Source: Candidatus Poribacteria bacterium
GTDB lineage: Bacteria; Poribacteria; WGA-4E; PCPOR2b
Assembly (NCBI GenBank): GCA_965208325.1
Contig: OZ242326.1
Span: 128,001-192,000, forward strand
Reading direction: 5' to 3'
DNA length: 64,000 nucleotides
Each line of letters opens with the position of its first letter. Position 1 is the stretch's first letter. Below, piece by piece: positions 1-64,000 of the stretch. The notes beneath the pieces are model-generated. The model was not told where the DNA came from, did no database searches, and saw nothing but the letters and a program-made list of their open reading frames with translations. A program made the translations under genes and the position numbers.

Positions 1-170
1 TCGGCTGCCAATTCGCCAAACGTTGTGTCCATTTCTGTCAATGTACGGCATCTAAACTCACACACATAGATTATCACCAATTTCGTGTGTCAAATTCAAT
101 CCTATTCCCCTAACCTCTCGAAAGTAAAGTTCAATTTCGACGAAGTCGAAAAAAAAGGAGATAACAGAAA

Positions 171-1094
171 ATGGATAAACTAATCATCACTATCACCTCT
201 GACTCAACGATGTGCTGGCCGCGCAATCCCTATTGCCCCAAGCCATCAGATACCAAGGGCGTTGCGCAGGAATACGTTCGGTCGGTCAATGCCGGAGCTG
301 CTATCGCCCACACGCACGGATCATACGAGATTGATACCGAGATACAGCCCGACGGACGCCAGTTGCAAGTTCCAATCATGGATGGTTGGCGTGACATTAC
401 CGATAGAATACGGGCTTCAGGCAATCCGATTTTACAGTTTGGGCTGGCTAGTATTCGGTTAGAGCAAAAGGTCGAGATGTGGAAAGAATTTCGCCCCGAG
501 ATGACTTCCATTAATTTTAACTCGCATGACGAATTTTTTCAGCCCGACCCTGAATATCCACCGATTGCCTGCTACTCCGTTCACCCAATTAACGAGTTGA
601 GGGAATACGCCCGATTGGCTAACAAATATAATGTCAAACTAGAAGTTGAGTGCTTTAGCCCCGGGGGTTACTGGGCTGTCAGCAAGATTCGTGAAGGTAA
701 GTTTTTCAATGACGACGGTACGTACCAGGAAGAGATGGGACTTTTGCCGGATCCGCTTTGGATTGAACTCCTGTTTGGATGGACCGGGCAGGGATGGATG
801 CCGCCAACAGCGCGTGCGCTCAACTTCATGGTAGACCACTTACCACCTCGTGCAAATTACCATGTGAGTTGTTTGGATCCGGACGCATACTGGCGCTTGA
901 TAACACACGCCATTGCACTCGGCGGCCACGTGCGTATCGGATTCGAGGACTGTCCCTTCATCGAACCGGGCACGTATGCGACGAGCAACGCTCAACTCGT
1001 GGAAAAAGCGGTCAAAATCGCGAGATCCATGGGGCGGGAAATAGCATCACCTGACGAGGCGCGGGCAATTATAGGCCTGAACAACAAGGCTTAA
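171..1094 (+). CDS. 3-keto-5-aminohexanoate cleavage enzyme family (BKACE/DUF849)
   Basis: AGAAIAHTH metal motif, EVECF, GGHVRIGFED and GREIASPDEARAIIGL C-terminus; AAGGAG RBS. Confidence 0.85.
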   Translation: MDKLIITITSDSTMCWPRNPYCPKPSDTKGVAQEYVRSVNAGAAIAHTHGSYEIDTEIQPDGRQLQVPIMDGWRDITDRIRASGNPILQFGLASIRLEQKVEMWKEFRPEMTSINFNSHDEFFQPDPEYPPIACYSVHPINELREYARLANKYNVKLEVECFSPGGYWAVSKIREGKFFNDDGTYQEEMGLLPDPLWIELLFGWTGQGWMPPTARALNFMVDHLPPRANYHVSCLDPDAYWRLITHAIALGGHVRIGFEDCPFIEPGTYATSNAQLVEKAVKIARSMGREIASPDEARAIIGLNNKA

Positions 1095-1203
1095 TCGGCG
1101 GCAACTGTTCAGATTCATAATAGACAGATGATGCAAATGGAATTTGGATAATCCGTATAAAGTCATGGAGTTGCAGTCGATGCGTCAACAGTATGTAAGT
1201 ATG

Positions 1204-2133
1204 TTATGCGCTGGAACTGGTACGCGGTTCTTCCAACACCTCTCGCAAAAATCCCTTGTGCCGTTCCAATTGGGCAACGGCATCATCCAAATCAACCTCT
1301 TTTACCAACATGATAATTGCAACCTTCGCGCTTCCATTGGCGTGGTTTAACGCCGATCTCGCCGTTGCGTAATCCGTATTCGTAATTTCCATGATGATGC
1401 GTGTACCTCGATCTATCATCTTTGCGTTGGATGCCTGAACATCGACCATGAAGTTGTTGTAAACCTTACCAATTTTAATCATTGAGATGGTGGTCAGCAT
1501 GTTCAGTACGAGCTTCGTCGCCGTACCGGCCTTCATGCGGGTTGAACCTGCGACTATCTCTGGTCCTACAATCGGCGTAATGAATACGTCCACAAATGTC
1601 GTCAACCCGCCCGCTGGCGGGACACAACTGAGGAAGATTGTCTTTGCTCCGATTTGATGTGCCTCCGCTAGTGCCCCAATCACGTAGGGTGTGCGTCCGC
1701 TGCTGGTGATGCCCACAACTGCATCTCGATTTGTAACGCCGTGCTCTCGGATTGCGCGTGCACCCGCGTCAGGATTGTCTTCCGCCCCTTCCACGGACTG
1801 CCGCAGTGCACTATCCCCGCCCGCGATGATTCCATGCACCATACCTGGATCAGTGCTGAAGGTCGGTGGACATTCAGAGGCATCAAGGACGCCAAGCCTG
1901 CCGCTTGTCCCGGCTCCAATGTAAATCAGTCTGCCGCCGCCGCGAAACACGGTTGTAATCAACTCTGCTCCTTCCACGATTGACGGCGTAGCGGATTCAA
2001 CAGCAGCGAATACACTTCGATTTTCATCATTGAAGATCTGTACAATGTCGTCGGCCGATTTGAGATCTATATCGATTGAACTTGAATTTCGTGCTTCGGT
2101 GATGAGTTTAGACAGATTTTCTAACATATTCAT
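1204..2133 (-). CDS. murQ: N-acetylmuramic acid 6-phosphate etherase
   Basis: GAGTSGRLGVLDASECPPTF and GSTRMKAGTATKLVLNMLTT signatures. Confidence 0.95.
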   Translation of the reverse strand: MNMLENLSKLITEARNSSSIDIDLKSADDIVQIFNDENRSVFAAVESATPSIVEGAELITTVFRGGGRLIYIGAGTSGRLGVLDASECPPTFSTDPGMVHGIIAGGDSALRQSVEGAEDNPDAGARAIREHGVTNRDAVVGITSSGRTPYVIGALAEAHQIGAKTIFLSCVPPAGGLTTFVDVFITPIVGPEIVAGSTRMKAGTATKLVLNMLTTISMIKIGKVYNNFMVDVQASNAKMIDRGTRIIMEITNTDYATARSALNHANGSAKVAIIMLVKEVDLDDAVAQLERHKGFLREVLEEPRTSSSA

Positions 2134-2136
2134 TTA

Positions 2137-3060
2137 TCATGGCGTAACGGGCGGAAATTGAGACATTGCTAACAGGACAGCGCCATAAGCCGGCTCGTGT
2201 TTTGCCAAGTCTATCCGTGCATTCGGTGCAATAGGTTGTAAACGCTCGCGCAATAGACTTACAAACCCCGGCTGATGCGTCAAAATTCCACCGCTAAGAA
2301 TGATGTCGGCTGGTTGCTCTGGTCCTAATTCGGTAATAACCGCTTGGGCGGCGCGCACAAGCTCATCGGCGGCGTGTTGAATAATTCGTCGGGCGACCAA
2401 ATCGCCGTCATTCATCGCAACAAAAACCGAATTTGCAAGTGCGGAAACACAATCTATGCTCGCACCGTGAACCCAACGAATGAGATCGCCCGGTTTTTGC
2501 AGTCCAATTTCGCTTAGCATCATATCCGTCAATTGTGTACCTGCCCCTCGTCCATCCGATGCCCAGACGATCGCGCGTAGGCCGGAAACCGCGATGCCGT
2601 AGCCGCTCCCCTCATCGCCAAGCAGATGTCCCCACCCGCCGGAGCGCACCTCCACCCCGTCGGAGTTTATCCCGTAGACAATCGACCCCGTCCCGGAAAC
2701 TATAATCACACCTTCGAGTTTCCCTGTGCCGCCGACTAGCGCAATTTGCGCGTCGTGTGTCAGAATACAGTTTCTTCTGAAACCAATTTCGCGGCAGATT
2801 TGCCCTATTACTTCCCGATCAGCTCGGCAACCAAGTCCCGCCATGCCGAAACACGAGCCGATACAGTCCTCAAGCGTAAAATTTGCCTGTAAAAGCAACT
2901 GTGAGACGAGGTCTTCCAGAACTTTTTTCGTTTGTGTTTTCCCGGTAGTGTGATAGTTGGCAGCACCAACTTCAAGTCTCGCGTGAAGTTGTCCTGTTTC
3001 GTCCGCTAGAATCCCAACCGTTTTCGTGCCGCCGCCATCAATACCAATAACAAAACGCAC
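2137..3060 (-). CDS. BadF/BadG/BcrA/BcrD family sugar kinase (GlcNAc/MurNAc kinase-like)
   Basis: GIDGGGTKT, SGTGS, GGWGHLLGDEGSG; directly upstream of murQ. Confidence 0.85.
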   Translation of the reverse strand: MRFVIGIDGGGTKTVGILADETGQLHARLEVGAANYHTTGKTQTKKVLEDLVSQLLLQANFTLEDCIGSCFGMAGLGCRADREVIGQICREIGFRRNCILTHDAQIALVGGTGKLEGVIIVSGTGSIVYGINSDGVEVRSGGWGHLLGDEGSGYGIAVSGLRAIVWASDGRGAGTQLTDMMLSEIGLQKPGDLIRWVHGASIDCVSALANSVFVAMNDGDLVARRIIQHAADELVRAAQAVITELGPEQPADIILSGGILTHQPGFVSLLRERLQPIAPNARIDLAKHEPAYGAVLLAMSQFPPVTP

Positions 3061-3186
3061 TCATGTCTCCGCGTGGAAGGGATATCATGTACATCAAACG
3101 TAATCACCAATGATACCCGAAAATATAGGACAATTTATCGTAGTTCAGGTAGAATTGTCAAGCGCTTAATGAACCACAAAGCGTGC

Positions 3187-3215
3187 TTGACATATTCGGC
3201 AACTTTCGGTATCCT
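3187..3215 (+). promoter_or_regulatory. putative sigma70 promoter for the SMP-30 gene
   Basis: TTGACA-N17-TATCCT. Confidence 0.55.
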
Positions 3216-3355
3216 TGAGTCGATATTTTGTTTCCCATCCCCGGCGGATAACCAACCCTATACATGCGCCGCGACGCATGACACAAAGGAAAGTGGAAGG
3301 ACGAATCCTCTATGATAAGACCGTACATCATAACTAAATTAAGTGGAGGTTAAGA

Positions 3356-4213
3356 ATGACACCAGAACTAATCGCCGACTACAAATGCGTGATAGGTGAA
3401 GGCCCCTTATGGCATCCCGGCGAAAAGTGTGTATATTGGACTGATATTCCTATGGGAAGGATGTTCCGTTACAATCCAGCTACCGGTGCGCATGAACAGT
3501 TTTACGACGGTGAAGTAGTAGGTGGATTCACAATTCAGGAAGACGGTTCTCTGCTACTTTTCATGGCAAAGGGTGCTATTGCCATCTGGCGGGACGGGCG
3601 TCTCGAGTATGTGTACGAAGAAATCCCGAATGAACGTGAAACACGCTTCAACGACGTAATTGCCGATCCGGCCGGTCGTGTCTTTTGTGGAACTATGTCG
3701 ACCGCGGACCGCCCGGCTCGCCTTTTCCGCCTCGACGTTGATACTCAGTTAACCGAGTTGTTGGATGATGTCGATATCTCGAACGGCATGGGATTTACAC
3801 CTGACCGGAAGCAGATGTATTATACTGATTCGCCGACTCGCGAAATTTACCTGTTCGACTACAGTCAAGATACGGGCGGCATCACAAACAAGCGCGTATT
3901 CGTCCGGACGCCCGAAGGCGAGGGCGTGCCGGATGGAATGACGGTGGATGCGGAGGGCTATGTTTGGTCTGCACGCTGGGATGGGAGTTGCCTCGTCCGC
4001 TACTCGCCTGACGGCCGGGAGGACCGCCGCATCGAATTTCCCGCAAAGAAAGTGTCCAGCGTAATATTCGGCGGCGAAGATTATACGGACATGTATGTCA
4101 CAACGGCGGGAGGAGACAACAAAGTGGGTGAGGGTTACGGCGCTGGCGCGCTGTTTCGAATTAACCTGGGCATCCGAGGAGTACCAGAATTCCTGTCCCG
4201 AATATGTCCCTAA
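3356..4213 (+). CDS. SMP-30/gluconolactonase/LRE family lactonase
   Basis: GEGPLW, RFND, SNGMGF, PDGMTVDAEG motifs; GGAGG RBS. Confidence 0.92.
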   Translation: MTPELIADYKCVIGEGPLWHPGEKCVYWTDIPMGRMFRYNPATGAHEQFYDGEVVGGFTIQEDGSLLLFMAKGAIAIWRDGRLEYVYEEIPNERETRFNDVIADPAGRVFCGTMSTADRPARLFRLDVDTQLTELLDDVDISNGMGFTPDRKQMYYTDSPTREIYLFDYSQDTGGITNKRVFVRTPEGEGVPDGMTVDAEGYVWSARWDGSCLVRYSPDGREDRRIEFPAKKVSSVIFGGEDYTDMYVTTAGGDNKVGEGYGAGALFRINLGIRGVPEFLSRICP

Positions 4214-4373
4214 TGAGATGATCATTCGATGACAGTTATGTCCAAAATCGTAGTACGATTGGCAGATTAACGCGAACCGATTTTGCTGTGTCGAACCACA
4301 CACCGTCTCAGGTAATCGGTTGATGTGCCGGTTCCTGACACCGTATGCCTATGCGAACGAATATTGGTCTTTA

Positions 4374-4550
4374 TTACCGTCTTGCAGCATGAACTTCTAA
4401 CCGATGATCGCCCCATAGGGCGAGTTCGCGCTCAATTGTCTGCTCAAGGTGCAGCATGATTTCTGGCGAGGCACGCTCAAGCATTCGCATCGAATAGAAA
4501 GGTTGGCTGGTCCGGCGTTGAACGGCTAGAAACCAATTGAGATCTTCTAC
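4374..4550 (-). pseudogene. 3' remnant of a PhyH-family paralogue
   Basis: Hand translation VEDLNWFLAVQRRTSQPFYSMRMLERASPEIMLHLEQTIERELALWGDHRLEVHAARR* matches the C-terminus of 4592..5425 at 39/56 aa; no in-frame start upstream of the homologous segment. Confidence 0.85.
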
Positions 4551-4591
4551 GGTTTTTGAAAAACTGACACAGCACGTCCCAGTCGCACACG

Positions 4592-5425
4592 CTATGCTGC
4601 CTTTCCCCGCCTGTTAGCATGTACTTCCAATCGGTGTTTACCCCAAAGCACCAACTCCCTCTCCATTGTCTGTTCGAGATGAACCATTATTGTGGGCGAG
4701 GCTTGCTCAAGCATTCGCTTTGTATAAATCGGTTGCCCCGTCCGGCAGGTGAATTCGAGAAATGAGTCGAGATCTTTTAATTCGGCTTCTGTACGAGCTC
4801 GGCAGCCAACGTTGATAGCGAACATACGCCGGTAAGCGTTGCCGCCGAATGACGCATGAAAGGTGTTGTGGTTGAAGATCACAACGTCACCGGGTTCATT
4901 CTCCAGCGCCATTGATGGCATCTTCTCTCTAAGCTCCGGCAAGCTGTCACGGCCGCTCGTATTCCGGCGGACCTGCACGTTTGCCCATTTGTACACCTGG
5001 TTCCGCCACGGTCCTTGAAGGTGACTACCCGGTATTACTCGAAGGCAGCCAGTGTCTTGTGTCAAGGAATCCAAATACATCCCGAATTTCAACGACATAC
5101 ACGAGTGGCGGTCGCTATCCGGGTGGAAATCAATCTCGTCCGCGTAGTAATGGCCGTCGCTGCCAAGATAATTGAAATCTTCCCCTACCAACGGAGTAAG
5201 TGCGCCGCGCACCTTCGGATGCTCCAGCAAAGCCGTGAAACGGTCGCTCAGTGCGATAAATGGAATGAGATCTACTGTTCGCTCACCGTCCGGCTCAAGA
5301 TCGAATTCAACGAACAGCTTAGCGTGCTCTTCGCATATCCATTCAAGCTCATCGCGCATATAGCCCGGTAGATGCAGGTATCCAAACGCCTCGAAAAATG
5401 CCACTTGCGCTTCTGTCAACGCCAT
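4592..5425 (-). CDS. phytanoyl-CoA dioxygenase (PhyH) family Fe/2OG enzyme
   Basis: FHPDSD (HxD), GCLRVIPGSH, EPGDVVIF..HAS. Confidence 0.88.
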   Translation of the reverse strand: MALTEAQVAFFEAFGYLHLPGYMRDELEWICEEHAKLFVEFDLEPDGERTVDLIPFIALSDRFTALLEHPKVRGALTPLVGEDFNYLGSDGHYYADEIDFHPDSDRHSCMSLKFGMYLDSLTQDTGCLRVIPGSHLQGPWRNQVYKWANVQVRRNTSGRDSLPELREKMPSMALENEPGDVVIFNHNTFHASFGGNAYRRMFAINVGCRARTEAELKDLDSFLEFTCRTGQPIYTKRMLEQASPTIMVHLEQTMERELVLWGKHRLEVHANRRGKAA

Positions 5426-5522
5426 AATTTACTCCTTCCGAACGAGTACCATCATTCTCGGGATATTTCTGTCTCCCTTGCGTCCAGCTTTATATTTTAT
5501 CCGTAAACCACTGTGTCCGACT

Positions 5523-6230
5523 CTACTCTTTCCCGGCAATCACAACGGTGAATTCTCCGCGCGGCAATACTGCTTGAAATTTATCAATGGCTTGGCTTAC
5601 ATTCCCTCGAAAAACTTCCTCAAATTTTTTCGTCAATTCCCGTGCAACGGCGATCCGCCGATTCCCGAAAAGCTCCATGACCGCTTGTAGAAATGGGATT
5701 AGGCGGTGGGGGGATTCGTAAAAAATAAGCGTTCGCCTTTCATTACTTAGCCCCTCCAAGTGTTGTTTTCGTTTGCCCGACTTTGGTGAAAGGAATCCTT
5801 CAAAGACAAAGTTATGCAGCGGAAGCCCCGCAACCGAAGCCGCCGCTATGCAAGCGGAAACGCCGGGAATCGGAACCACTGGGATTTCTGCTTCGATACA
5901 CCGAACCACGAGTTGGTAGCCGGGATCCGAAACTGTCGGTGTGCCTGCGTCCGATACCAAAGCCAAATTGTCGCCGCCTTTCAGTCTTGAAATTAGTTTT
6001 TCCCCTTTCCGCAACTGATTGCCCTCAAAGAAACTGGTGATGGGTGTGTGGATATCGAAGTGCGCAAGAAGTTGGCGGGTATGGCGCGTATCCTCAGCAG
6101 CGATTAGATTGACCTCTCTGAGCGTGCGCAATGCTCGCAGAGTGATGTCTTCCAAGTTTCCGATTGGTGTGCTTACGACGTAAAGCACGCTGTTTTTGGA
6201 GTTGGAGTTTGCGGCAGTCGGCATTCTCAT
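5523..6230 (-). CDS. rsmI: 16S rRNA (cytidine1402-2'-O)-methyltransferase
   Basis: TPIGNLEDIT, AAEDTR, SDAGTP, YESPHR, RELTKKFEE. Confidence 0.95.
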   Translation of the reverse strand: MRMPTAANSNSKNSVLYVVSTPIGNLEDITLRALRTLREVNLIAAEDTRHTRQLLAHFDIHTPITSFFEGNQLRKGEKLISRLKGGDNLALVSDAGTPTVSDPGYQLVVRCIEAEIPVVPIPGVSACIAAASVAGLPLHNFVFEGFLSPKSGKRKQHLEGLSNERRTLIFYESPHRLIPFLQAVMELFGNRRIAVARELTKKFEEVFRGNVSQAIDKFQAVLPRGEFTVVIAGKE

Positions 6231-6376
6231 TCCTTCGTTTGAGCATAAGGCACGGCGAAACGAAGGTTCCCAAGTTCATTGTTAACGCCGGAGAAGATTT
6301 TCGAAATTTTGGCGTATCCCGATAACCCCAAATCTTGGAACTACATTTTGCCTAAGTCTGTCAAGGCATTACGCGC

Positions 6377-7003
6377 TCAATAGGTACGGAATAATATATC
6401 AAACACAGGACGTTCATCGACGCGATAATCGAAGGAATCTCGGCACATGATCGTTTTCCCGTGCTGATCCGTGAATTTCAGGCGAATTTTAATCTTGGTA
6501 CTGGGAATTAGTTCATCAAGCGCAAAGGTTTCGTAGAAATCCTGCCGTTCATCAGGTTTTAACGTCAAAGGAAGGTTATTACGGAGCAAACTCGGAAAGA
6601 TGACCGCTTGAGGAACATCATAAAGTTTGGTAACGTACCATTTGCGGCCTATCTTCGATTGTAACCGGGATTCTTGAACTGAAACGGCAACTTGATCGTT
6701 ATCATTGTAAATCCGGAACGAGGTCAGAAACAATAAATTCCCGCCGCGCGTCATGAAGCAATTCGTCTGGCCTTCCAAAAGTTCCACCCTAATATCCGAT
6801 GCCCGCCACCTACGCCGACGGCTTCCCCGATTTGGTTGGCTCGTCCGAAAATCATAAATCCATTTTGCGCTTGAGATTAAGATAGCTGCAATGCCGAATA
6901 TGAGAGCAATTGTCGCACGGTCCACTTGTAAGTAAGTCCCAGAAATCAAAGAGATAACTTTGCTTCTGCTTGGTAATGTCACAGTCTTTGGCGTTCCGGA
7001 CAC
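6377..7003 (-). CDS. hypothetical membrane-anchored protein (start uncertain)
   Basis: 208-codon ORF filling the gap; one hydrophobic helix (ATIALIFGIAAILISSA) followed by a beta-rich domain. Confidence 0.6.
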   Translation of the reverse strand: MSGTPKTVTLPSRSKVISLISGTYLQVDRATIALIFGIAAILISSAKWIYDFRTSQPNRGSRRRRWRASDIRVELLEGQTNCFMTRGGNLLFLTSFRIYNDNDQVAVSVQESRLQSKIGRKWYVTKLYDVPQAVIFPSLLRNNLPLTLKPDERQDFYETFALDELIPSTKIKIRLKFTDQHGKTIMCRDSFDYRVDERPVFDILFRTY

Positions 7004-7030
7004 AGAAGCGGCGTTTTTCGTCCATTCCTT

Positions 7031-7059
7031 TTGACTTTTGTATTGCAGTTGGGTAAAAT
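7031..7059 (+). promoter_or_regulatory. putative sigma70 promoter for the AhpC/TSA gene
   Basis: TTGACT-N17-TAAAAT. Confidence 0.5.
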
Positions 7060-7121
7060 CTTGGACATCAAAGCCAAACGCAGTTTATGGAGAGAAGACG
7101 GATTTGTCTTATTAGCCAACA

Positions 7122-7607
7122 ATGCCGCGAAGAAACAAAGTCCTCAACATCGGTGACAATGCGCCGCTGTTCACCTTGCAATCCGCTCAAAGAGACGATG
7201 TTAGTCTCGCATCGTATCGCAATAGGCGGCACGTCATTTTAGCCTTTTTCCGAGGCACATGGTGACCTAATAGCCGCCGCCAGTTAGGCGATTTACAAAC
7301 TCACTTGAATGAATATATCAGATTTGGCGCCGAAGCCATCGCGATTGCCGGGCAGTGGCCTCGAGAAGTTCGCCGTTATGCTCAGAGGCACGGCATCGCC
7401 TTTCCGTTACTCATTGATAAGCACCGGACCGTCATTAAAAGCTACGGCGTTTATCATTGGCTAGGACTCGACGCTTATAACATTGCACGTCCCTCGACAT
7501 TCATTGTTGATAAGGAGGGAATTATCCGATTCATTCATGTAGGCTCACACCAGTTTGACCTTCCTAAACATGCCAGTCTCATCGCATGTGTAGAATCCTT
7601 GGAATGA
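7122..7607 (+). CDS. AhpC/TSA (peroxiredoxin-like) selenoprotein, 161 aa, UGA at codon 48 read as Sec
   Basis: ATG 7122 reads MPRRNKVLNIGDNAPLFTLQS...VILAFFRGTW-TGA(7263-7265)-PNSRRQL, in frame with track ORF 7305..7607 (FPLLID, YGV, ARPSTFIVDKEGIIRF); TGA sits at the first Cys of the WCPxC motif. Confidence 0.85.
7266..7295 (+). promoter_or_regulatory. candidate bacterial SECIS element
   Basis: Stem CGCC(7278-81)/GGCG(7287-90) with AGUUA loop 16 nt after UGA; alternative CCUAA/UUAGG pairing. Confidence 0.5.
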
Positions 7608-7640
7608 ATGAAAATGTAATGGCGCCTGATGACTCTGCAA

Positions 7641-8645
7641 TTAAAGCGTATCGCGAGTCAGTTGGTTCAATATTCCTAACTGCCTATTATCCGCGATGAC
7701 AATAAGCGCGTCGCCCTCATCCAGCCTGAGATTGCCAGAGGGATTGTATATAATATCGCCGGCTCGATTGCGGACAGCTACGACGACGAGACCTGTTTCA
7801 TCCGGGATTCGGGCATCGTTGAGGGTAAGCCCCAAAAAAGGTGATTCGCTCTGGATTGTGGATTCGGCAAAGCGCGTCGTCACTTGGTGTTTGAGCATAT
7901 CATCCAAAAAATCAACGACAATTGGACTTATGACTGTCGATACTAGACGCAATCCTCCAATCTGATCCGCGAGTACGACATCATCCGCACCCGCTTTCGT
8001 CAACTTTGCCCGTGAACTCTCCTCGACAGCCTTCGACGTTATTCTCAAGCTCCGATTTAGCTGTTTCGCCGATAAAACAACGAAAAGATTGTCTTGATCC
8101 GTCGAAAGAGAAGCAATCAACCCTTGCGCACGATCGATTCCAGCACGGATGAGCACTTCGTCTTCTGTTGCATCGCCTTGTACATAGTGGAAATGTCTTG
8201 TTTTCAGTAAATGTTCAATTTGCACTTGATCTCTCTCAATTGCGACGAAGTCAGCGTTCAGGTGAATGAGTTCATCAAGCGCATGTACCCCAGTGTCGCC
8301 TACCCCGCAAACGATATAATGGTTTGAAAGTTTGTCAATAGATTTTTCCATGCGTCTCTTCAAAAAAACTTCCTGTAACTGCCCTTCAATAATGAATGTA
8401 GCTGTTATACTAATGCCGTATCCAAGAACTCCAATCCCTCCAAGAATCAGCGCAACTGTGAAAATTTTTCCCTCATCCGACATATTGTAATCTGCATAAC
8501 CGACTGTTGTCAATGTGATTACCGTCATGAAAATTGAGTGAAGTAGAGTCCAATCCTCCTCAATTACTTTATATCCCGTGACGCCAATGGCGAAAACGGC
8601 AATCATCGCAAATACTGCGATAACAATGTTGCGTTGATACTCCAA
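7641..8645 (-). CDS. potassium channel protein (2TM pore + TrkA-N/TrkA-C RCK domains)
   Basis: ITLTTVGY selectivity-filter region, HYIVCGVG, GDATEDEVL. Confidence 0.9.
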   Translation of the reverse strand: MEYQRNIVIAVFAMIAVFAIGVTGYKVIEEDWTLLHSIFMTVITLTTVGYADYNMSDEGKIFTVALILGGIGVLGYGISITATFIIEGQLQEVFLKRRMEKSIDKLSNHYIVCGVGDTGVHALDELIHLNADFVAIERDQVQIEHLLKTRHFHYVQGDATEDEVLIRAGIDRAQGLIASLSTDQDNLFVVLSAKQLNRSLRITSKAVEESSRAKLTKAGADDVVLADQIGGLRLVSTVISPIVVDFLDDMLKHQVTTRFAESTIQSESPFLGLTLNDARIPDETGLVVVAVRNRAGDIIYNPSGNLRLDEGDALIVIADNRQLGILNQLTRDTL

Positions 8646-8788
8646 TTTCCTCGCCTTTCAAGATCAAAAGACCAAAAACTCCCGCCCGCACAATTTTCAA
8701 GTTTCGGGACGTGAAAATCGCATTCAACTGATGGCCCACAACCGGTAGACCATCAGATTGACCCGCGGTTTATGTAATATACCGCGCT

Positions 8789-9475
8789 TCACGTTCCCTC
8801 CATCTGCTGATACTGAATGGTTTCCAACCGCGATTTCAGCCGTTCGGTTTGGAAGCGCAGCATTAGGAAAAACACGTAGAGGACGGTAAGCGCCAGCCAG
8901 GCAATCACCCAAGTTTTGAACATCGTCGGTGGAAGGTTCATTTTAGTTTCTATTCCTGGATGTAACTTGTCTTTCCAGAGCTCGACCGAGAAGTAGACAA
9001 TTGGGACATCAAGATAAGCGAGTATACCTAGAACCGCTGAATAGACTCTCTTTTTCTCTTCGGGCAACGCCGATCTCAGTATAAAATAACCGATATACAT
9101 GAGCCAAAGGATGAGTGTGCTGGTTAATCGTGGTTCCCAATTCCACCACGTATTCCAAGCATATTTTGCCCAGATGGGGCCTGTCGTCAAAACGACTGTA
9201 CAGAAAACGATGCCAAGTTCCGCTGACGCAACGGCAAGCAAGTCGAATTTTTCATTACGTTTTATCAGGTAAAAAATGCTGCACAAAAAAGTTACACCAA
9301 AAGCAAGGAAAACAGTAAACGCTGAAGAAACATGGAAGTAGAAAATTTTCTGGACTTCCAGCATCGTCTTTTCAATCTGGGCGTAACTGAAAACAAAACA
9401 GAGGGCAGTAAACAGGCAAACTGCTGCAAGAATGCCAACGAGTTGAGTAAGCGTCACTTTCTTCAATCCCTCCAA
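8789..9475 (-). CDS. ccmC: cytochrome c maturation heme exporter CcmC
   Basis: IFYFHV and WAKYAWNTWWNWEPRLTS (WWD domain); adjacent to ccmB. Confidence 0.88.
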   Translation of the reverse strand: MEGLKKVTLTQLVGILAAVCLFTALCFVFSYAQIEKTMLEVQKIFYFHVSSAFTVFLAFGVTFLCSIFYLIKRNEKFDLLAVASAELGIVFCTVVLTTGPIWAKYAWNTWWNWEPRLTSTLILWLMYIGYFILRSALPEEKKRVYSAVLGILAYLDVPIVYFSVELWKDKLHPGIETKMNLPPTMFKTWVIAWLALTVLYVFFLMLRFQTERLKSRLETIQYQQMEGT

Positions 9476-9550
9476 TTGGTGATTTTCATTTCAATTGTCA
9501 AAAATGCGTATTGTCACTTCTAGGTCTTACATACAAAATGCCAGTGATGG

Positions 9551-10267
9551 TCAGTCCTCAATTACGAACTCAAATAGCAGAAAAGAACTCGCCAGAAAAA
9601 CAAGGCTATAGGCGGCTAAAAGCGTAATCCAAAACAACCCTTTTAGTGCGCCGATTGTCAAAAGAGAGACAGTGCACTTTGCCCCGGCCATAATGACGGG
9701 AAGAATCAACGGCAGTAATATTACTGAAAGTAGACTTTCGTTCCCGTGTGTACTAGTAGAAACGCCGGATACCACAACCCCCACCGCGCAGAAACCCAGT
9801 GCGCCGATTGCGAGCACGCCCATAAGCTGGACCAGAATCTGAGGGAGCTTTTTTTGTAAATCCGGTGTCAAAGTATCAAACACATCCAAAAATTGCAACC
9901 CAACTAGCAGGACAATTATTTCCAGCCCGGTTAGCAGAACCAAGTTGCTCAAAACCTTGGCTAGGTAAAAGTTGCCCGGATCAATCCCTGTTAGTCTTAT
10001 CCCATGTAATGCGCCGTCTGCACGTTCAATCTCGAAGGATCGGTTCAGCGTAATGATTCCCGCGAACGCAAATGCTGACCACAGCGCACTCGCAGCGAGT
10101 TTTCCACGCTCGGCAGCACCTTGGGGAAAAATGGATCCAAATGCAAAAATGAAAATGAGTACAACCAGTATGCTGAATACGAGAATTAAGGCGAGTGTAT
10201 CCTTTGTACGAAATTGCAGCGCGAGATCCTTGCGTATGAGCCAACCAACCTGATGGATTCCAGTCAT
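9551..10267 (-). CDS. ccmB: heme exporter protein CcmB
   Basis: KDLALQFR, RSFEIERADGAL, LLSVILLPLILPV; multiple TM helices. Confidence 0.88.
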   Translation of the reverse strand: MTGIHQVGWLIRKDLALQFRTKDTLALILVFSILVVLIFIFAFGSIFPQGAAERGKLAASALWSAFAFAGIITLNRSFEIERADGALHGIRLTGIDPGNFYLAKVLSNLVLLTGLEIIVLLVGLQFLDVFDTLTPDLQKKLPQILVQLMGVLAIGALGFCAVGVVVSGVSTSTHGNESLLSVILLPLILPVIMAGAKCTVSLLTIGALKGLFWITLLAAYSLVFLASSFLLFEFVIED

Positions 10268-10738
10268 ATTGGGTATTGCGTAAAACGAGATTTCCTTATC
10301 TCAAATGATATCATTCACGCCAAAAAAAGGTAGGTAAGTATATCACGTGCATTTGAAAAAGGACAAGGAATATTGTCATTTCGACCATCCGGATAATGTT
10401 TTCCGTTCTCGGCATGAAGCTGTCTTTTCACACATTGTCAAAACGATAAAATAGTAAAATATGGAAAATCGCAATCCTCAAGTCCTACACACAAAAGTAC
10501 AGGCTTTTTGCACTTGAAGAATCGCGCAATTCTGAGGTAAGATACAACACTTACACGGTTTCCATTAACCGGAGTAAAATCCGTCCTGAAAATCGGCGGC
10601 GCTTTAGCTTACGAATACCCACCGTCTCCACTGCTAAGCTCATGAACGTTGACAATTGGACGTATTAAGAATTGGCGTTTTAATGCAAATGAAGGCTCTT
10701 CGATTTAATGGTTTACGCACTTCAAACACGAGTGTTTC

Positions 10739-11233
10739 ATGAAGACATTATTGCTTTTACGTCATGCAAAATCAAGTTGGAAACGCCCAGAATTACCGGA
10801 TCACGACCGGCCGCTCAATAAACGCGGTAAGCGAGACGCACCGCGTATAGCCAAGATTATCCGCGATAATGGGTTGGTGCCTGACTTAATATTGAGTTCA
10901 ACAGCCAAACGTGCCCGCAAAACGGCAGAAATCGTCGCCAAGACCTGCGGTTATGCAAGGAACGTTGATTTGACACCGGCGCTTTACCACGCCGCCCCGA
11001 GGACCTATATCGGTACGTTATCCAATCTAGCTGACGATTACCAGCGCATTATGGTGGTAGGGCATAATCCCGGTCTGGAGGAGCTGCTAGAAATATTAGT
11101 GGGACGGATGGAACTTATCCCCACTGCTACTTTAGCGCTTGTTCTGTTGCCGCTTGCCCAATGGCGGGAACTCAATTATGAAACCACGGGTAAGTTAATC
11201 AACGTGTGGCGGCCAAGAGAAATAGCGCGGTAG
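10739..11233 (+). CDS. sixA: SixA-like phosphohistidine phosphatase
   Basis: LLRHAKSSW, DHDRPLNKRG, VGHNPG. Confidence 0.85.
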   Translation: MKTLLLLRHAKSSWKRPELPDHDRPLNKRGKRDAPRIAKIIRDNGLVPDLILSSTAKRARKTAEIVAKTCGYARNVDLTPALYHAAPRTYIGTLSNLADDYQRIMVVGHNPGLEELLEILVGRMELIPTATLALVLLPLAQWRELNYETTGKLINVWRPREIAR

Positions 11234-11265
11234 AAATCGATAGCATCCGCGGGATACGAGCGAAG

Positions 11266-11294
11266 TTGACTTTCGACAAAACCGTTGCTATAAT
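11266..11294 (+). promoter_or_regulatory. putative sigma70 promoter (extended -10)
   Basis: TTGACT-N17-TATAAT with TGn before the -10. Confidence 0.65.
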
Positions 11295-11324
11295 GGATTG
11301 CCGACGTACAAGCCGAGGCGCCGG

Positions 11325-12071
11325 ATGAATGAGATGAAAACGGCTTTACCACTCATCGAAATGAAAGGCGGCACCGAAAAACCGAAATTCATTGAACCCA
11401 AGATGGTCGTCATACCTGAAGGCGATTTTCTCATGGGGAGCGTAGGCGGCGCACCCAATGAAACCCCGATTCACCGTGTATGGGTCAATGCGTTTGCAAT
11501 TGCCAAATACCCCGTGACAAACCGCGAGTATAAACTCTTTATGCATATGACGGGTCATCCTCCGCCCCGGTTTTGGGGCAATCCCAAATTTCAGGAGGAT
11601 TATCAGCCGGTTGTCGGGCCAAGTTGGTACGATGCAGTTGCCTATTGTGAATGGTTGCGCGATTTGACATGCAAGGGGTATCGTCTGCCGTCCGAAGGGG
11701 AACGCGAAAAGGCTGCGCGCGGTGGATTGCAAGGATGTGAGTATCCGTGGGGAGATGAACTACCTCACGATCACCTAGGCGGACGGAATGCTCCGCATTT
11801 CCTCATTGGAACTGATGGCCCAAACGGTTACGGACTGTACAACACGTCGGAGGGTGTCCACGAATGGTGCGCCGACTGGTACGATGCCGCTTATTACAAC
11901 ATCTCGCCGACTCGAAATCCAAAAGGTCCGAAGTACGGGAACCGCCGTGTAGCGCGCGGAGGGTCGTGGCGGCACCGCATCCGTTTCGCCCGGTGTGCTG
12001 CACGCAGCAGTCTTGCGCCCGATAAACAGTTCAGTGATTTCGGATTTCGCTGTGCCTTGACAATTGATTGA
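11325..12071 (+). CDS. formylglycine-generating enzyme family (SUMF1/EgtB/PvdO fold) protein
   Basis: FLMGS, PVTNREY, RLPSEGE, PNGYGLY, RGGSW, GFRCA; start moved to ATG 11325 because the promoter lies just upstream of TTG 11298. Confidence 0.85.
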   Translation: MNEMKTALPLIEMKGGTEKPKFIEPKMVVIPEGDFLMGSVGGAPNETPIHRVWVNAFAIAKYPVTNREYKLFMHMTGHPPPRFWGNPKFQEDYQPVVGPSWYDAVAYCEWLRDLTCKGYRLPSEGEREKAARGGLQGCEYPWGDELPHDHLGGRNAPHFLIGTDGPNGYGLYNTSEGVHEWCADWYDAAYYNISPTRNPKGPKYGNRRVARGGSWRHRIRFARCAARSSLAPDKQFSDFGFRCALTID

Positions 12072-13116
12072 AGAGGGGATTGTGGAACATAGCGCTAACA
12101 CAGAAGAAACGGCCTCAAATCTTCTCCTCAAGGCTAGCGGGCTAAAAAAACATTACCCGGTTAAAATGGGCCTGCTACAGCGCACGCAGAAATTCGTGAG
12201 AGCGGTCGACGGCGTAGACCTAGCTGTACAGCGCGGCGAAACGCTCGGACTTGTTGGTGAAAGCGGATGCGGTAAAACCACTATCGGGCGGCTATTGGCG
12301 CGTTTAATCACACCGACCGCCGGCAAAGCGGAGATGCTCATTCGTTCCGATAAGCACCGAACCGCACATGAACACTATCGCATCTTTGAACTCAACAAGC
12401 CGGATTTACGCAGATTCAGGCGCCATATTCAGTTGATTTTCCAAGACCCCTACGGTTCGCTTAACCCGCGCATGACCGCAGGTCGGATTCTTGGCGAACC
12501 GTTGAAGATTCACCGAATCGTACCGAAAGCGGCACGGGTAAATCGCATACGCGAGCTGCTTGAAATCGTCGGACTGCACTCAAACCATACGCATCGGTAC
12601 CCGCATGAGTTCAGCGGCGGGCAGCGGCAGCGAATCGGCATTGCGCGGGCTTTAGCGGTAGAACCCGATTTGATTATTGCTGATGAACCTGTTTCGGCGC
12701 TGGATGTTTCTGTCCAATCTCAAGTCATCAACCTGCTGCAAGAACTGCAGAATCGTTTTGATTTAAGCTACATCTTTATTTCACACGATCTCAGTGTTGT
12801 GCGGCATATTAGTCACCGCGTCGCGGTGATGTACCTGGGTCAGATTGTCGAAATTACGGATAAAGAAAGGCTTTTCGAGAATCCTCAACATCCGTACACA
12901 CGCGCATTACTGTCGGCAATACCCGTCGTTGACTCGAAAACCTCCCGGACTCGCACGGTTCTGAGTGGCGATACGCCAAATCCTTCGAATGTGCCATCGG
13001 GCTGTCGATTTCACCCTCGATGCCCAATGGTTCAAGCTGACTGTACAACTCGAGCGCAACATCTCGTCCAAGTCGATCCAGGGCATCAAGTCGCGTGTCA
13101 TGTCGTCACTGGATAG
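12064..13116 (+). CDS. oligopeptide/dipeptide ABC transporter ATP-binding protein (OppF/DppF-like)
   Basis: GESGCGKT, FSGGQRQR, DEPVSALD, HPYT, PSGCRFHPRC. Confidence 0.92.
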   Translation: MIEEGIVEHSANTEETASNLLLKASGLKKHYPVKMGLLQRTQKFVRAVDGVDLAVQRGETLGLVGESGCGKTTIGRLLARLITPTAGKAEMLIRSDKHRTAHEHYRIFELNKPDLRRFRRHIQLIFQDPYGSLNPRMTAGRILGEPLKIHRIVPKAARVNRIRELLEIVGLHSNHTHRYPHEFSGGQRQRIGIARALAVEPDLIIADEPVSALDVSVQSQVINLLQELQNRFDLSYIFISHDLSVVRHISHRVAVMYLGQIVEITDKERLFENPQHPYTRALLSAIPVVDSKTSRTRTVLSGDTPNPSNVPSGCRFHPRCPMVQADCTTRAQHLVQVDPGHQVACHVVTG

Positions 13117-13274
13117 CCAAGACAATATGGCAGGCTTAGCGCGGAAAGAAGGGTTTTTGCCCCGGCAGAGCGGTATGAAAACATGAACGACAAACTAAAA
13201 CCTTAGTAAGCGCGCCCTTAGCCGCTGTCCGCCCGACCTACAACATATAACAGATTTGAAGGAGGATTATTCAC

Positions 13275-14105
13275 ATGCAACCGATGTCCGTTGGCATTAT
13301 GCTAGGAGTTGGCGACGACCCCAATACTAGCTTTGAAAAAGCAAAATCCATTGGCGTAGACAACGTCCAAATGGGCTGTCCCTCTGACCAATACTTCACC
13401 CCCGAAGCACAAGAAAAGTTGAAGCAGGCAATCTCTGCCTCGGGCATCATGATTACGACGGTATTTTGTGGCTTCGTAGGAGAGAGCTATGCCGATATTC
13501 CGACCGTCAAACGAACCGTTGGCTATGTGCCCGCCGATTCCCGCACGGAACGCATCGAAAAAACCAAGCGCATTTCCGATTTCGCCAAGAATCTCGGCGT
13601 GTACCAAATCGCAGCCCATGCCGGTTTCATCCCTGAAAACCATTCCGATCCGCTCTACCCGGTAATGGTGAAAACGATGCAAGAGATTGCTGACTACGTG
13701 GTGGGAAACGGGCAAATCTTTGCGCTCGAAACCGGGCAAGAAACCGCGCCGGCATTACTAAGTTTTTTGACAGATGTCAATCGAGGCAACGTCAAGGTCA
13801 ACTTCGATCCGGCGAACATGATTCTTTATGGCTCCGGGGAACCCATTGAAGCCCTTGAACTCCTCAAAGACTTCATCGTGAGCGTCCACTGCAAGGACGG
13901 AAAATGGCCCACTGAAGATAATCAACTGGGAGTCGAAACTCCGCTTGGCGATGGTGATGTTGGTATGGACAGGTTTGTAAATAAACTGAAAGAGATTGGC
14001 TACCATGGGCCATTGACAATTGAGCGAGAAATTTCCGGCGGCCAGCAACTCCGAGATTTAATCAAAGCCAAAGAATTGCTTGAGAACTTAAGGGACGGGG
14101 AATAA
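13275..14105 (+). CDS. sugar phosphate isomerase/epimerase (xylose isomerase-like TIM barrel)
   Basis: ALETGQE, NFDPAN, VHCKDG, LTIERE. Confidence 0.85.
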   Translation: MQPMSVGIMLGVGDDPNTSFEKAKSIGVDNVQMGCPSDQYFTPEAQEKLKQAISASGIMITTVFCGFVGESYADIPTVKRTVGYVPADSRTERIEKTKRISDFAKNLGVYQIAAHAGFIPENHSDPLYPVMVKTMQEIADYVVGNGQIFALETGQETAPALLSFLTDVNRGNVKVNFDPANMILYGSGEPIEALELLKDFIVSVHCKDGKWPTEDNQLGVETPLGDGDVGMDRFVNKLKEIGYHGPLTIEREISGGQQLRDLIKAKELLENLRDGE

Positions 14106-14166
14106 CCAACTAGCGGGAGCGCAGAGAGTAAAGAAAAATCAACACATCACTCATCGCGTCTCACTT

Positions 14167-15108
14167 ATGAAGTCTCCACTCATTTTTATCGTTGGTCCCA
14201 CTGCCGTCGGTAAAACGGAAATCTCGATTCGTCTAGCGCAACGCATCAATGCCGAAATCGTCTCAATGGATTCGCGGCAAATCTTTCGGCAAATGGACAT
14301 CGGCACTGCGAAGCCGACATCCGAGCAACAACACGCTGTCCCGCATCATCTAATTGACTGTACGGACGTTGATCGGCCTTTCACCGCTGCGGACTATCAG
14401 CGGCGGGCAGATGCAGCTATTGAAGACATCTGTAGACGAGAGAAACAGCCGCTGATCGTAGGCGGCGCAGGTTTGTATTTCCGCGTTCTGGTTGATGGAC
14501 TCTTTGAAGGCCCCGGCGCAAATGGGGATATCCGTTCCAGACTCTTTCGCGAATTAGAGGATCAAGGCGCAGCAGCACTGCATAATCGTCTTCGCATCTG
14601 CGATCCGGAAGCTGCGAATCGCATCCACCCTAATAACCTCGTGAAGGTGATTCGTGCGCTGGAAATTCACGAATTGACGGGAAAACCGATTTCGTCATTT
14701 CAACAGCAGTGGACGCGCTCTGACTCGCGTTATCCGTTCCGTGCTTTCGGGCTTTGCGTACCCAGAGATTGCCTCTACCGCCGGGTTGAAACACGTGTGA
14801 ATCAGATGATAGAAAGCGGATTGATTGAAGAGGTAAAAGGGCTGCTAGACGGCGGATGTCCGCGAAATTGCGTCGCCATGCAGGGCATCGGATATAAGGA
14901 AATTGTCGGTTATCTCGACGGACAGCAATCGCTTGACGAGGCGATTGCACTGTTAAAAACGAACACCCGCCGCTTCGCGAAACGGCAGTTGACATGGTTT
15001 CGCAACGATCCGCGCATTCAATGGGTTGAACTCACCCAATATGAATCAGTGCATCAAGCGGTGGACAACCTATTGTCGCAATCCGACGTACGCGCCTTAA
15101 AGGCCTAA
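14167..15108 (+). CDS. miaA: tRNA dimethylallyltransferase
   Basis: GPTAVGKT, DSRQ, MDIGTAKP, IGYKE, FAKRQLTWFR. Confidence 0.96.
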   Translation: MKSPLIFIVGPTAVGKTEISIRLAQRINAEIVSMDSRQIFRQMDIGTAKPTSEQQHAVPHHLIDCTDVDRPFTAADYQRRADAAIEDICRREKQPLIVGGAGLYFRVLVDGLFEGPGANGDIRSRLFRELEDQGAAALHNRLRICDPEAANRIHPNNLVKVIRALEIHELTGKPISSFQQQWTRSDSRYPFRAFGLCVPRDCLYRRVETRVNQMIESGLIEEVKGLLDGGCPRNCVAMQGIGYKEIVGYLDGQQSLDEAIALLKTNTRRFAKRQLTWFRNDPRIQWVELTQYESVHQAVDNLLSQSDVRALKA

Positions 15109-15355
15109 GTGCTAAAGTTTCGACGAAAGTCGGCGAAACCACTTTCCTAAATGCCATCGTTACAATTTTGCATTCGTTCAATTTGCAGGTGAAAGTTAGA
15201 TAAGCTCGAATGAAAAAGCTCAACCCTTCCTTTCCATGGGGGGTTAAGAGCAGTTTGTAGGCAGAGCTAATTTGCGTTTTTGATTGATATAAGGGCAAAG
15301 TGCCGTTACCAGTTGCAGTGACGCTACAGGTTGTAAAGGAGTAAGAAAGACGCTA

Positions 15356-16423
15356 ATGGGGGAAAACTCAGAAACGTACACAACAGTCTCGGCTGAATAC
15401 TTGCGGAAGCTAGGTTCGGCGGTGTTGGAAAAGGCGGGAGTGTCGGTCGATGACGCCGAAGTCACGATCAACAGTCTCGTAGAAACCGATCTTCGCGGTG
15501 TGCACTCACACGGAATGATGCGCCTGCCCAGCTATGTCGGAAGACTTAAAAAAGGTGGAATTAACCCCAATCCGAATGTGCAGTTGGTGACTGAGTCGGA
15601 AGGGATTGCCGTGATAGACGGGGACAATGGATTCGGTCAAGTCGTGAGCAATCGCGCAATGGGGATTGCGATCGAAAAGTCTAAGGCTGTCGGCGTCGGT
15701 ATTGCCGGCGTGCGTAACAGCGGTCACTTCGGTGCTTGTGCCCATTGGGCACAGATGGCGCTGCCCCATGACATGATTGGAATCGCTACGACAAACGGCG
15801 GCCCGATTATGGCGCCTTGGGGCGGTGTGACACCGACAATGGGCAACGACCCGCTTGGCGTGGCAATCCCGGCTGGCGAAGAATTGCCCATTGTGCTGGA
15901 CATGGCGACCAGCGTCGTCGCAGGCGGAAAGCTGGATTTAGCCATCCGCAAAGGGGAAAAAATCCCAAAAGGATGGGCGCTTAACGCGCAAGGCGAACCG
16001 ACGGAAGATCCAGCAGAAGCCAGAGCCGGTCTCGTTCTCCCAATCGGCGAATACAAGGGCTACGCGCTCACGATCGTATTTGAGGTTCTCACTGCTGTGC
16101 TCATGGGTGCAAATTTTGGCCGCCAAGTCGTCCGCCACGAAAGCCCCAAACTCGTCAGGAATGTCGGCCACTTCTTCCAAGCCATCAACATCGCTGCATT
16201 CATGCCCGTCGCCGAATTCAAAGCAAGGGTTGATAACCTAATTCATCAGATGAAATCGTCAAAACTCGCTCCCGGCTACGAGCGTATCTACTTGCCGGGT
16301 GAGCCGGAACACGAAAAACGCGCACGGTACCTTAAAGAAGGAATTCCGATGCTCTCGTCCGTAATCACAGATTTGATTGCCCTCGCTGCGGAGCTAGGTA
16401 TTGAGCCGCCTGAGCCCGCGTAA
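15356..16423 (+). CDS. Ldh_2 family oxidoreductase (malate/L-lactate/ureidoglycolate dehydrogenase-like)
   Basis: GVHSHG, NSGHFG, LDMATS, YKGYAL, YLPGE. Confidence 0.9.
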   Translation: MGENSETYTTVSAEYLRKLGSAVLEKAGVSVDDAEVTINSLVETDLRGVHSHGMMRLPSYVGRLKKGGINPNPNVQLVTESEGIAVIDGDNGFGQVVSNRAMGIAIEKSKAVGVGIAGVRNSGHFGACAHWAQMALPHDMIGIATTNGGPIMAPWGGVTPTMGNDPLGVAIPAGEELPIVLDMATSVVAGGKLDLAIRKGEKIPKGWALNAQGEPTEDPAEARAGLVLPIGEYKGYALTIVFEVLTAVLMGANFGRQVVRHESPKLVRNVGHFFQAINIAAFMPVAEFKARVDNLIHQMKSSKLAPGYERIYLPGEPEHEKRARYLKEGIPMLSSVITDLIALAAELGIEPPEPA

Positions 16424-16489
16424 ATTGTAAAAACCCCATGTGTGTTGGAATCTATTTCAGAAATGCTGCCGCAAAATCGGAGGAGCAAC

Positions 16490-18673
16490 TTGGACAAAGA
16501 AACTGACATTGCGGCCCGAAATTCCGCCGACCATCAAATCCAATTCACGTCCGGCAGGACAATTTACGTCGAAGCGTTGCTAGGCGGTCGATGGGTGGGG
16601 CGGTATTGGAGCGCCAATGGCCGCTCCAATTGGGCGTACGAACTCTGGCAGCATGATGCCTTCCAACTAGAGATCGATCATGCCATACTTGCCGCTGGCT
16701 GGCGGTGGATTTCGGGGGTCGAAGTCGCCGTGACCGACCGCGGCGCTAGACATTTTGTGGTTGAAATTTCCAACGCCGCCCGCCCTGTCTGCGTCCGAAT
16801 GCATACTCTACTTGATGGGACGCCGGTGCTGACACGTTGGCTCGAAATTAAAAACAACGGTGACGAACCCATGGCGTTGACGAAGGTCTACCCTTGGTCA
16901 AGCCTTTTAAAGGCACACGCAGGGCATAGGCATTTTCCGCCCGATGGACTTGACGGCGCTTTCAACTTGGGTTTCTTCAGCGAGAGCGACTGGGGTTACG
17001 AAGGATGGTTCAATTGGAAGCCGCTTTCAACTGGATCCACAATCGTTGAATGCGGCAAGGGGCAAGGGTTCGACGATCCATTCTTTATCGTAAACAACCG
17101 AGCAAAGGGAGAATTCTTAATCGGTCATCTGGCTTGGCCAGCGAATTGGCGCATGGAATTCGACTGCCAGGAAGGTGTCAATGCTGACTATGAACGGCGG
17201 TGGGGGCCCTTACGGTCTTCCGCACAAGATTTTCTGAACTTCAAACTGGGTCCCTCGGCAGACGCGCCGCAGCGTATTATTGCGCCAAGGGAGACAATCG
17301 AAACGCCCGCTGTCCACCTCGGACTCGTCTCAGGAGATCTCGACGTGGCTGTTCAGGCGATGCACGACCATCTGCGTCGCTTTGTGCTCCCGTCCGTCAG
17401 TTCCGATTCGACGTGCCGCATTCAGTTCTTGGTCCCCGGCGACCAAGGTTACCTTGAACGCGGGGGTTATGCTTTCGACGAAAACACTGCTGCTGAAGCA
17501 AATGACCCGAATCAACGAATCTTCGATGAGGCGGCCGTACGCGAATGTATTGACATTGCCGAGTCAATCGGGGCGGAACTGTTCACACTTGACGCAGGAT
17601 GGTGGGACGAACAAGGGGATTGGTTCCCATCTCCTAGCCGGTTTCCCCGTGGTTTGGAGCCTCTTGTTGAATATGCCCATCAGAAGGGGCTTCGATTTGG
17701 AATGTACGGCGAGATAGAACGCGCGTACGGAAAAGGGTGTAAAATCGTAAAGGAACACCCGGACTGGATTGGACCCAGTGGAATTTTGAACCTGACACGG
17801 CCCGAGGTCGCCGAATACGTTGAGTCCGAACTCGTCCGGCTAATCGAGAGTTACGAATTGGACCTGTTCAGACTCGATTACAATCCCCTTTTCACGTACG
17901 AAGGTCCCACAACACACCGGGACGGCTTTATCGAAAACAACTATTGGCGGTATTATAGTGCTTTCTACACCATTTTTGATCGCATCCGGAAAAGATATCC
18001 CAATCTAATCTTGCAACAGTGTGCTGTCGGCGGAGCTCGTAACGATCTCGGCGTCGTCAGCCGATTTCATGAGGCTTACCTCACCGATGTGCTTTGGCTG
18101 CCCCACGTTCTTCAAAACTACAGCGGATTGACAATGGGGCTGCCGCCGGAAATCATCGTTACGGCGTTCGGCGCCTGCCGAGAGGGAATCGGGTATCCTG
18201 AGAATTTCGATACCTTGCTGCGTTGTATCTTTACGCTCGGCACACCCTTGATTTTTGCCGGGATGGTCGGGCCAAGTCGAGAAGGATTGACCCGCGAACG
18301 CCGCAGCGATTTCCTACGGTACGCGAAGCTCTATCGGGAATTTATTCGTCCGGTGTTGCCCATGTGCAAAATGTACCATCACGCGCCCGTTTCCGCTCGC
18401 GGCGGCGTGACTTCAAGCGGTTGGTTTGCCGTGGAATATGCGTCCACAGACCGTTCAAAAGCTTGGGCGACAATTGCCAAGATTGGTAAGTGCGAATCCG
18501 ACACATACCTATTTATTCCCAAGGGATTGCATCGGGGAAAGACCTACACAGTCACGTACGATAGCACTGGCGAATCAGCTACAGCCGACGGATTGCGTTT
18601 AGTTCAGGACGGCATACCGATTCGGCTGGAATCCATCGCTTCCTCCGAACTACTGATATTTGTAGAACAGTAA
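16490..18673 (+). CDS. GH36 alpha-galactosidase-like glycoside hydrolase
   Basis: LDAGWW, RFPRGL, FRLDYN, CAVGGARND; TTG 16490 follows an AGGAG RBS. Confidence 0.8.
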   Translation: MDKETDIAARNSADHQIQFTSGRTIYVEALLGGRWVGRYWSANGRSNWAYELWQHDAFQLEIDHAILAAGWRWISGVEVAVTDRGARHFVVEISNAARPVCVRMHTLLDGTPVLTRWLEIKNNGDEPMALTKVYPWSSLLKAHAGHRHFPPDGLDGAFNLGFFSESDWGYEGWFNWKPLSTGSTIVECGKGQGFDDPFFIVNNRAKGEFLIGHLAWPANWRMEFDCQEGVNADYERRWGPLRSSAQDFLNFKLGPSADAPQRIIAPRETIETPAVHLGLVSGDLDVAVQAMHDHLRRFVLPSVSSDSTCRIQFLVPGDQGYLERGGYAFDENTAAEANDPNQRIFDEAAVRECIDIAESIGAELFTLDAGWWDEQGDWFPSPSRFPRGLEPLVEYAHQKGLRFGMYGEIERAYGKGCKIVKEHPDWIGPSGILNLTRPEVAEYVESELVRLIESYELDLFRLDYNPLFTYEGPTTHRDGFIENNYWRYYSAFYTIFDRIRKRYPNLILQQCAVGGARNDLGVVSRFHEAYLTDVLWLPHVLQNYSGLTMGLPPEIIVTAFGACREGIGYPENFDTLLRCIFTLGTPLIFAGMVGPSREGLTRERRSDFLRYAKLYREFIRPVLPMCKMYHHAPVSARGGVTSSGWFAVEYASTDRSKAWATIAKIGKCESDTYLFIPKGLHRGKTYTVTYDSTGESATADGLRLVQDGIPIRLESIASSELLIFVEQ

Positions 18674-18703
18674 CACCCTGAAAATCCATACCCATACATG
18701 CGG

Positions 18704-18907
18704 GAACCACTTCAATCTTCCCCCGTCCGAGAGGAGTTAGAACTGAAACAATCCAATTCTCTCCTCGTCTGAGGGGAGTTAAATTTGAAACAATCCGATT
18801 CCTTCCCCTCTCTAGGGGACATAGAACGTAAACAATCAATTGGTTCCCCTTACTAAGGGGCATTCGATTCATTTCCTCCCCCTTTCTAAGGGGGAGCGAG
18901 AGGGGGT
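18704..18907. repeat. array of degenerate 42-bp units, each with a CCCC..GGGG hairpin
   Basis: Units start at 18704, 18746, 18788 and 18830 (AAACAATC...), ending in CTCCCCCTT-TCT-AAGGGGGAG. Confidence 0.8.
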
Positions 18908-18919
18908 AATGAACAGACA

Positions 18920-19915
18920 ATGAAAAACCAAACAACAAACAATCTGCCCCAACCCACGACCAATCTGCGAATTGCAAAGTCACATCTTGATGAATTCGGC
19001 TATTGCCTTGTAGCTGATGCGCTCAGCGATGATGCCGTGGCGCGTTTGCGAACCCGACTTGAAGAGCAAGCAATCGCCGAAAAACAGCGCGGATTTGCTT
19101 TTGAAGACGGAGGTGCAACGCAGAACTGGGGCGACTTTCGAAAGCCGGACGGCAGTCTCAGGCCCGAAGCCTTTACCGAGGAACATGGAGGGCGCAACCA
19201 ACGCATCTGGATGTTAATCAACAAAGGGGTGGTCTTCCACCATCTGTTATTCCACGAGCGTATCCGCGAATTGATTTCTTATCGGCTGGGCGACGAATTC
19301 CTGTTATCAAGCCATACCGCAAATATTGCCAAACCGGGCGGCGTCGCCATGGATTTGCACACCGATCAGTGGTGGATGCCGGCGCCAACACGTCGAGACC
19401 GGTCCCCGTTGCCGCCGGGTTCAATTAACCGTCGCCGCTTCGACGTGGATAAAGCATGGCCTCCCGCGATGATCGCCCCAGCCGTCGTCGTGAACGTCTT
19501 GTGGATGTTAAGCGGTTTCACTGCAGAAAACGGGGGAACGCGGGTGGTGCCGCGGAGCCATCTTATCGGGCGGCAACCGGACGCCGATCGGGACACGGAC
19601 GTTGAAGCCGTAGCCGCTGAAGGACGCGCCGGAACCGCTTTGGTGCTGGATGGACGTACTTGGCACGGTACCGGCGCTAATGTGACCGATGCCCCAAGGT
19701 GGGCAGTAATTTCGACGTTCTGCGGTCCGCAGTTCCGTCCACAGGAGAATTTTACCGTCGGTACATCATCTGAGGTGCTGAAACAGGCGTCCCCGGAGCT
19801 ATTAGCACTCCTGGGTTTTAAAGTATGGAATGCCTACGGCCGCATCGAAAGCCCCGCTGTCGAATTCATTTCCCCAAGCGAAACCTCACTCGGCGAAATG
19901 CAGCCCGAGCCATAA
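18920..19915 (+). CDS. PhyH family Fe/2OG dioxygenase
   Basis: LHTDQ, ENGGTRVVPRSH, WHGTGAN, RPQEN. Confidence 0.88.
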   Translation: MKNQTTNNLPQPTTNLRIAKSHLDEFGYCLVADALSDDAVARLRTRLEEQAIAEKQRGFAFEDGGATQNWGDFRKPDGSLRPEAFTEEHGGRNQRIWMLINKGVVFHHLLFHERIRELISYRLGDEFLLSSHTANIAKPGGVAMDLHTDQWWMPAPTRRDRSPLPPGSINRRRFDVDKAWPPAMIAPAVVVNVLWMLSGFTAENGGTRVVPRSHLIGRQPDADRDTDVEAVAAEGRAGTALVLDGRTWHGTGANVTDAPRWAVISTFCGPQFRPQENFTVGTSSEVLKQASPELLALLGFKVWNAYGRIESPAVEFISPSETSLGEMQPEP

Positions 19916-20400
19916 TGCGGTGCCGCACCTATATCATTTCGTTGGATAGACTTACCATCTACTCCTCCGGCATTAACGCCATGGAAAGACGCTCCAAAAC
20001 CGCCAGGCGACAATCAAACTATCCATTGATGGACAAATTTAACTGGTTGCAAATCTTAATCACTAAATCCGCATTGTTGCCAGAACCATCGCTCCCGTCG
20101 AGATTGCGCACGTGTACGAGCAAGCTCAATGGTGAGCTACGCATCAGCCGATACGCCGGTGTTTGCTGCCTTGAAAATGACGATAATTATTTGGTATACT
20201 AGCTGTACGGCGCACGTCCGTAAGGTAGCAACCGCGTGGCTTGGATTAGGTGTTTTGCTCTTCTTATTTGGAGCGAATTAGCGGAGTTTTCCGGCAAATT
20301 CGAAAACCGTTGTCGCCCCAAAAGTTGAAAATTTCACGCGCATACCCGTCACCAAATCGCCATCGCTGGATTTTATAACGAATTCGAACGTTCAGAGTAG

Positions 20401-21483
20401 ATGATGTCCCCCAAAGAAATCGCGCAGTTTCGCAATAAGCTAGTGGCGTGGTTCGATGCACATCACCGTAAGCTGCCTTGGCGTGACACCCAAAATCCAT
20501 ACCATATCTGGGTCTCTGAGGTAATGCTTCAGCAAACTCAGGTCAAAAAGGTGTTGCACTATTACCGGAAATTTCTCGACAAATTTCCTGATGTGCATTG
20601 CTTGGCTGAAGCAGACCTACAAGACGTATTGAAAACCTGGGAAGGCCTAGGCTACTACGCCAGAGCGCGAAATCTGCACAAAGCCGCCAAAGTGATAGTG
20701 TCGAATTTAGGCGGCAAAATACCGGCGGATTACGCAATTTTCCGGAATTTGCCTGGTGTCGGCGACTATATTGCCGCGGCAGTACAGAGTATCGCGTTTC
20801 ATGCGCCTTACGCAGTTGTGGATGGCAACGTAAAACGAGTAGTGGCGCGGTTGTTTCTCATTAATTCGCCTATTAACGCGTCGTCCTCTAGTAAGACTTT
20901 TCAAAACATGGCGGACATGTTGTTGGATCGAGATTCGCCGGGCGCATTTAATCAATCAATGATGGAATTGGGTGCAACGGTTTGCCGCCCAAAATCTCCG
21001 CTTTGCGTAGTTTGTCCCGTAAAATCCGTATGTTGTGCTTTTCAATCTGCGCGGCAGCAAGAATTTCCCATCCGCCTAAAACCCAAACCGATTCCGGAAT
21101 ATCGCCTTGCAGTAGGTGTTGTCCGCAGAAATAACCGCGTTCTCATCACTCAACGCAAATTTGATGGATTACTTGGCGGTTTGTGGGAATTCCCCGGTGA
21201 TAAAATCAGAGCGCAGGAAACGCCCGAAGAGGCTTGTATCCGGCAAATTAAAGAACATGTCAATCTCGCCGTTGAGGTAACCGAATACCTCACCCGTATC
21301 AAGCACGCTTTCACGCATTTCAAAATTGTCGCAGATGTCTTTTGCTGCCGTTACCAATCCGGCGAAGTCGCCTTAAACGGGCCGGTCGATCATCGCTGGA
21401 TTACGGTTGACGAAATCGATCAATTCCCATTTCCACGCGCCCATCAGCAAATCATTCCTAGTGTTAAGGGAAATTCGGCTTAA
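20401..21483 (+). CDS. mutY: A/G-specific adenine DNA glycosylase
   Basis: WVSEVMLQQTQV, WEGLGYYARARN, VDGNV, Fe-S Cys cluster, NUDIX-like C-terminus. Confidence 0.96.
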   Translation: MMSPKEIAQFRNKLVAWFDAHHRKLPWRDTQNPYHIWVSEVMLQQTQVKKVLHYYRKFLDKFPDVHCLAEADLQDVLKTWEGLGYYARARNLHKAAKVIVSNLGGKIPADYAIFRNLPGVGDYIAAAVQSIAFHAPYAVVDGNVKRVVARLFLINSPINASSSSKTFQNMADMLLDRDSPGAFNQSMMELGATVCRPKSPLCVVCPVKSVCCAFQSARQQEFPIRLKPKPIPEYRLAVGVVRRNNRVLITQRKFDGLLGGLWEFPGDKIRAQETPEEACIRQIKEHVNLAVEVTEYLTRIKHAFTHFKIVADVFCCRYQSGEVALNGPVDHRWITVDEIDQFPFPRAHQQIIPSVKGNSA

Positions 21484-21693
21484 ACGCTGCCGGTGATAAT
21501 TACCCGGCGAGTTGATGAAATACCGCTGAATTCAGATAACAGTTGAGTCGGCGCTCTGTGTTTATGCCATTTCAGGTTTTGCCGGTAATAAGAGTAATAG
21601 CCGCCGAGTGCAGCGTTGCAACGATGCAACTTTCAGCACAAGTTTGGGTATAACACAGTGATTACCAAATGACGCTGTACGAGGAGACACATA

Positions 21694-22236
21694 ATGATAG
21701 ATAGAATCTTGAACCCCACCCTACTGCTGATTTCATTCTCGTTAATCGGTTTCCATCTCGCCTGCAAGCAGGCGCAAGAAAGCGCAACCCTATCGGGAAA
21801 TAACGCGGAATTACAAGAACAGAAAGAGGTAATTATGTCGGAGAAAGACGAAAAAACAGAAGAACAGTGGCGGCATTTGCTGACCCCCGAACAATTTCAC
21901 GTGACTCGGAGAAAGGGAACCGAAAGGGCTTTCACTGGTGAATATCACGACTTTAAGGGAAAAGGCGTGTACAAGTGCATCTGTTGCGGAAGCGAACTCT
22001 TCAGTTCTGAAACAAAGTATGACTCTGGAACCGGATGGCCCAGCTTCTGGCAGCCGATTTCGGCGGATAAAATTAGTACGGAAACTGATAACAGTTTCTT
22101 TATGACGCGTACTGAAGTATTGTGCAGTAAATGTGATGCACATCTCGGTCACGTTTTTGAAGATGGGCCGCCGCCGACCGGACTTCGTTACTGCATTAAT
22201 TCTGTCGCGCTTAATTTTTCGGAGAAGCGCGAGTAG
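21694..22236 (+). CDS. msrB: peptide methionine (R)-sulfoxide reductase with N-terminal signal-like extension
   Basis: GTERAF, GTGWPSF, HLGHVF, RYCINS. Confidence 0.95.
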
Positions 22237-22377
22237 ATTTTGAAGACGAAATTTTCATGGCTAAACCTCAAAAAGCGAGTTGAACGGTTCACCCGCACAG
22301 ATGAACGGTGCTTGCTTTGATTGGGGGCACTGCCCTTGCTTTCTTTCTCTATACAGGATTCAAAGATTAGAATTGGG

Positions 22378-22406
22378 TTGACAACGGCAAAATTCTTCAG
22401 TAGAAT
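22378..22406 (+). promoter_or_regulatory. putative sigma70 promoter
   Basis: TTGACA-N17-TAGAAT, followed by a TCCCC-CAGT-GGGGA hairpin. Confidence 0.65.
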
Positions 22407-22481
22407 TAGCAAAATTAGTGTTCCCCCAGTGGGGATACATATTCCGATATTGAAGATTCAGAAGAGTTAGCGAGGTAAACT

Positions 22482-22841
22482 ATGGCGAATGAAAATACTC
22501 AACAAAACGGCGATGGAGCGGTTGAAGCACAAAGTGGTGTCCTAATCAGTACAATCCAGGTGCAGTCTATCGATGTCCCGGCAAAATTCTCCAGAGAAAA
22601 AACATCAGATGGGTGGCAGATCAGCCTTCATGATGCTTGCAAGGTCGTAATTAATCTCACAACGAGCATGCGAAAAATTGAAATTAATTTAATCGAGGGC
22701 GATAGAATTGAAAAAGACGGGTCAGATATACTCGTAATTCGAAATCATCCCGCTGATGTTTACAGATCACACAGCCAGCCATCGCCGCTCGCTCGAAGTC
22801 GTGATGAGTTATTGCAGCAGGGCGAACCCGCGAAGGTGTAG
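22482..22841 (+). CDS. hypothetical protein
   Basis: 119-aa ORF with GAGG RBS downstream of a near-consensus promoter. Confidence 0.7.
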   Translation: MANENTQQNGDGAVEAQSGVLISTIQVQSIDVPAKFSREKTSDGWQISLHDACKVVINLTTSMRKIEINLIEGDRIEKDGSDILVIRNHPADVYRSHSQPSPLARSRDELLQQGEPAKV

Positions 22842-23028
22842 ATGAGATAACTGTAGATTAAAGGGCAGCCACAACTCGACCCCCACGAGGACGACTGGAG
22901 TCAAGAGAGAATCGGCGGCATTCCGCACACGACGATGCGGATAGCGTAGCGTCATCAATTCCGAGTGCGGTGCATTTACCGAAGCAGCATTACATGACCC
23001 CGTTTTTTTGGCAGTGGAGCGGACTGGC

Positions 23029-23556
23029 GTGAGATTAGAAAATTCAACTTCAACACTTGATAGAATCCACAATATAGTGTTCAGCTTGCGCGGGGCAATG
23101 GCTCCAGCCCAGATTATATTTAGCCCCGAAACATACCAAGAAATCATAAATCAGCAGGTTGTTCGACAAGCAATCAATGCTGAATCAGATGTCAGGCAAA
23201 TGCTGGAGCGTCATTTTTCGACGCCAATCGCAATTCGGGAAGAGAATTCCGATGTGATTATTACTAAGGAACTCTATCCAAACCCTTGCCCGATTTGTGG
23301 GTGTCGCATTCCGTTCCTGCGGGAACTCATTGAACGCATCGAATCACAGCCTACCAGAAGGATTCGGTGCCCGAGAGGACATCGCTTCGAGGGAGAGATT
23401 AAAACCTACTACCTTAACATTCGGCACGACCCCAATCCCCTAAAATCAAAAGCCCGCCCGACCTGCCCTCAATGTGGAAGTCAAAATTTACAAAAACTTA
23501 GCCAAACCGATTTTTTCTGCCTCGATTGTGAATGGGATAACCTCCTACAAATTTAG
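23029..23556 (+). CDS. hypothetical double zinc-ribbon protein
   Basis: CPIC, CPRGH, CPQC, CLDC motifs; GTG 23029 follows GGAG (track start 23008). Confidence 0.7.
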   Translation: MRLENSTSTLDRIHNIVFSLRGAMAPAQIIFSPETYQEIINQQVVRQAINAESDVRQMLERHFSTPIAIREENSDVIITKELYPNPCPICGCRIPFLRELIERIESQPTRRIRCPRGHRFEGEIKTYYLNIRHDPNPLKSKARPTCPQCGSQNLQKLSQTDFFCLDCEWDNLLQI

Positions 23557-23725
23557 TCGTCAGGCGGGCAGATACGGTAGAGTGCTATCCTTGCCCACAA
23601 TTGTATTATAACTGTATACCGCTTGGTTTTGATTGGGCAGTAAGAGAATCCAGCCGCACCAAGCTGACGATCCCGCTGGAAAGATGTCTTATGTAATTTA
23701 AAATAACCTGGCAAAACGAGAAAAG

Positions 23726-25339
23726 ATGAAAAAAATCCGCGTTGCGGCATTCAGTGAATTACAGGATCGCCATCCCGCTCACGCATTGGTCGGAAACGTA
23801 GACCTGGTGATTATTAGATACGACGATGATATTTCGGTGTTGTACGGGCGATGTCTTCACCGCGGTGCCCTGCTCGCAGACGGACATATTGATGGAAAAA
23901 ACCTAATATGCGGGCTGCACAATTGGGATTACCGCTACGATACGGGTATCAGCGAATATCACAATGAGGAGCAGTTGGAGAAATTCACGACGTGGATTGA
24001 GGACGATGCTGTATTCGTGGATGAAGAGGAAATCATTGCTTGGGAGAAGAAGAATCCTGAACCGTACATACGTGACGAATATCAAGGAGCATACCAAGAT
24101 ATACACGGCACATCTGAAGAACCCTATGTGGGCTACATTCGCCATCTAGCCAGTTATGGGCTAAGCAAGGTCGGAGATCACGGCCGTATGGACGCGATGG
24201 GTGTGCCAAGGGGCCAACTTCCTAGCTGGGACGATCTACAATTTGTCACCGCTCAATTACAAAAATTCCCGCAGCTAGATGATGTTCCGGTTGGAACGGA
24301 ATTGACCATCGGCCGAAACGCCAAAAAGCCGCTCTACCTTGACATACCCGTTTTTGTTTCCGACATGAGTTTTGGCGCTTTGTCCGCGGAAGCAACGATT
24401 GCCTTAGCTCGAGGCGCCGAAATGTCCGGGACGGGAATATGTTCTGGTGAGGGCGGAATGCTGCCGGAAGAGCAGGCCGAAAACAGCCGTTACTTTTACG
24501 AGCTGGCTTCCGCGCGCTTCGGCTTCTCCTTCGACAAACTAAACCTAGTTCAAGCCTTTCACTTTAAAGGGGGGCAAGGCGCAAAATCCGGCACCGGCGG
24601 CCATCTCCCGGCGGAAAAAGTGGAAGGAAGAATTGCCGAGGTGCGGGGTTTAATAGCGGGACAGCCGGCCGTGTCACCGGCTCGATTTATTGATTGGAAC
24701 AGCTTGGAGGACTTCAAAGCATTTGCGGGCGAGGTACGTAAACTGACCGGAGGCATTCCGATCGGGTTTAAGTTATCCGCACAGCACATTGAAGAGGACA
24801 TCAATTGCGCCCTTCAAATCCCGGTTGACTACATCATTCTTGACGGGCGCGGAGGAGGTACGGGGGCAGCACCACTAATTTTCAGGGACAACATTTCAGT
24901 ACCAACTATGCCAGCCATTGCGCGTGCGCGAAAATACTTGGACGAAACTGGGAATAGCAATGTTACCTTGATTGCCGCCGGTGGCTTGCGGAGTCCTGCT
25001 GATTTCGCAAAAGCGTTAGCCCTCGGCGCTGACGGTGTAGCAATTGCCAACTCCGCGATGCAGGCAATCGGATGTGTCGGAATGCGCGCGTGCCATACCA
25101 ACAATTGCCCGGTAGGGATCGCAACGCAAAAGGAAAACCTCCGTGCTCGGCTGATTGTGGATCAGGCGGCGCGCCGACTAAACCGCTTTCTCGGCGCCTC
25201 AACTGAATTGATGCAGGCGCTTGCTCGCGCTTGTGGGCACACGCATCTGAATCAACTGTGTGCCGCCGATTTAACCACCTGGAAACGCGATGTTGCTTAC
25301 TTGACCGGCGTTAAATACGCGGGAATTGTCCCGTTATAG
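23726..25339 (+). CDS. Rieske [2Fe-2S] + FMN glutamate-synthase-like domain fusion
   Basis: CLH...CGLH Rieske ligands; MSFGALS, GQGAK, DGRGGGTGAAP, CHTNNCPVGIATQ. Confidence 0.9.
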   Translation: MKKIRVAAFSELQDRHPAHALVGNVDLVIIRYDDDISVLYGRCLHRGALLADGHIDGKNLICGLHNWDYRYDTGISEYHNEEQLEKFTTWIEDDAVFVDEEEIIAWEKKNPEPYIRDEYQGAYQDIHGTSEEPYVGYIRHLASYGLSKVGDHGRMDAMGVPRGQLPSWDDLQFVTAQLQKFPQLDDVPVGTELTIGRNAKKPLYLDIPVFVSDMSFGALSAEATIALARGAEMSGTGICSGEGGMLPEEQAENSRYFYELASARFGFSFDKLNLVQAFHFKGGQGAKSGTGGHLPAEKVEGRIAEVRGLIAGQPAVSPARFIDWNSLEDFKAFAGEVRKLTGGIPIGFKLSAQHIEEDINCALQIPVDYIILDGRGGGTGAAPLIFRDNISVPTMPAIARARKYLDETGNSNVTLIAAGGLRSPADFAKALALGADGVAIANSAMQAIGCVGMRACHTNNCPVGIATQKENLRARLIVDQAARRLNRFLGASTELMQALARACGHTHLNQLCAADLTTWKRDVAYLTGVKYAGIVPL

Positions 25340-25492
25340 GCTAACGCTAACCCCACCTTTATTAACTTGCGGCGGTTAACCCGCTGCTGCCCGTGATCAA
25401 GGAATCTCTAGACGGATTTATGTTAGACGTACTATCCAAACCATAGCGCATTTTTTCAATATTCCAATCTCGGTTGCGTTCTTTTGTACTTT

Positions 25493-26521
25493 TCACCCAT
25501 CTACCAGCGACCCACCCTGGTGCAATAATCTCCGGCGTGTGATTAGCGGCTGAACTTGCGCTATCCACTCGCCAAGTCTTATTAACTTTTGCTGGAAATC
25601 CTCTCTGGACAAAAAGCCGAGTCGGTCCATGAATCGCTTACAGTGTGAATAATGTTTTGAAGAATCGAACGCATGGTTGTCGGAGAGAATCGAATGCATT
25701 GCGCTCATCAAGGTCAGAATTGGCCAAATCGCCTCTCGATAATAACCTTCGGCTAACATCTGCCGTATCCCGTGCTCCCAATATGCACGTTTGTCCAGAG
25801 AAATATGGAAGTGAGGTACATCGCTAAAGGAGTTGACGTAAGTAATACTGTCAAGCGCAGCGATCAAAAACGTCTCGACTTCCGTTTCACCGACACTCTC
25901 CGCGCCTAGCGTTTCCAACCCTGCCGGATACAGTTCAGGGGCGTCTAGGCGAGCACCCACATCTTTCAATTCAACCATTAATCTGCGGTGATTCGGGACT
26001 TCGTTCAACATCAGGGCTGGTGTTTCGCCTGTCCAGAAAATTGCGCAGCGCACATCCCAAAGGGAAGCCTGTTCTCCTGACTCAAAACTGCTGCGAATTC
26101 TGTCGTACAGCAACTTGGCGGCATCCAGCAGACGCTGGCTTCGCTCGATTTGGTATGAAGGGCGATCGTAAACTGAAAGAATATCCGCTCTAACTTGACC
26201 CAACCAGCCAGTCGGATCGTAGACAATGATTCCCTTTGCGAGTTCTAATGCAAGAAATGAAGCGTTTAATAGCGTATTCCTGTCGTCGAAACGCCGCTTG
26301 GGAAAAAATGTCCATTCGAGCGGGACACCTTGCTTCATCTCAAAAAACCCGGATTCCAGCCCGTCCGATTTAATGACAACGCGCAAATCGACATCAGTAT
26401 AATCAGGTGGTGATTCCTTTACGATTGAACCGCACGCAAATGCACTGATTACGTCTCCACGTTCCCGTGCGAGTCGGGTAGACTGTTCCGCCGCTACTTC
26501 TAAACAGAATTCCCGGTTCAT
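25493..26521 (-). CDS. nucleotidyltransferase-fold (Pol beta superfamily) protein
   Basis: GS...TDVDL motif near the N-terminus followed by a helical domain. Confidence 0.6.
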   Translation of the reverse strand: MNREFCLEVAAEQSTRLARERGDVISAFACGSIVKESPPDYTDVDLRVVIKSDGLESGFFEMKQGVPLEWTFFPKRRFDDRNTLLNASFLALELAKGIIVYDPTGWLGQVRADILSVYDRPSYQIERSQRLLDAAKLLYDRIRSSFESGEQASLWDVRCAIFWTGETPALMLNEVPNHRRLMVELKDVGARLDAPELYPAGLETLGAESVGETEVETFLIAALDSITYVNSFSDVPHFHISLDKRAYWEHGIRQMLAEGYYREAIWPILTLMSAMHSILSDNHAFDSSKHYSHCKRFMDRLGFLSREDFQQKLIRLGEWIAQVQPLITRRRLLHQGGSLVDG

Positions 26522-26709
26522 TGTCGATTATCCCCCAAGAAGGCAACATCAATGGCTGCACAGCATCTATTTCTACCATTACGGAAGAGACAGGTTATTA
26601 CAAAATTGCGGTCAAGTATGCTGTAAACTGACGGCATTGCCGCCATGCCGCCTCAACTCGAATTTCACGGGAAATTCGACGTAGTTGAAGATTCTGGCGC
26701 ACTTCCTTC

Positions 26710-28176
26710 CTACGCTTCATTCTCTTCTAAATATCTGTTCGCTGCTGCTAATGCTTCTTTGGGAGTATTGATTTTTCCTTCAAACTGAAGCGCTTCAATA
26801 TGCTTCAAAATGTGCCCAACTCTGATGCCCGGTTTCAACCCGAGTGTTCGAATGATGTCATGCCCGGTGATTAGTCGGCCTCGTTCAATCATCGGCGAGA
26901 TTTCGTTGTAATAAAGATTTGCAATACTGCGCATTGCTGCTTCTGTCTTGGTCGATTCGTCCGGCGGGCAAAGTCTGCCCTGTGTTGCGCGCTGATGCGC
27001 AGAATACAGCAAAAGTACGCCTAACCATTCTTCATCTGCGTGCTTTAAAAAGTGAAGCATGGATTGGCGTGTTGGAGGCAATAAGCTGACAAGGTTCCGT
27101 ACTTGAAGATGACTTCGAACGAGACAGTGTATGAGCCTTACCACTTTTTTGCCTAATCTCAAACGCTTCGCAATGCCGGCCGCATTCTCCGCGCTAGCCT
27201 TCTCGTGGCCGAGTAATTGCACATCATCTTCCGAGCGGACTGTTTTTTTTGCCGCTTCGCCGACACTATGAATCATCAAACCCAGCTTAATTATCTGCCC
27301 TCGCTTCACGCCGTTGACGATGTATTGGTCTAAATACGCTTGAACTTCGCGGCGGTATGGCTCCAGTGCATCGGGAATTGGTTGCGCCTCAAAATTCGAG
27401 ATTGCCGCCAAGGAAAATTCCCAGACATTGATACCGTGGTAATCACCCTGTTGTACACGCCGCATGTCCTCAATTTCGGGAATCATCCGTGAAAGGAGGC
27501 GAACATCGTCCATTTGCCGTAGATGAATGGCAGAATTTTTGACATTCAAGATTTTAATGAACTCATCTCGGACGCGTTCGATCGATACCGTTGATAGTTC
27601 TTCTTTATGCTGACGAATTAGATTGACCGTGGCCTCCGGAATCTCAAAATCTAATTCTGCTGCCAGACGATATGCACGCAACATTCGGAGCGGATCGTCC
27701 TTCACAACTCGGGGGTTAGGAAAACGTAAGCGTTTCGCTTCAACATCTCCAAAACCTCCGCATGGATCAATTAGTTTTACCGTTGGTTGCTTCAATAGCG
27801 AAGCAAGGTCAATAGCAATGGCGTTAATCGTAAAGTCGCGCAACTGCAAATCCGCCTCCAAAGTTTCGGCGCGGAATTGCGTAAAGTCCAGTGTGAGCCG
27901 AGTCTTTCGTCTAACAACGCGTGCTGTCGGCGGGTGTTCTTCTAATTTCACGAACGCGTCGCTGGTACGATCGGCGTACGCTTTAGCGAACGGAATCGCA
28001 TCGCGGTCAACAGCAAAATCGAGATCAGTGATTTCGCGGTTGAGAAGTAAATCCCGAACAGATCCCCCCACGAGGTAGAGCCGAACCCCCCGGTTTTCGG
28101 AGAGTGAATTGAGCTCGGAAAGCAGATGAATATTTGGTGTATGTTTTAGTAGCGTTTGACTTGGAAGAGATTGCAT
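26710..28176 (-). CDS. class II tRNA nucleotidyltransferase, probably CC-adding, with degenerate HD domain
   Basis: VGGSVRDLLL..DLDF, RDFTINA, DDPLRMLRA, ERVRDE, LITGHD. Confidence 0.85.
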   Translation of the reverse strand: MQSLPSQTLLKHTPNIHLLSELNSLSENRGVRLYLVGGSVRDLLLNREITDLDFAVDRDAIPFAKAYADRTSDAFVKLEEHPPTARVVRRKTRLTLDFTQFRAETLEADLQLRDFTINAIAIDLASLLKQPTVKLIDPCGGFGDVEAKRLRFPNPRVVKDDPLRMLRAYRLAAELDFEIPEATVNLIRQHKEELSTVSIERVRDEFIKILNVKNSAIHLRQMDDVRLLSRMIPEIEDMRRVQQGDYHGINVWEFSLAAISNFEAQPIPDALEPYRREVQAYLDQYIVNGVKRGQIIKLGLMIHSVGEAAKKTVRSEDDVQLLGHEKASAENAAGIAKRLRLGKKVVRLIHCLVRSHLQVRNLVSLLPPTRQSMLHFLKHADEEWLGVLLLYSAHQRATQGRLCPPDESTKTEAAMRSIANLYYNEISPMIERGRLITGHDIIRTLGLKPGIRVGHILKHIEALQFEGKINTPKEALAAANRYLEENEA

Positions 28177-28378
28177 GCGTGATGGGGAAATTTTAGACGT
28201 GCTCGTCGAATAGTCAAATTCGATGTGTAATAAAATAAATACGAGCGCTCACCGAATTGCGCTGTGGGTTAGTAGGCTATTTCGTTTGCTGCGGCAATAG
28301 GGCGGGGCGAAATTTCAACAAATTTTCCTCAAAAGAGAGAATATGCGATCATTGAAAATAATCTATCTCGCTGAAACG

Positions 28379-29137
28379 TTAAAACTGCTTTATCCGGCCC
28401 CAAGTGTAGGTGAGCTTGGCTTGTGGGGACACCGCGAGCTGCCATTCGCCAAAATTCAGGTCGGCATCTGGAATGTTATCGCCCGTAATCACCACTTCAT
28501 CAAAGTGAACCTCGCAATTCTTGGCGAGTAGCACAGCCGCCCCTGCATCAAGAGATGTGCCAAATTCCGGGGGATTTTCATACTCGCATACTAACTCGTC
28601 GTTCAGAAACATCCGGTATAAATCCCCTTCGGCAACAGCTCGCACTCTATACAGGTGATTTTCTCTGAGTTTGCGGTTGTTTCTACCTTCAATCCGCAGA
28701 TAAAATCCCTCCCAAAATCTTTGGCAAATTCCCAGTGTCCAGTGAACATGATCTTTTGCGATGATGATAAAATTTAAACCGTTGAGCACGTCTTCGTTTG
28801 GCTTGTTGTAGTGTAAACCAAAACCGACCTCCGGCGACGACGGTGCACTCGGAAAAGAGTCTTTGATCTCAAATTGGCACTTAAACTCGTAATTTCTCCA
28901 TGTCCGATTCCCAATGCCAAAGACGCTTGCGAAACCCCTGGCTTTTCGAGATTTGGCAACTAACTTCCCGGTTTCGGCAGACCATTGAGTAGTTTCGTCG
29001 AATTGGGAATTGAATATCTTTCCTCCGAATTTCCGCCAACCGTCTGCATCCCCGTCGTCAAAATTGTCCCTCAATACGCCCGCCCATGCTGTTGTACCCA
29101 ATAGAAGCATTATCAATCCGAATATTGACCTTTTCAA
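28379..29137 (-). CDS. secreted DUF1080/ConA-like protein with C-terminal AVSPQAKLTYTWGRIK tail
   Basis: TTG 29137 follows AGGAGG; signal peptide ending TAWA; DNFDDG; beta-sandwich pattern. Confidence 0.7.
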   Translation of the reverse strand: MKRSIFGLIMLLLGTTAWAGVLRDNFDDGDADGWRKFGGKIFNSQFDETTQWSAETGKLVAKSRKARGFASVFGIGNRTWRNYEFKCQFEIKDSFPSAPSSPEVGFGLHYNKPNEDVLNGLNFIIIAKDHVHWTLGICQRFWEGFYLRIEGRNNRKLRENHLYRVRAVAEGDLYRMFLNDELVCEYENPPEFGTSLDAGAAVLLAKNCEVHFDEVVITGDNIPDADLNFGEWQLAVSPQAKLTYTWGRIKQF

Positions 29138-29462
29138 AATTCCCCTCCTTCTTTCGAGTAAAACCTCACACATGATTATCGGATAACATTCCTTATGGTG
29201 GACCGTCCGCCGCAGAAGATTGCCAGACCGACGTGACTTTTATGGTCAATGCGGACCTGTGCCCGTATTCAATTAGTCTAAAACCCATTTCCATCCGCGG
29301 TGAAGCACCCAAATTCCCGCTGCGAATTCGCATTGCGGTTCAAAAAATGTTACTTCCCCTGAACAGCATTGCGCGCTCCACCTACCAATAACGAGTGTGA
29401 AACGCCTTAAATCTCGACACACATTAATCAGTGCTCTCGGTAGAATCCGTCAGGCGTCGTAT

Positions 29463-30248
29463 TCATTTGGACCAAAAGACGGGCAAATTGTTTTTGCTAA
29501 CCGAGTGATATTCGTCCTCTAGCCCGCACATCCAGTAAAACAGTTCAGCGGCATCGTTTATCGCTCGATGGTGTTCCCGGTGGAAATAATAGAGGGCTGG
29601 CCGTCCCTTGGCGTACCGAGGCTCAAAGCCCGGCTCCCGAATCCAGTCGCGTTCGGGCGGAACCGTCCGCGTGTACCAATATTTCATTTGGTTCCGAATA
29701 GCGGTTGCTGTAGACGCTGTGCGGCGGTGCCAGATGCGGTAAATCGTTAGAAAAATTGTACCGGCGCTGCCGGCGGTCGAGACAGCGCCGCGTATCCTAC
29801 CGTAATGCCTCATCCAACACTGCAAATTGAATAGAAAATGAGATTCTGGCAATAACTCAGTAGGACCAAGTTCAACCGGTGTGTCTTGAGGGTAATAAAA
29901 CACCTGGAGACTATCAAGACCGGGAATGTACGACGAACCTCCGTCCGTGTGCCAACCACCTTCCATACCGGCAGGACACTGAATTCGAGTATTCCCCAAT
30001 TGGGTCGGATAAGTGAAGTTTTTGCCCAAAACAGAGCGAATCGCACCAGCCGCTTGGGGATTCAACGTCACATTCTCAATGTACCAATCCTCCTCTGATG
30101 GCACGGCTCCGTCATGTTCATCGCAATATTCACACACCCGCCGGTTGATTTCATCCGGGACAACCCCGTCCAGAATTAAAAATCCCTTTTTGCAGAAATC
30201 CAATACTTGTGAATCCGTCAATGTGGGAGCACAATCATGGGTAGGCAT
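29463..30248 (-). CDS. PhyH family Fe/2OG dioxygenase
   Basis: WHTDG, YYPQDT, GPTELLPESH, IWHRR. Confidence 0.85.
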   Translation of the reverse strand: MPTHDCAPTLTDSQVLDFCKKGFLILDGVVPDEINRRVCEYCDEHDGAVPSEEDWYIENVTLNPQAAGAIRSVLGKNFTYPTQLGNTRIQCPAGMEGGWHTDGGSSYIPGLDSLQVFYYPQDTPVELGPTELLPESHFLFNLQCWMRHYGRIRGAVSTAGSAGTIFLTIYRIWHRRTASTATAIRNQMKYWYTRTVPPERDWIREPGFEPRYAKGRPALYYFHREHHRAINDAAELFYWMCGLEDEYHSVSKNNLPVFWSK

Positions 30249-30544
30249 GGTGGGGTACCTCCGTTAATCTAATGACTCTCATCAAGGTGAAAGTGACAAT
30301 TGGAAAAAGGTTCGGCGGATAAAATTCAAGTTAACGTGTCCGCACTCTCCCGTTTCTAGCTTGCGCCGTATAGCATAAATCGCTCTTCTTAACCTTCAGT
30401 ATAACATAAATGCAGCATATTTACCACATCAACACTGACGTTTAGCGGAATCTGTTTTCCGCTGCGCATAGAGGAAAATAGATGAAATCAAGCGCAAAAT
30501 CGGGCATAATATATCACAAAAGCCAATCAATGAATGAGGTATTC

Positions 30545-31261
30545 ATGGCGTTGATTACGATTATCGGACGCGGCCACTCCGGCACTCGCGCAATCTCACA
30601 GACATTGTATGCCAGCGGTGTGTATATGGGCAACACGCTAAACCCTTCCGGCGACAAGGTTCCGCCTGATGCCATGTACGATGCCTGCAGAGTGATGGGA
30701 AGCCGCGTTAAATGGAACGGCGGTTTATCATGGGACTTTACACCGCTGCATACCATGGAGATTGACAGTGAATTCAAAGACCTGATACATGCCTATCTAG
30801 CTGACGTGCTTCGCAATAAATCCGCGGATAAGGGTTGGAAAATACCCGAGACCACCTTGGTCTACCCGTGGATTGTACGAATGTTTCCTGACATCAAGTA
30901 TATTCATTGGATTCGCGATCCAAGAGACTGTATTCTTGGAAGCCACATCACGGACGACCTGCAACGGTTTGGAGTTGACTGCCCCGCAGCGAATGACGTC
31001 CGCAGACGCCGAGCCATCTCTTGGCAATACCAATATGAACTCGTGAAATCAACGCCTAAACCCAATAACTATATCCTCATCCGATTTGAGGATTTCATTC
31101 TTAAGCACGACGAAACAATCCAGTGTCTTGAGGACTTTTTGGGCATTCCATTAGCGAAAATAATTGTCAGGCGAGAATCAGTCGGCCGCTGGAAAACGGA
31201 TACGGGAGAGCACAATTTTGACTTCTTTAGCGAAGCGTTGGCAGCGCACTATTACGATTAA
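30545..31261 (+). CDS. sulfotransferase family protein
   Basis: GRGHSGT (5'-PSB loop), GWKIP, IRDPRD, RFEDF; ATG 30545 follows GAGG. Confidence 0.8.
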   Translation: MALITIIGRGHSGTRAISQTLYASGVYMGNTLNPSGDKVPPDAMYDACRVMGSRVKWNGGLSWDFTPLHTMEIDSEFKDLIHAYLADVLRNKSADKGWKIPETTLVYPWIVRMFPDIKYIHWIRDPRDCILGSHITDDLQRFGVDCPAANDVRRRRAISWQYQYELVKSTPKPNNYILIRFEDFILKHDETIQCLEDFLGIPLAKIIVRRESVGRWKTDTGEHNFDFFSEALAAHYYD

Positions 31262-31360
31262 AGGAAGCCGGCCTCCGCTCAATGGTTCACCGATTCATCA
31301 TTCCTTGCACCGCTCACAATTCATAATCCACAATACACCATGCAACTACCTAGTTTGCGC

Positions 31361-31389
31361 TTGACTGATCCGGTCTAGACGGATATAAT
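31361..31389 (+). promoter_or_regulatory. putative sigma70 promoter
   Basis: TTGACT-N17-TATAAT. Confidence 0.65.
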
Positions 31390-31518
31390 ATTTATTATTC
31401 TGCGCAACAGATATGAGGTTGGGTTATCATCAAAACCTCCGTGAAAAAGCTGCATTCTTTCCCCTCAAAACCTCATCCCTTCGCTCACTCCAGTACATTT
31501 TTTAAAGGCAGGTGATAT

Positions 31519-33459
31519 GTGAATCAATCCACGCCCACCAATAGCGGCACGACAAGCAGTGTTGCCCTGCGGGCGGTGGTAATCGGACTTATCTTCGTTG
31601 TTGCAAACGCCTATTGGGTTGGAAGAAATGATCTCATAACAGGGCCGAAGCACAATTACATGTCTCTGTTCAGCAATGCCGTTTTCACGTTTTTTGTATT
31701 GACGCTTGTAAACCTCCTGCTGCGGAAGTTGGCACGGCATTTTGCGTTATCGGACTCCGACCTCTTGGTCGTCTACATTATGGTTGTTATGATTACAACC
31801 GTTGCTGGGCACCAGACCATGAGCAAATTGGTCGGAACACTTGTCCACCCATACTGGTTTGCCACGGCAGAAAATGACTGGCGTAACCTCTTCTGGCGGT
31901 ATATTCCCGAGTGGTTTACGACAACAGACGAAAAAGCGTTAATCGGCTTTTTTCGCGGCGAGACCACGGTGTTCACTCCGCATTTCCTCAGCGTCTGGCT
32001 GAAACCCATCGTGTATTGGTCGGCTTTCACCTTTGTCCTTTTCTTCGTCCTCATCTGCATTAACACAATTATCCGCAGGCAGTTTACTGAGCATGAACGG
32101 CTCACCTATCCGATTACTTGGATGCCGCTAGAGATGGGGCGCGATCCTGTCGCCTTCCTAAAAAACAGGTTGATGTGGATAGGTTTTGGAATCGCAGCAG
32201 CAATTAGCTTGTTGAACGGGCTGAGCAATCTGTATCCCGCTCTGCCATCTGTTCCAGTTGGGTGGACGCGGTTCAACTTCAATGAGAAGCCGTGGAGTTA
32301 CATGGTCTATACGCGGATCTCATTTCAGCCTTTCGTTATCGGCCTATCGTTCTTCATGCCGCTCGACCTGGCCTTTTCTGCCTGGTTTTTTTACTTCCTT
32401 AAAAAGTTGACACAACTGCTCTTGGGCGCCACGATGGGTTGGCGGAATCTGTATCTTGATGAACAAGCCCAAGGCGCCTGGAACGCATTGGGGATTTTGG
32501 CGTTGTGGGTCGGACGTAGACACCTCAAACGCGTATTCACGCACGCTTTTACGGGAAAGGGAGGCATTGATGATTCAAAGGAACCCATGCGTTATCGGAC
32601 AGCTCTATTCGGAATCGCAGGAGGATTCCTGTTTTTTGTCTGGTTTGCGTTTAAGGCGGGTTTCTCGATTTGGGTGATGCTGATGTTTCTGGTGCTGTAC
32701 TTTTGCACGGCGATTGGCATCAGCAAAATTAGGGCTAGTCTCGGTGTAACTGTGCATGAATTGTTGTGGGTGGATCCCGGCAGAACCATGGTTACATCGT
32801 TGGGTACACGGACATTCGGCCCCCGTAACTTGACCATTCTCTCATTTCTGTACTGGCTTAATCGAGACCAGGCTGCCCATCCAATGCCAAGTCAGCTTGA
32901 AGCGTTTCGGATTGGTGAACAGGTCAATATGAACTCTCGCCGGTTATTCTGGGCGGTGATTATCACTTTTGCCGTCGGAATTCCCGCGACCTTTCTGATA
33001 TACTTCGACATTTTGTATCACCACGGAGCCGCGAATCCTGCAACGTCCTTCATCATGGGCGTCGGAAGGGAAGGCTTGGGCCAACGCCTTCAAACGTGGT
33101 TGACTTTCCCAACGGCAGGGGACTACGTGACCATGGGATTTATGGGGCTAGGCGCCATCCTCACCGGTTTTTTCTTAATAATGAAGATGCGGTTCCTTTG
33201 GTGGCCCTTCCATCCGGTAGGTTATGTGCTCGGCGTAAGCCCGGCGGAGATGGTCTACATCTGGGTTCCCGTCCTCATAAGTTGGTGGCTAAAATTCATC
33301 ATCCTCAGATACGGCGGTTTACGGGCGTATCGGAAAGCCATCCCGTTTTTTGCGGGGTTGATACTTGGGGATTATTCGATGGGCGGCATCTGGAGCATCA
33401 TTAGCGCCATAACTAAAATCACAACCTACAATATGGGGTGGCACCCTGTGTTAAACTGA
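31519..33459 (+). CDS. polytopic membrane protein, DUF6785/DUF6784-like putative transporter
   Basis: Many TM helices; ERLTYP, WWPFHPVGY, LRYGG, GLILGD motifs. Confidence 0.75.
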   Translation: MNQSTPTNSGTTSSVALRAVVIGLIFVVANAYWVGRNDLITGPKHNYMSLFSNAVFTFFVLTLVNLLLRKLARHFALSDSDLLVVYIMVVMITTVAGHQTMSKLVGTLVHPYWFATAENDWRNLFWRYIPEWFTTTDEKALIGFFRGETTVFTPHFLSVWLKPIVYWSAFTFVLFFVLICINTIIRRQFTEHERLTYPITWMPLEMGRDPVAFLKNRLMWIGFGIAAAISLLNGLSNLYPALPSVPVGWTRFNFNEKPWSYMVYTRISFQPFVIGLSFFMPLDLAFSAWFFYFLKKLTQLLLGATMGWRNLYLDEQAQGAWNALGILALWVGRRHLKRVFTHAFTGKGGIDDSKEPMRYRTALFGIAGGFLFFVWFAFKAGFSIWVMLMFLVLYFCTAIGISKIRASLGVTVHELLWVDPGRTMVTSLGTRTFGPRNLTILSFLYWLNRDQAAHPMPSQLEAFRIGEQVNMNSRRLFWAVIITFAVGIPATFLIYFDILYHHGAANPATSFIMGVGREGLGQRLQTWLTFPTAGDYVTMGFMGLGAILTGFFLIMKMRFLWWPFHPVGYVLGVSPAEMVYIWVPVLISWWLKFIILRYGGLRAYRKAIPFFAGLILGDYSMGGIWSIISAITKITTYNMGWHPVLN

Positions 33460-33557
33460 GGTTGTACCGCGCGATGATTTTCCTTAACTGCATCGCAGTG
33501 TACTCAAGCGTGAATGCCTGCACGCAAAACTAGTGATTTGAAGAAAGCTAAGGTAGT

Positions 33558-35252
33558 ATGAGTTCAGACAATGCTAAAGGGATAAAAAAAGGTTTAACAA
33601 ACTACGGCGACCCTGAGTTTAGTGTGTACATTCGGAAGGCGTTTTTTAAGGCGATGGGGTACGGCGACGAGGAGCTTGAACGGCCTATCGTCGGCATCAT
33701 CAACACCTTCAGCGGGTTTAACAGTTGCCACCACAATTTCGCCGACCTAATCGAAGCGGTCAAAAGAGGAGTGCTGTCCCAAGGCGGGCTGCCAATCGAA
33801 TTCCCGACTATTTCGCTCGGCGAGATGTTTACGGCGCCTACGACCATGATGTTTCGCAATTTGATGGCAATGGATACTGAAGAGATGATTCGCGCCCAGC
33901 CGATGGATGGCGTCGTCCTTTTGGGTGGTTGCGACAAGACTGTCCCCGCCCAATTGATGGGTGCAGCAAGCGTGGATATTCCTGCAATCTGTTTAGTCGC
34001 GGGACCGATGATAACAGGCGATTATCGCGGTGAACGACTCGGCGCATGCACCGATTGCCGCCGATTTTGGAGAGAATACCGCGCAGGCAACATAGATAAA
34101 GGGGATATTGATGAAATTGAAGGTCGGTTGTGTGCCAGCACCGGCACCTGCATGGTAATGGGAACGGCTAGCACCATGGCAGCCATGGCAGAAGCGCTCG
34201 GTTTCATGCTGCCCGGCGGCGCCGCGATTCCTGCAGTGATGGCAGAGCGGCGTCGGCAGGCGGAGAAGACGGGGAGAACCATCGTCTCAATGATACGAAA
34301 ACAACTGCGTCCGTCAAAAATTTTGACCCGGAAATCATTCGAGAACGCGCTCAGAGTCCTCATGGCGATTGGCGGTTCGACAAACGCGGTCATCCACCTC
34401 ACAGCCATTGCGAGGCGTTTGCACATTGAATTGAATCTCAACGATTTCAATCAAATCAGCGATGAAACGCCGGTATTGGTGAACGTCAGACCCAGCGGTC
34501 AATATTACATGGAAGATTTTTGGAAGGCGGGCGGCGTTCCGGTAGTCATGAAAGCGCTCGAAGATTTTCTAAACACAGACGCGCTCACCGCCTTAGGGTC
34601 AACTGTCGGCGAGAACTTGTCGGGCGTTCCTCAACCCCCGGCATGGCAGAACGCGATCTCGGCAATAGACAATCCCCTGTTCGGAACAGGTTCGCTCGTC
34701 TGCCTATTCGGCAACCTTGCACCAAACGGCGCGGTCATCAAACGATCGGCTGCTTCTCCTAATTTACTAACACATCAAGGTCCCGCTGTTGTCTTTAAGT
34801 CGCTTGAAGACCTGCACAACCGTATTGATTCCCCGGACTTAGAGGTCACGAAAGAGCACGTTATGGTGCTTCAGAATGCAGGTCCCATCGGGGGACCAGG
34901 CATGCCGGAAGCCGGTTACCTACCAATTCCGAAAAAACTCCTACAAACCGGCGTCAAAGATATGGTTCGCATCTCGGACGCTCGCATGAGTGGAACGGCA
35001 TTTGGTGCCGTGGTGCTGCACGTCTCTCCGGAAGCGGCTGTTGGAGGCGCATTGGCATTGGTGCAGGACGGCGACCTGATTGAACTCGATGTCCCCACTA
35101 AACGCCTAGAATTGCTGGTAAACGCCGAAGAATTGGCGGAACGCTGGGATAATCTCACCCTCCCAACTACCCATTTTGAGAGAGGTTATGGCAAACTCTT
35201 TATCGATCACGTCGAACAAGCCCACCTCGGTTGCGATTTCGATTTTCTTTAG
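33558..35252 (+). CDS. IlvD/Edd family dehydratase (likely sugar-acid dehydratase subgroup)
   Basis: GCDKTVP, CMVMGTASTM, GGSTNA, PGMPE, SDARMSGT. Confidence 0.92.
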   Translation: MSSDNAKGIKKGLTNYGDPEFSVYIRKAFFKAMGYGDEELERPIVGIINTFSGFNSCHHNFADLIEAVKRGVLSQGGLPIEFPTISLGEMFTAPTTMMFRNLMAMDTEEMIRAQPMDGVVLLGGCDKTVPAQLMGAASVDIPAICLVAGPMITGDYRGERLGACTDCRRFWREYRAGNIDKGDIDEIEGRLCASTGTCMVMGTASTMAAMAEALGFMLPGGAAIPAVMAERRRQAEKTGRTIVSMIRKQLRPSKILTRKSFENALRVLMAIGGSTNAVIHLTAIARRLHIELNLNDFNQISDETPVLVNVRPSGQYYMEDFWKAGGVPVVMKALEDFLNTDALTALGSTVGENLSGVPQPPAWQNAISAIDNPLFGTGSLVCLFGNLAPNGAVIKRSAASPNLLTHQGPAVVFKSLEDLHNRIDSPDLEVTKEHVMVLQNAGPIGGPGMPEAGYLPIPKKLLQTGVKDMVRISDARMSGTAFGAVVLHVSPEAAVGGALALVQDGDLIELDVPTKRLELLVNAEELAERWDNLTLPTTHFERGYGKLFIDHVEQAHLGCDFDFL

Positions 35253-35442
35253 TGCTGCGTAAGTTGGTAATCTGCATTCGGGACGATTCGGTGTAACATC
35301 CACGATCAATTTCTTAATCGTCGTGGGACTTTATAGTCATTGCAATCAAATAATTATACATTTACGCATTGGTTTGTTGGAGAGGCTTCTTAGCCTCAAT
35401 TATCAATCAGTCGATCCCTCCATGTGTAAATATGGACCTAAA

Positions 35443-35823
35443 TCACTGTAACTTGTACCGGTTCGTCTCGGGTTGCCAGTCTTGAATTAACCTTGTCTCC
35501 AATTCTAGCGTGTCCGTTTCTCCTGCTGTGGATACCGCCGAAAACTCGACGATATCGCGAAACATGTGAAGTTGCCGCCGAAGTTTTGGATTGTCTTCGT
35601 CGGAAAGATGCTGCAGCAGGCACCTGCGAACGCACGTAGTTGATTGACCGACGTAAAGGCGTTCCGGCGCATCCTCGGTGCAGGTCGGCAGCCACAACGC
35701 GTATAGACCGCATCTATCCTTCGGCAGTTGCAACACCTCAGTGCGTGTAAATGGCCGACGCTAGTTCTCTACCCGGTACTTCACAGAGAATGGGTTGGGG
35801 TAGTCGTGTGGTGTATTGGACAT
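35443..35823 (-). pseudogene. GIY-YIG nuclease family gene with in-frame TAG
   Basis: ATG 35823 MSNTPHDYPNPFSVKYRVEN-TAG(35761-35763)-RRPFTRTEVLQLPKDRCGLY..LYVGQS..LETRLI..QPETN. Confidence 0.6.
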
Positions 35824-36107
35824 GGGGTGTCAAATAGGGTGCCTCAAATACCGAACAGCGATTGTTGCAACCGCTAAGCTAATATGTATAATTTTTGCTG
35901 ATTTTTATACATATAATATGTGATATGTATAAAACGTATACATATTGATGAGAGAAAACGAGTCTTTTGGAAAAACGCGGATTCTTTAAGGCGGCGCTAC
36001 GTTAGAAAATTGAGTTGTTCCCTGTCGTCCATCGCGGTGCGGATGTTACCCCATTCCGTAACGAGGTTATTGAAGATAACCGCGTTCTCCGAATCGCCCG
36101 GAAGGCA

Positions 36108-36200
36108 GTAGGCATACGCCGTATGCCGTAACCTTGGTTCAGAAGGCGCGAACGGCGTCAAAGCAAAATGTGCAAGTTATGCCGCACGGCGTATACCTAT
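36108..36200. repeat. REP-like inverted doublet
   Basis: GTAGGCATACGCCGTATGCCGTAAC (36108-36132) and a 19/25 inverted copy (36176-36200). Confidence 0.65.
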
Positions 36201-36339
36201 TACTTCCCCTTGCGCGTTCAATCGCATAAAGCCTAATTGAGGCTATATAGTAGCACAGACGACGGCCAAAATCTGCCAGTTTGTGGTGATTGCCCAGCTT
36301 GCCCTGATAAAAATATCGTTGTGAGCGAATCCCAAAATT

Positions 36340-37341
36340 GTGTTGACAAAGCCCATCTACATAGTTATAATGGGGATATTCGTAAGTTTACAGAGGAGAG
36401 CAGACTTGCCAGCGTACAAGCGATTCGTTGTTGCTGTTATTCTATGTACGACGTTACAGCCGTGGAACGTCGCCATTGGAGCGGACATACACCCGAACGC
36501 CGGTACAAGAGCCATGCCGTTTCTGAAAATCGGCATTGGGGCGCGAGCTATCGGCATGGGGGAATCCCAAGTTGCCGACGCAAGTGATCTCTACGCCTCC
36601 TATTGGAATCCGGCAGGCCTCGCTCGCGTTAAACGACCGCAGCTAGGCTTGATGCACAATGAATGGTTTGAAGGCATTAACCACGAGTTCTTTGGGTTTG
36701 TCCAACCCATTGGTGATGCGGGCGCGTTCGGCGGCAGTGCAATCTTTCTCGATTTTGGCGAACTGCAAGGGCGTGACGCCAGCGGCAACGAAACGAAAAA
36801 GTTCCGTCCCTACGATCTCGCGCTCGTTCTCTCCTATGCCCGCCAGTTCGCATCTGCGTTCTCGGTCGGCGTCAATGGAAAATGGATTCGGGAGCAAATC
36901 GACGACACAAACGCCCAAGTCATCGCATTCGACGTGGGGGGATTATATACCGTACCCAAAAGACCTCTCACCTTCGGGTTGAACATTCAACACCTCGGCG
37001 GCAAAGTGAAGTTTGTCGAGGAATCCTTTAATCTGCCGGTCAATATAAAGGTGGGTGCGGCTTATAAATTGCTCGACGATGCGTTCACCGTTGCCGCTGA
37101 TGTGAATCGCCCCTCTGACAATGATATCACGGTCGGATTCGGAACTGCACTCACGGTATCTCAACTGCTTCATCTGCGCACCGGTTACAAACACACCGTC
37201 GGTGGCAACGACTTGGGAGTTTCGTCGGGAATTACCGCTGGCATTGGATTTAGTATTGAGGGATTCCAGCTTGATTACGCCTTTGTCTCATACGGAAACC
37301 TCGGACCAACCCATCAATTTTCGCTCATCTTAAATTTTTAA
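36340..37341 (+). CDS. PorV/PorQ family outer-membrane beta-barrel protein (start uncertain)
   Basis: FLKIGIGARAIGMG, YWNPAGLA, LDYAF..YGNLG..HQFSL. Confidence 0.8.
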   Translation: MLTKPIYIVIMGIFVSLQRRADLPAYKRFVVAVILCTTLQPWNVAIGADIHPNAGTRAMPFLKIGIGARAIGMGESQVADASDLYASYWNPAGLARVKRPQLGLMHNEWFEGINHEFFGFVQPIGDAGAFGGSAIFLDFGELQGRDASGNETKKFRPYDLALVLSYARQFASAFSVGVNGKWIREQIDDTNAQVIAFDVGGLYTVPKRPLTFGLNIQHLGGKVKFVEESFNLPVNIKVGAAYKLLDDAFTVAADVNRPSDNDITVGFGTALTVSQLLHLRTGYKHTVGGNDLGVSSGITAGIGFSIEGFQLDYAFVSYGNLGPTHQFSLILNF

Positions 37342-37488
37342 GGATGCGGCACACCCAGTTTTCAGATATTACGCCCAACTGTCACCCATCGTCTGAATTT
37401 TGTAGTCACATCCATCCGGCGCTGTCTATGAAATTCACACTAGCAATGTGCTAAGTGACGAGTCTCCGCGCTAACTGAAAGACAGACA

Positions 37489-38319
37489 GTGTATCCAACC
37501 ATCATTGATCTCGGATCAATCCCGATCGGACCAATTAACATTCCGCTGGCGATACATAGCTACGGGTTAATGTTGGCGGCAGCATTCCTGACGGTGATGT
37601 TCGTCACACAGCGGGAATTAGCGCGCAAACAACTCGATCCGCAATTGGCGTCATCAGTTGTCTTTGCCAGCGCCGTCGGCGGTATCATCGGCGCAAAACT
37701 CTACGCGGCGTTTGAGGATGGCAGTTTCTCCGTCAATGAACTGTTTTCGACTAGCGGGCTAGTTTGGTACGGCGGGATGATGGGCGGCGCTGCGGCTGCA
37801 TTTTTCGTCCTGCATCGTTCTACGAGTCCGACGCTTCCAGTGCTTGATGCATTCGCCCCTCTGTTTCTGCTTGGACATGGAATCGGGCGAATCGGCTGTT
37901 TTCTCGCCGGGGATGGCGATTACGGAGGGCCATCTGACCTGCCGTGGGCGATGGCGTTCCCGAATGGCACTGTGCCGATTGATGTACCGGTTCACCCAAC
38001 GCCGCTTTATGAAACCGGGATGTTGTGCATCGGCTTTGGCCTGCTGTGGAGGCTCCGCAAACGGAAGGAACAGACACCAGGCTGGTTGACAGGCGGTTAT
38101 CTCATCTTGGCGGGGGGCGAACGCTTCATAGCGGAATTTTGGCGACTCAATCCGCCGGGTCTTTTCGGGTTGTCCACGCCCCAAATCTTCGGTCTTGTGA
38201 GCGCCGGTATTGGCGGGTGCCTCATTTACTGGGTCACGCACCGATCCAGCCCTGCTGAGGCAGAGGACCTCCCAACCCCTAACCCGCCGCGAAGAAAACA
38301 GACGAGGCGCAGATCCTAA
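37489..38319 (+). CDS. lgt: prolipoprotein diacylglyceryl transferase
   Basis: SYGLM, GLVWYGG, GRIGCF, HPTPLYE, RFIAEF. Confidence 0.92.
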   Translation: MYPTIIDLGSIPIGPINIPLAIHSYGLMLAAAFLTVMFVTQRELARKQLDPQLASSVVFASAVGGIIGAKLYAAFEDGSFSVNELFSTSGLVWYGGMMGGAAAAFFVLHRSTSPTLPVLDAFAPLFLLGHGIGRIGCFLAGDGDYGGPSDLPWAMAFPNGTVPIDVPVHPTPLYETGMLCIGFGLLWRLRKRKEQTPGWLTGGYLILAGGERFIAEFWRLNPPGLFGLSTPQIFGLVSAGIGGCLIYWVTHRSSPAEAEDLPTPNPPRRKQTRRRS

Positions 38320-38334
38320 GAAAGCATCGCCGGC

Positions 38335-39597
38335 CTAAGTTCGCACCTGCCCGTTTCCGTAGATGATGTACTTGTAGCTCGTCAACCCTTCAAGCCCCAT
38401 TGGGCCGCGGCAGTGCAGCTTCTGGGTGCTAATGCCGACCTCCGCACCGAGACCAAACTCATAACCGTCGGTGAACGCGGTGCTCGCGTTGACGTAGACG
38501 GCAGCTGAATCAACCTGCTTGAGGAATTGTTGCGCCGCGGCATAGTTTTCCGTGACAATCGAGTCTGAATGATGCGAACCGTAGGTTTCGATGTGTTGTA
38601 CAGCTTCGTCAAAGTTCGATACGATTCTGATTGACAAGATTGTATCGAGGTATTCTGTACGCCAATCATCCTCGGTCGCAGGAACCACGTCGGGACTCAC
38701 CCGCTGCGTCTTTTCACAGCCGCGAAGTTCCACGCCTTCGGCCGTAAACTTTTCGAACATTGGCGGGAGGAACTGCGGAGCGATTCGCTCGTGGACCAGC
38801 AGCGTTTCCATCGTGTTGCAGACAGCCACCTTGTATCCGACCTTTGCGTTGAAACAGATCTGCTCCGCCATGTCGGGATCAGCGGCTTCATCTACATAGA
38901 CGTGGCAGACGCCGTCCGCATGTCCGAGCACGGGAATCTCCGACTCCCGCATGAGAGAGCGCACCAACTCATAACTTCCGCGCGGAACTATTAGATCGAT
39001 GTGCTCCGGCAGCGCAATCATCTCTCGCACCGCCTGCCGATCGGTAATGCCGACAAACTGGATGACGTCTTTGATGCCTTCCCTTTCGGCGGTCTCGCTT
39101 AATATGTTGGCTAGCGTCGTGTTTGAACGAATGGCTTCCGAGCCCCCGCGCAAAATTACGCCATTGCCGGATTTGACACACAAGGCTGACACCTCGATGG
39201 TGACGTCCGGACGCGACTCGTAGATTACGCCAACAACGCCGATCGGTACACGGACGGTCCCAATTCGCAGCCCATTAGGGCGTTCCCACATGCGCGTCAT
39301 TTCGCCGATCGGGTCGGTCAGCCCGGCAACCTGCCTCAAATTATCCGCCATTCTTGCAATCTTCTTTTCGTCCACAAGCAGCCGCTTCATCAGCGGCTCT
39401 ACGAGTCCAGTCTTTTGCCCCTCCTCCAAGTCAATCTGATTGGCTTCTAAGATTTTATCTTTGAACGCTAAAATGCTATCCGCCATTGCCAACAGTGCGC
39501 TATTGCGCACATCAACAGAAGTGTTTGACAGGCGGCGCATGGCATTACTAGCAGATTCCGCTTTCGACTGGATCATTTCCTGAACCGTCTGACCCAT
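38335..39597 (-). CDS. proA: gamma-glutamyl phosphate reductase
   Basis: IYESRP, VYVNASTAFTDG, GISTQKLHCRGPMGL; ATG 39597 follows AGGAG. Confidence 0.96.
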   Translation of the reverse strand: MGQTVQEMIQSKAESASNAMRRLSNTSVDVRNSALLAMADSILAFKDKILEANQIDLEEGQKTGLVEPLMKRLLVDEKKIARMADNLRQVAGLTDPIGEMTRMWERPNGLRIGTVRVPIGVVGVIYESRPDVTIEVSALCVKSGNGVILRGGSEAIRSNTTLANILSETAEREGIKDVIQFVGITDRQAVREMIALPEHIDLIVPRGSYELVRSLMRESEIPVLGHADGVCHVYVDEAADPDMAEQICFNAKVGYKVAVCNTMETLLVHERIAPQFLPPMFEKFTAEGVELRGCEKTQRVSPDVVPATEDDWRTEYLDTILSIRIVSNFDEAVQHIETYGSHHSDSIVTENYAAAQQFLKQVDSAAVYVNASTAFTDGYEFGLGAEVGISTQKLHCRGPMGLEGLTSYKYIIYGNGQVRT

Positions 39598-39611
39598 GAA
39601 ATTTTCTCCTT

Positions 39612-40778
39612 TCACGGTTCCTTTATCAAAACCAGGTTATCTCGATGAATCACCTCGTCATAGTGGTGATAGCCTAGAATCTTTTTTATTTCACTGGTGT
39701 GTTTACCCATTATTTGGGAAACTTCTAGCTTATTATAATTCGCAAGCCCTCTAGCAAATTCATTCCCGTTTTCATCGTAGCAGGAAAGGGTGTCGCCGTA
39801 CTCAAAATCACCTTCTACGCGGCGCAAACCGGATGGAAGCAGACTCTTGTCGCGGTGGATTAGCGCGTCGCGGGCACCGTTATCGACGTACAGCGTTCCT
39901 CTGGGCAGGCGTGAATAAGCAATCCACCGTTTGCGGGCAGATATCCGCTGTTGCGGCAGAAACAGCGTGCCAATCTCCTCTCCAGCGAGAATACGACTGA
40001 CCACTGCGGGCTGGTTTCCGTTCGCAAGCACCAGAATTTCCCCAGATCCTGTCACAATTTCTGCAGCTCGCAGTTTCGTAATCATTCCGCCGGTGCCGTC
40101 ACTGCTGCCCGCCCCGCCGGCAGAGCGCTGGAGCGTCTCCGTGATCGCTGGCACAACGCTGATAAACTCGGCGTTGGAATTTTTGCGGGGATCTTGCGTG
40201 TGAAAACCGTCCTGATCCGATAGAATTATGAGCAACTCAGCCTCCGCGAGATTGGTCACTTGGGCTGACAGCGTGTCATTGTCGCCAAACTTAATTTCTT
40301 CTACAGCAACGGAATCGTTTTCGTTGATAATTGGGATTGCGTTAAGTTGAAGCAGGGCACCCAGGGCGTCGCTTATGTGCGTGTAGCGCTCACGGTAACT
40401 AAAGTCGTCCTGAGTCAGCAGCATCATCGCTGTGATTATGCCGTGCCGTCGAAACCGTTGTTCATAAGCGCGCATCAGGTGGTACTGTCCAACCGCCGCG
40501 GCCGCCTGTAAATTCGGAATCGTTTGCGGCCGCTGCCGGAAAAGCTTTCCCGTGCCCGCGGCGATTGCCCCCGAAGACACGAGGATAATCTCTATCCCCT
40601 GCTGTTTCACCGATGCGAGATCGTCTACGAGGACATTAATGCGGCTCGGATTGAGAATGTAATTCTGGGAGATGACTCTGCTGCCAACTTTCACTACCAC
40701 CCGTTTGACGCGGGACAACAATTGACGCCTTTCAATCAGCGTCGCCCCCGTCGGGGCTGTATGTAAATTCGAATTCAT
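39612..40778 (-). CDS. proB: glutamate 5-kinase (start uncertain, overlaps obgE end)
   Basis: VVKVGS, INEND, FGDNDTL, GTGGMITK, PUA domain ending IHRDNL. Confidence 0.96.
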   Translation of the reverse strand: MNSNLHTAPTGATLIERRQLLSRVKRVVVKVGSRVISQNYILNPSRINVLVDDLASVKQQGIEIILVSSGAIAAGTGKLFRQRPQTIPNLQAAAAVGQYHLMRAYEQRFRRHGIITAMMLLTQDDFSYRERYTHISDALGALLQLNAIPIINENDSVAVEEIKFGDNDTLSAQVTNLAEAELLIILSDQDGFHTQDPRKNSNAEFISVVPAITETLQRSAGGAGSSDGTGGMITKLRAAEIVTGSGEILVLANGNQPAVVSRILAGEEIGTLFLPQQRISARKRWIAYSRLPRGTLYVDNGARDALIHRDKSLLPSGLRRVEGDFEYGDTLSCYDENGNEFARGLANYNKLEVSQIMGKHTSEIKKILGYHHYDEVIHRDNLVLIKEP

Positions 40779-42042
40779 CTATTTTGACCGTATCTCCTAC
40801 TTGAGCGCCTGTTCTGTTAAGCGCGTTAATTACGCCCATCTTCTTGAGTTTCCGGTGGAGCAAAACAAGCGCTTGATCATTCTCCATATCCGTCATCAGT
40901 ACTGCCCGGTGCGGCTCCTCACCCCGAACAACGAAACCGTCTCCTACTTTCAAGAGTTCAAATCGCCCGTGCTGTTTGGGGAAGGTCGGCAATGAAATCA
41001 TATCGGATTCCACCGCGCCGCCGCTCTCCTGCCTTTCACGATTGCGTTCATGGATACGTTGGAGCCGTCCATACGCCGCACGAATTAACCCATTTACACC
41101 GTCTCCGGTAAGCGCTGAAATTGAAAAAATCCGTCGTTTACCAAAGTAATCAGTAATCTGTGGAAGATTGAGCTGTGCATTGGGCAAATCCGCTTTGTTG
41201 AGCGCGACTAACTGCGGCATTCGGACTAACCGCGGATTGTATAGTTCAAGCTCCTCGTTGAGTTGTTCATAGTCCTCAATTGGATCGCGACCGTCGACGG
41301 ATGCACAATCAATGACGTGGATGAGTAGTTTCGTGCGTTCGATATGCCGTAAGAAGTCGTGCCCCAACCCCGCGCCCGCGTGCGCCCCTTCGATGAGTCC
41401 GGGGATATCTGCAACCACAAAGTTTTTCGCCGCTCCGATACGCACTACCCCCAGGTTCGGCGCAAGCGTCGTAAACGGATAATTCGCGATTTTCGGCTTC
41501 GCGTCGGATACCCTTGCAAGCAGCGTCGATTTGCCGGCGTTCGGATATCCTACCAATCCCACCTCTGCAATAACTTTGACTTCCAGTTCAACACGCCGCG
41601 TTTCGCCCGGCTCACCCTTTTCCGCGACACGCGGCGTTTGAAAGATGCTGCTCTTGAATCGCGCATTTCCCTTGCCGCCGACTCCGCCTCGCGCAACAAT
41701 GACCCGTTGGCCATGCCGCTTCAAATCGGCGAAATCATCGGTCATTTCAGGATCCCGGACGACCGTGCCGACTGGAACTTTTACAACGCGGTCGTCCGCT
41801 TCCTTGCCGTGCCTGTGTTTTCCCCTGCCGTGTTGCCCATCGGGCGCGTTCTGGCGTGGTTGGTATCTGAGATCCAACAGTGTACTAAGTCCTTCTGCTG
41901 CTTCGAGAACCACACTTCCCCCGCGCCCGCCGTCGCCGCCGTTCGGTCCCCCGCGTGGCACATACTTCTCCCTGCGGAAACTAATGCATCCGTTTCCGCC
42001 GTTTCCGCCCGCGACGTGAATCGTTGCTGTGTCTACATTCAT
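40732..42042 (-). CDS. obgE: GTPase ObgE/CgtA
   Basis: FRREKYVPRGGPNGGDGG, GYPNAGKS, DIPG, NKAD; ATG 42042 follows GAGG. Confidence 0.97.
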   Translation of the reverse strand: MNVDTATIHVAGGNGGNGCISFRREKYVPRGGPNGGDGGRGGSVVLEAAEGLSTLLDLRYQPRQNAPDGQHGRGKHRHGKEADDRVVKVPVGTVVRDPEMTDDFADLKRHGQRVIVARGGVGGKGNARFKSSIFQTPRVAEKGEPGETRRVELEVKVIAEVGLVGYPNAGKSTLLARVSDAKPKIANYPFTTLAPNLGVVRIGAAKNFVVADIPGLIEGAHAGAGLGHDFLRHIERTKLLIHVIDCASVDGRDPIEDYEQLNEELELYNPRLVRMPQLVALNKADLPNAQLNLPQITDYFGKRRIFSISALTGDGVNGLIRAAYGRLQRIHERNRERQESGGAVESDMISLPTFPKQHGRFELLKVGDGFVVRGEEPHRAVLMTDMENDQALVLLHRKLKKMGVINALNRTGAQVGDTVKIDEFEFTYSPDGGDAD

Positions 42043-42200
42043 TGCTAAAACCTCTGAAGCGCCCCTCATTAGGAGAGGCAGCCCCGCCTCGACCATATCT
42101 TATTGGGACTGGGCGCCGCAGGACTCGTTACAGATTGCACAAATACAGTCTATAAAAAAAGCGGACAAAAACTGCATCAATGATGTTGCCTGTGTAATAT

Positions 42201-42350
42201 AGGACTTACGCAATAAGTTCAAGAGTCCCCCTGTTAAAGAATCAAACGAACGAATAGTGAGTGCGATAGTCTTTGGGGGGTTAAAAATCGCTGAAATAAC
42301 GATTATTTATGCCCAATATTTCCTTTTTCCGCTCAAATTGCGAAAGTCCT
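42201..42350. mobile_element. 150-bp MITE-like element
   Basis: Terminal inverted repeats AGGACTTACGCAAT / ATTGCGAAAGTCCT (13/14 match); no coding capacity. Confidence 0.7.
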
Positions 42351-42481
42351 GTATAAGTTAAGCGGCGGCAAACTAAATGCAAAGAGTATCACAAATATAC
42401 TTGAAAGTCAAGCCGTTGCCATCTTCCCAATCGGCACAGCAAGGCGAGTTGTTTAACACAAATAGCGCGTTACCATTTTGC

Positions 42482-42510
42482 TTGAAACTTGCCGCCTGCT
42501 TTGCTATGCT
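42482..42510 (+). promoter_or_regulatory. putative sigma70 promoter for VOC-SDR
   Basis: TTGAAA-N17-TATGCT with TGn. Confidence 0.45.
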
Positions 42511-42557
42511 ATCTCACCATCGGCACAGGAACATAGCGTCTAGGCTGGAGGTGTCAC

Positions 42558-43037
42558 ATGATCGGCTCGGTAAACATCCTTGATCACGTCTCAGTAACTG
42601 TAAGCGATATGAATCGGTCACTCGCGTTCTACCGAGATCTACTCGGACTCGAAGAAGTCGAGCGGCATCGGCTCGAAGGCGAAACCATCTCCGAGATGGC
42701 TGGCAAACCGGATGTGGTTATGCAGGTCGTACGGTTGCAAGCGCCCGAAACCCCTGGGGTTTTGCTTGACCTGCAGCAATACATCACTCCGCAAGGCGAT
42801 ATATCTGACGCGCAGTTGGGTGACGTTGCTCACTCGCATTTTTGTTTCGGTGTGCCGGACTTGTTCGGAACCTACACCACGCTAAAAGCCAAAGGTGTCG
42901 AGTTCGTCTCGGAACCGGTTAATTTCGATCTCGAATGGGGTGTCGTGCACGTGGTGTTCTTCAAGGATCCGGACGGATTTGTTCTCGAACTGATGGAGTA
43001 TCCAATCAAAAGAAAAGCATCGGCCGATCAGCCGTAG
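42558..43037 (+). CDS. VOC/glyoxalase family protein
   Basis: DHVSVTVSD, FYRDLLG, HFCF, FKDPDGFVLEL. Confidence 0.9.
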   Translation: MIGSVNILDHVSVTVSDMNRSLAFYRDLLGLEEVERHRLEGETISEMAGKPDVVMQVVRLQAPETPGVLLDLQQYITPQGDISDAQLGDVAHSHFCFGVPDLFGTYTTLKAKGVEFVSEPVNFDLEWGVVHVVFFKDPDGFVLELMEYPIKRKASADQP

Positions 43038-43051
43038 AGCGGAGATAACTC

Positions 43052-43849
43052 ATGCCCAAGTACGATTTAGATGGACAAGTAGCGGTTGTGACAGGTGCCG
43101 GACGTGGGATTGGCCGCGCCATTGCACTGCGCTTCGCCAAAGAAAGCGTGCGTGTGTCTGCCGCCGATATCAACCATCAAAACGCACAAGGTGTCGTCCA
43201 AGAAATCGAGGCGATGGGCGGCCAGGCAATTCCGCTCAAAGTGGATGTGACTTGCAAAGACGACACTGAACAGATGGTTCACCGGACTGTTGAACGATTC
43301 GGGCGGTTAGACATCTTGGTCAACAACGCCGGAATCGGCGTCATCGCCCCGCTATTGGACACCGATGAGGACGCCTGGGATGCGCTCATGAACGTCAATG
43401 CTAAGAGCGTTCTCCTCTGCTCGCAAGCCGCGGCGCGGCGCATGATTGGTCAGGGCAGCGGCGGCCGCATCATCAACAACGCCTCCGGCGCAGGCAAAAT
43501 CGCAACCGGCAAAGATATTCCGCTTGGCGCTTACGCCGCCAGCAAGCATGCCGTGGTTGCACTGACCAAGCAGATGGGGTTGGAACTGTCTTCGCACGGG
43601 ATTCTTGTCAATTGCGTGTGTGCCGGCATTGTGGACACGCCGATGTGGGATCTGATCGACCGTGAGGTGGCGGCGTTGCAAGGTGCGCCGCTAGGGTCTG
43701 TAAAGGCAAGCGCCGTCGATCGGATACCTCTTGGACGCATCGAAAAACCGGAGGATGTCGCCAACATGGTCGCTTTCCTCGCCTCCTCCGATGCTAGCTA
43801 CATTACCGCGCAAGCGCTAAACGTATGCGGCGGCATGCTGCCGTATTAA
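43052..43849 (+). CDS. SDR family oxidoreductase
   Basis: TGAGRGIG, NNAG, YAASK. Confidence 0.93.
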   Translation: MPKYDLDGQVAVVTGAGRGIGRAIALRFAKESVRVSAADINHQNAQGVVQEIEAMGGQAIPLKVDVTCKDDTEQMVHRTVERFGRLDILVNNAGIGVIAPLLDTDEDAWDALMNVNAKSVLLCSQAAARRMIGQGSGGRIINNASGAGKIATGKDIPLGAYAASKHAVVALTKQMGLELSSHGILVNCVCAGIVDTPMWDLIDREVAALQGAPLGSVKASAVDRIPLGRIEKPEDVANMVAFLASSDASYITAQALNVCGGMLPY

Positions 43850-44087
43850 ACCGTTTCCCCGCCGCTCTGCAACGCCTTGCTTACACCCTCATCATCCACA
43901 CTTAAGTTCATGTCGCCCAACAGACAAGTTCTGAGTTTCTTCCTTAATTGTCGTGGATATGGTTAAGAAACATCATCCAACGCCATTTTTTCATCGCCGT
44001 GCTCAGTAGGCAACGGTTGTGTGGTGATTACGGCTCTTTACATACGACAGAAATGCGAGGGGGTTACCGAGTGATTACCCATAAGAG

Positions 44088-45278
44088 CTACCTGTTAGAA
44101 GGCGCAGGCACCCATGTAAGTCGTAAATCCACCCGAAAGTCATCGGGTTTCATTGCTGCATTCCGTTTGAGATCTGAGGCATTCGACCCTGTTTCCACCG
44201 CGAGAATTTCACCATCTGTGAACTGCATGTATAGAACCTCACTTTGATGTGCTCTCTCAATATCCTCACGCATACCATACCAAACTTTTTCAACAGTTTT
44301 CCCTTCCATTCTCGTTGATTCACATATCGAGTAATGCGATTCAATAGTTTTATTTTCATCAATTCTTGGTAAACCAGTCATGATTCGATGCCTTTCTAGT
44401 TCAAAATCGGACAAAAGATTAAATTCTGATTCAATTAGCACGAGTAGCTCTTCATAGGCAGTAATAGCGCCTTCTAAATCACGGTAGAAATACATAAAGG
44501 CATCAGATTTTCTTGCTGGGGGTCTGTCGCCATGACGAGCATTCCCACGCTGTTCGCTGACTTTTGAAAGTAAGGTATGAAGTTTTGAGTGTTTATCGAA
44601 CTCATTGAACACATGCCGTAGCAGCGTTGTCGATCTCATCTCCTGCGCTTGATGGATTGTCTTATTTCGCAGCGATGCGAGCTTCAAGAGACAACCCTTT
44701 GACAGTGAATCAATTAAAAAACCATACAAAATATTGTGAGCATCTTCATAAGCATGGCTATTTTGGGAAATGGGATAACGGACAGATTTGTCGGGTATTG
44801 CCGTATAGAGGGGTTCACACACAAGCGTTTTACAACAGGCATTGATTTTTTCGATAATCCGAGCGAGCCGTCTTCTAGGCCCGGTTTCCACATCAAAACT
44901 ACCCTTAAGGTATCTATCGTACCACATCTCAAATCGTTGATCTTCTGGCGATAAGAGAGGCTTTTGAACACGGAATGGGAACCACTTTTCCTGCTCTATC
45001 TCCGGCGCTTTCATGAGATCTGGGAGGTAAACGGCAATGCATAACGTACCGTCTTGTTTGCTGTGATAGCCAAAACGAATATTTATGCATTCGTCTTCTT
45101 TTCCGTGCGACTCAAGCTCATTAAAATATGTACCCGTTGTCATGAGTTCCCCCTCGAAAAAGTCCGCATCTATCTCATACTTGTGGGGATTGTTTTCGTA
45201 GAGAAACAATACTTCTGCTTCAAAGAAACCAATGATTCCATCTAGCTCAGAATAATCTAGCATGATGCTTTCCTTCAC
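44088..45278 (-). CDS. hypothetical protein with RxxxxH (HEPN-like) motif
   Basis: 396-aa ORF, visibly AT-richer than the flanks; QRGNARHG in a helical region. Confidence 0.65.
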   Translation of the reverse strand: MKESIMLDYSELDGIIGFFEAEVLFLYENNPHKYEIDADFFEGELMTTGTYFNELESHGKEDECINIRFGYHSKQDGTLCIAVYLPDLMKAPEIEQEKWFPFRVQKPLLSPEDQRFEMWYDRYLKGSFDVETGPRRRLARIIEKINACCKTLVCEPLYTAIPDKSVRYPISQNSHAYEDAHNILYGFLIDSLSKGCLLKLASLRNKTIHQAQEMRSTTLLRHVFNEFDKHSKLHTLLSKVSEQRGNARHGDRPPARKSDAFMYFYRDLEGAITAYEELLVLIESEFNLLSDFELERHRIMTGLPRIDENKTIESHYSICESTRMEGKTVEKVWYGMREDIERAHQSEVLYMQFTDGEILAVETGSNASDLKRNAAMKPDDFRVDLRLTWVPAPSNR

Positions 45279-45385
45279 AATTCACCAAGAACTTCAGGTG
45301 CAGCGGAGGCTTATTGAACCCCATCGCGGCAACGTACTCATTATCGTCCGCATGCACCTACTGTCTGAATCACCGAATCCGCTAG

Positions 45386-47287
45386 CTAGTAGAGTTCTCG
45401 AAGCGTTGACTCAATGGTGGTTTTTAGATTTGCATCGCCAGCAAATTCCGCGTGTTTCAATGCAGCTTGGAAGTCCGCCTTAGCTGCCCAAGTTTGACTT
45501 AGATTGTATTTCGCACACCCTCGATTGTAGTAGGCTAGGGCATAATCCGGTTGAAATCTGATGGCGGCGTCGTAATCTGATATCGCGTCAGTGTGTTGTC
45601 CTAGGTTAGCCTTCGCGAACCCTCGATCCGTGTATGCGGCGGCAAAATCCGGTTGGAGTCCGATAGCGGCATCAAAGTCCAATTTAGCAGCAACATGTTG
45701 TCCCAAGTCAGCCCTCTCTAACCCTCGATTGTAGTAGGCTATGGCATCATCTGGTTGGAGTCTGATAGCGGCATCATAGTCAGATATAGCGTCATTGTGT
45801 TGTCCTAAGTCAGCCTTCGCGCAGCCTCGATTGAAGTAAGCTAAGGCAAAATCCGGTTGGAGTCTGATAGCGGTATCATAGTCGGATATAGCGTCATTGT
45901 GTTGTCCTAAGTTAGCCTTCACGACCCCTCGATCGGTGTATGCAGCCGCATAGTCCGGTTCGAGCTTGATAGCAGTATCATAGTCGGATATAGCGCCAAT
46001 GTATTGCCCTAAGTAAGACTTCTGTAACCCTCGAACATAGTAAGCTAAGGCAAAATTCGGTTGGAGTTTGATAGCGACGTTAAGATCCTTGATAGCAGCG
46101 TCACGTTCTCCAAAGTTTGCCTTCGCCAAACCCCGATTATGGTAGAACGTAGAATAATCAGGTGCGAGTTGGATGGCAGCGTCGTGGTCTTGGATTGCCG
46201 CGATTTTGTGCCCTAGTGTAGCCTTCGTTCCCCCCCGCTCGCTGTAGGCTAGGGCAAAATCAGGTTTGAGCCGAATCGCCGTGTCACAATCTGCGAGAGC
46301 AGCGTCATATTTCGCCAAGTCATTGTTTGCAAAGCTGCGCCAGAAGTAAGCAAAGGGATTATCTGGATTCAATCGGATAGCCTTGTCATAATCTGCAATC
46401 TCGTTAGCGTATTGTTTTGGATTTGCTTTTCTACTTCGAATATGTTTCTGGCTTCGTATACGACTCTTGAGTGCTCTAGCGGTATAACAGTCTTGCTTAG
46501 CGGCAGGATGTTGCCCCAATTCATGGTTCGCAAAACCACGCCATATATAGGCAAGAACATGATCTGGGTTCAGTCTGATAGCGGTGTTGTAATTTTCGAT
46601 GGCTGATTGAAATAAACCTAACTCGTATTTAGCATTACCTTCCCTGTAGCTAATGATGACATTGAGATAATTTGAAGGAACAGCAAAATTGAGATTCTGC
46701 CCTCCGGTTACTGTAATCACGGACACGCCAATCACTTCTCCTTTTTCGTTGAATACAGGTTCGCCGCTACTGCCCGACGAAATCGGCGCGGTAAGCTGAA
46801 GTAACTTGCCTGATTGCAATTCACGGATGGCACTAATAAGCCCGTGTGAAAACGTGCCTTCCAAATATCCTTTCGGATTACCGGCAACATAACAGGTATC
46901 GCCGATGACGACAGAATCGCTATCGCCAAGTGCTAACGGTTGAACATCAGCATCCGACACCTGAAGAATCGCAAGATCGTGTATTTCATCAATTTCGTTG
47001 AAACTCGTAATTTTGTACTCAGTTTCATGACCAACGCGCTTTGCTATGCCTCGCTCGGCACCTTCAATAACGTGAAAGTTGGTAGCAATCTGATTCGTTC
47101 TAACGAAGAATCCGCTCCCCACACCAAGAACTTGACCGTTGGCATTTTCCATGACCAGAAGCACCGTTGCATCTAACGCCTTCTGGGCAATCTCTTGAGG
47201 AGTAAGGATACCAGCGGAGGCGATACCGCAGAACAGTAGAAGCGCTAAGGACATGCGGTACAGCAATGGTTTGTTCTTTATGGTCAA
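45386..47287 (-). CDS. exported trypsin-like (S1C) serine protease + TPR array
   Basis: Signal peptide; TNFHV, HDLA, GSSGEP; many 34-aa TPRs visible as ~102-bp DNA repeats. Confidence 0.9.
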   Translation of the reverse strand: MTIKNKPLLYRMSLALLLFCGIASAGILTPQEIAQKALDATVLLVMENANGQVLGVGSGFFVRTNQIATNFHVIEGAERGIAKRVGHETEYKITSFNEIDEIHDLAILQVSDADVQPLALGDSDSVVIGDTCYVAGNPKGYLEGTFSHGLISAIRELQSGKLLQLTAPISSGSSGEPVFNEKGEVIGVSVITVTGGQNLNFAVPSNYLNVIISYREGNAKYELGLFQSAIENYNTAIRLNPDHVLAYIWRGFANHELGQHPAAKQDCYTARALKSRIRSQKHIRSRKANPKQYANEIADYDKAIRLNPDNPFAYFWRSFANNDLAKYDAALADCDTAIRLKPDFALAYSERGGTKATLGHKIAAIQDHDAAIQLAPDYSTFYHNRGLAKANFGERDAAIKDLNVAIKLQPNFALAYYVRGLQKSYLGQYIGAISDYDTAIKLEPDYAAAYTDRGVVKANLGQHNDAISDYDTAIRLQPDFALAYFNRGCAKADLGQHNDAISDYDAAIRLQPDDAIAYYNRGLERADLGQHVAAKLDFDAAIGLQPDFAAAYTDRGFAKANLGQHTDAISDYDAAIRFQPDYALAYYNRGCAKYNLSQTWAAKADFQAALKHAEFAGDANLKTTIESTLRELY

Positions 47288-47359
47288 AATATCTCCCCAA
47301 CGGATTTGGTAGCTAGACTGGCAGCACCAGGGTGAAGCGGTGACTACTAAGCTGGAGCG

Positions 47360-48208
47360 TCAAGTTTCTATCTCTCTAATAATTAGGCGGTAGCGTGTTG
47401 TAGACATACCCGCATGTTGGATTTGCAAGTGTCCAAATTCAGGATCGTCACAGCGTAAGCTGACGATTTTTTCTTTCAAATCTTCAGATGAGTAACATCC
47501 AAGGATAACCCCCATTACGCACTTGGGAGGCAACCGGAAGAGAGCAATAGGCGGTGTATCAGGTGAATCGAGCTGTTCGTCCGCATCATTCACGTACTTC
47601 AGATACCGCCATTCCTTTTCATATTCCCAGTGAGATCCCTTAATGAAAAAGAGATCTAGCTCGGACACTTCTTCAATTGTTGTGCGAGGACGATTCGAAC
47701 TATATTGAACACGCGCCGGTTTAGCAAATCCTTGAATCGAATCATCGCCCTTGAAGAAATCGTGCGAACCGTCAAGTATAAGGACAAAACCAGTGTGTTC
47801 CTCTGCATAGTGTGCCCACATGAGAAGATTATCCGGTGTCTCAGAAAGCGATAGGATACCGACAACGTTGCACAGTTCATACGTTCTGTTCCGCGAGTAA
47901 GTGAGAGGGTTCGGCAAATCGGCATCCTTGTGCAATTGTTCAGCGTAATCTGGATCTCCTTCAATTTTGTCAGCGAGCGCTTGTCGGTCCAAGTTGGTTA
48001 GTCCAATACACGAGAATAACTCCCAATAGGCAGGTTCTTGCCTAACGACATCTGCAAAGACGCTTGCAAATCCCTCCTTTGTGGCGGTCGCTTCAATATT
48101 GGGTCGAGCTTCAAAGGGATCATTCATCGCGTTGGGCTGCGTGAATCGGAGTTGGTGTTTCTGAAGAATATCAATTCGATCTGCGCAAACATATTTGTAG
48201 AAAACCAC
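47360..48208 (-). CDS. DUF2971 domain protein
   Basis: YKY, NDPFE, LMWAHYAEEHTGF, KGSHWEYEKEWR. Confidence 0.8.
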   Translation of the reverse strand: MVFYKYVCADRIDILQKHQLRFTQPNAMNDPFEARPNIEATATKEGFASVFADVVRQEPAYWELFSCIGLTNLDRQALADKIEGDPDYAEQLHKDADLPNPLTYSRNRTYELCNVVGILSLSETPDNLLMWAHYAEEHTGFVLILDGSHDFFKGDDSIQGFAKPARVQYSSNRPRTTIEEVSELDLFFIKGSHWEYEKEWRYLKYVNDADEQLDSPDTPPIALFRLPPKCVMGVILGCYSSEDLKEKIVSLRCDDPEFGHLQIQHAGMSTTRYRLIIREIET

Positions 48209-48277
48209 AAGCGTTGCACCCCAGTCGTCAACAAATCCATGATGTTTTTTTGGCTTTCAATGTCTCATTAAGTGACA

Positions 48278-49330
48278 TCACTCCACGATCTCGAAGTCAA
48301 GAACTCTAAACTCCACTTTCGTGTGGGGAGAATCAAATCCGAAGCGCGTAGTCAGTTTTTGAACACTCTCATCAACCTTACTAGTTACGCGCTTTGCCAA
48401 CCCAGCAGGTATCCCGCGGCGATACTGCACAACATTCACATCAATTGGATCGCCATGTGTATCATAGAAAATCACGAAACAGTATACATTCCTGACCTTT
48501 TCACGTAATCGATTCCGCAAAGAAAAGGCGTATTCACCACTTTGAAGTGCTGAGTATGTCCAAGTGAGTTTACCACCTGTCACACCCTCTACGCTTCGAC
48601 CGCCGAGATCTGCGAGTATTGAGCGTTTCGATTGAGTCTGTTTCGCCCTCGACAACGGTTTCGTGGCACCTACCTGCACAACAAGCGCCCTGAGATAGTT
48701 TGACGGGATGGCGAAATTAAGATTCTGTCCACGCCGAAAGGTTGCTACCGACACCCCAATCACCTTTCCCCTGCTGTTCAAAACAGGTCCGCCGCTGCTG
48801 CCCGGTGATATTGGAGCCGTGAGTTGAAGTAATTTGTCCGCTCCAACTCTTCGGACGCTGCTGATTATGCCCTGGGAAAACGTGCCTTCTAGACCATGCG
48901 GGTTGCCCACCGCGTAAACTGTCTCTCCCACCTGAACGGCATCGCTGTCACCGAGGGAAATTGATTTCGTGCCCAACGCCGAGACTCTCAATATAACCAA
49001 GTCTCGTTTAGCGTCAATCGCAGTGATGCCTTTGATGTCGTGTTTAGTCTGCTGACCGACGAGTTTAGCATAGCCTCTTGCTGCATCTTCGACGACATGG
49101 AGGTTAGTTGCGATTTGGTTCGGTCGTACGAAGAATCCGCTGCCCAATCCGACCGGCTGACCGTTAGCATCCTCCATAACCAAGAGCACTGTTGAACCGA
49201 AGGCGTTTTGGGCAATTTGTTGGGCAGTCTGCGCATTTGCTGTAGGTAGTAGGGCGAGCAGTGGCATCGCTAACCCCAATATCAGACACAAGACGCGTTT
49301 AAATTGCAGCATTGTATTCTCATGTTTCAT
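48278..49330 (-). CDS. exported trypsin-like (S1C) serine protease with C-terminal beta domain
   Basis: Signal peptide ending ANA; TNLHV, RDLV, ISPGSSGGP, QNLNFAIP. Confidence 0.9.
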   Translation of the reverse strand: MKHENTMLQFKRVLCLILGLAMPLLALLPTANAQTAQQIAQNAFGSTVLLVMEDANGQPVGLGSGFFVRPNQIATNLHVVEDAARGYAKLVGQQTKHDIKGITAIDAKRDLVILRVSALGTKSISLGDSDAVQVGETVYAVGNPHGLEGTFSQGIISSVRRVGADKLLQLTAPISPGSSGGPVLNSRGKVIGVSVATFRRGQNLNFAIPSNYLRALVVQVGATKPLSRAKQTQSKRSILADLGGRSVEGVTGGKLTWTYSALQSGEYAFSLRNRLREKVRNVYCFVIFYDTHGDPIDVNVVQYRRGIPAGLAKRVTSKVDESVQKLTTRFGFDSPHTKVEFRVLDFEIVE

Positions 49331-49473
49331 GGATGTATCCTCGCACTGTTGAACTTAACTGTGTCAAAGTTGAGTACTGAAAATTTAAAAGTAAGTATTG
49401 AGTCAAGGATGTGACAGATGCTCATTTATTTATTTATACTATTTGTCGAATGTTGACCGAATGAAACTACCCA

Positions 49474-49552
49474 ACCCCCTCTAGCTCCCCCTTGGCAAGG
49501 GGGAGAATGCAATGTGATGTCCTTTAACCGCTGCCTTGCCAAGAGGGAGAAA
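49474..49552. repeat. CCCCCTT..AAGGGGG hairpin repeat (two copies), same family as 18872-18907 in the opposite orientation
   Basis: ACCCCCTCTAGCTCCCCCTTGGCAAGGGGGAGAA closely matches the reverse complement of 18872-18907. Confidence 0.75.
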
Positions 49553-49590
49553 CAACACGTGTGCATCTACGCTTAACTACCGCAAAATAC

Positions 49591-49620
49591 AAAAAAAGCC
49601 CCGTTTGACGACGAGGCTTT
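49591..49620 (-). terminator. intrinsic terminator after rpmA
   Basis: AAGCCUCGU-loop-ACGGGGCUU followed by a U tract on the minus strand. Confidence 0.75.
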
Positions 49621-49651
49621 GAGTTTGGACCTATCCGATTGAAATACGAGG

Positions 49652-49918
49652 TTAGAAATCTGGGCGATCTGGGTAGACGCTGACCTTTCTGCGGTATTTG
49701 TCCTTCCGCTCGAACCAGACGTAGCCGTCAATCTTTGAGAAGAGCGTATAGTCGCTCCCAAGCCCGACGTTCGTGCCCGGATGAAGGTGCGTCCCACGCT
49801 GCCGAACGAGGATGCATCCTGCTGTCACGTGGTTTCCAGCGAATCGCTTCACGCCAAGTCGTTTGCCGCAGCTATCCCGCCCATTACTTGTACTTCCGCC
49901 GCCTTTTTTATGCGCCAT
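49652..49918 (-). CDS. rpmA: 50S ribosomal protein L27
   Basis: [24 protein letters not shown]. Confidence 0.98.
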
Positions 49919-50261
49919 TTTCTGCTGCCTCCTCGGGGCTATGTTCTTGTTGAATTTCAGTGATTCGTAATCGAGTCAATCTCTGCCGGTGTCCGAGCTT
50001 ACGTTTGTAGCCTTTTCGTCTCTTTGATTTGAAAACAACAATCTTCTTCGCTTTTCCCTGCTCAACAACCTCTCCAATTACGGCGGCTTTTTCCAGATAA
50101 GGCTCCCCAACCTGCAGATCGCCTTCGCCGTCGCCAATCGCTAATACTTCCGGGAACGTAATAATTTCGCCTACGGGAACTTCAACCTTTTCAACATCAA
50201 TCAGTGTCCCCACTTCAACGCGATGCTGTTTTCCACCGGCGGCAAATACAGCGTACATCAC
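49908..50261 (-). CDS. rplU: 50S ribosomal protein L21
   Basis: [24 protein letters not shown]. Confidence 0.97.
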
Positions 50262-50294
50262 TTTCTCCTTTAAAACGAACAGTTATGAATGCGA

Positions 50295-50362
50295 GCCTAC
50301 ATTATCGGAAATACCGGTAGGCACGATCAAAAAGTATACCAAACCACAACTTCTTCTGTCAA
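50295..50362 (-). promoter_or_regulatory. rplU promoter and leader hairpin
   Basis: Minus-strand TTGACA-N18-TATACT (50362-50333); GCCTAC...GTAGGC stem (50295-50322) in the 5'UTR. Confidence 0.5.
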
Positions 50363-50365
50363 TAC

Positions 50366-51925
50366 TTAATCTACATAGATTTCACGATTTGTGTCTTGGG
50401 CGAATATCCGATAGTCTTCAAGGTGCATGTCGGGATCTCCCTTAAACCGAATGGTCAGTTTCATTGATTCTTCAAGTTGGCGAACCTTGCCGGCTTTCTC
50501 ATTGAGAAGATGTGACACGATCATCTCGTTCGCCACGATTTCCAACCTTCTTTTTCGTGATTTCTGATGGGCTTTTTTAACGGTTCGGAGTAAGCCGATG
50601 GTAACCGTGTCCACCGAAAACACAGTGCCGTGTCCTTCGCAGTAGGGGCACGGCTCGGTGAGCAGCGTTGGCAGACTTGGTTTGGTTCTCTGCCGGGTCA
50701 TTTCGACGAGGCCGATTTCAGAAAAGTGGAGGATATTCGTTCGGGCGCGGTCCTTTTTCAATGCCTGCTGCAACAGCTTGTACACCATCTTTCGGTGTTC
50801 GGACTGGTCCATATCAATAAAATCGATAACGATAATCCCGCCAATATCTCTCAATCGGATTTGCCGAACCACCTCCTCAACGGCTTCAAGGTTTGCGCTC
50901 AGAATGGTATCATCCGGATCGCCTTTGCCGACGAATTTTCCCGTATTGACATCAACGGAAAACATCGCCTCCGTTTTTTGGATGACGATATGTCCGCCGC
51001 ATTTTAGCCAGATTTTCTCGGTTAATGCCTTCTTGAGCTCTTTTTCAATGCCGTAAGATTCAAAGATAGGGCTGGGTTTGTCGTAGAGTTTGACGCGTGA
51101 TCGAAGTTCCGGTAGTGCGGTGGATAGGTAATTGAGGGTTTCTCGGTATTTTTCTTTGGAATCAATGAAGATTTGGCTGACCTCGTTCGTCAAATAGTCA
51201 CGGATCATTCGAGCGGTAAAACCGAGATCCTGATGCACCAAGTGGGGCGCGGACATTTTTTCGGACCGTTCGCAGATTCCCTTCCATTGATTAATCAAGT
51301 ATCGAATTTCCGTCGCAAGTTCCTCTTCCGAAGCCCCTTCGGCCGCTGTGCGAATAATAAATCCACCTTCAACATCGGAACGCAGCGATTGCGCGATGTC
51401 TTTGAGGCGCTGCCGCTCTTCCGCGGATTCAATCCGCCGTGAAACGCCGATGCTTGATGAAGTGGATAAGTAGACAATGAATCTGCCCGGCAGGGTAACA
51501 CAGGCGGTGACACGCGGCCCTTTTGTTCCAATAGGTTCTTTTACGACTTGGACGAGGATTTCTTGGTTCTTGCGAAGCAGATTGCTTATCGAATAAAAAC
51601 TCCCCCTTCCGCCTCTTGGCGAATCTTTAGCGTTTGCGGCAAGACTCTCCTTCGTCGTATCCTTTTCTATGTCCTCTGCCTCGAAATCGTAATGAATATC
51701 CGAGGCATGGAGGAAGGCATGCCGATCCAATCCGATATCGACGAAGGCAATTTGCATACCGGGGAGTACGTTTTCAACGCGCCCCTTATAGACATTGCCG
51801 AGAGACTGCTCATCATCCTTGCGTTCAATTTCAATCTCGCTAAGAACACGATCTTCTACGATAGCGCATCTGGACTCATATTCATCGTCAGAGATTAAAA
51901 TCTCTTTTTGCATTGTCGCCTCCAT
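50366..51925 (-). CDS. rng: ribonuclease E/G family (RNase G)
   Basis: S1 domain GNVYKGRV, DVNTGKF, RLRDIGGIIVIDFIDM, CPYC. Confidence 0.93.
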   Translation of the reverse strand: MEATMQKEILISDDEYESRCAIVEDRVLSEIEIERKDDEQSLGNVYKGRVENVLPGMQIAFVDIGLDRHAFLHASDIHYDFEAEDIEKDTTKESLAANAKDSPRGGRGSFYSISNLLRKNQEILVQVVKEPIGTKGPRVTACVTLPGRFIVYLSTSSSIGVSRRIESAEERQRLKDIAQSLRSDVEGGFIIRTAAEGASEEELATEIRYLINQWKGICERSEKMSAPHLVHQDLGFTARMIRDYLTNEVSQIFIDSKEKYRETLNYLSTALPELRSRVKLYDKPSPIFESYGIEKELKKALTEKIWLKCGGHIVIQKTEAMFSVDVNTGKFVGKGDPDDTILSANLEAVEEVVRQIRLRDIGGIIVIDFIDMDQSEHRKMVYKLLQQALKKDRARTNILHFSEIGLVEMTRQRTKPSLPTLLTEPCPYCEGHGTVFSVDTVTIGLLRTVKKAHQKSRKRRLEIVANEMIVSHLLNEKAGKVRQLEESMKLTIRFKGDPDMHLEDYRIFAQDTNREIYVD

Positions 51926-52537
51926 TCTTAAGTCGCTAATGCGTTGTCAGTTATCTCTCGCGGCGCTGCCGTGACAACTGCTACTGTGCACGACGGCGCA
52001 AAAGCGGGTGAAGCTACCGGCTTTTATGTTCAATTTGACAATGCACTAGGAGGTTTTAAAGTAACAAAATTATGGAGGCAACGGGCCTAACATCAAGTTT
52101 AGAATTTGTTCAAGAATTATCTTCCTATTAAAGATATATGAACGCACACGTCGGCACTGGTTTTCGATGTGGAGCGGAATCTTCGATTCAGGCACATTCT
52201 TTGCCTTGGATTACCATGCGCGACCATGTGCTGTAAAATTCTCTTCATACAATCATGTCTTTTTATCTTAAGTCAATATCCCGCTTGTATAACTCCCGAT
52301 CTGACACTGCTTCTGAATGTCAGAAAACCGAACGTCGGTAAGGGTTGAGGATGTATTTGCTAAACCAACTTGTTCAAACACTAATCAAATACATCGCACA
52401 TTCAGAATCCGTACCTGGATTCAATGTTGTAAAACCCATGTGTCGGGATTTTGATACAACGGTGACATTGATTTATTTCATTGAATGAAAGGTTGTCGGC
52501 CGCTTTTATCTGCGTGACAACACTCGCTCAAAACCCA

Positions 52538-54112
52538 TTAAGTTCCTTTGCGCGGCGTCATTGTGATTACCGGAATGATTAACTCGCTAGGTGAAATCCC
52601 GCCGTGCTGGAAGCCGCCGCGAAACTGTCGCGTATATTCATGATACTGATTTGGATAGACAAAATAGTAATCTTCCTTCGTTATAATATAGTTTTTACTT
52701 GAACCCTCAGCGGGTAACCTATATTCATTCGGATGCGCGATGTGTATAGCTTGATCTCTATTGCACCCGAGGTTCGTACCGACTTTGAAACGAAGGCTTG
52801 TGGACGTTTCGCGATTTCCAAGCGCTTTAGTAGGTCTATTGCAAAGAACGGAACCGTGGTCAGAGGTTAGGACGACGGTGGCGTTTCGGGTTGCAATAAT
52901 CTTCAAGACCTCAAAGAGCGCGGAATGGGCGAACCATGATTTTGCCAGTGAACGAAAGGCAGATTCATCCGGTGCTATTTGCTGAAGTACATTTGACTGT
53001 GAACGTTGATGGGTTAATATATCAATGAAGTTAACGACCAGAGCAGATAAACTGATTTGGTCGAAAGACGAAACTTGACGTAAAAACTCGTTGCCTCCCT
53101 TGGCGTCAAATATCTTGAAATACCTAATTCCTGGTTTAAGGTTCAGCCCGGCTCTTTGAAGCTTTTGTTGAAGGAGCTGTTTTTCATACCGATTCGTACT
53201 GGTTTCGTCTTCTGAGTTTTCCTGCCAATATTGCGGGAATTTCTTTGCAATCTCTTGAGGAAATAAACCGCTAAATAGTGCATTGCGAGAGTAGAGCGTT
53301 GCACTAGGCAAGATTGAGAAGTAAAAATCCCGATTGGTATAAAAATAGGGCCGAATCAGCGGCTCAATCGCCATCCAATGGTCGAGCCTGAGACAATCAA
53401 CAACAATAAAATAGGTGGGTCGTTTTTCGCGTAGATGTGGGATGACAAAATTATCTAACACATCCACAGATAAAATTGGCGAGTTTTCCCCTTTTAACCA
53501 GCGGGTATAGTCTCGCGAAACATAGTCCGAAAATGAAGCATTACACTCCTTTTTTAGCTCTACGTGAGTTTCTTCAAGGCCTGTTTGTCCCAATTGATCG
53601 AATTCGAGATCCCATTCGACCAATTTCAGATAAATTTCAATCCACTTGCGCCAATCCGGGGCGGTCTCTTTTGTGTGTCGAATCTGATCGAAATCGTGCG
53701 TGTAGTTGCGGGGTACCTGTCCTTCTGCAATCTTTGTCTGGTCTAGAACACGTTTCAAGGTAAGAGCGACCTGCGCTGCCCCGATTGGTTTCACCAGAAA
53801 ATCGCTAATCCGTTTCCCCAACGCCTCATTAACTACCTGATCATCATGGCATTGTGTTAGCATTACCACGGGCAAGGTCGGGTCAATCGCGCGGATGCGG
53901 TCCAATGCCGCTAAGCCGTCCTGCCCAGGCATCATCTGGTCAAGTAAAACCACATCATACCGCTGATTATTGAGCAGTGAAATTGCATCGTCCCCGTTGG
54001 ACACAGAGGTGACATCATAAGACTTTTCATTCAGAAAAAGGATGTGGGGTTTCAGGGCATCAATTTCATCATCAACCCATAAAATTTTGTGAGCGATATT
54101 TTGCATTAACAA
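52538..54112 (-). CDS. PorX-like response regulator (receiver + PglZ/alkaline-phosphatase-like domain)
   Basis: ILWVDDEID..KPHI, DQMMPG, DCLRLD, SILPSAT.YSRNALF, TSDHG, FQHGGIS. Confidence 0.88.
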   Translation of the reverse strand: MLMQNIAHKILWVDDEIDALKPHILFLNEKSYDVTSVSNGDDAISLLNNQRYDVVLLDQMMPGQDGLAALDRIRAIDPTLPVVMLTQCHDDQVVNEALGKRISDFLVKPIGAAQVALTLKRVLDQTKIAEGQVPRNYTHDFDQIRHTKETAPDWRKWIEIYLKLVEWDLEFDQLGQTGLEETHVELKKECNASFSDYVSRDYTRWLKGENSPILSVDVLDNFVIPHLREKRPTYFIVVDCLRLDHWMAIEPLIRPYFYTNRDFYFSILPSATLYSRNALFSGLFPQEIAKKFPQYWQENSEDETSTNRYEKQLLQQKLQRAGLNLKPGIRYFKIFDAKGGNEFLRQVSSFDQISLSALVVNFIDILTHQRSQSNVLQQIAPDESAFRSLAKSWFAHSALFEVLKIIATRNATVVLTSDHGSVLCNRPTKALGNRETSTSLRFKVGTNLGCNRDQAIHIAHPNEYRLPAEGSSKNYIITKEDYYFVYPNQYHEYTRQFRGGFQHGGISPSELIIPVITMTPRKGT

Positions 54113-54158
54113 CTCACCCCTTTTTCCCTTTTATCCTTCAAATTTAGGGAAGCCTCAA

Positions 54159-55673
54159 CTAGATTTCTTCTCGTTTCTCGCCGGATATTGTCCCGATTGG
54201 CAGTACAATTTCGAAGCTTGTCCCATTAGGCCCGGAGTCGACTAACCGGATTTTCCCATGATGGTGTGTCTCGACAATACGTTTGACAAGTGTTAATCCA
54301 AGCCCCCAACCGTGTTTCTTGGTTGTTACACCGGGGTGAAAAATTTTTCGGCGGTCTTTCCGTACAATCCCCTTGCCATTGTCCGTGTATCGAATAATGA
54401 TACGACGGTTCTTCTCATCAAATCTCGGATCGATTTCGATTAAACCGTTCGGTTTGTCGAGGGCATCGAGCGAATTGCGAATCAGGTTCTCAAAAACCCA
54501 TTGCATAAGTTCTGCATTGGCGAAGACGTATGGAAGTTCACCAGCAGTGACCCTGATGTCAACCGATTTGTTGCGATTGGGCAACCGTTTTTGATAGTAG
54601 GAAACGACATCGCCAATCACTTCGTTGACGTTGACTTCCGTTTTTTGCGGTTCCGATCCAATCGTCCCAAAGCGTGCCGTGATTTTCTGCAACCGGACGA
54701 TATCGTTATGCACATTTTCATAAATGCCGCTAACCGTAGCGTCGTCCGCTTCACGATTTCGAGTGGTCAACAACTCCAACCAGCCCATCAAAGAGGATAT
54801 TGGCGTTCCCAGTTGGTGTGCGGTTTCCTTGGCGAGACCGCCCCAGAGCGCCGCCTGTTCGCTGAACCTTATGCGCCGATAGCTCAGATACCCTACACCC
54901 AAGAAAGTTGCAAACACAGTTATCAATACAACCGGCATAATCATAATGCCAAGATAACGCGTCGCTTCGTAATAAAAAAAACCCTTACGCAAGTCAGGTG
55001 TGGTCTGCAGCGGCACCTCGCGTCCCAACACTTTGGAGCTCTGCACCAATTTTTCAGCCCGTGCCAACTGTTCCGGTGTAGCATGCTTGGCAGTAACTAA
55101 GTCGCCGCCCCAGATTCGCCACATCTGCGGTTTGCGGTTCAAATCCGTGACGACAAAGGGAACCTGTTCTATCGCTGTTACATCGGCGTCGCCATGAAAA
55201 AAATAGGCAGAAAGTTCGCGGTTTTCTAAGCTGTATTGAATGGACACCGGTCCATTCTTCTTCTCCATCCGGTCCAATGCGTCTTTGAGTTTAACTTGCT
55301 CGACAGGGGATAACGCAATTGAAGGCTCGGTGTTGACTTTTAGGTCGATTGCTTCATCAACGCCCTTGGCAATGACAACTTCCCCGTTATCTGCATCTGT
55401 AATGATGAACGATAGACGGCTTTCCGTCAATAACTGCTTAACTATTTGCGTCAATCCGTCTTGAAGTTCTCTGTCCTTCACCTCGGGTAATGTCGCCGCA
55501 AGGTGTGCCAACGGTCCGACCTGTTCCTCCAACGCTCGATCCAGCTGGAGAATCTGTCTGGTATAATACACGAAGGCGAGCGACAGAATGAGTAGCCCAA
55601 CGATAAAGTACGCTAACAGGAATCTCGTCGTGGCGTAACCAGTCGGCACAATCCTTTTGCGCTTGAACAGCAT
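54159..55673 (-). CDS. membrane sensor histidine kinase
   Basis: Two TM helices; H-box AKETAHQLGTP; ENLIRNS, DNGKG, GWGLGL. Confidence 0.92.
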   Translation of the reverse strand: MLFKRKRIVPTGYATTRFLLAYFIVGLLILSLAFVYYTRQILQLDRALEEQVGPLAHLAATLPEVKDRELQDGLTQIVKQLLTESRLSFIITDADNGEVVIAKGVDEAIDLKVNTEPSIALSPVEQVKLKDALDRMEKKNGPVSIQYSLENRELSAYFFHGDADVTAIEQVPFVVTDLNRKPQMWRIWGGDLVTAKHATPEQLARAEKLVQSSKVLGREVPLQTTPDLRKGFFYYEATRYLGIMIMPVVLITVFATFLGVGYLSYRRIRFSEQAALWGGLAKETAHQLGTPISSLMGWLELLTTRNREADDATVSGIYENVHNDIVRLQKITARFGTIGSEPQKTEVNVNEVIGDVVSYYQKRLPNRNKSVDIRVTAGELPYVFANAELMQWVFENLIRNSLDALDKPNGLIEIDPRFDEKNRRIIIRYTDNGKGIVRKDRRKIFHPGVTTKKHGWGLGLTLVKRIVETHHHGKIRLVDSGPNGTSFEIVLPIGTISGEKREEI

Positions 55674-56002
55674 CAGTCTTCCTCTATCCGACGAACAGAA
55701 AATCCCACATAATTCTATCAGAAAATCGGTTTTAAGTCAAGAATTGTTTAGTCGGAATAGCGAGTGGAATCATGCCGTGATTATGATTTGACAGACGCAA
55801 CGGTGCGGTTAGGCGGCATCGGTACATGCACTCACCCGAACCCATTGTAAGTGCGATAGTGTTCGCAAGTTTGGGGATTGGCACACCGTTTCCTAACGCC
55901 AAGATTGAGCGGACGCGGGGATTTCTTCTCCGATGTGAATTCAATTCCTAACTATGTATTATTGACGCAATTTATCCCTGTACGGGTTATCAATTTTTGG
56001 TC

Positions 56003-57583
56003 TCAAGGCATTTCGAACGTTCGGCGTAAAATACTTTGGTGGCCGAGGTCATTTTCGAGGTGGTAGATAACCGTATGAGTGCCGGCAATAGCGTCGATTT
56101 GGCTAACATTGATTGTTGGGCTGAGTGTGATAACCTCAGCGTCGTCACCGGCGATTGCCTCTTGGTGGGAAAATGGGCCGGAGCATCTTTCTCCGAGCGG
56201 ATTAAGGATTTTCCACGAGACCTTAATCCATTTTGGGCGCGGATTGAGTTTGACATAAACCACTAATTCATCCGCGAGCGAGTTCTCATTAAAGCCGAGC
56301 ACACCAAATTCAGAGAGCATTTTGGCTGTCATAGTTATTGGCGGAACGTATTCCAAGTAGCCCTTGCCGGGAATTGCTCGCCAGACCCCCTGCGTGCCCC
56401 AAGCAATCTGTTTAACAGGCAAATAGTCCAGGCCGAGGACGTTCACACGTATGCGTTCGCGCTGCAACGTTTCGATGACATAATCTAGGCTATACTCGGA
56501 CTTGCCGTCGTAATCTGCATCATGGAATGCAGCGTCACTCGCGAATACGAAGAACCGTTGCCTTCCCGTACGGAATTTTATCCTGTCCACCGCTGTCATT
56601 AGCGCGTCTAAACCGGATTCGAGGAGATCGCCCCCGCCCTCAAATTCAATCTCGTGAAGCCATGTTTTAAACTTACTGCGTTCGGTCGTAACACCGCGTG
56701 CATTTGGTTTTTCTTCCGTGGCATCGGAAAAAGTGACGAGGCCAACCGCTGCGTTGTGTCTCGTTCGCGCTAAATGATCCAGAAATTCATCGGCATAAGC
56801 CCGAATTCCACGAACATTGTCCTTCATGCTACCCGTCTTGTCGACGATAAATACGATATCAACTTCGGCTGTGGTTGCGGCCTCCGCAATGTCAAGCGCG
56901 AGATCGGTCATCAACTTGATGTAATTTCCTTGCGGTCGCGATGCCCCGCCGCTGCCGTAAGAGTTTCCTACAGGCGCCCCGCGCAGGACTGCGCCGCGCG
57001 TGTGCCAATACTGCATTTCGGCTGGATTAACCTCCAGAGAATTTGCTTTCAAACCCCTTCCCGACTCACTTATGCTGATATTTTCGTTTTCGGTTGGAGC
57101 GGTAACATCATCCGAACGCGTCGGTTGTAATGGCACAACTGCGGCAGCAATTGGTTGAGGTATCGGATAGGCAGAATTTGGCAAGCGGGAATGAGGATTC
57201 AGTCTAATCTGGTTAGATTTTGTTGACCGTTCCCCAATTTTGGAAGTTGTCTCGCGGTGCGCTGGGTTGTCGAATGAGGGTTCAACCTGCCATTCTGCAT
57301 CAGAAGTGGGCGTTGGCTTGGGCGGATCAAACTTCTTTGCCTCTTCCGTGGGCTTAGCAGGAGGCGGCGGCTTTTGAGGCTTACTAGGACGGTCTTCTAT
57401 ACGGGGTAAATACGAGATATCAATCGCAATCTCATCATGAACGGGTCGAGTCTGATAACGTTCATGCCAAAGCCGGGATAAGATAAGCAGGATAAGGAGG
57501 TGAACCATGAGCGAGTACATTAGAAAGGAGTAAGAATGTCTGCGCGGCTGCACGGTATCACCTGCTTTGAAAGTGGAAGGCAA
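56003..57583 (-). CDS. membrane-anchored vWA-domain protein with Pro-rich linker
   Basis: SLMVHLLILLIL anchor, KPQKPPPP linker, MIDAS-like DKTGSM, SDAAFH. Confidence 0.8.
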   Translation of the reverse strand: MPSTFKAGDTVQPRRHSYSFLMYSLMVHLLILLILSRLWHERYQTRPVHDEIAIDISYLPRIEDRPSKPQKPPPPAKPTEEAKKFDPPKPTPTSDAEWQVEPSFDNPAHRETTSKIGERSTKSNQIRLNPHSRLPNSAYPIPQPIAAAVVPLQPTRSDDVTAPTENENISISESGRGLKANSLEVNPAEMQYWHTRGAVLRGAPVGNSYGSGGASRPQGNYIKLMTDLALDIAEAATTAEVDIVFIVDKTGSMKDNVRGIRAYADEFLDHLARTRHNAAVGLVTFSDATEEKPNARGVTTERSKFKTWLHEIEFEGGGDLLESGLDALMTAVDRIKFRTGRQRFFVFASDAAFHDADYDGKSEYSLDYVIETLQRERIRVNVLGLDYLPVKQIAWGTQGVWRAIPGKGYLEYVPPITMTAKMLSEFGVLGFNENSLADELVVYVKLNPRPKWIKVSWKILNPLGERCSGPFSHQEAIAGDDAEVITLSPTINVSQIDAIAGTHTVIYHLENDLGHQSILRRTFEMP

Positions 57584-57697
57584 ATAGTAGGTAAGATTAA
57601 GTCATCCCCTCCACAAAATTCACCGACGAGCGTCAATCGCAATCTGTATTATCGGGCGGCAAACCTTAATTCATGGCGAGTTAGTTTGAAATTCCTG

Positions 57698-59449
57698 TCA
57701 TTGGCTGAGGAGTCGTTGGAATTCGAGATTGTTGCGAATTCCGTCTAACGCCCTATCAGTCTTTGCCGTTTCCTGATAGGATTTATCAAGCGAAAATGCA
57801 GTTTCAAATGCATCCAGCGCTTTTTCGAGGTTATCGGTTTTTACGTACGTGAGACCCAAATGATAATGGGCAGACGCCAAATAATCACCTAACGCCACAG
57901 CCTTTTCCAAGGCGGCCGCCGCTTCCCTATACTCGCCGCGTTTGTAGAGCACCCATCCAAGTGTGTCGTGAAATGTCGCGTTATTTGGTTCGCTCAGTAA
58001 CGTTTTCCTTGCGATGGATTCCGCTTTCTCCAAATGTACACCTGCATCCGCGAATGACCAAGCTAACGAGTCGAGACTAGCGATTGCGTACTCACGTACG
58101 TGGGCGTCAGGATCTTTTTCAGCCAATCGTTCAAGTCCCGGAAGTGCTCGAATGTCTCCGAGATCGCCAAGCGCGAACGCAGCGCTGCGGCGGACATTTT
58201 CAGCCTCCGAATTGAGCGCCGCAATGAGCGGCTTTACGGCTTGTCGGCTGCCAACGCGGCCTAATGCAATCACGGCAGTACTGCGAATGAAATCTTTTTC
58301 GTCTTTTAGCATCGCAATTAACGGTTGCACTGCGCGTTTGTCTTCAAGTGCGCCCAAGGCAACGACAGCACTCACACGAACGGAACTATTTTCGTCCTGG
58401 AGGGCATCAATGAGCGGCGCCACTGCCCGTTGCTCGCCAAGCCGTCCCAATATGCTCGCTATTTCAGCACGGATAGGATTATTTTCAACTTCGAAAAGTG
58501 TAAGCAATGGCTCCACCGCTGCGGGACCAAGCTTCTCCAACGCTGAAGCCGCAGTGGCGCGCACCAGAAGATTTTCGTTGTTCAGGACCGGAATCAACAG
58601 CGCGATCGCCGGTTCACCGAGCGCTACCAGTGCCTCCGCAGCTTTGTCGCGGATTGAAGGCTCATCGTTAAGTGCGGCAACCAAGGGAATTCCTGCTCGC
58701 ATATCGCCAAGCTGCCCTAAAACAGAAGTTGCAGCCTCACGAACCAACGGGCTCTCATCTTTTAACGCCTCAATTAGCGGCTCGACAGCGCGTTTATCGC
58801 CAAGTTGCCCAAGTGCTAAGGCAGCAAATGGGCGGGTATAGCTGTCCTGATTGATGGCAGTAAGCAGCGGCTCCACTGCTTGTTTATCCCCAAGATGCCC
58901 TAACGCAACCGCAGCCGAAAGGCGGACATCATTCTTCTTGTCCATAAGCGCCGCGATTAACGGTTCTGTGGCGCGCGCGTCCCCAAGTTGGCCCAACGCG
59001 AAGGCAGTGCTGCTGCGTACTCTACTGTTTTTGTCCTTCAGTACATCAAGCAGCGGTTCAACGACTCGTCTGTCGCCAAGTTGCCCAAGTGCAATGGCAG
59101 CACTTTCGCGGACATTACGCCTCTCTTTCTTGTCCTTAAGGGCAGCTAGCAACGGCTCGACTGCCTGTATGTCGCCAAGATGACCCAACGCAACCGCAGC
59201 ACTCTCGCGGACATCACGCTTCTCGCTTTTGTCATTGAGGCGATCCAACAGTGGAACTACTGCTCGCGAATCCCCAAGCCTACCCAATGCTTCCGACGCT
59301 TCTATGCGAGCATCCTTATCTGCACTCATCAGTTTTTGGGAATACTTGGCGAATTCATCCAGTTTTTCCTCGGGCGATGCAGGTTGAAAAAATCCAAGTG
59401 ACATCGCGGCAATGAGGATTAAAACAGAAATCGACTTGTAGTTTTTCAT
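57698..59449 (-). CDS. exported HEAT-repeat protein with C-terminal TPRs
   Basis: Signal peptide; repeated AAxALGxLGDxRAVEPL; DTLGWVLYKRG TPR. Confidence 0.88.
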   Translation of the reverse strand: MKNYKSISVLILIAAMSLGFFQPASPEEKLDEFAKYSQKLMSADKDARIEASEALGRLGDSRAVVPLLDRLNDKSEKRDVRESAAVALGHLGDIQAVEPLLAALKDKKERRNVRESAAIALGQLGDRRVVEPLLDVLKDKNSRVRSSTAFALGQLGDARATEPLIAALMDKKNDVRLSAAVALGHLGDKQAVEPLLTAINQDSYTRPFAALALGQLGDKRAVEPLIEALKDESPLVREAATSVLGQLGDMRAGIPLVAALNDEPSIRDKAAEALVALGEPAIALLIPVLNNENLLVRATAASALEKLGPAAVEPLLTLFEVENNPIRAEIASILGRLGEQRAVAPLIDALQDENSSVRVSAVVALGALEDKRAVQPLIAMLKDEKDFIRSTAVIALGRVGSRQAVKPLIAALNSEAENVRRSAAFALGDLGDIRALPGLERLAEKDPDAHVREYAIASLDSLAWSFADAGVHLEKAESIARKTLLSEPNNATFHDTLGWVLYKRGEYREAAAALEKAVALGDYLASAHYHLGLTYVKTDNLEKALDAFETAFSLDKSYQETAKTDRALDGIRNNLEFQRLLSQ

Positions 59450-59455
59450 GTTATT

Positions 59456-62239
59456 TTACTCCACCTTTCCTCGCAATTCCGACACCTTCAATTGTTCAAC
59501 TCGTTCAAGGTATGTATCGTCCAACTCGAAAGCAGTGTCGAATTTCTCCTGCGCTTTCGCTTGCTGATTGTCCTTAAGGTATGCCAATCCCAAATGATAA
59601 TGCGCCGAGGCTGATCCAAATCGTCCTTGGATTGCTTTCTCGAAGGCGGAAATCGCGTCTGTAAACTTGCCCTGTTTGTAGAGCACCCAACCGAGAGTCT
59701 CATAAGAGGTTTGGGCATCGACGCGAAGCGCTATCGCATTCTTCACGAGAGATTCTGCTTCATCCAATCTGTTACCCGCGTTGGCAAAAGACCACGCGCG
59801 AATATTCTGCAAACTAGCTGTCGCAGAATTGCAGATTTGTTCATCAGCCTCTCTCTTTATGAGTTGTTCCAAGTCAAGAACCGCCCGTTCATCGCGAAGT
59901 TGCCCCAATGATTTCGCAGCAATACGGCGTACCCTTCTGCTTTCATCTCTCAGTGCAGCAATCAATGGCGCAACGGCTCGACCATCTCCCATACGCCCTA
60001 AAACAGAACCTGCCATACAGCGCATCGCTTCATCGTCGTCCTTTAGCGCATTTAACAACAATCCCATGCCGTGTTTGTCCCCAAGCTGTCCCAACCCGAT
60101 GGCGGCAATATATTTTGCTTCATCATCTTTGAGTGCGTTAAGCAGCGGTTCAATTGCCCGCTTGTCGCCCAAAAGCGCTAACCCAACCGCGGCCATAACC
60201 CGTACTTCATCATCTTTGAGCGCATTGAGTAGCGGTTCAACCGCCCGCTCGTCACCTAGCTGTCCTAGCGCTATGGCAGCATTTTTGCGAACGTAACTGT
60301 AGCTCTCTCCTGTGTCGCTATTGTAGTAACTATTTTTGTTTCTGAGAACCGCAATCAGAGGTTGCACCGCTCGATTGTCATCAAGTTGGCCTAAGGTAGA
60401 CACAAGCATATTTCTGAAATTTCCTTCTTCCGAATTGCGGATCTGGCCGCTATTCAAGACGTTGATGAGCGGCGTTGTTGCCCGTTTGTCTCCAAGCACT
60501 CCCAACGCAACGGCGGCATTCCAACGAACCTGCCAATTTTCATCATTAAGTGCCGCGGCTAACGGTTTCATCGCGCGTCGGACGCCGAGATACCCTAATG
60601 CAAAAGTAGCTTCAAGGCGGAATTGCGAATTCTCGTCTTCAAGCGCATCAACGAGTGATTGCACCGAGCGCTTGTCTCCTAGCCGACCCAGTGCATAAGC
60701 AGCGCCGCGGCGGACGATTTTATCCTGGCTTTCGTCCTTTAACACGGCAATCAGTGGCTTTGCCGCCGGTTTGCCACACTGCCCTAAAGCACGGGCAGCG
60801 TGCCAACAAAACCCCCAATCTGTATATTTGAGCGCGGCAATCAGTGGCTCTATCGCGCGCTTATCACCGAGACGGCCTAACGCTTTGGCAGCTTCAAAGC
60901 GAACTGCCCAATCTTGATTCTCAAGTGCGGCAATCAGTGGTTCTACTGCACGCCCGTCGCCAAGCTGGCCTAACGCTTTTGCGGCTTGCTGATGGACCTT
61001 CGCATCCCCGTCCTGGAGCGAAACGAGGAGAGGTTCGACGGCCCGCCTGTCCCCAAGTGTACCTAGGGCGCGTGCGGCGTTCGCGCGGCCTCCCCAATTC
61101 TTATCTTGAAGTGCAACAATCAACTCATCTACCGCTCGATTATCATTTAGCTGTTCCAACGCAGCTACAGCGCTGTTACGAATGGAACCCTGCTCGTCCT
61201 TCAGCGCGGCGATTAGGATATCAACCGCTCGCTTATCACCAAGCTGTCCCAACGCGGCTAGGGCATTATTGCGGACTACACCATCACTATCGTTGGAAAG
61301 TACGATGAGCGGTTCTACTGCTTGCGGGTCTCCAATTCGACCGAGTATTCGCGCCGCGTCGGCGCGGACAGAACTATTTCCACGCTTGAGTATAGACAGT
61401 AAGGGAACTACTGCCGGTTCACCTATCCGCCCTAGCGTCGAGACAGCGGCGGCGTGAACCAAAACATCCGTCTCTCCAAGCGCAGAAATCAGCGCCGCAA
61501 CCGCGGGTTCGCCAAGCAGCTCCAATGCGTTCGCGGCTCTTTCGCGTACAGAAATTTCATTGTCGCGAAAAGCGGCGATTAGCGGTTCTACTGCTCGCGT
61601 GTCGTCAAGTTTTCCAAGCACCGATGCAGCAGCGTCGCGGACAAATGGAGTTCCATCTCTGAGTGCTGCAATCAGCGGTTCAACCGCCCGCTTATCGTTA
61701 AGCTGCCCCAACGCAAGCGCAGCAAAAGGGCGCGAAAGGTCATCTTCCTCAATCACTGCAAGCAGCGCCTCTGATGCCCGCGCATCGCCAAGATGGCCCA
61801 ACGCAATTGCAGCACTATTTCGCACGGTGCGCTGGTCATCTTTCAATGCCGCAATTAAGGGTTCTAACGATTGCGGCCCGCCAAGTTGCCCCAATGCAAA
61901 TGCGGCGCTGCTCCTTACATTGTCACCCGTAACTTTCAAAACCGCAATCAACGGTTCCACTGCACGGTCGTCACCCAATTTACCCAAAGCAATCGCGGCA
62001 CTCTCACGGACAGTACAATCTTCCGCCTGATCCTGGAGGACATCCACTAGCGGCATAACCGCCCGCACATCGCCATATAGTCCCAATTCCGCCGCAGCTT
62101 CCTTGCGGAGAAGTTTATCCTCTCCTTCTAACTGCTTGATGTAAACTGCTACTTCATCTTTGTGGTTATGGCTATCACATCCGCATAACGCTGCAAAACC
62201 AATCGCAATGAAGACAGACATCGTCCTGTGTTTTCGCAT
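59456..62239 (-). CDS. HEAT-repeat lipoprotein with C-terminal TPRs
   Basis: Lipobox-like ALCGC; more than 20 HEAT repeats; ETLGWVLYKQG TPR. Confidence 0.88.
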   Translation of the reverse strand: MRKHRTMSVFIAIGFAALCGCDSHNHKDEVAVYIKQLEGEDKLLRKEAAAELGLYGDVRAVMPLVDVLQDQAEDCTVRESAAIALGKLGDDRAVEPLIAVLKVTGDNVRSSAAFALGQLGGPQSLEPLIAALKDDQRTVRNSAAIALGHLGDARASEALLAVIEEDDLSRPFAALALGQLNDKRAVEPLIAALRDGTPFVRDAAASVLGKLDDTRAVEPLIAAFRDNEISVRERAANALELLGEPAVAALISALGETDVLVHAAAVSTLGRIGEPAVVPLLSILKRGNSSVRADAARILGRIGDPQAVEPLIVLSNDSDGVVRNNALAALGQLGDKRAVDILIAALKDEQGSIRNSAVAALEQLNDNRAVDELIVALQDKNWGGRANAARALGTLGDRRAVEPLLVSLQDGDAKVHQQAAKALGQLGDGRAVEPLIAALENQDWAVRFEAAKALGRLGDKRAIEPLIAALKYTDWGFCWHAARALGQCGKPAAKPLIAVLKDESQDKIVRRGAAYALGRLGDKRSVQSLVDALEDENSQFRLEATFALGYLGVRRAMKPLAAALNDENWQVRWNAAVALGVLGDKRATTPLINVLNSGQIRNSEEGNFRNMLVSTLGQLDDNRAVQPLIAVLRNKNSYYNSDTGESYSYVRKNAAIALGQLGDERAVEPLLNALKDDEVRVMAAVGLALLGDKRAIEPLLNALKDDEAKYIAAIGLGQLGDKHGMGLLLNALKDDDEAMRCMAGSVLGRMGDGRAVAPLIAALRDESRRVRRIAAKSLGQLRDERAVLDLEQLIKREADEQICNSATASLQNIRAWSFANAGNRLDEAESLVKNAIALRVDAQTSYETLGWVLYKQGKFTDAISAFEKAIQGRFGSASAHYHLGLAYLKDNQQAKAQEKFDTAFELDDTYLERVEQLKVSELRGKVE

Positions 62240-62332
62240 TTCCTTCGTTTACTTCAACGTGTCAGCCAACGACTAATGCAAACATTACGCTGGAACGACA
62301 TGCATTCTGAATTCGCAGGTACGGGACTTGAG

Positions 62333-63364
62333 CTAATGCATATGAAATTCCAAAACGTCTCCATCGTGGACAATGTCATCACGGCTAACGGTCTGTCCGT
62401 CATGCCAGTTGACTCCCCAGATTCGCGCGTACTTAAAGTTCTCCGCAAAATCTTTGTGCAGCGACATGGCAGCATCAATTACGGTGCCATAAATTGGAAG
62501 CACAATTGGATCTTCGGGGTCAACTGGTTTTCCCGGCGATTTGGTGTAAACGCGTAAAATCTCCATTTGCTCATACATCGCTTTCTGCAACACATCAATT
62601 CCATCGCCCGTTATCGCAGAAAGGGGAAAGATTGGAAAATCGTCGGTGTAAAACTCGCGCAGAATCTCCAAGCGATCGGTTGCATCTACATTGTCCATCT
62701 GGTTCGCAGCGATTAATGCACGTTTAGTAAATTTGGCGGAGAAGGAGCCCATACTGTTGACATCATTACTCGATATCTCGTCGTTGTCCAGCGGGTTAGG
62801 GTAAATTTGACCGGCAATTTGAATATTTGCTTGCATCAATACAGACTTTACACTTTCAACCTGGTCGAGTACATCATCGCTTGCAAGGCTTAGCACTAGC
62901 AACAACAGATCGGCATTTCTTACGATGTCGAACACCCAAGGTTGCACGAAATCCTCCGTGATTGGCGGCATGTCAATCAGTTGAAACTGAATATTTTCAT
63001 ACTTTAGCATTCCGACGGCTGGTTCAAACGTCGTATGGGGAGATGGTGAGACAACCGGATTAGCGTTTGTGAACCTAGCGACGATTTGTGACTTTCCAAC
63101 GTTTGGTGCGCCGATCAGGGCAATTTGGCCTGCTCCGTGTTTTGGAACATGATAGCTGTGTCCTTTCTTTGCCTGTTTTTTTCCTTCCCCCTTTTTAACC
63201 TTTGTAATTCGCCGACGGAGATCTACACGAACCTTCTCTGTACCCTTGTGTTTCGGAGTAATGCGCAGCATCTCCTCTAACAGTGGGAGCCGTTCATCAT
63301 CAGTCCTTGCTGCCTCAAGTTGGTGCTTGAGTTTATAGTATTCGGGAGGGAGGTTTGCTGGCAT
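62333..63364 (-). CDS. DRG/OBG-like GTPase with TGS domain
   Basis: MPANLPP, PKHKGTEK, GAPNVGKS, RVYTK, DGDVLEFH. Confidence 0.85.
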   Translation of the reverse strand: MPANLPPEYYKLKHQLEAARTDDERLPLLEEMLRITPKHKGTEKVRVDLRRRITKVKKGEGKKQAKKGHSYHVPKHGAGQIALIGAPNVGKSQIVARFTNANPVVSPSPHTTFEPAVGMLKYENIQFQLIDMPPITEDFVQPWVFDIVRNADLLLLVLSLASDDVLDQVESVKSVLMQANIQIAGQIYPNPLDNDEISSNDVNSMGSFSAKFTKRALIAANQMDNVDATDRLEILREFYTDDFPIFPLSAITGDGIDVLQKAMYEQMEILRVYTKSPGKPVDPEDPIVLPIYGTVIDAAMSLHKDFAENFKYARIWGVNWHDGQTVSRDDIVHDGDVLEFHMH

Positions 63365-63502
63365 TTTACCGGTAAATTTTAGTTCGATGAGAGTTTAGAA
63401 TAAAAATTATCAACATCACCGCTGACGTATCCTACGGTCGCTAAACGACCGTCAATTTGCGATTAGGGTCAAGAAATCAAGAGAATCATCTGTCACTAGT
63501 GA

Positions 63503-64000
63503 TTATGACTTTTGACCCGGTGCGTAGCGCGGCGGAATTGGCTGAATAATCTCACGCTGCTCATCATTCAAGCTTGCCATGAGAGCCTCGCTGGGCACGT
63601 AATTGAAGCGGCACCGCAATAATCTTGAGGAATAGCGGTACAGCGCGATTCGCCGATACCCCGGATTGGTTCTGGCGGCAGATCCGTGCGTGAGCGCATC
63701 GGCAAACATCAGCACATCCCCGGATTCAAGATAGATTTCCTTCATACCTACCTGCGCGCCGGCAGTAACGTCACTTCGGTAACCTTCCTGCAGTAGCATG
63801 GGATGTTTCATAGCCGATTTGTGGCTTCCTGGGATAATGGTTGTCGCCCCATCGCCGGGGCCAACGTCCTGCAGCGCAATGATAACATCAATCTGGCCGA
63901 CCATCCATTCGCCCGTGTTTTCTTGCCGGAATGTCAGATAACAGAGTGGGATCGCGCCGCCGCCGTGAATACCGATATACCCGCCCTGCCCCCTTATATT
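63503..64000 (-). CDS. PhyH family Fe/2OG enzyme (5' end outside the window)
   Basis: Frame open to the window edge: ..GYIGIHGGG..GDGATTIIPGSHK..GDVLMF...THGS. Confidence 0.85.
   Translation of the reverse strand, partial: NIRGQGGYIGIHGGGAIPLCYLTFRQENTGEWMVGQIDVIIALQDVGPGDGATTIIPGSHKSAMKHPMLLQEGYRSDVTAGAQVGMKEIYLESGDVLMFADALTHGSAARTNPGYRRIALYRYSSRLLRCRFNYVPSEALMASLNDEQREIIQPIPPRYAPGQKS

What the first reader, a model, noticed from the sequence alone, without database searches (positions are those of the whole stretch)
7122..7607. Hidden selenoprotein: AhpC/TSA-like redoxin with a UxxS motif
Seen: the track's 100-aa ORF is only the C-terminal part. An in-frame upstream segment gives a complete redoxin N-terminus (IGDNAPLFTL...LAFFRGTW). 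A TGA falls exactly where the catalytic Cys of WCPxC belongs, followed 16 nt later by a hairpin with a GU-containing loop, and a promoter lies upstream. The second motif position is Ser (AGC), so the motif is UPNS rather than UxxC. Known: Prx-like UxxC selenoproteins and SECIS elements immediately 3' of the UGA exist in bacteria. Inferred: Sec is inserted, and the enzyme works without the usual resolving Cys or uses the C-terminal Cys (LIAC).
Basis: partly seen in the sequence, partly recalled or inferred. Interest (0 to 1): 0.75.

Follow-up and report, generated by a model that had tools for sequence, protein, structure and literature searches.

The report
Sponge-symbiont redoxin with selenocysteine codon
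A small antioxidant-type enzyme gene that looks cut in half by a stop codon is really one gene in which that stop codon almost certainly encodes selenocysteine, a kind of gene that is already known but is routinely mis-annotated.

Summary
Window 7122-7607 (+) is one 161-codon AhpC/TSA (PF00578) gene, interrupted only by TGA at 7263-7265, where the first Cys of a WCPxC redox motif belongs. The motif reads U-P-N-S.

In 80 of 80 related loci kept from species-representative genomes (76 titled Poribacteria, protein identity 59-96%), the same codon is TGA, never TGY or TGG. Both flanks diverge as coding sequence, and TGA still ends ordinary genes. A minimal SECIS-like hairpin follows after a 16-nt spacing. 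Its AGUU(A) loop is invariant and its 5' arm shows strong synonymous-site constraint, but its stability is unremarkable.

No Sec machinery lies in the window. A published table lists SelA, SelB and SelD COGs for the Poribacteria WGA-3G genome, which carries an orthologue.

The family has no conserved Cys: the C-terminal LIAC Cys occurs in only 39 of 81. It is therefore a single-selenol enzyme. Sec sits at the thioredoxin-type nucleophile position, and Ser sits at the peroxiredoxin peroxidatic-Cys position.

Prx-like selenoproteins are well known, and reviews already catalogue an AhpC/TSA UxxS form. This is a new member of a known kind. Interest is moderate.

The parts
7122..7607 (+). Complete gene: 161 codons (Sec at codon 48) plus TGA stop. 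AhpC/TSA-fold, thioredoxin-like redox protein.
   Evidence: PF00578 E 2.5e-28 spans the TGA. AF2 pLDDT 89.8. Foldseek TM 0.89 to Bcp4 and 0.86 to AhpE.
7122..7124 (+). ATG start codon
   Evidence: ATG lies exactly 47 codons before the TGA in 81/81 genes, with no in-frame stop between.
7263..7265 (+). In-frame TGA, inferred selenocysteine codon (U48), at the first position of the redox motif
   Evidence: TGA at the aligned codon in 80/80 related loci. Homologues have Cys here: P0116 CPNS; P0117, P0118 and P0121 CPNC.
7272..7274 (+). AGC, Ser51: fourth motif position. It aligns with the peroxidatic Cys of AhpE and the second Cys of CxxC relatives.
   Evidence: Ser in 79/80 loci, Thr in L008; alignment to AhpE FFPLAFTGICQGEL.
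7278..7290 (+). SECIS-like minimal hairpin: stem 7278-7281 / 7287-7290 (4 bp), apical loop AGUUA 7282-7286 with G at loop position 2, 16 nt after the UGA
   Evidence: -6.4 kcal/mol. CAGTT is invariant in 81/81. Synonymous constraint shown. Pair counts.
7305..7607 (+). The 100-aa TTG-started ORF that gene callers report. It is the C-terminal part of the real gene.
   Evidence: 113 of the 120 listed database homologues are such C-terminal pieces of 91-120 aa.
7587..7589 (+). TGT, Cys156 (LIAC). Not conserved, so not a family-wide resolving Cys.
   Evidence: Cys in 39/81, Ser 18, Ala 17, other 7.
7605..7607 (+). TGA used as the true stop of the same gene
   Evidence: Terminal stops of the 81 orthologues: TAA 49, TGA 26, TAG 6.
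7031..7059 (+). Promoter-like site TTGACT-17-TAAAAT, 63 nt upstream of the ATG (weak evidence)
   Evidence: 10/12 match. 2 sites found in the region against 1.3 expected.

Best explanation
Window 7122-7607 is one intact gene of a Poribacteria (sponge-symbiont phylum) genome. It encodes a 161-residue cytoplasmic redox protein with a peroxiredoxin-type thioredoxin fold.

UGA-48 is decoded as selenocysteine by the SelB/tRNA-Sec system. A short hairpin whose AGUU(A) loop starts 16 nt after the UGA directs this. This step is inferred from conservation, not shown.

Sec sits at the N-cap of the active-site helix. That is the position of the nucleophilic first Cys of WCPxC proteins (ResA/TlpA/PRX-like2) and of the conserved Thr of the peroxiredoxin TxxC motif. 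The position of the peroxidatic or second Cys is Ser.

The family has no conserved Cys, so the enzyme is a single-selenol catalyst. The proposed cycle is as follows. The selenolate attacks an oxidised substrate: a peroxide, giving a selenenic acid, or a disulfide or sulfenic acid, giving a selenenylsulfide. It is then regenerated by an external thiol, as in glutathione peroxidase, 1-Cys peroxiredoxins and CxxS oxidoreductases. The chemistry and the substrate are inferred only.
For: (1) One AhpC/TSA domain spans the TGA.

(2) 80/80 related loci have TGA at that codon: 79 UPNS, 1 UPNT. Protein identity to the query is 59-96% and 76 loci are titled Poribacteria. No locus has TGY or TGG, although third positions of flanking codons differ in 51-55% of pairwise comparisons.

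(3) Mean pairwise divergence at codon positions 1/2/3 is 0.20/0.14/0.51 upstream and 0.21/0.14/0.55 downstream. ATG lies 47 codons before the TGA in 81/81.

(4) TGA is an ordinary stop. It ends 16 of 54 window ORFs and 26 of 81 orthologues.

(5) Sec/Cys pairing: homologues carry CPNS or CPNC. Among the best 150 of 51,746 profile hits, a regular expression written for the motif found it as CxxC 67 times, CxxS 2, CxxA 2 and WxxS 1.

(6) RNA-level constraint after the UGA, compared with the same residues elsewhere in these genes:
- Ser AGY 80/80, against 282/703 elsewhere.
- Arg CGY 160/162, against 330/863.
- Gln CAG 81/81, against 294/557.
- Leu TTR 81/81, against 367/1233.

(7) The hairpin meets three of the four published bSECIS criteria as given in PMC13188914 section 5: loop size, G in the first two loop positions, and 16-nt spacing. 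Stem cells are 79.1% paired in 56 loci and 81.9% paired in 25 sequences.

(8) Sec trait in the phylum:
- Supplementary file 2 of PMC5649159 lists COG1921 SelA 2, COG3276 SelB 1 and COG0709 SelD 1 for Ca. Poribacteria WGA-3G (columns counted by hand). L073, from WGA-3G, carries the TGA gene.
- PMC13582414 names Poribacteria among phyla with Sec-type hydrogenases (passage).

(9) The AF2 model (pLDDT 89.8) places U48 immediately before helix 49-60. HMMER aligns U48 with Thr and S51 with the peroxidatic Cys of AhpE.

(10) Cys156 is present in only 39/81, and no other Cys column is conserved.
Against: - No selA, selB, selD or tRNA-Sec in the 64-kb window or in 1.52 Mb of loci plus window. Their presence in this genome is unverified.
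- The COG1921 count in WGA-3G may include DgaE-type SelA relatives such as the one.
- The window's hairpin has only 4 bp and -6.4 kcal/mol, short of the -7.5 criterion.
- Only 19/81 sequences have 4 or more contiguous pairs closing the AGUU(A) loop.
- Against synonymous-codon nulls the region is only slightly more stable: median z -0.70, with 7/81 at p<=0.05.
- Covariation is thin. The 5' arm is nearly invariant, and an alternative register (slide -3) pairs 78.2% of cells. There is no covariation in the 25-sequence group.
- No protein or selenium evidence exists. Substrate and reductant are unknown.
Confidence: 0.8

Rival explanations
1. The UGA is recoded, but as cysteine rather than selenocysteine. 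A SelC-like tRNA charged with Cys (tRNA-ReC / selC*) would be delivered at the same hairpin, and the protein would be a CxxS thiol oxidoreductase.
For: PMC13582414 (passages) notes that genomes with tRNA-ReC may read SECIS-associated UGA as Cys, and that bioinformatics cannot tell the two apart. A Cys form with the same CPNS motif exists (P0116).
Against: If Cys were the product, TGY would be an equivalent single-step alternative. It appears in 0/80 loci. SelD, which is needed only for selenium use, is listed for Poribacteria WGA-3G. No tRNA of any such kind was seen in the DNA available.
Confidence: 0.05
2. The UGA is read through at low level by a near-cognate tRNA (Trp), or the organism reads TGA as a sense codon (code 4 or 25), giving GTWWPNS or GTWGPNS.
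For: Three public full-length predictions (P0002-P0004) carry W at this position. The base after the UGA is C in 81/81. From recalled knowledge, not from a tool result, this is a leaky termination context.
Against: TGA ends 16/54 window ORFs and 26/81 orthologues, and family matches are full-length under table 11. TGG occurs in 0/80 loci. Trp or Gly at the nucleophile position of a redox motif that is Cys in relatives would inactivate it. The W in P0002-P0004 is most simply a gene-caller's code choice (inference).
Confidence: 0.03
3. The gene is broken (pseudogene or assembly error), or is truly split into a 47-aa peptide and a separate 100-aa protein that starts at TTG 7305.
For: Gene callers and NCBI records annotate only the C-terminal piece. 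P0009, P0018 and P0114 are named 'peroxiredoxin family protein' and P0098 'hypothetical protein'; all are 103-115 aa.
Against: The same TGA is present in 80/80 independently assembled genomes. Both halves are under equal purifying selection. The thioredoxin fold needs both halves: strands 18-43 and the active-site helix 49-60 lie around the TGA. The 13 codons between the TGA and TTG 7305 are conserved as coding sequence.
Confidence: 0.02

Closest known systems
AhpC/TSA family (peroxiredoxin-like family) selenoprotein with UxxS motif. It is listed in the review tables of PMC9312934 (pfam13911, CAB1081847.1) and PMC13188914 (cd02970, MDX2448127.1). Both attribute it to the Olavius algarvensis symbiont study PMC1976440.
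   Same: Prx-like thioredoxin fold, a single Sec in a UxxS motif, and no second redox residue in the motif. It is a predicted (not experimentally characterised) selenoprotein, as here (table rows seen as passages).
   Different: Whether it is the same family could not be tested, because the listed accessions could not be fetched. The window protein scores below the PF13911 cut-off (15.8 bits against 27, E 0.019), and cd02970 is not in the libraries at hand. The main text of PMC1976440 does not name this family. Its supplements were not read.
Prx-like thiol:disulfide oxidoreductase selenoprotein ('Prx-like 1', pfam00578, UxxC/UxxU)
   Same: PF00578 domain, Sec at the first position of a thioredoxin-like redox motif, and a bSECIS directly after the UGA. 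It is abundant in marine metagenomes: 225 Sec sequences in GOS (PMC2398784 Table 2).
   Different: The resolving Cys at motif position 4 is Ser in 79/80 loci and Thr in 1/80. No intramolecular selenenylsulfide within the motif is possible.
AhpE (Rv2238c) of Mycobacterium tuberculosis, a 1-Cys peroxiredoxin, and archaeal Bcp4
   Same: Closest solved structures by sequence (E 3.3e-18) and by fold (TM 0.86-0.89, 25-32% identity). Like this protein, AhpE has one redox-active residue and an external reductant.
   Different: The redox residue is displaced by three positions. U48 aligns with the Thr and S51 with the peroxidatic Cys of the AhpE T-G-I-C motif. The Prx P-x-x-x-T-x-x-C signature is absent (F-R-G-T-W-U-P-N-S).
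ResA / TlpA / CcmG (DsbE) WCxxC thiol-disulfide oxidoreductases
   Same: Best NCBIfam match is ResA (E 1.3e-17). Shares the G-x-W-C-P-x-C-type motif with the nucleophile at the helix N-cap. In the window, ccmC and ccmB lie 1.2-3 kb away.
   Different: The score is far below the cut-off (64 against 170 bits). The ccm neighbourhood is shared by only 3/80 loci. From inspection only, with no predictor run: the N-terminus (MPRRNKVLNIGD...) looks as if it has no signal peptide or membrane anchor.
SelL-related redox protein (NF040769) and PrxU (NF040737, TxxU selenoperoxiredoxin)
   Same: Both are Prx-fold families linked to Sec use, and both give weak matches (53.7 and 21.3 bits).
   Different: Both matches are far below their cut-offs (120 and 270 bits). 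Sec-containing Prx is listed with a TxxU motif in PMC2398784 Table 2, which puts Sec at the peroxidatic position; here that position is Ser.

Membership tests
Bacterial selenoprotein gene (Sec-UGA) | In-frame UGA conserved among orthologues, with coding conservation on both sides | tested here: met
   80/80 loci have TGA. Codon-position divergence is 0.20/0.14/0.51 upstream and 0.21/0.14/0.55 downstream.
Bacterial selenoprotein gene (Sec-UGA) | Cys-containing homologues aligned at the UGA (Sec/Cys pair) | tested here: met
   P0116 has CPNS; P0117, P0118 and P0121 have CPNC. CxxC dominates among the best 150 profile hits.
Bacterial selenoprotein gene (Sec-UGA) | bSECIS: 3-9 nt apical loop, 4-16 bp upper stem, G in the first two loop positions, 16-37 nt spacing, MFE <= -7.5 kcal/mol (PMC13188914) | tested here: inconclusive
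   Window: 5-nt loop AGUUA, G at loop position 2, 4-bp stem and 16-nt spacing all meet the criteria, but the energy is -6.4 kcal/mol. Across 81 sequences, 60 reach -7.5 for the constrained 57-nt fold, but only 19 have 4 or more contiguous closing pairs. Stability is close to the synonymous null. bSECISearch itself was not available.
Bacterial selenoprotein gene (Sec-UGA) | selA, selB, selC and selD present in the same genome | not testable with these tools
   None were found in the window or in 1.52 Mb of loci plus window. Indirect support: SelA, SelB and SelD COGs are listed for Poribacteria WGA-3G, the source of L073.
Bacterial selenoprotein gene (Sec-UGA) | Selenium shown in the protein | not testable with these tools
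   This needs 75Se labelling or mass spectrometry.
Pfam AhpC-TSA (PF00578) | Score above the gathering cut-off over the whole domain | tested here: met
   99 bits against a cut-off of 26; profile positions 1-123 of 124.
Peroxiredoxin (catalytic sense) | Peroxidatic Cys/Sec in the PxxxTxxC(U) motif | tested here: not met
   The aligned residue is Ser51 and the Thr position holds Sec. Pro of the PxxxT motif is replaced by Arg44 (alignment to AhpE).
AhpC-TSA_2 (PF13911) / PRX-like2 (cd02970), the family under which the catalogued UxxS selenoprotein is filed | Score above the PF13911 cut-off; a cd02970 match | tested here: not met
   PF13911 scores 15.8 bits against a cut-off of 27 (E 0.019). The relatives tested (L073, L004, P0116-P0118) score 13.2-26.6 bits, also below it. 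cd02970 could not be tested because no CDD library was available.
ResA / CcmG thiol-disulfide oxidoreductase | NCBIfam score above cut-off; CxxC motif; extracytoplasmic location | tested here: not met
   64.2 bits against 170. The motif is UxxS. No signal peptide is apparent by inspection; no predictor was run.

The most novel reading that the evidence does not exclude
Poribacteria may carry a phylum-wide redox enzyme with no conserved Cys, in which the peroxiredoxin active site is 'inverted'. Selenium sits at the Thr position and a hydroxyl at the peroxidatic-Cys position (TxxC becomes UxxS). This would be a catalytic arrangement distinct from both peroxiredoxins and CxxC oxidoreductases. In most lineages (54/81 loci) the gene lies directly upstream of ribD-ribE-ribBA-ribH on the same strand, so its substrate may be tied to flavin metabolism rather than to general peroxide defence.
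Probability: 0.15. Interest if true: 0.6.

Novelty: new member of a known kind. Interest (0 to 1): 0.4.

Why it matters
The practical point is annotation. This gene is truncated in public data. Of the 120 listed database relatives, 113 are C-terminal pieces, including four NCBI Poribacteria records, and three further predictions read the codon as Trp. Sponge-symbiont selenoproteomes are therefore under-counted.

Biologically, it adds a clade conserved across 80 species-level genomes, most of them Poribacteria, to the Prx-like selenoproteins. It is a clean natural example of a single-selenol UxxS site with no conserved Cys. Such a site is useful for asking what Sec does when no resolving thiol is present.

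It also fits the earlier observation that selA and selB are enriched in sponge symbionts (PMC5649159, passage).

It does not open a new category. Prx-like selenoproteins and a UxxS AhpC/TSA form are already catalogued.

Tried and rejected
- **Thermodynamic support for the hairpin.** MFE against dinucleotide shuffles gave z +1.24. Against synonymous-codon nulls the median z was -0.70. RNAalifold on all 81 sequences gave no consensus structure; only subgroup folds did. Stability is therefore not evidence for the hairpin.
- **Covariation.** One pair (alignment columns 18:25) shows CG, UG, UA and AU variants, but the alternative register pairs as well. The second group shows no covariation.
- **Rfam at gathering thresholds.** No hit in the window or in 8 loci. 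That means no tRNA-Sec, no SECIS family and no FMN riboswitch.
- **Sec machinery near the gene.** Three checks found nothing. ARAGORN was run on the window and on 60 of the 80 loci; L061-L080 were not scanned. Recalled short motifs for SelD, SelA and the GTPase were searched in six-frame translations of 1.52 Mb. NCBIfam was run on 53 window ORFs.
- **Other selenoprotein genes.** Ten low-overlap TGA-spanning ORFs were found in the window. Apart from the target, the two translated were not protein-like. A screen for conserved in-frame TGA over all loci returned only shadow-frame noise.
- **CcmG/ResA role suggested by nearby ccmC and ccmB.** Rejected: that synteny is shared by only 3/80 loci.
- **C-terminal Cys as resolving residue.** Rejected as a family feature.
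- **SelA next to the gene in 18 loci.** It is a DgaE-family relative, below the cut-offs, and not SelA proper.
- **Identity with the catalogued UxxS family.** This could not be tested, because the accessions are not retrievable here.
- **Not examined.** The 168 of 248 genome relatives not kept were not examined.

Full report
**Observation**

The + strand of the window has ATG at 7122 and 47 sense codons ending ...LAFFRGTW. TGA follows at 7263-7265, then CCT AAT AGC CGC CGC CAG TTA (P-N-S-R-R-Q-L). The frame stays open to a second TGA at 7605-7607.

Under table 11 the ORF list shows only the 47-aa piece and a 100-aa TTG-started ORF at 7305-7607.

Read through, the 161-residue product matches Pfam AhpC-TSA over residues 10-137, profile positions 1-123 of 124, E 2.5e-28. 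It also matches Redoxin (E 3.5e-15). One domain therefore spans the TGA. No NCBIfam model reaches its cut-off. The best are ResA (64 bits against 170), SelL-related redox protein (54 against 120) and BCP (51 against 140).

**Is the TGA real and conserved?**

A word-indexed search of 5.8 billion proteins listed 120 relatives.
- 113 are 91-120 aa and cover only 46-67% of the query. They are the part after the TGA, the signature of a family cut by gene callers at one place.
- Three full-length predictions carry W at the site.
- Four more distant full-length relatives (40-42% identity) carry Cys: P0116 with CPNS, and P0117, P0118 and P0121 with CPNC.

A scan of one genome per species (GTDB-based collection) found 248 relatives, of which the best 80 were kept. 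76 are titled Poribacteria and 4 'uncultured bacterium'. Identity to the query is 59-96%.

In 80 of 80 the aligned codon is TGA. The motif is U-P-N-S in 79 and U-P-N-T in one, L008.

Other checks on the same 81 genes (80 loci plus the window):
- An ATG lies exactly 47 codons upstream in 81/81, with no intervening stop.
- Mean pairwise divergence at codon positions 1/2/3 is 0.20/0.14/0.51 upstream of the TGA and 0.21/0.14/0.55 downstream. Both parts evolve as one coding frame.
- The third base of the TGA never changes to give Cys or Trp.
- TGA is still a stop in these organisms. It ends 26 of the 81 orthologues (TAA 49, TAG 6) and 16 of 54 window ORFs. Window proteins match their families full-length under table 11.

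A sequencing error, a pseudogene and a reassigned code are thereby excluded as far as sequence can exclude them.

**The RNA element**

After the UGA, the sequence AGY CGY CGY CAG UUR is almost fixed at synonymous sites. Frequencies are compared with the same residues elsewhere in the same genes:

| Residue | Codon choice after the UGA | Same choice elsewhere in these genes |
|---|---|---|
| Ser | AGY 80/80 | 282/703 |
| Arg (two codons) | CGY 160/162 | 330/863 |
| Gln | CAG 81/81 | 294/557 |
| Leu | TTR 81/81 | 367/1233 |

The Pro and Asn codons just before this stretch vary freely.

A hairpin closes on the invariant loop AGUU in 56 loci, and on AGUUA in the window and 24 loci. The loop starts 16 nt after the UGA and has G at its second position.

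The published bSECIS model asks for a 3-9 nt loop, a 4-16 bp stem, G in the first two loop positions, 16-37 nt spacing and MFE <= -7.5 kcal/mol (PMC13188914 section 5, read in full). The window meets the first four with a 4-bp stem (7278-7281 / 7287-7290). It misses the energy criterion at -6.4 kcal/mol.

Across the family the stem is imperfect:
- 79.1% of 450 pair cells are standard pairs in the 56-locus group (0 of 500 shuffles as high). An alternative register pairs 78.2%.
- 81.9% of 144 cells pair in the other group, with no covariation.
- Only 19/81 have 4 or more contiguous closing pairs.
- Stability barely exceeds synonymous-codon nulls: median z -0.70, with 7/81 at p<=0.05.
- The first plain fold was no better than shuffles.

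So the case for a SECIS rests on position, on the conserved G-containing loop and on synonymous constraint. It does not rest on thermodynamics.

**Sec machinery**

None is in the window: no tRNA, no selA, selB or selD among 53 ORFs, and no Rfam hit. None lies near the gene in the loci either.

Indirect evidence comes from two papers.
- Supplementary file 2 of PMC5649159 lists COG1921 SelA 2, COG3276 SelB 1 and COG0709 SelD 1 for Ca. Poribacteria WGA-3G (three table rows seen, columns counted by hand). L073 comes from WGA-3G and carries the TGA gene. One caveat: COG1921 may include DgaE-type relatives.
- The main text of the same paper says SelA and SelB co-occur in most sponge-symbiont bins (passage).
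- PMC13582414 names Poribacteria among nine phyla with Sec-type group 4 hydrogenases (passage).

**The protein**

AlphaFold2 with a 45-sequence alignment gives a confident model: pLDDT 89.8, pTM 0.86. It has strand 37-43, then R-G-T-W-U, then helix 49-60. Residue 48 therefore caps the active-site helix.

Foldseek finds Bcp4 (TM 0.89) and M. tuberculosis AhpE (TM 0.86) as nearest structures. AhpE is also the best sequence match in the PDB (E 3.3e-18).

In that alignment FFRGTW-U-PN-S-RRQL pairs with FFPLAF-T-GI-C-QGEL. Sec aligns with the conserved Thr, and Ser51 aligns with the peroxidatic Cys. This is the geometry of WCPxC proteins, in which the first Cys is the nucleophile.

Among the best 150 of 51,746 profile hits in 1.84 billion representatives, a regular expression written for the motif found it as CxxC 67 times, CxxS 2, CxxA 2 and WxxS 1. 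That count is not from an alignment. It fits the view that the Poribacteria clade derives from a CxxC family, having changed the first Cys to Sec and lost the second (inference).

The C-terminal Cys156 (LIAC) is Cys in 39/81, Ser in 18 and Ala in 17. No other Cys column exists. The only conserved redox residue is therefore Sec.

**Mechanism (inferred)**

SelB-dependent insertion of Sec at UGA-48 gives a single-selenol enzyme. The selenolate reacts with a peroxide or an oxidised sulfur substrate. The resulting selenenic acid or selenenylsulfide is resolved by an external thiol. The substrate and the reductant are unknown.

**Context**

The window's gene order (rsmI, a hypothetical gene, the redoxin, a K+ channel, ccmC, ccmB) is shared only with L001-L003. 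Nearby ccm genes therefore say nothing about function.
- In 54/81 loci the gene directly precedes ribD, ribE, ribBA and ribH on the same strand.
- In 18/81 loci a DgaE-family (SelA-related) PLP enzyme precedes it.
- No riboswitch was detected.

**Comparison with what is known**

Prx-like selenoproteins with UxxC are among the commonest predicted bacterial selenoproteins: Prx-like 1, pfam00578, with 225 sequences in GOS (PMC2398784 Table 2, passages; PMC1088965, passages). In those two papers UxxS is listed only for arsenate reductase.

Two reviews, however, list an 'AhpC/TSA family protein', or 'peroxiredoxin-like family protein', with UxxS. They file it under pfam13911 or cd02970 and attribute it to the Olavius symbiont study (PMC9312934 and PMC13188914, table rows seen as passages). 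The main text of that study, PMC1976440, does not name it.

The window protein is below the PF13911 cut-off, and the listed accessions could not be compared. Identity with the catalogued family therefore stays open.

Library searches for Poribacteria with selenocysteine (3 papers), selenoprotein (1 paper) or selenium (9 papers), and for selenoprotein with sponge, symbiont and SECIS (1 paper), turned up no title or abstract start that describes this gene. Passages were read in only two of those papers, and those passages concern SelA/SelB COGs and Sec-type hydrogenases.

**Verdict**

It is a new member, possibly a sibling clade, of a known kind. It is valuable mainly as an annotation correction and as a clean single-selenol example. 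Interest 0.4.

Noticed in passing
L025-L080 (54 of 81 loci), e.g. L057:10508-14197: In most lineages the selenoprotein gene is followed on the same strand by ribD, ribE, ribBA and ribH (riboflavin synthesis). The gap before the first possible ribD start is very short. No FMN riboswitch was found in the six loci of this group that were scanned.
   Followed up: partly
L004:8572-9867 (+), and 17 other loci (group L004-L024): A DgaE-family, SelA-related PLP enzyme lies about 130 nt upstream of the selenoprotein gene on the same strand (TIGR01437 E 4.6e-53, 180 bits, below the cut-off of 385). It is not SelA proper. Its adjacency to a Sec gene is unexplained.
   Followed up: partly
Public protein predictions P0002-P0004, and P0143 in the profile search: Some public gene calls read this TGA as Trp (GTWWPNS), apparently by choosing an alternative code for the contig. 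Four NCBI Poribacteria records annotate only the 103-115-aa C-terminal piece.
   Followed up: partly
window 21694-22233 (+): An MsrB (methionine-R-sulfoxide reductase) gene is complete under table 11. No in-frame TGA was seen here, or in any other window ORF that looked protein-like.
   Followed up: partly
window 36340-37338 (+) and 52541-54112 (-): Type IX secretion components, a PorV/PorQ family protein and the PorX response regulator (E 7e-190), are encoded in the window.
   Followed up: no
window 57701-62239 (-): Two large HEAT/TPR-repeat proteins give many repeated matches to phycocyanobilin-lyase CpcE/NblB-type repeats. Their function is unknown.
   Followed up: no
P0124 (1430 aa), best hit of the profile search: A very long protein contains five stretches matching this redoxin profile. 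The motif search found CPFS and CQFS (CxxS) in it. This is a multi-domain CxxS relative of unknown origin.
   Followed up: no
window 7097-7121 and the same stretch in 6 loci: No obvious Shine-Dalgarno sequence precedes the conserved ATG in the window or in the six loci inspected.
   Followed up: no
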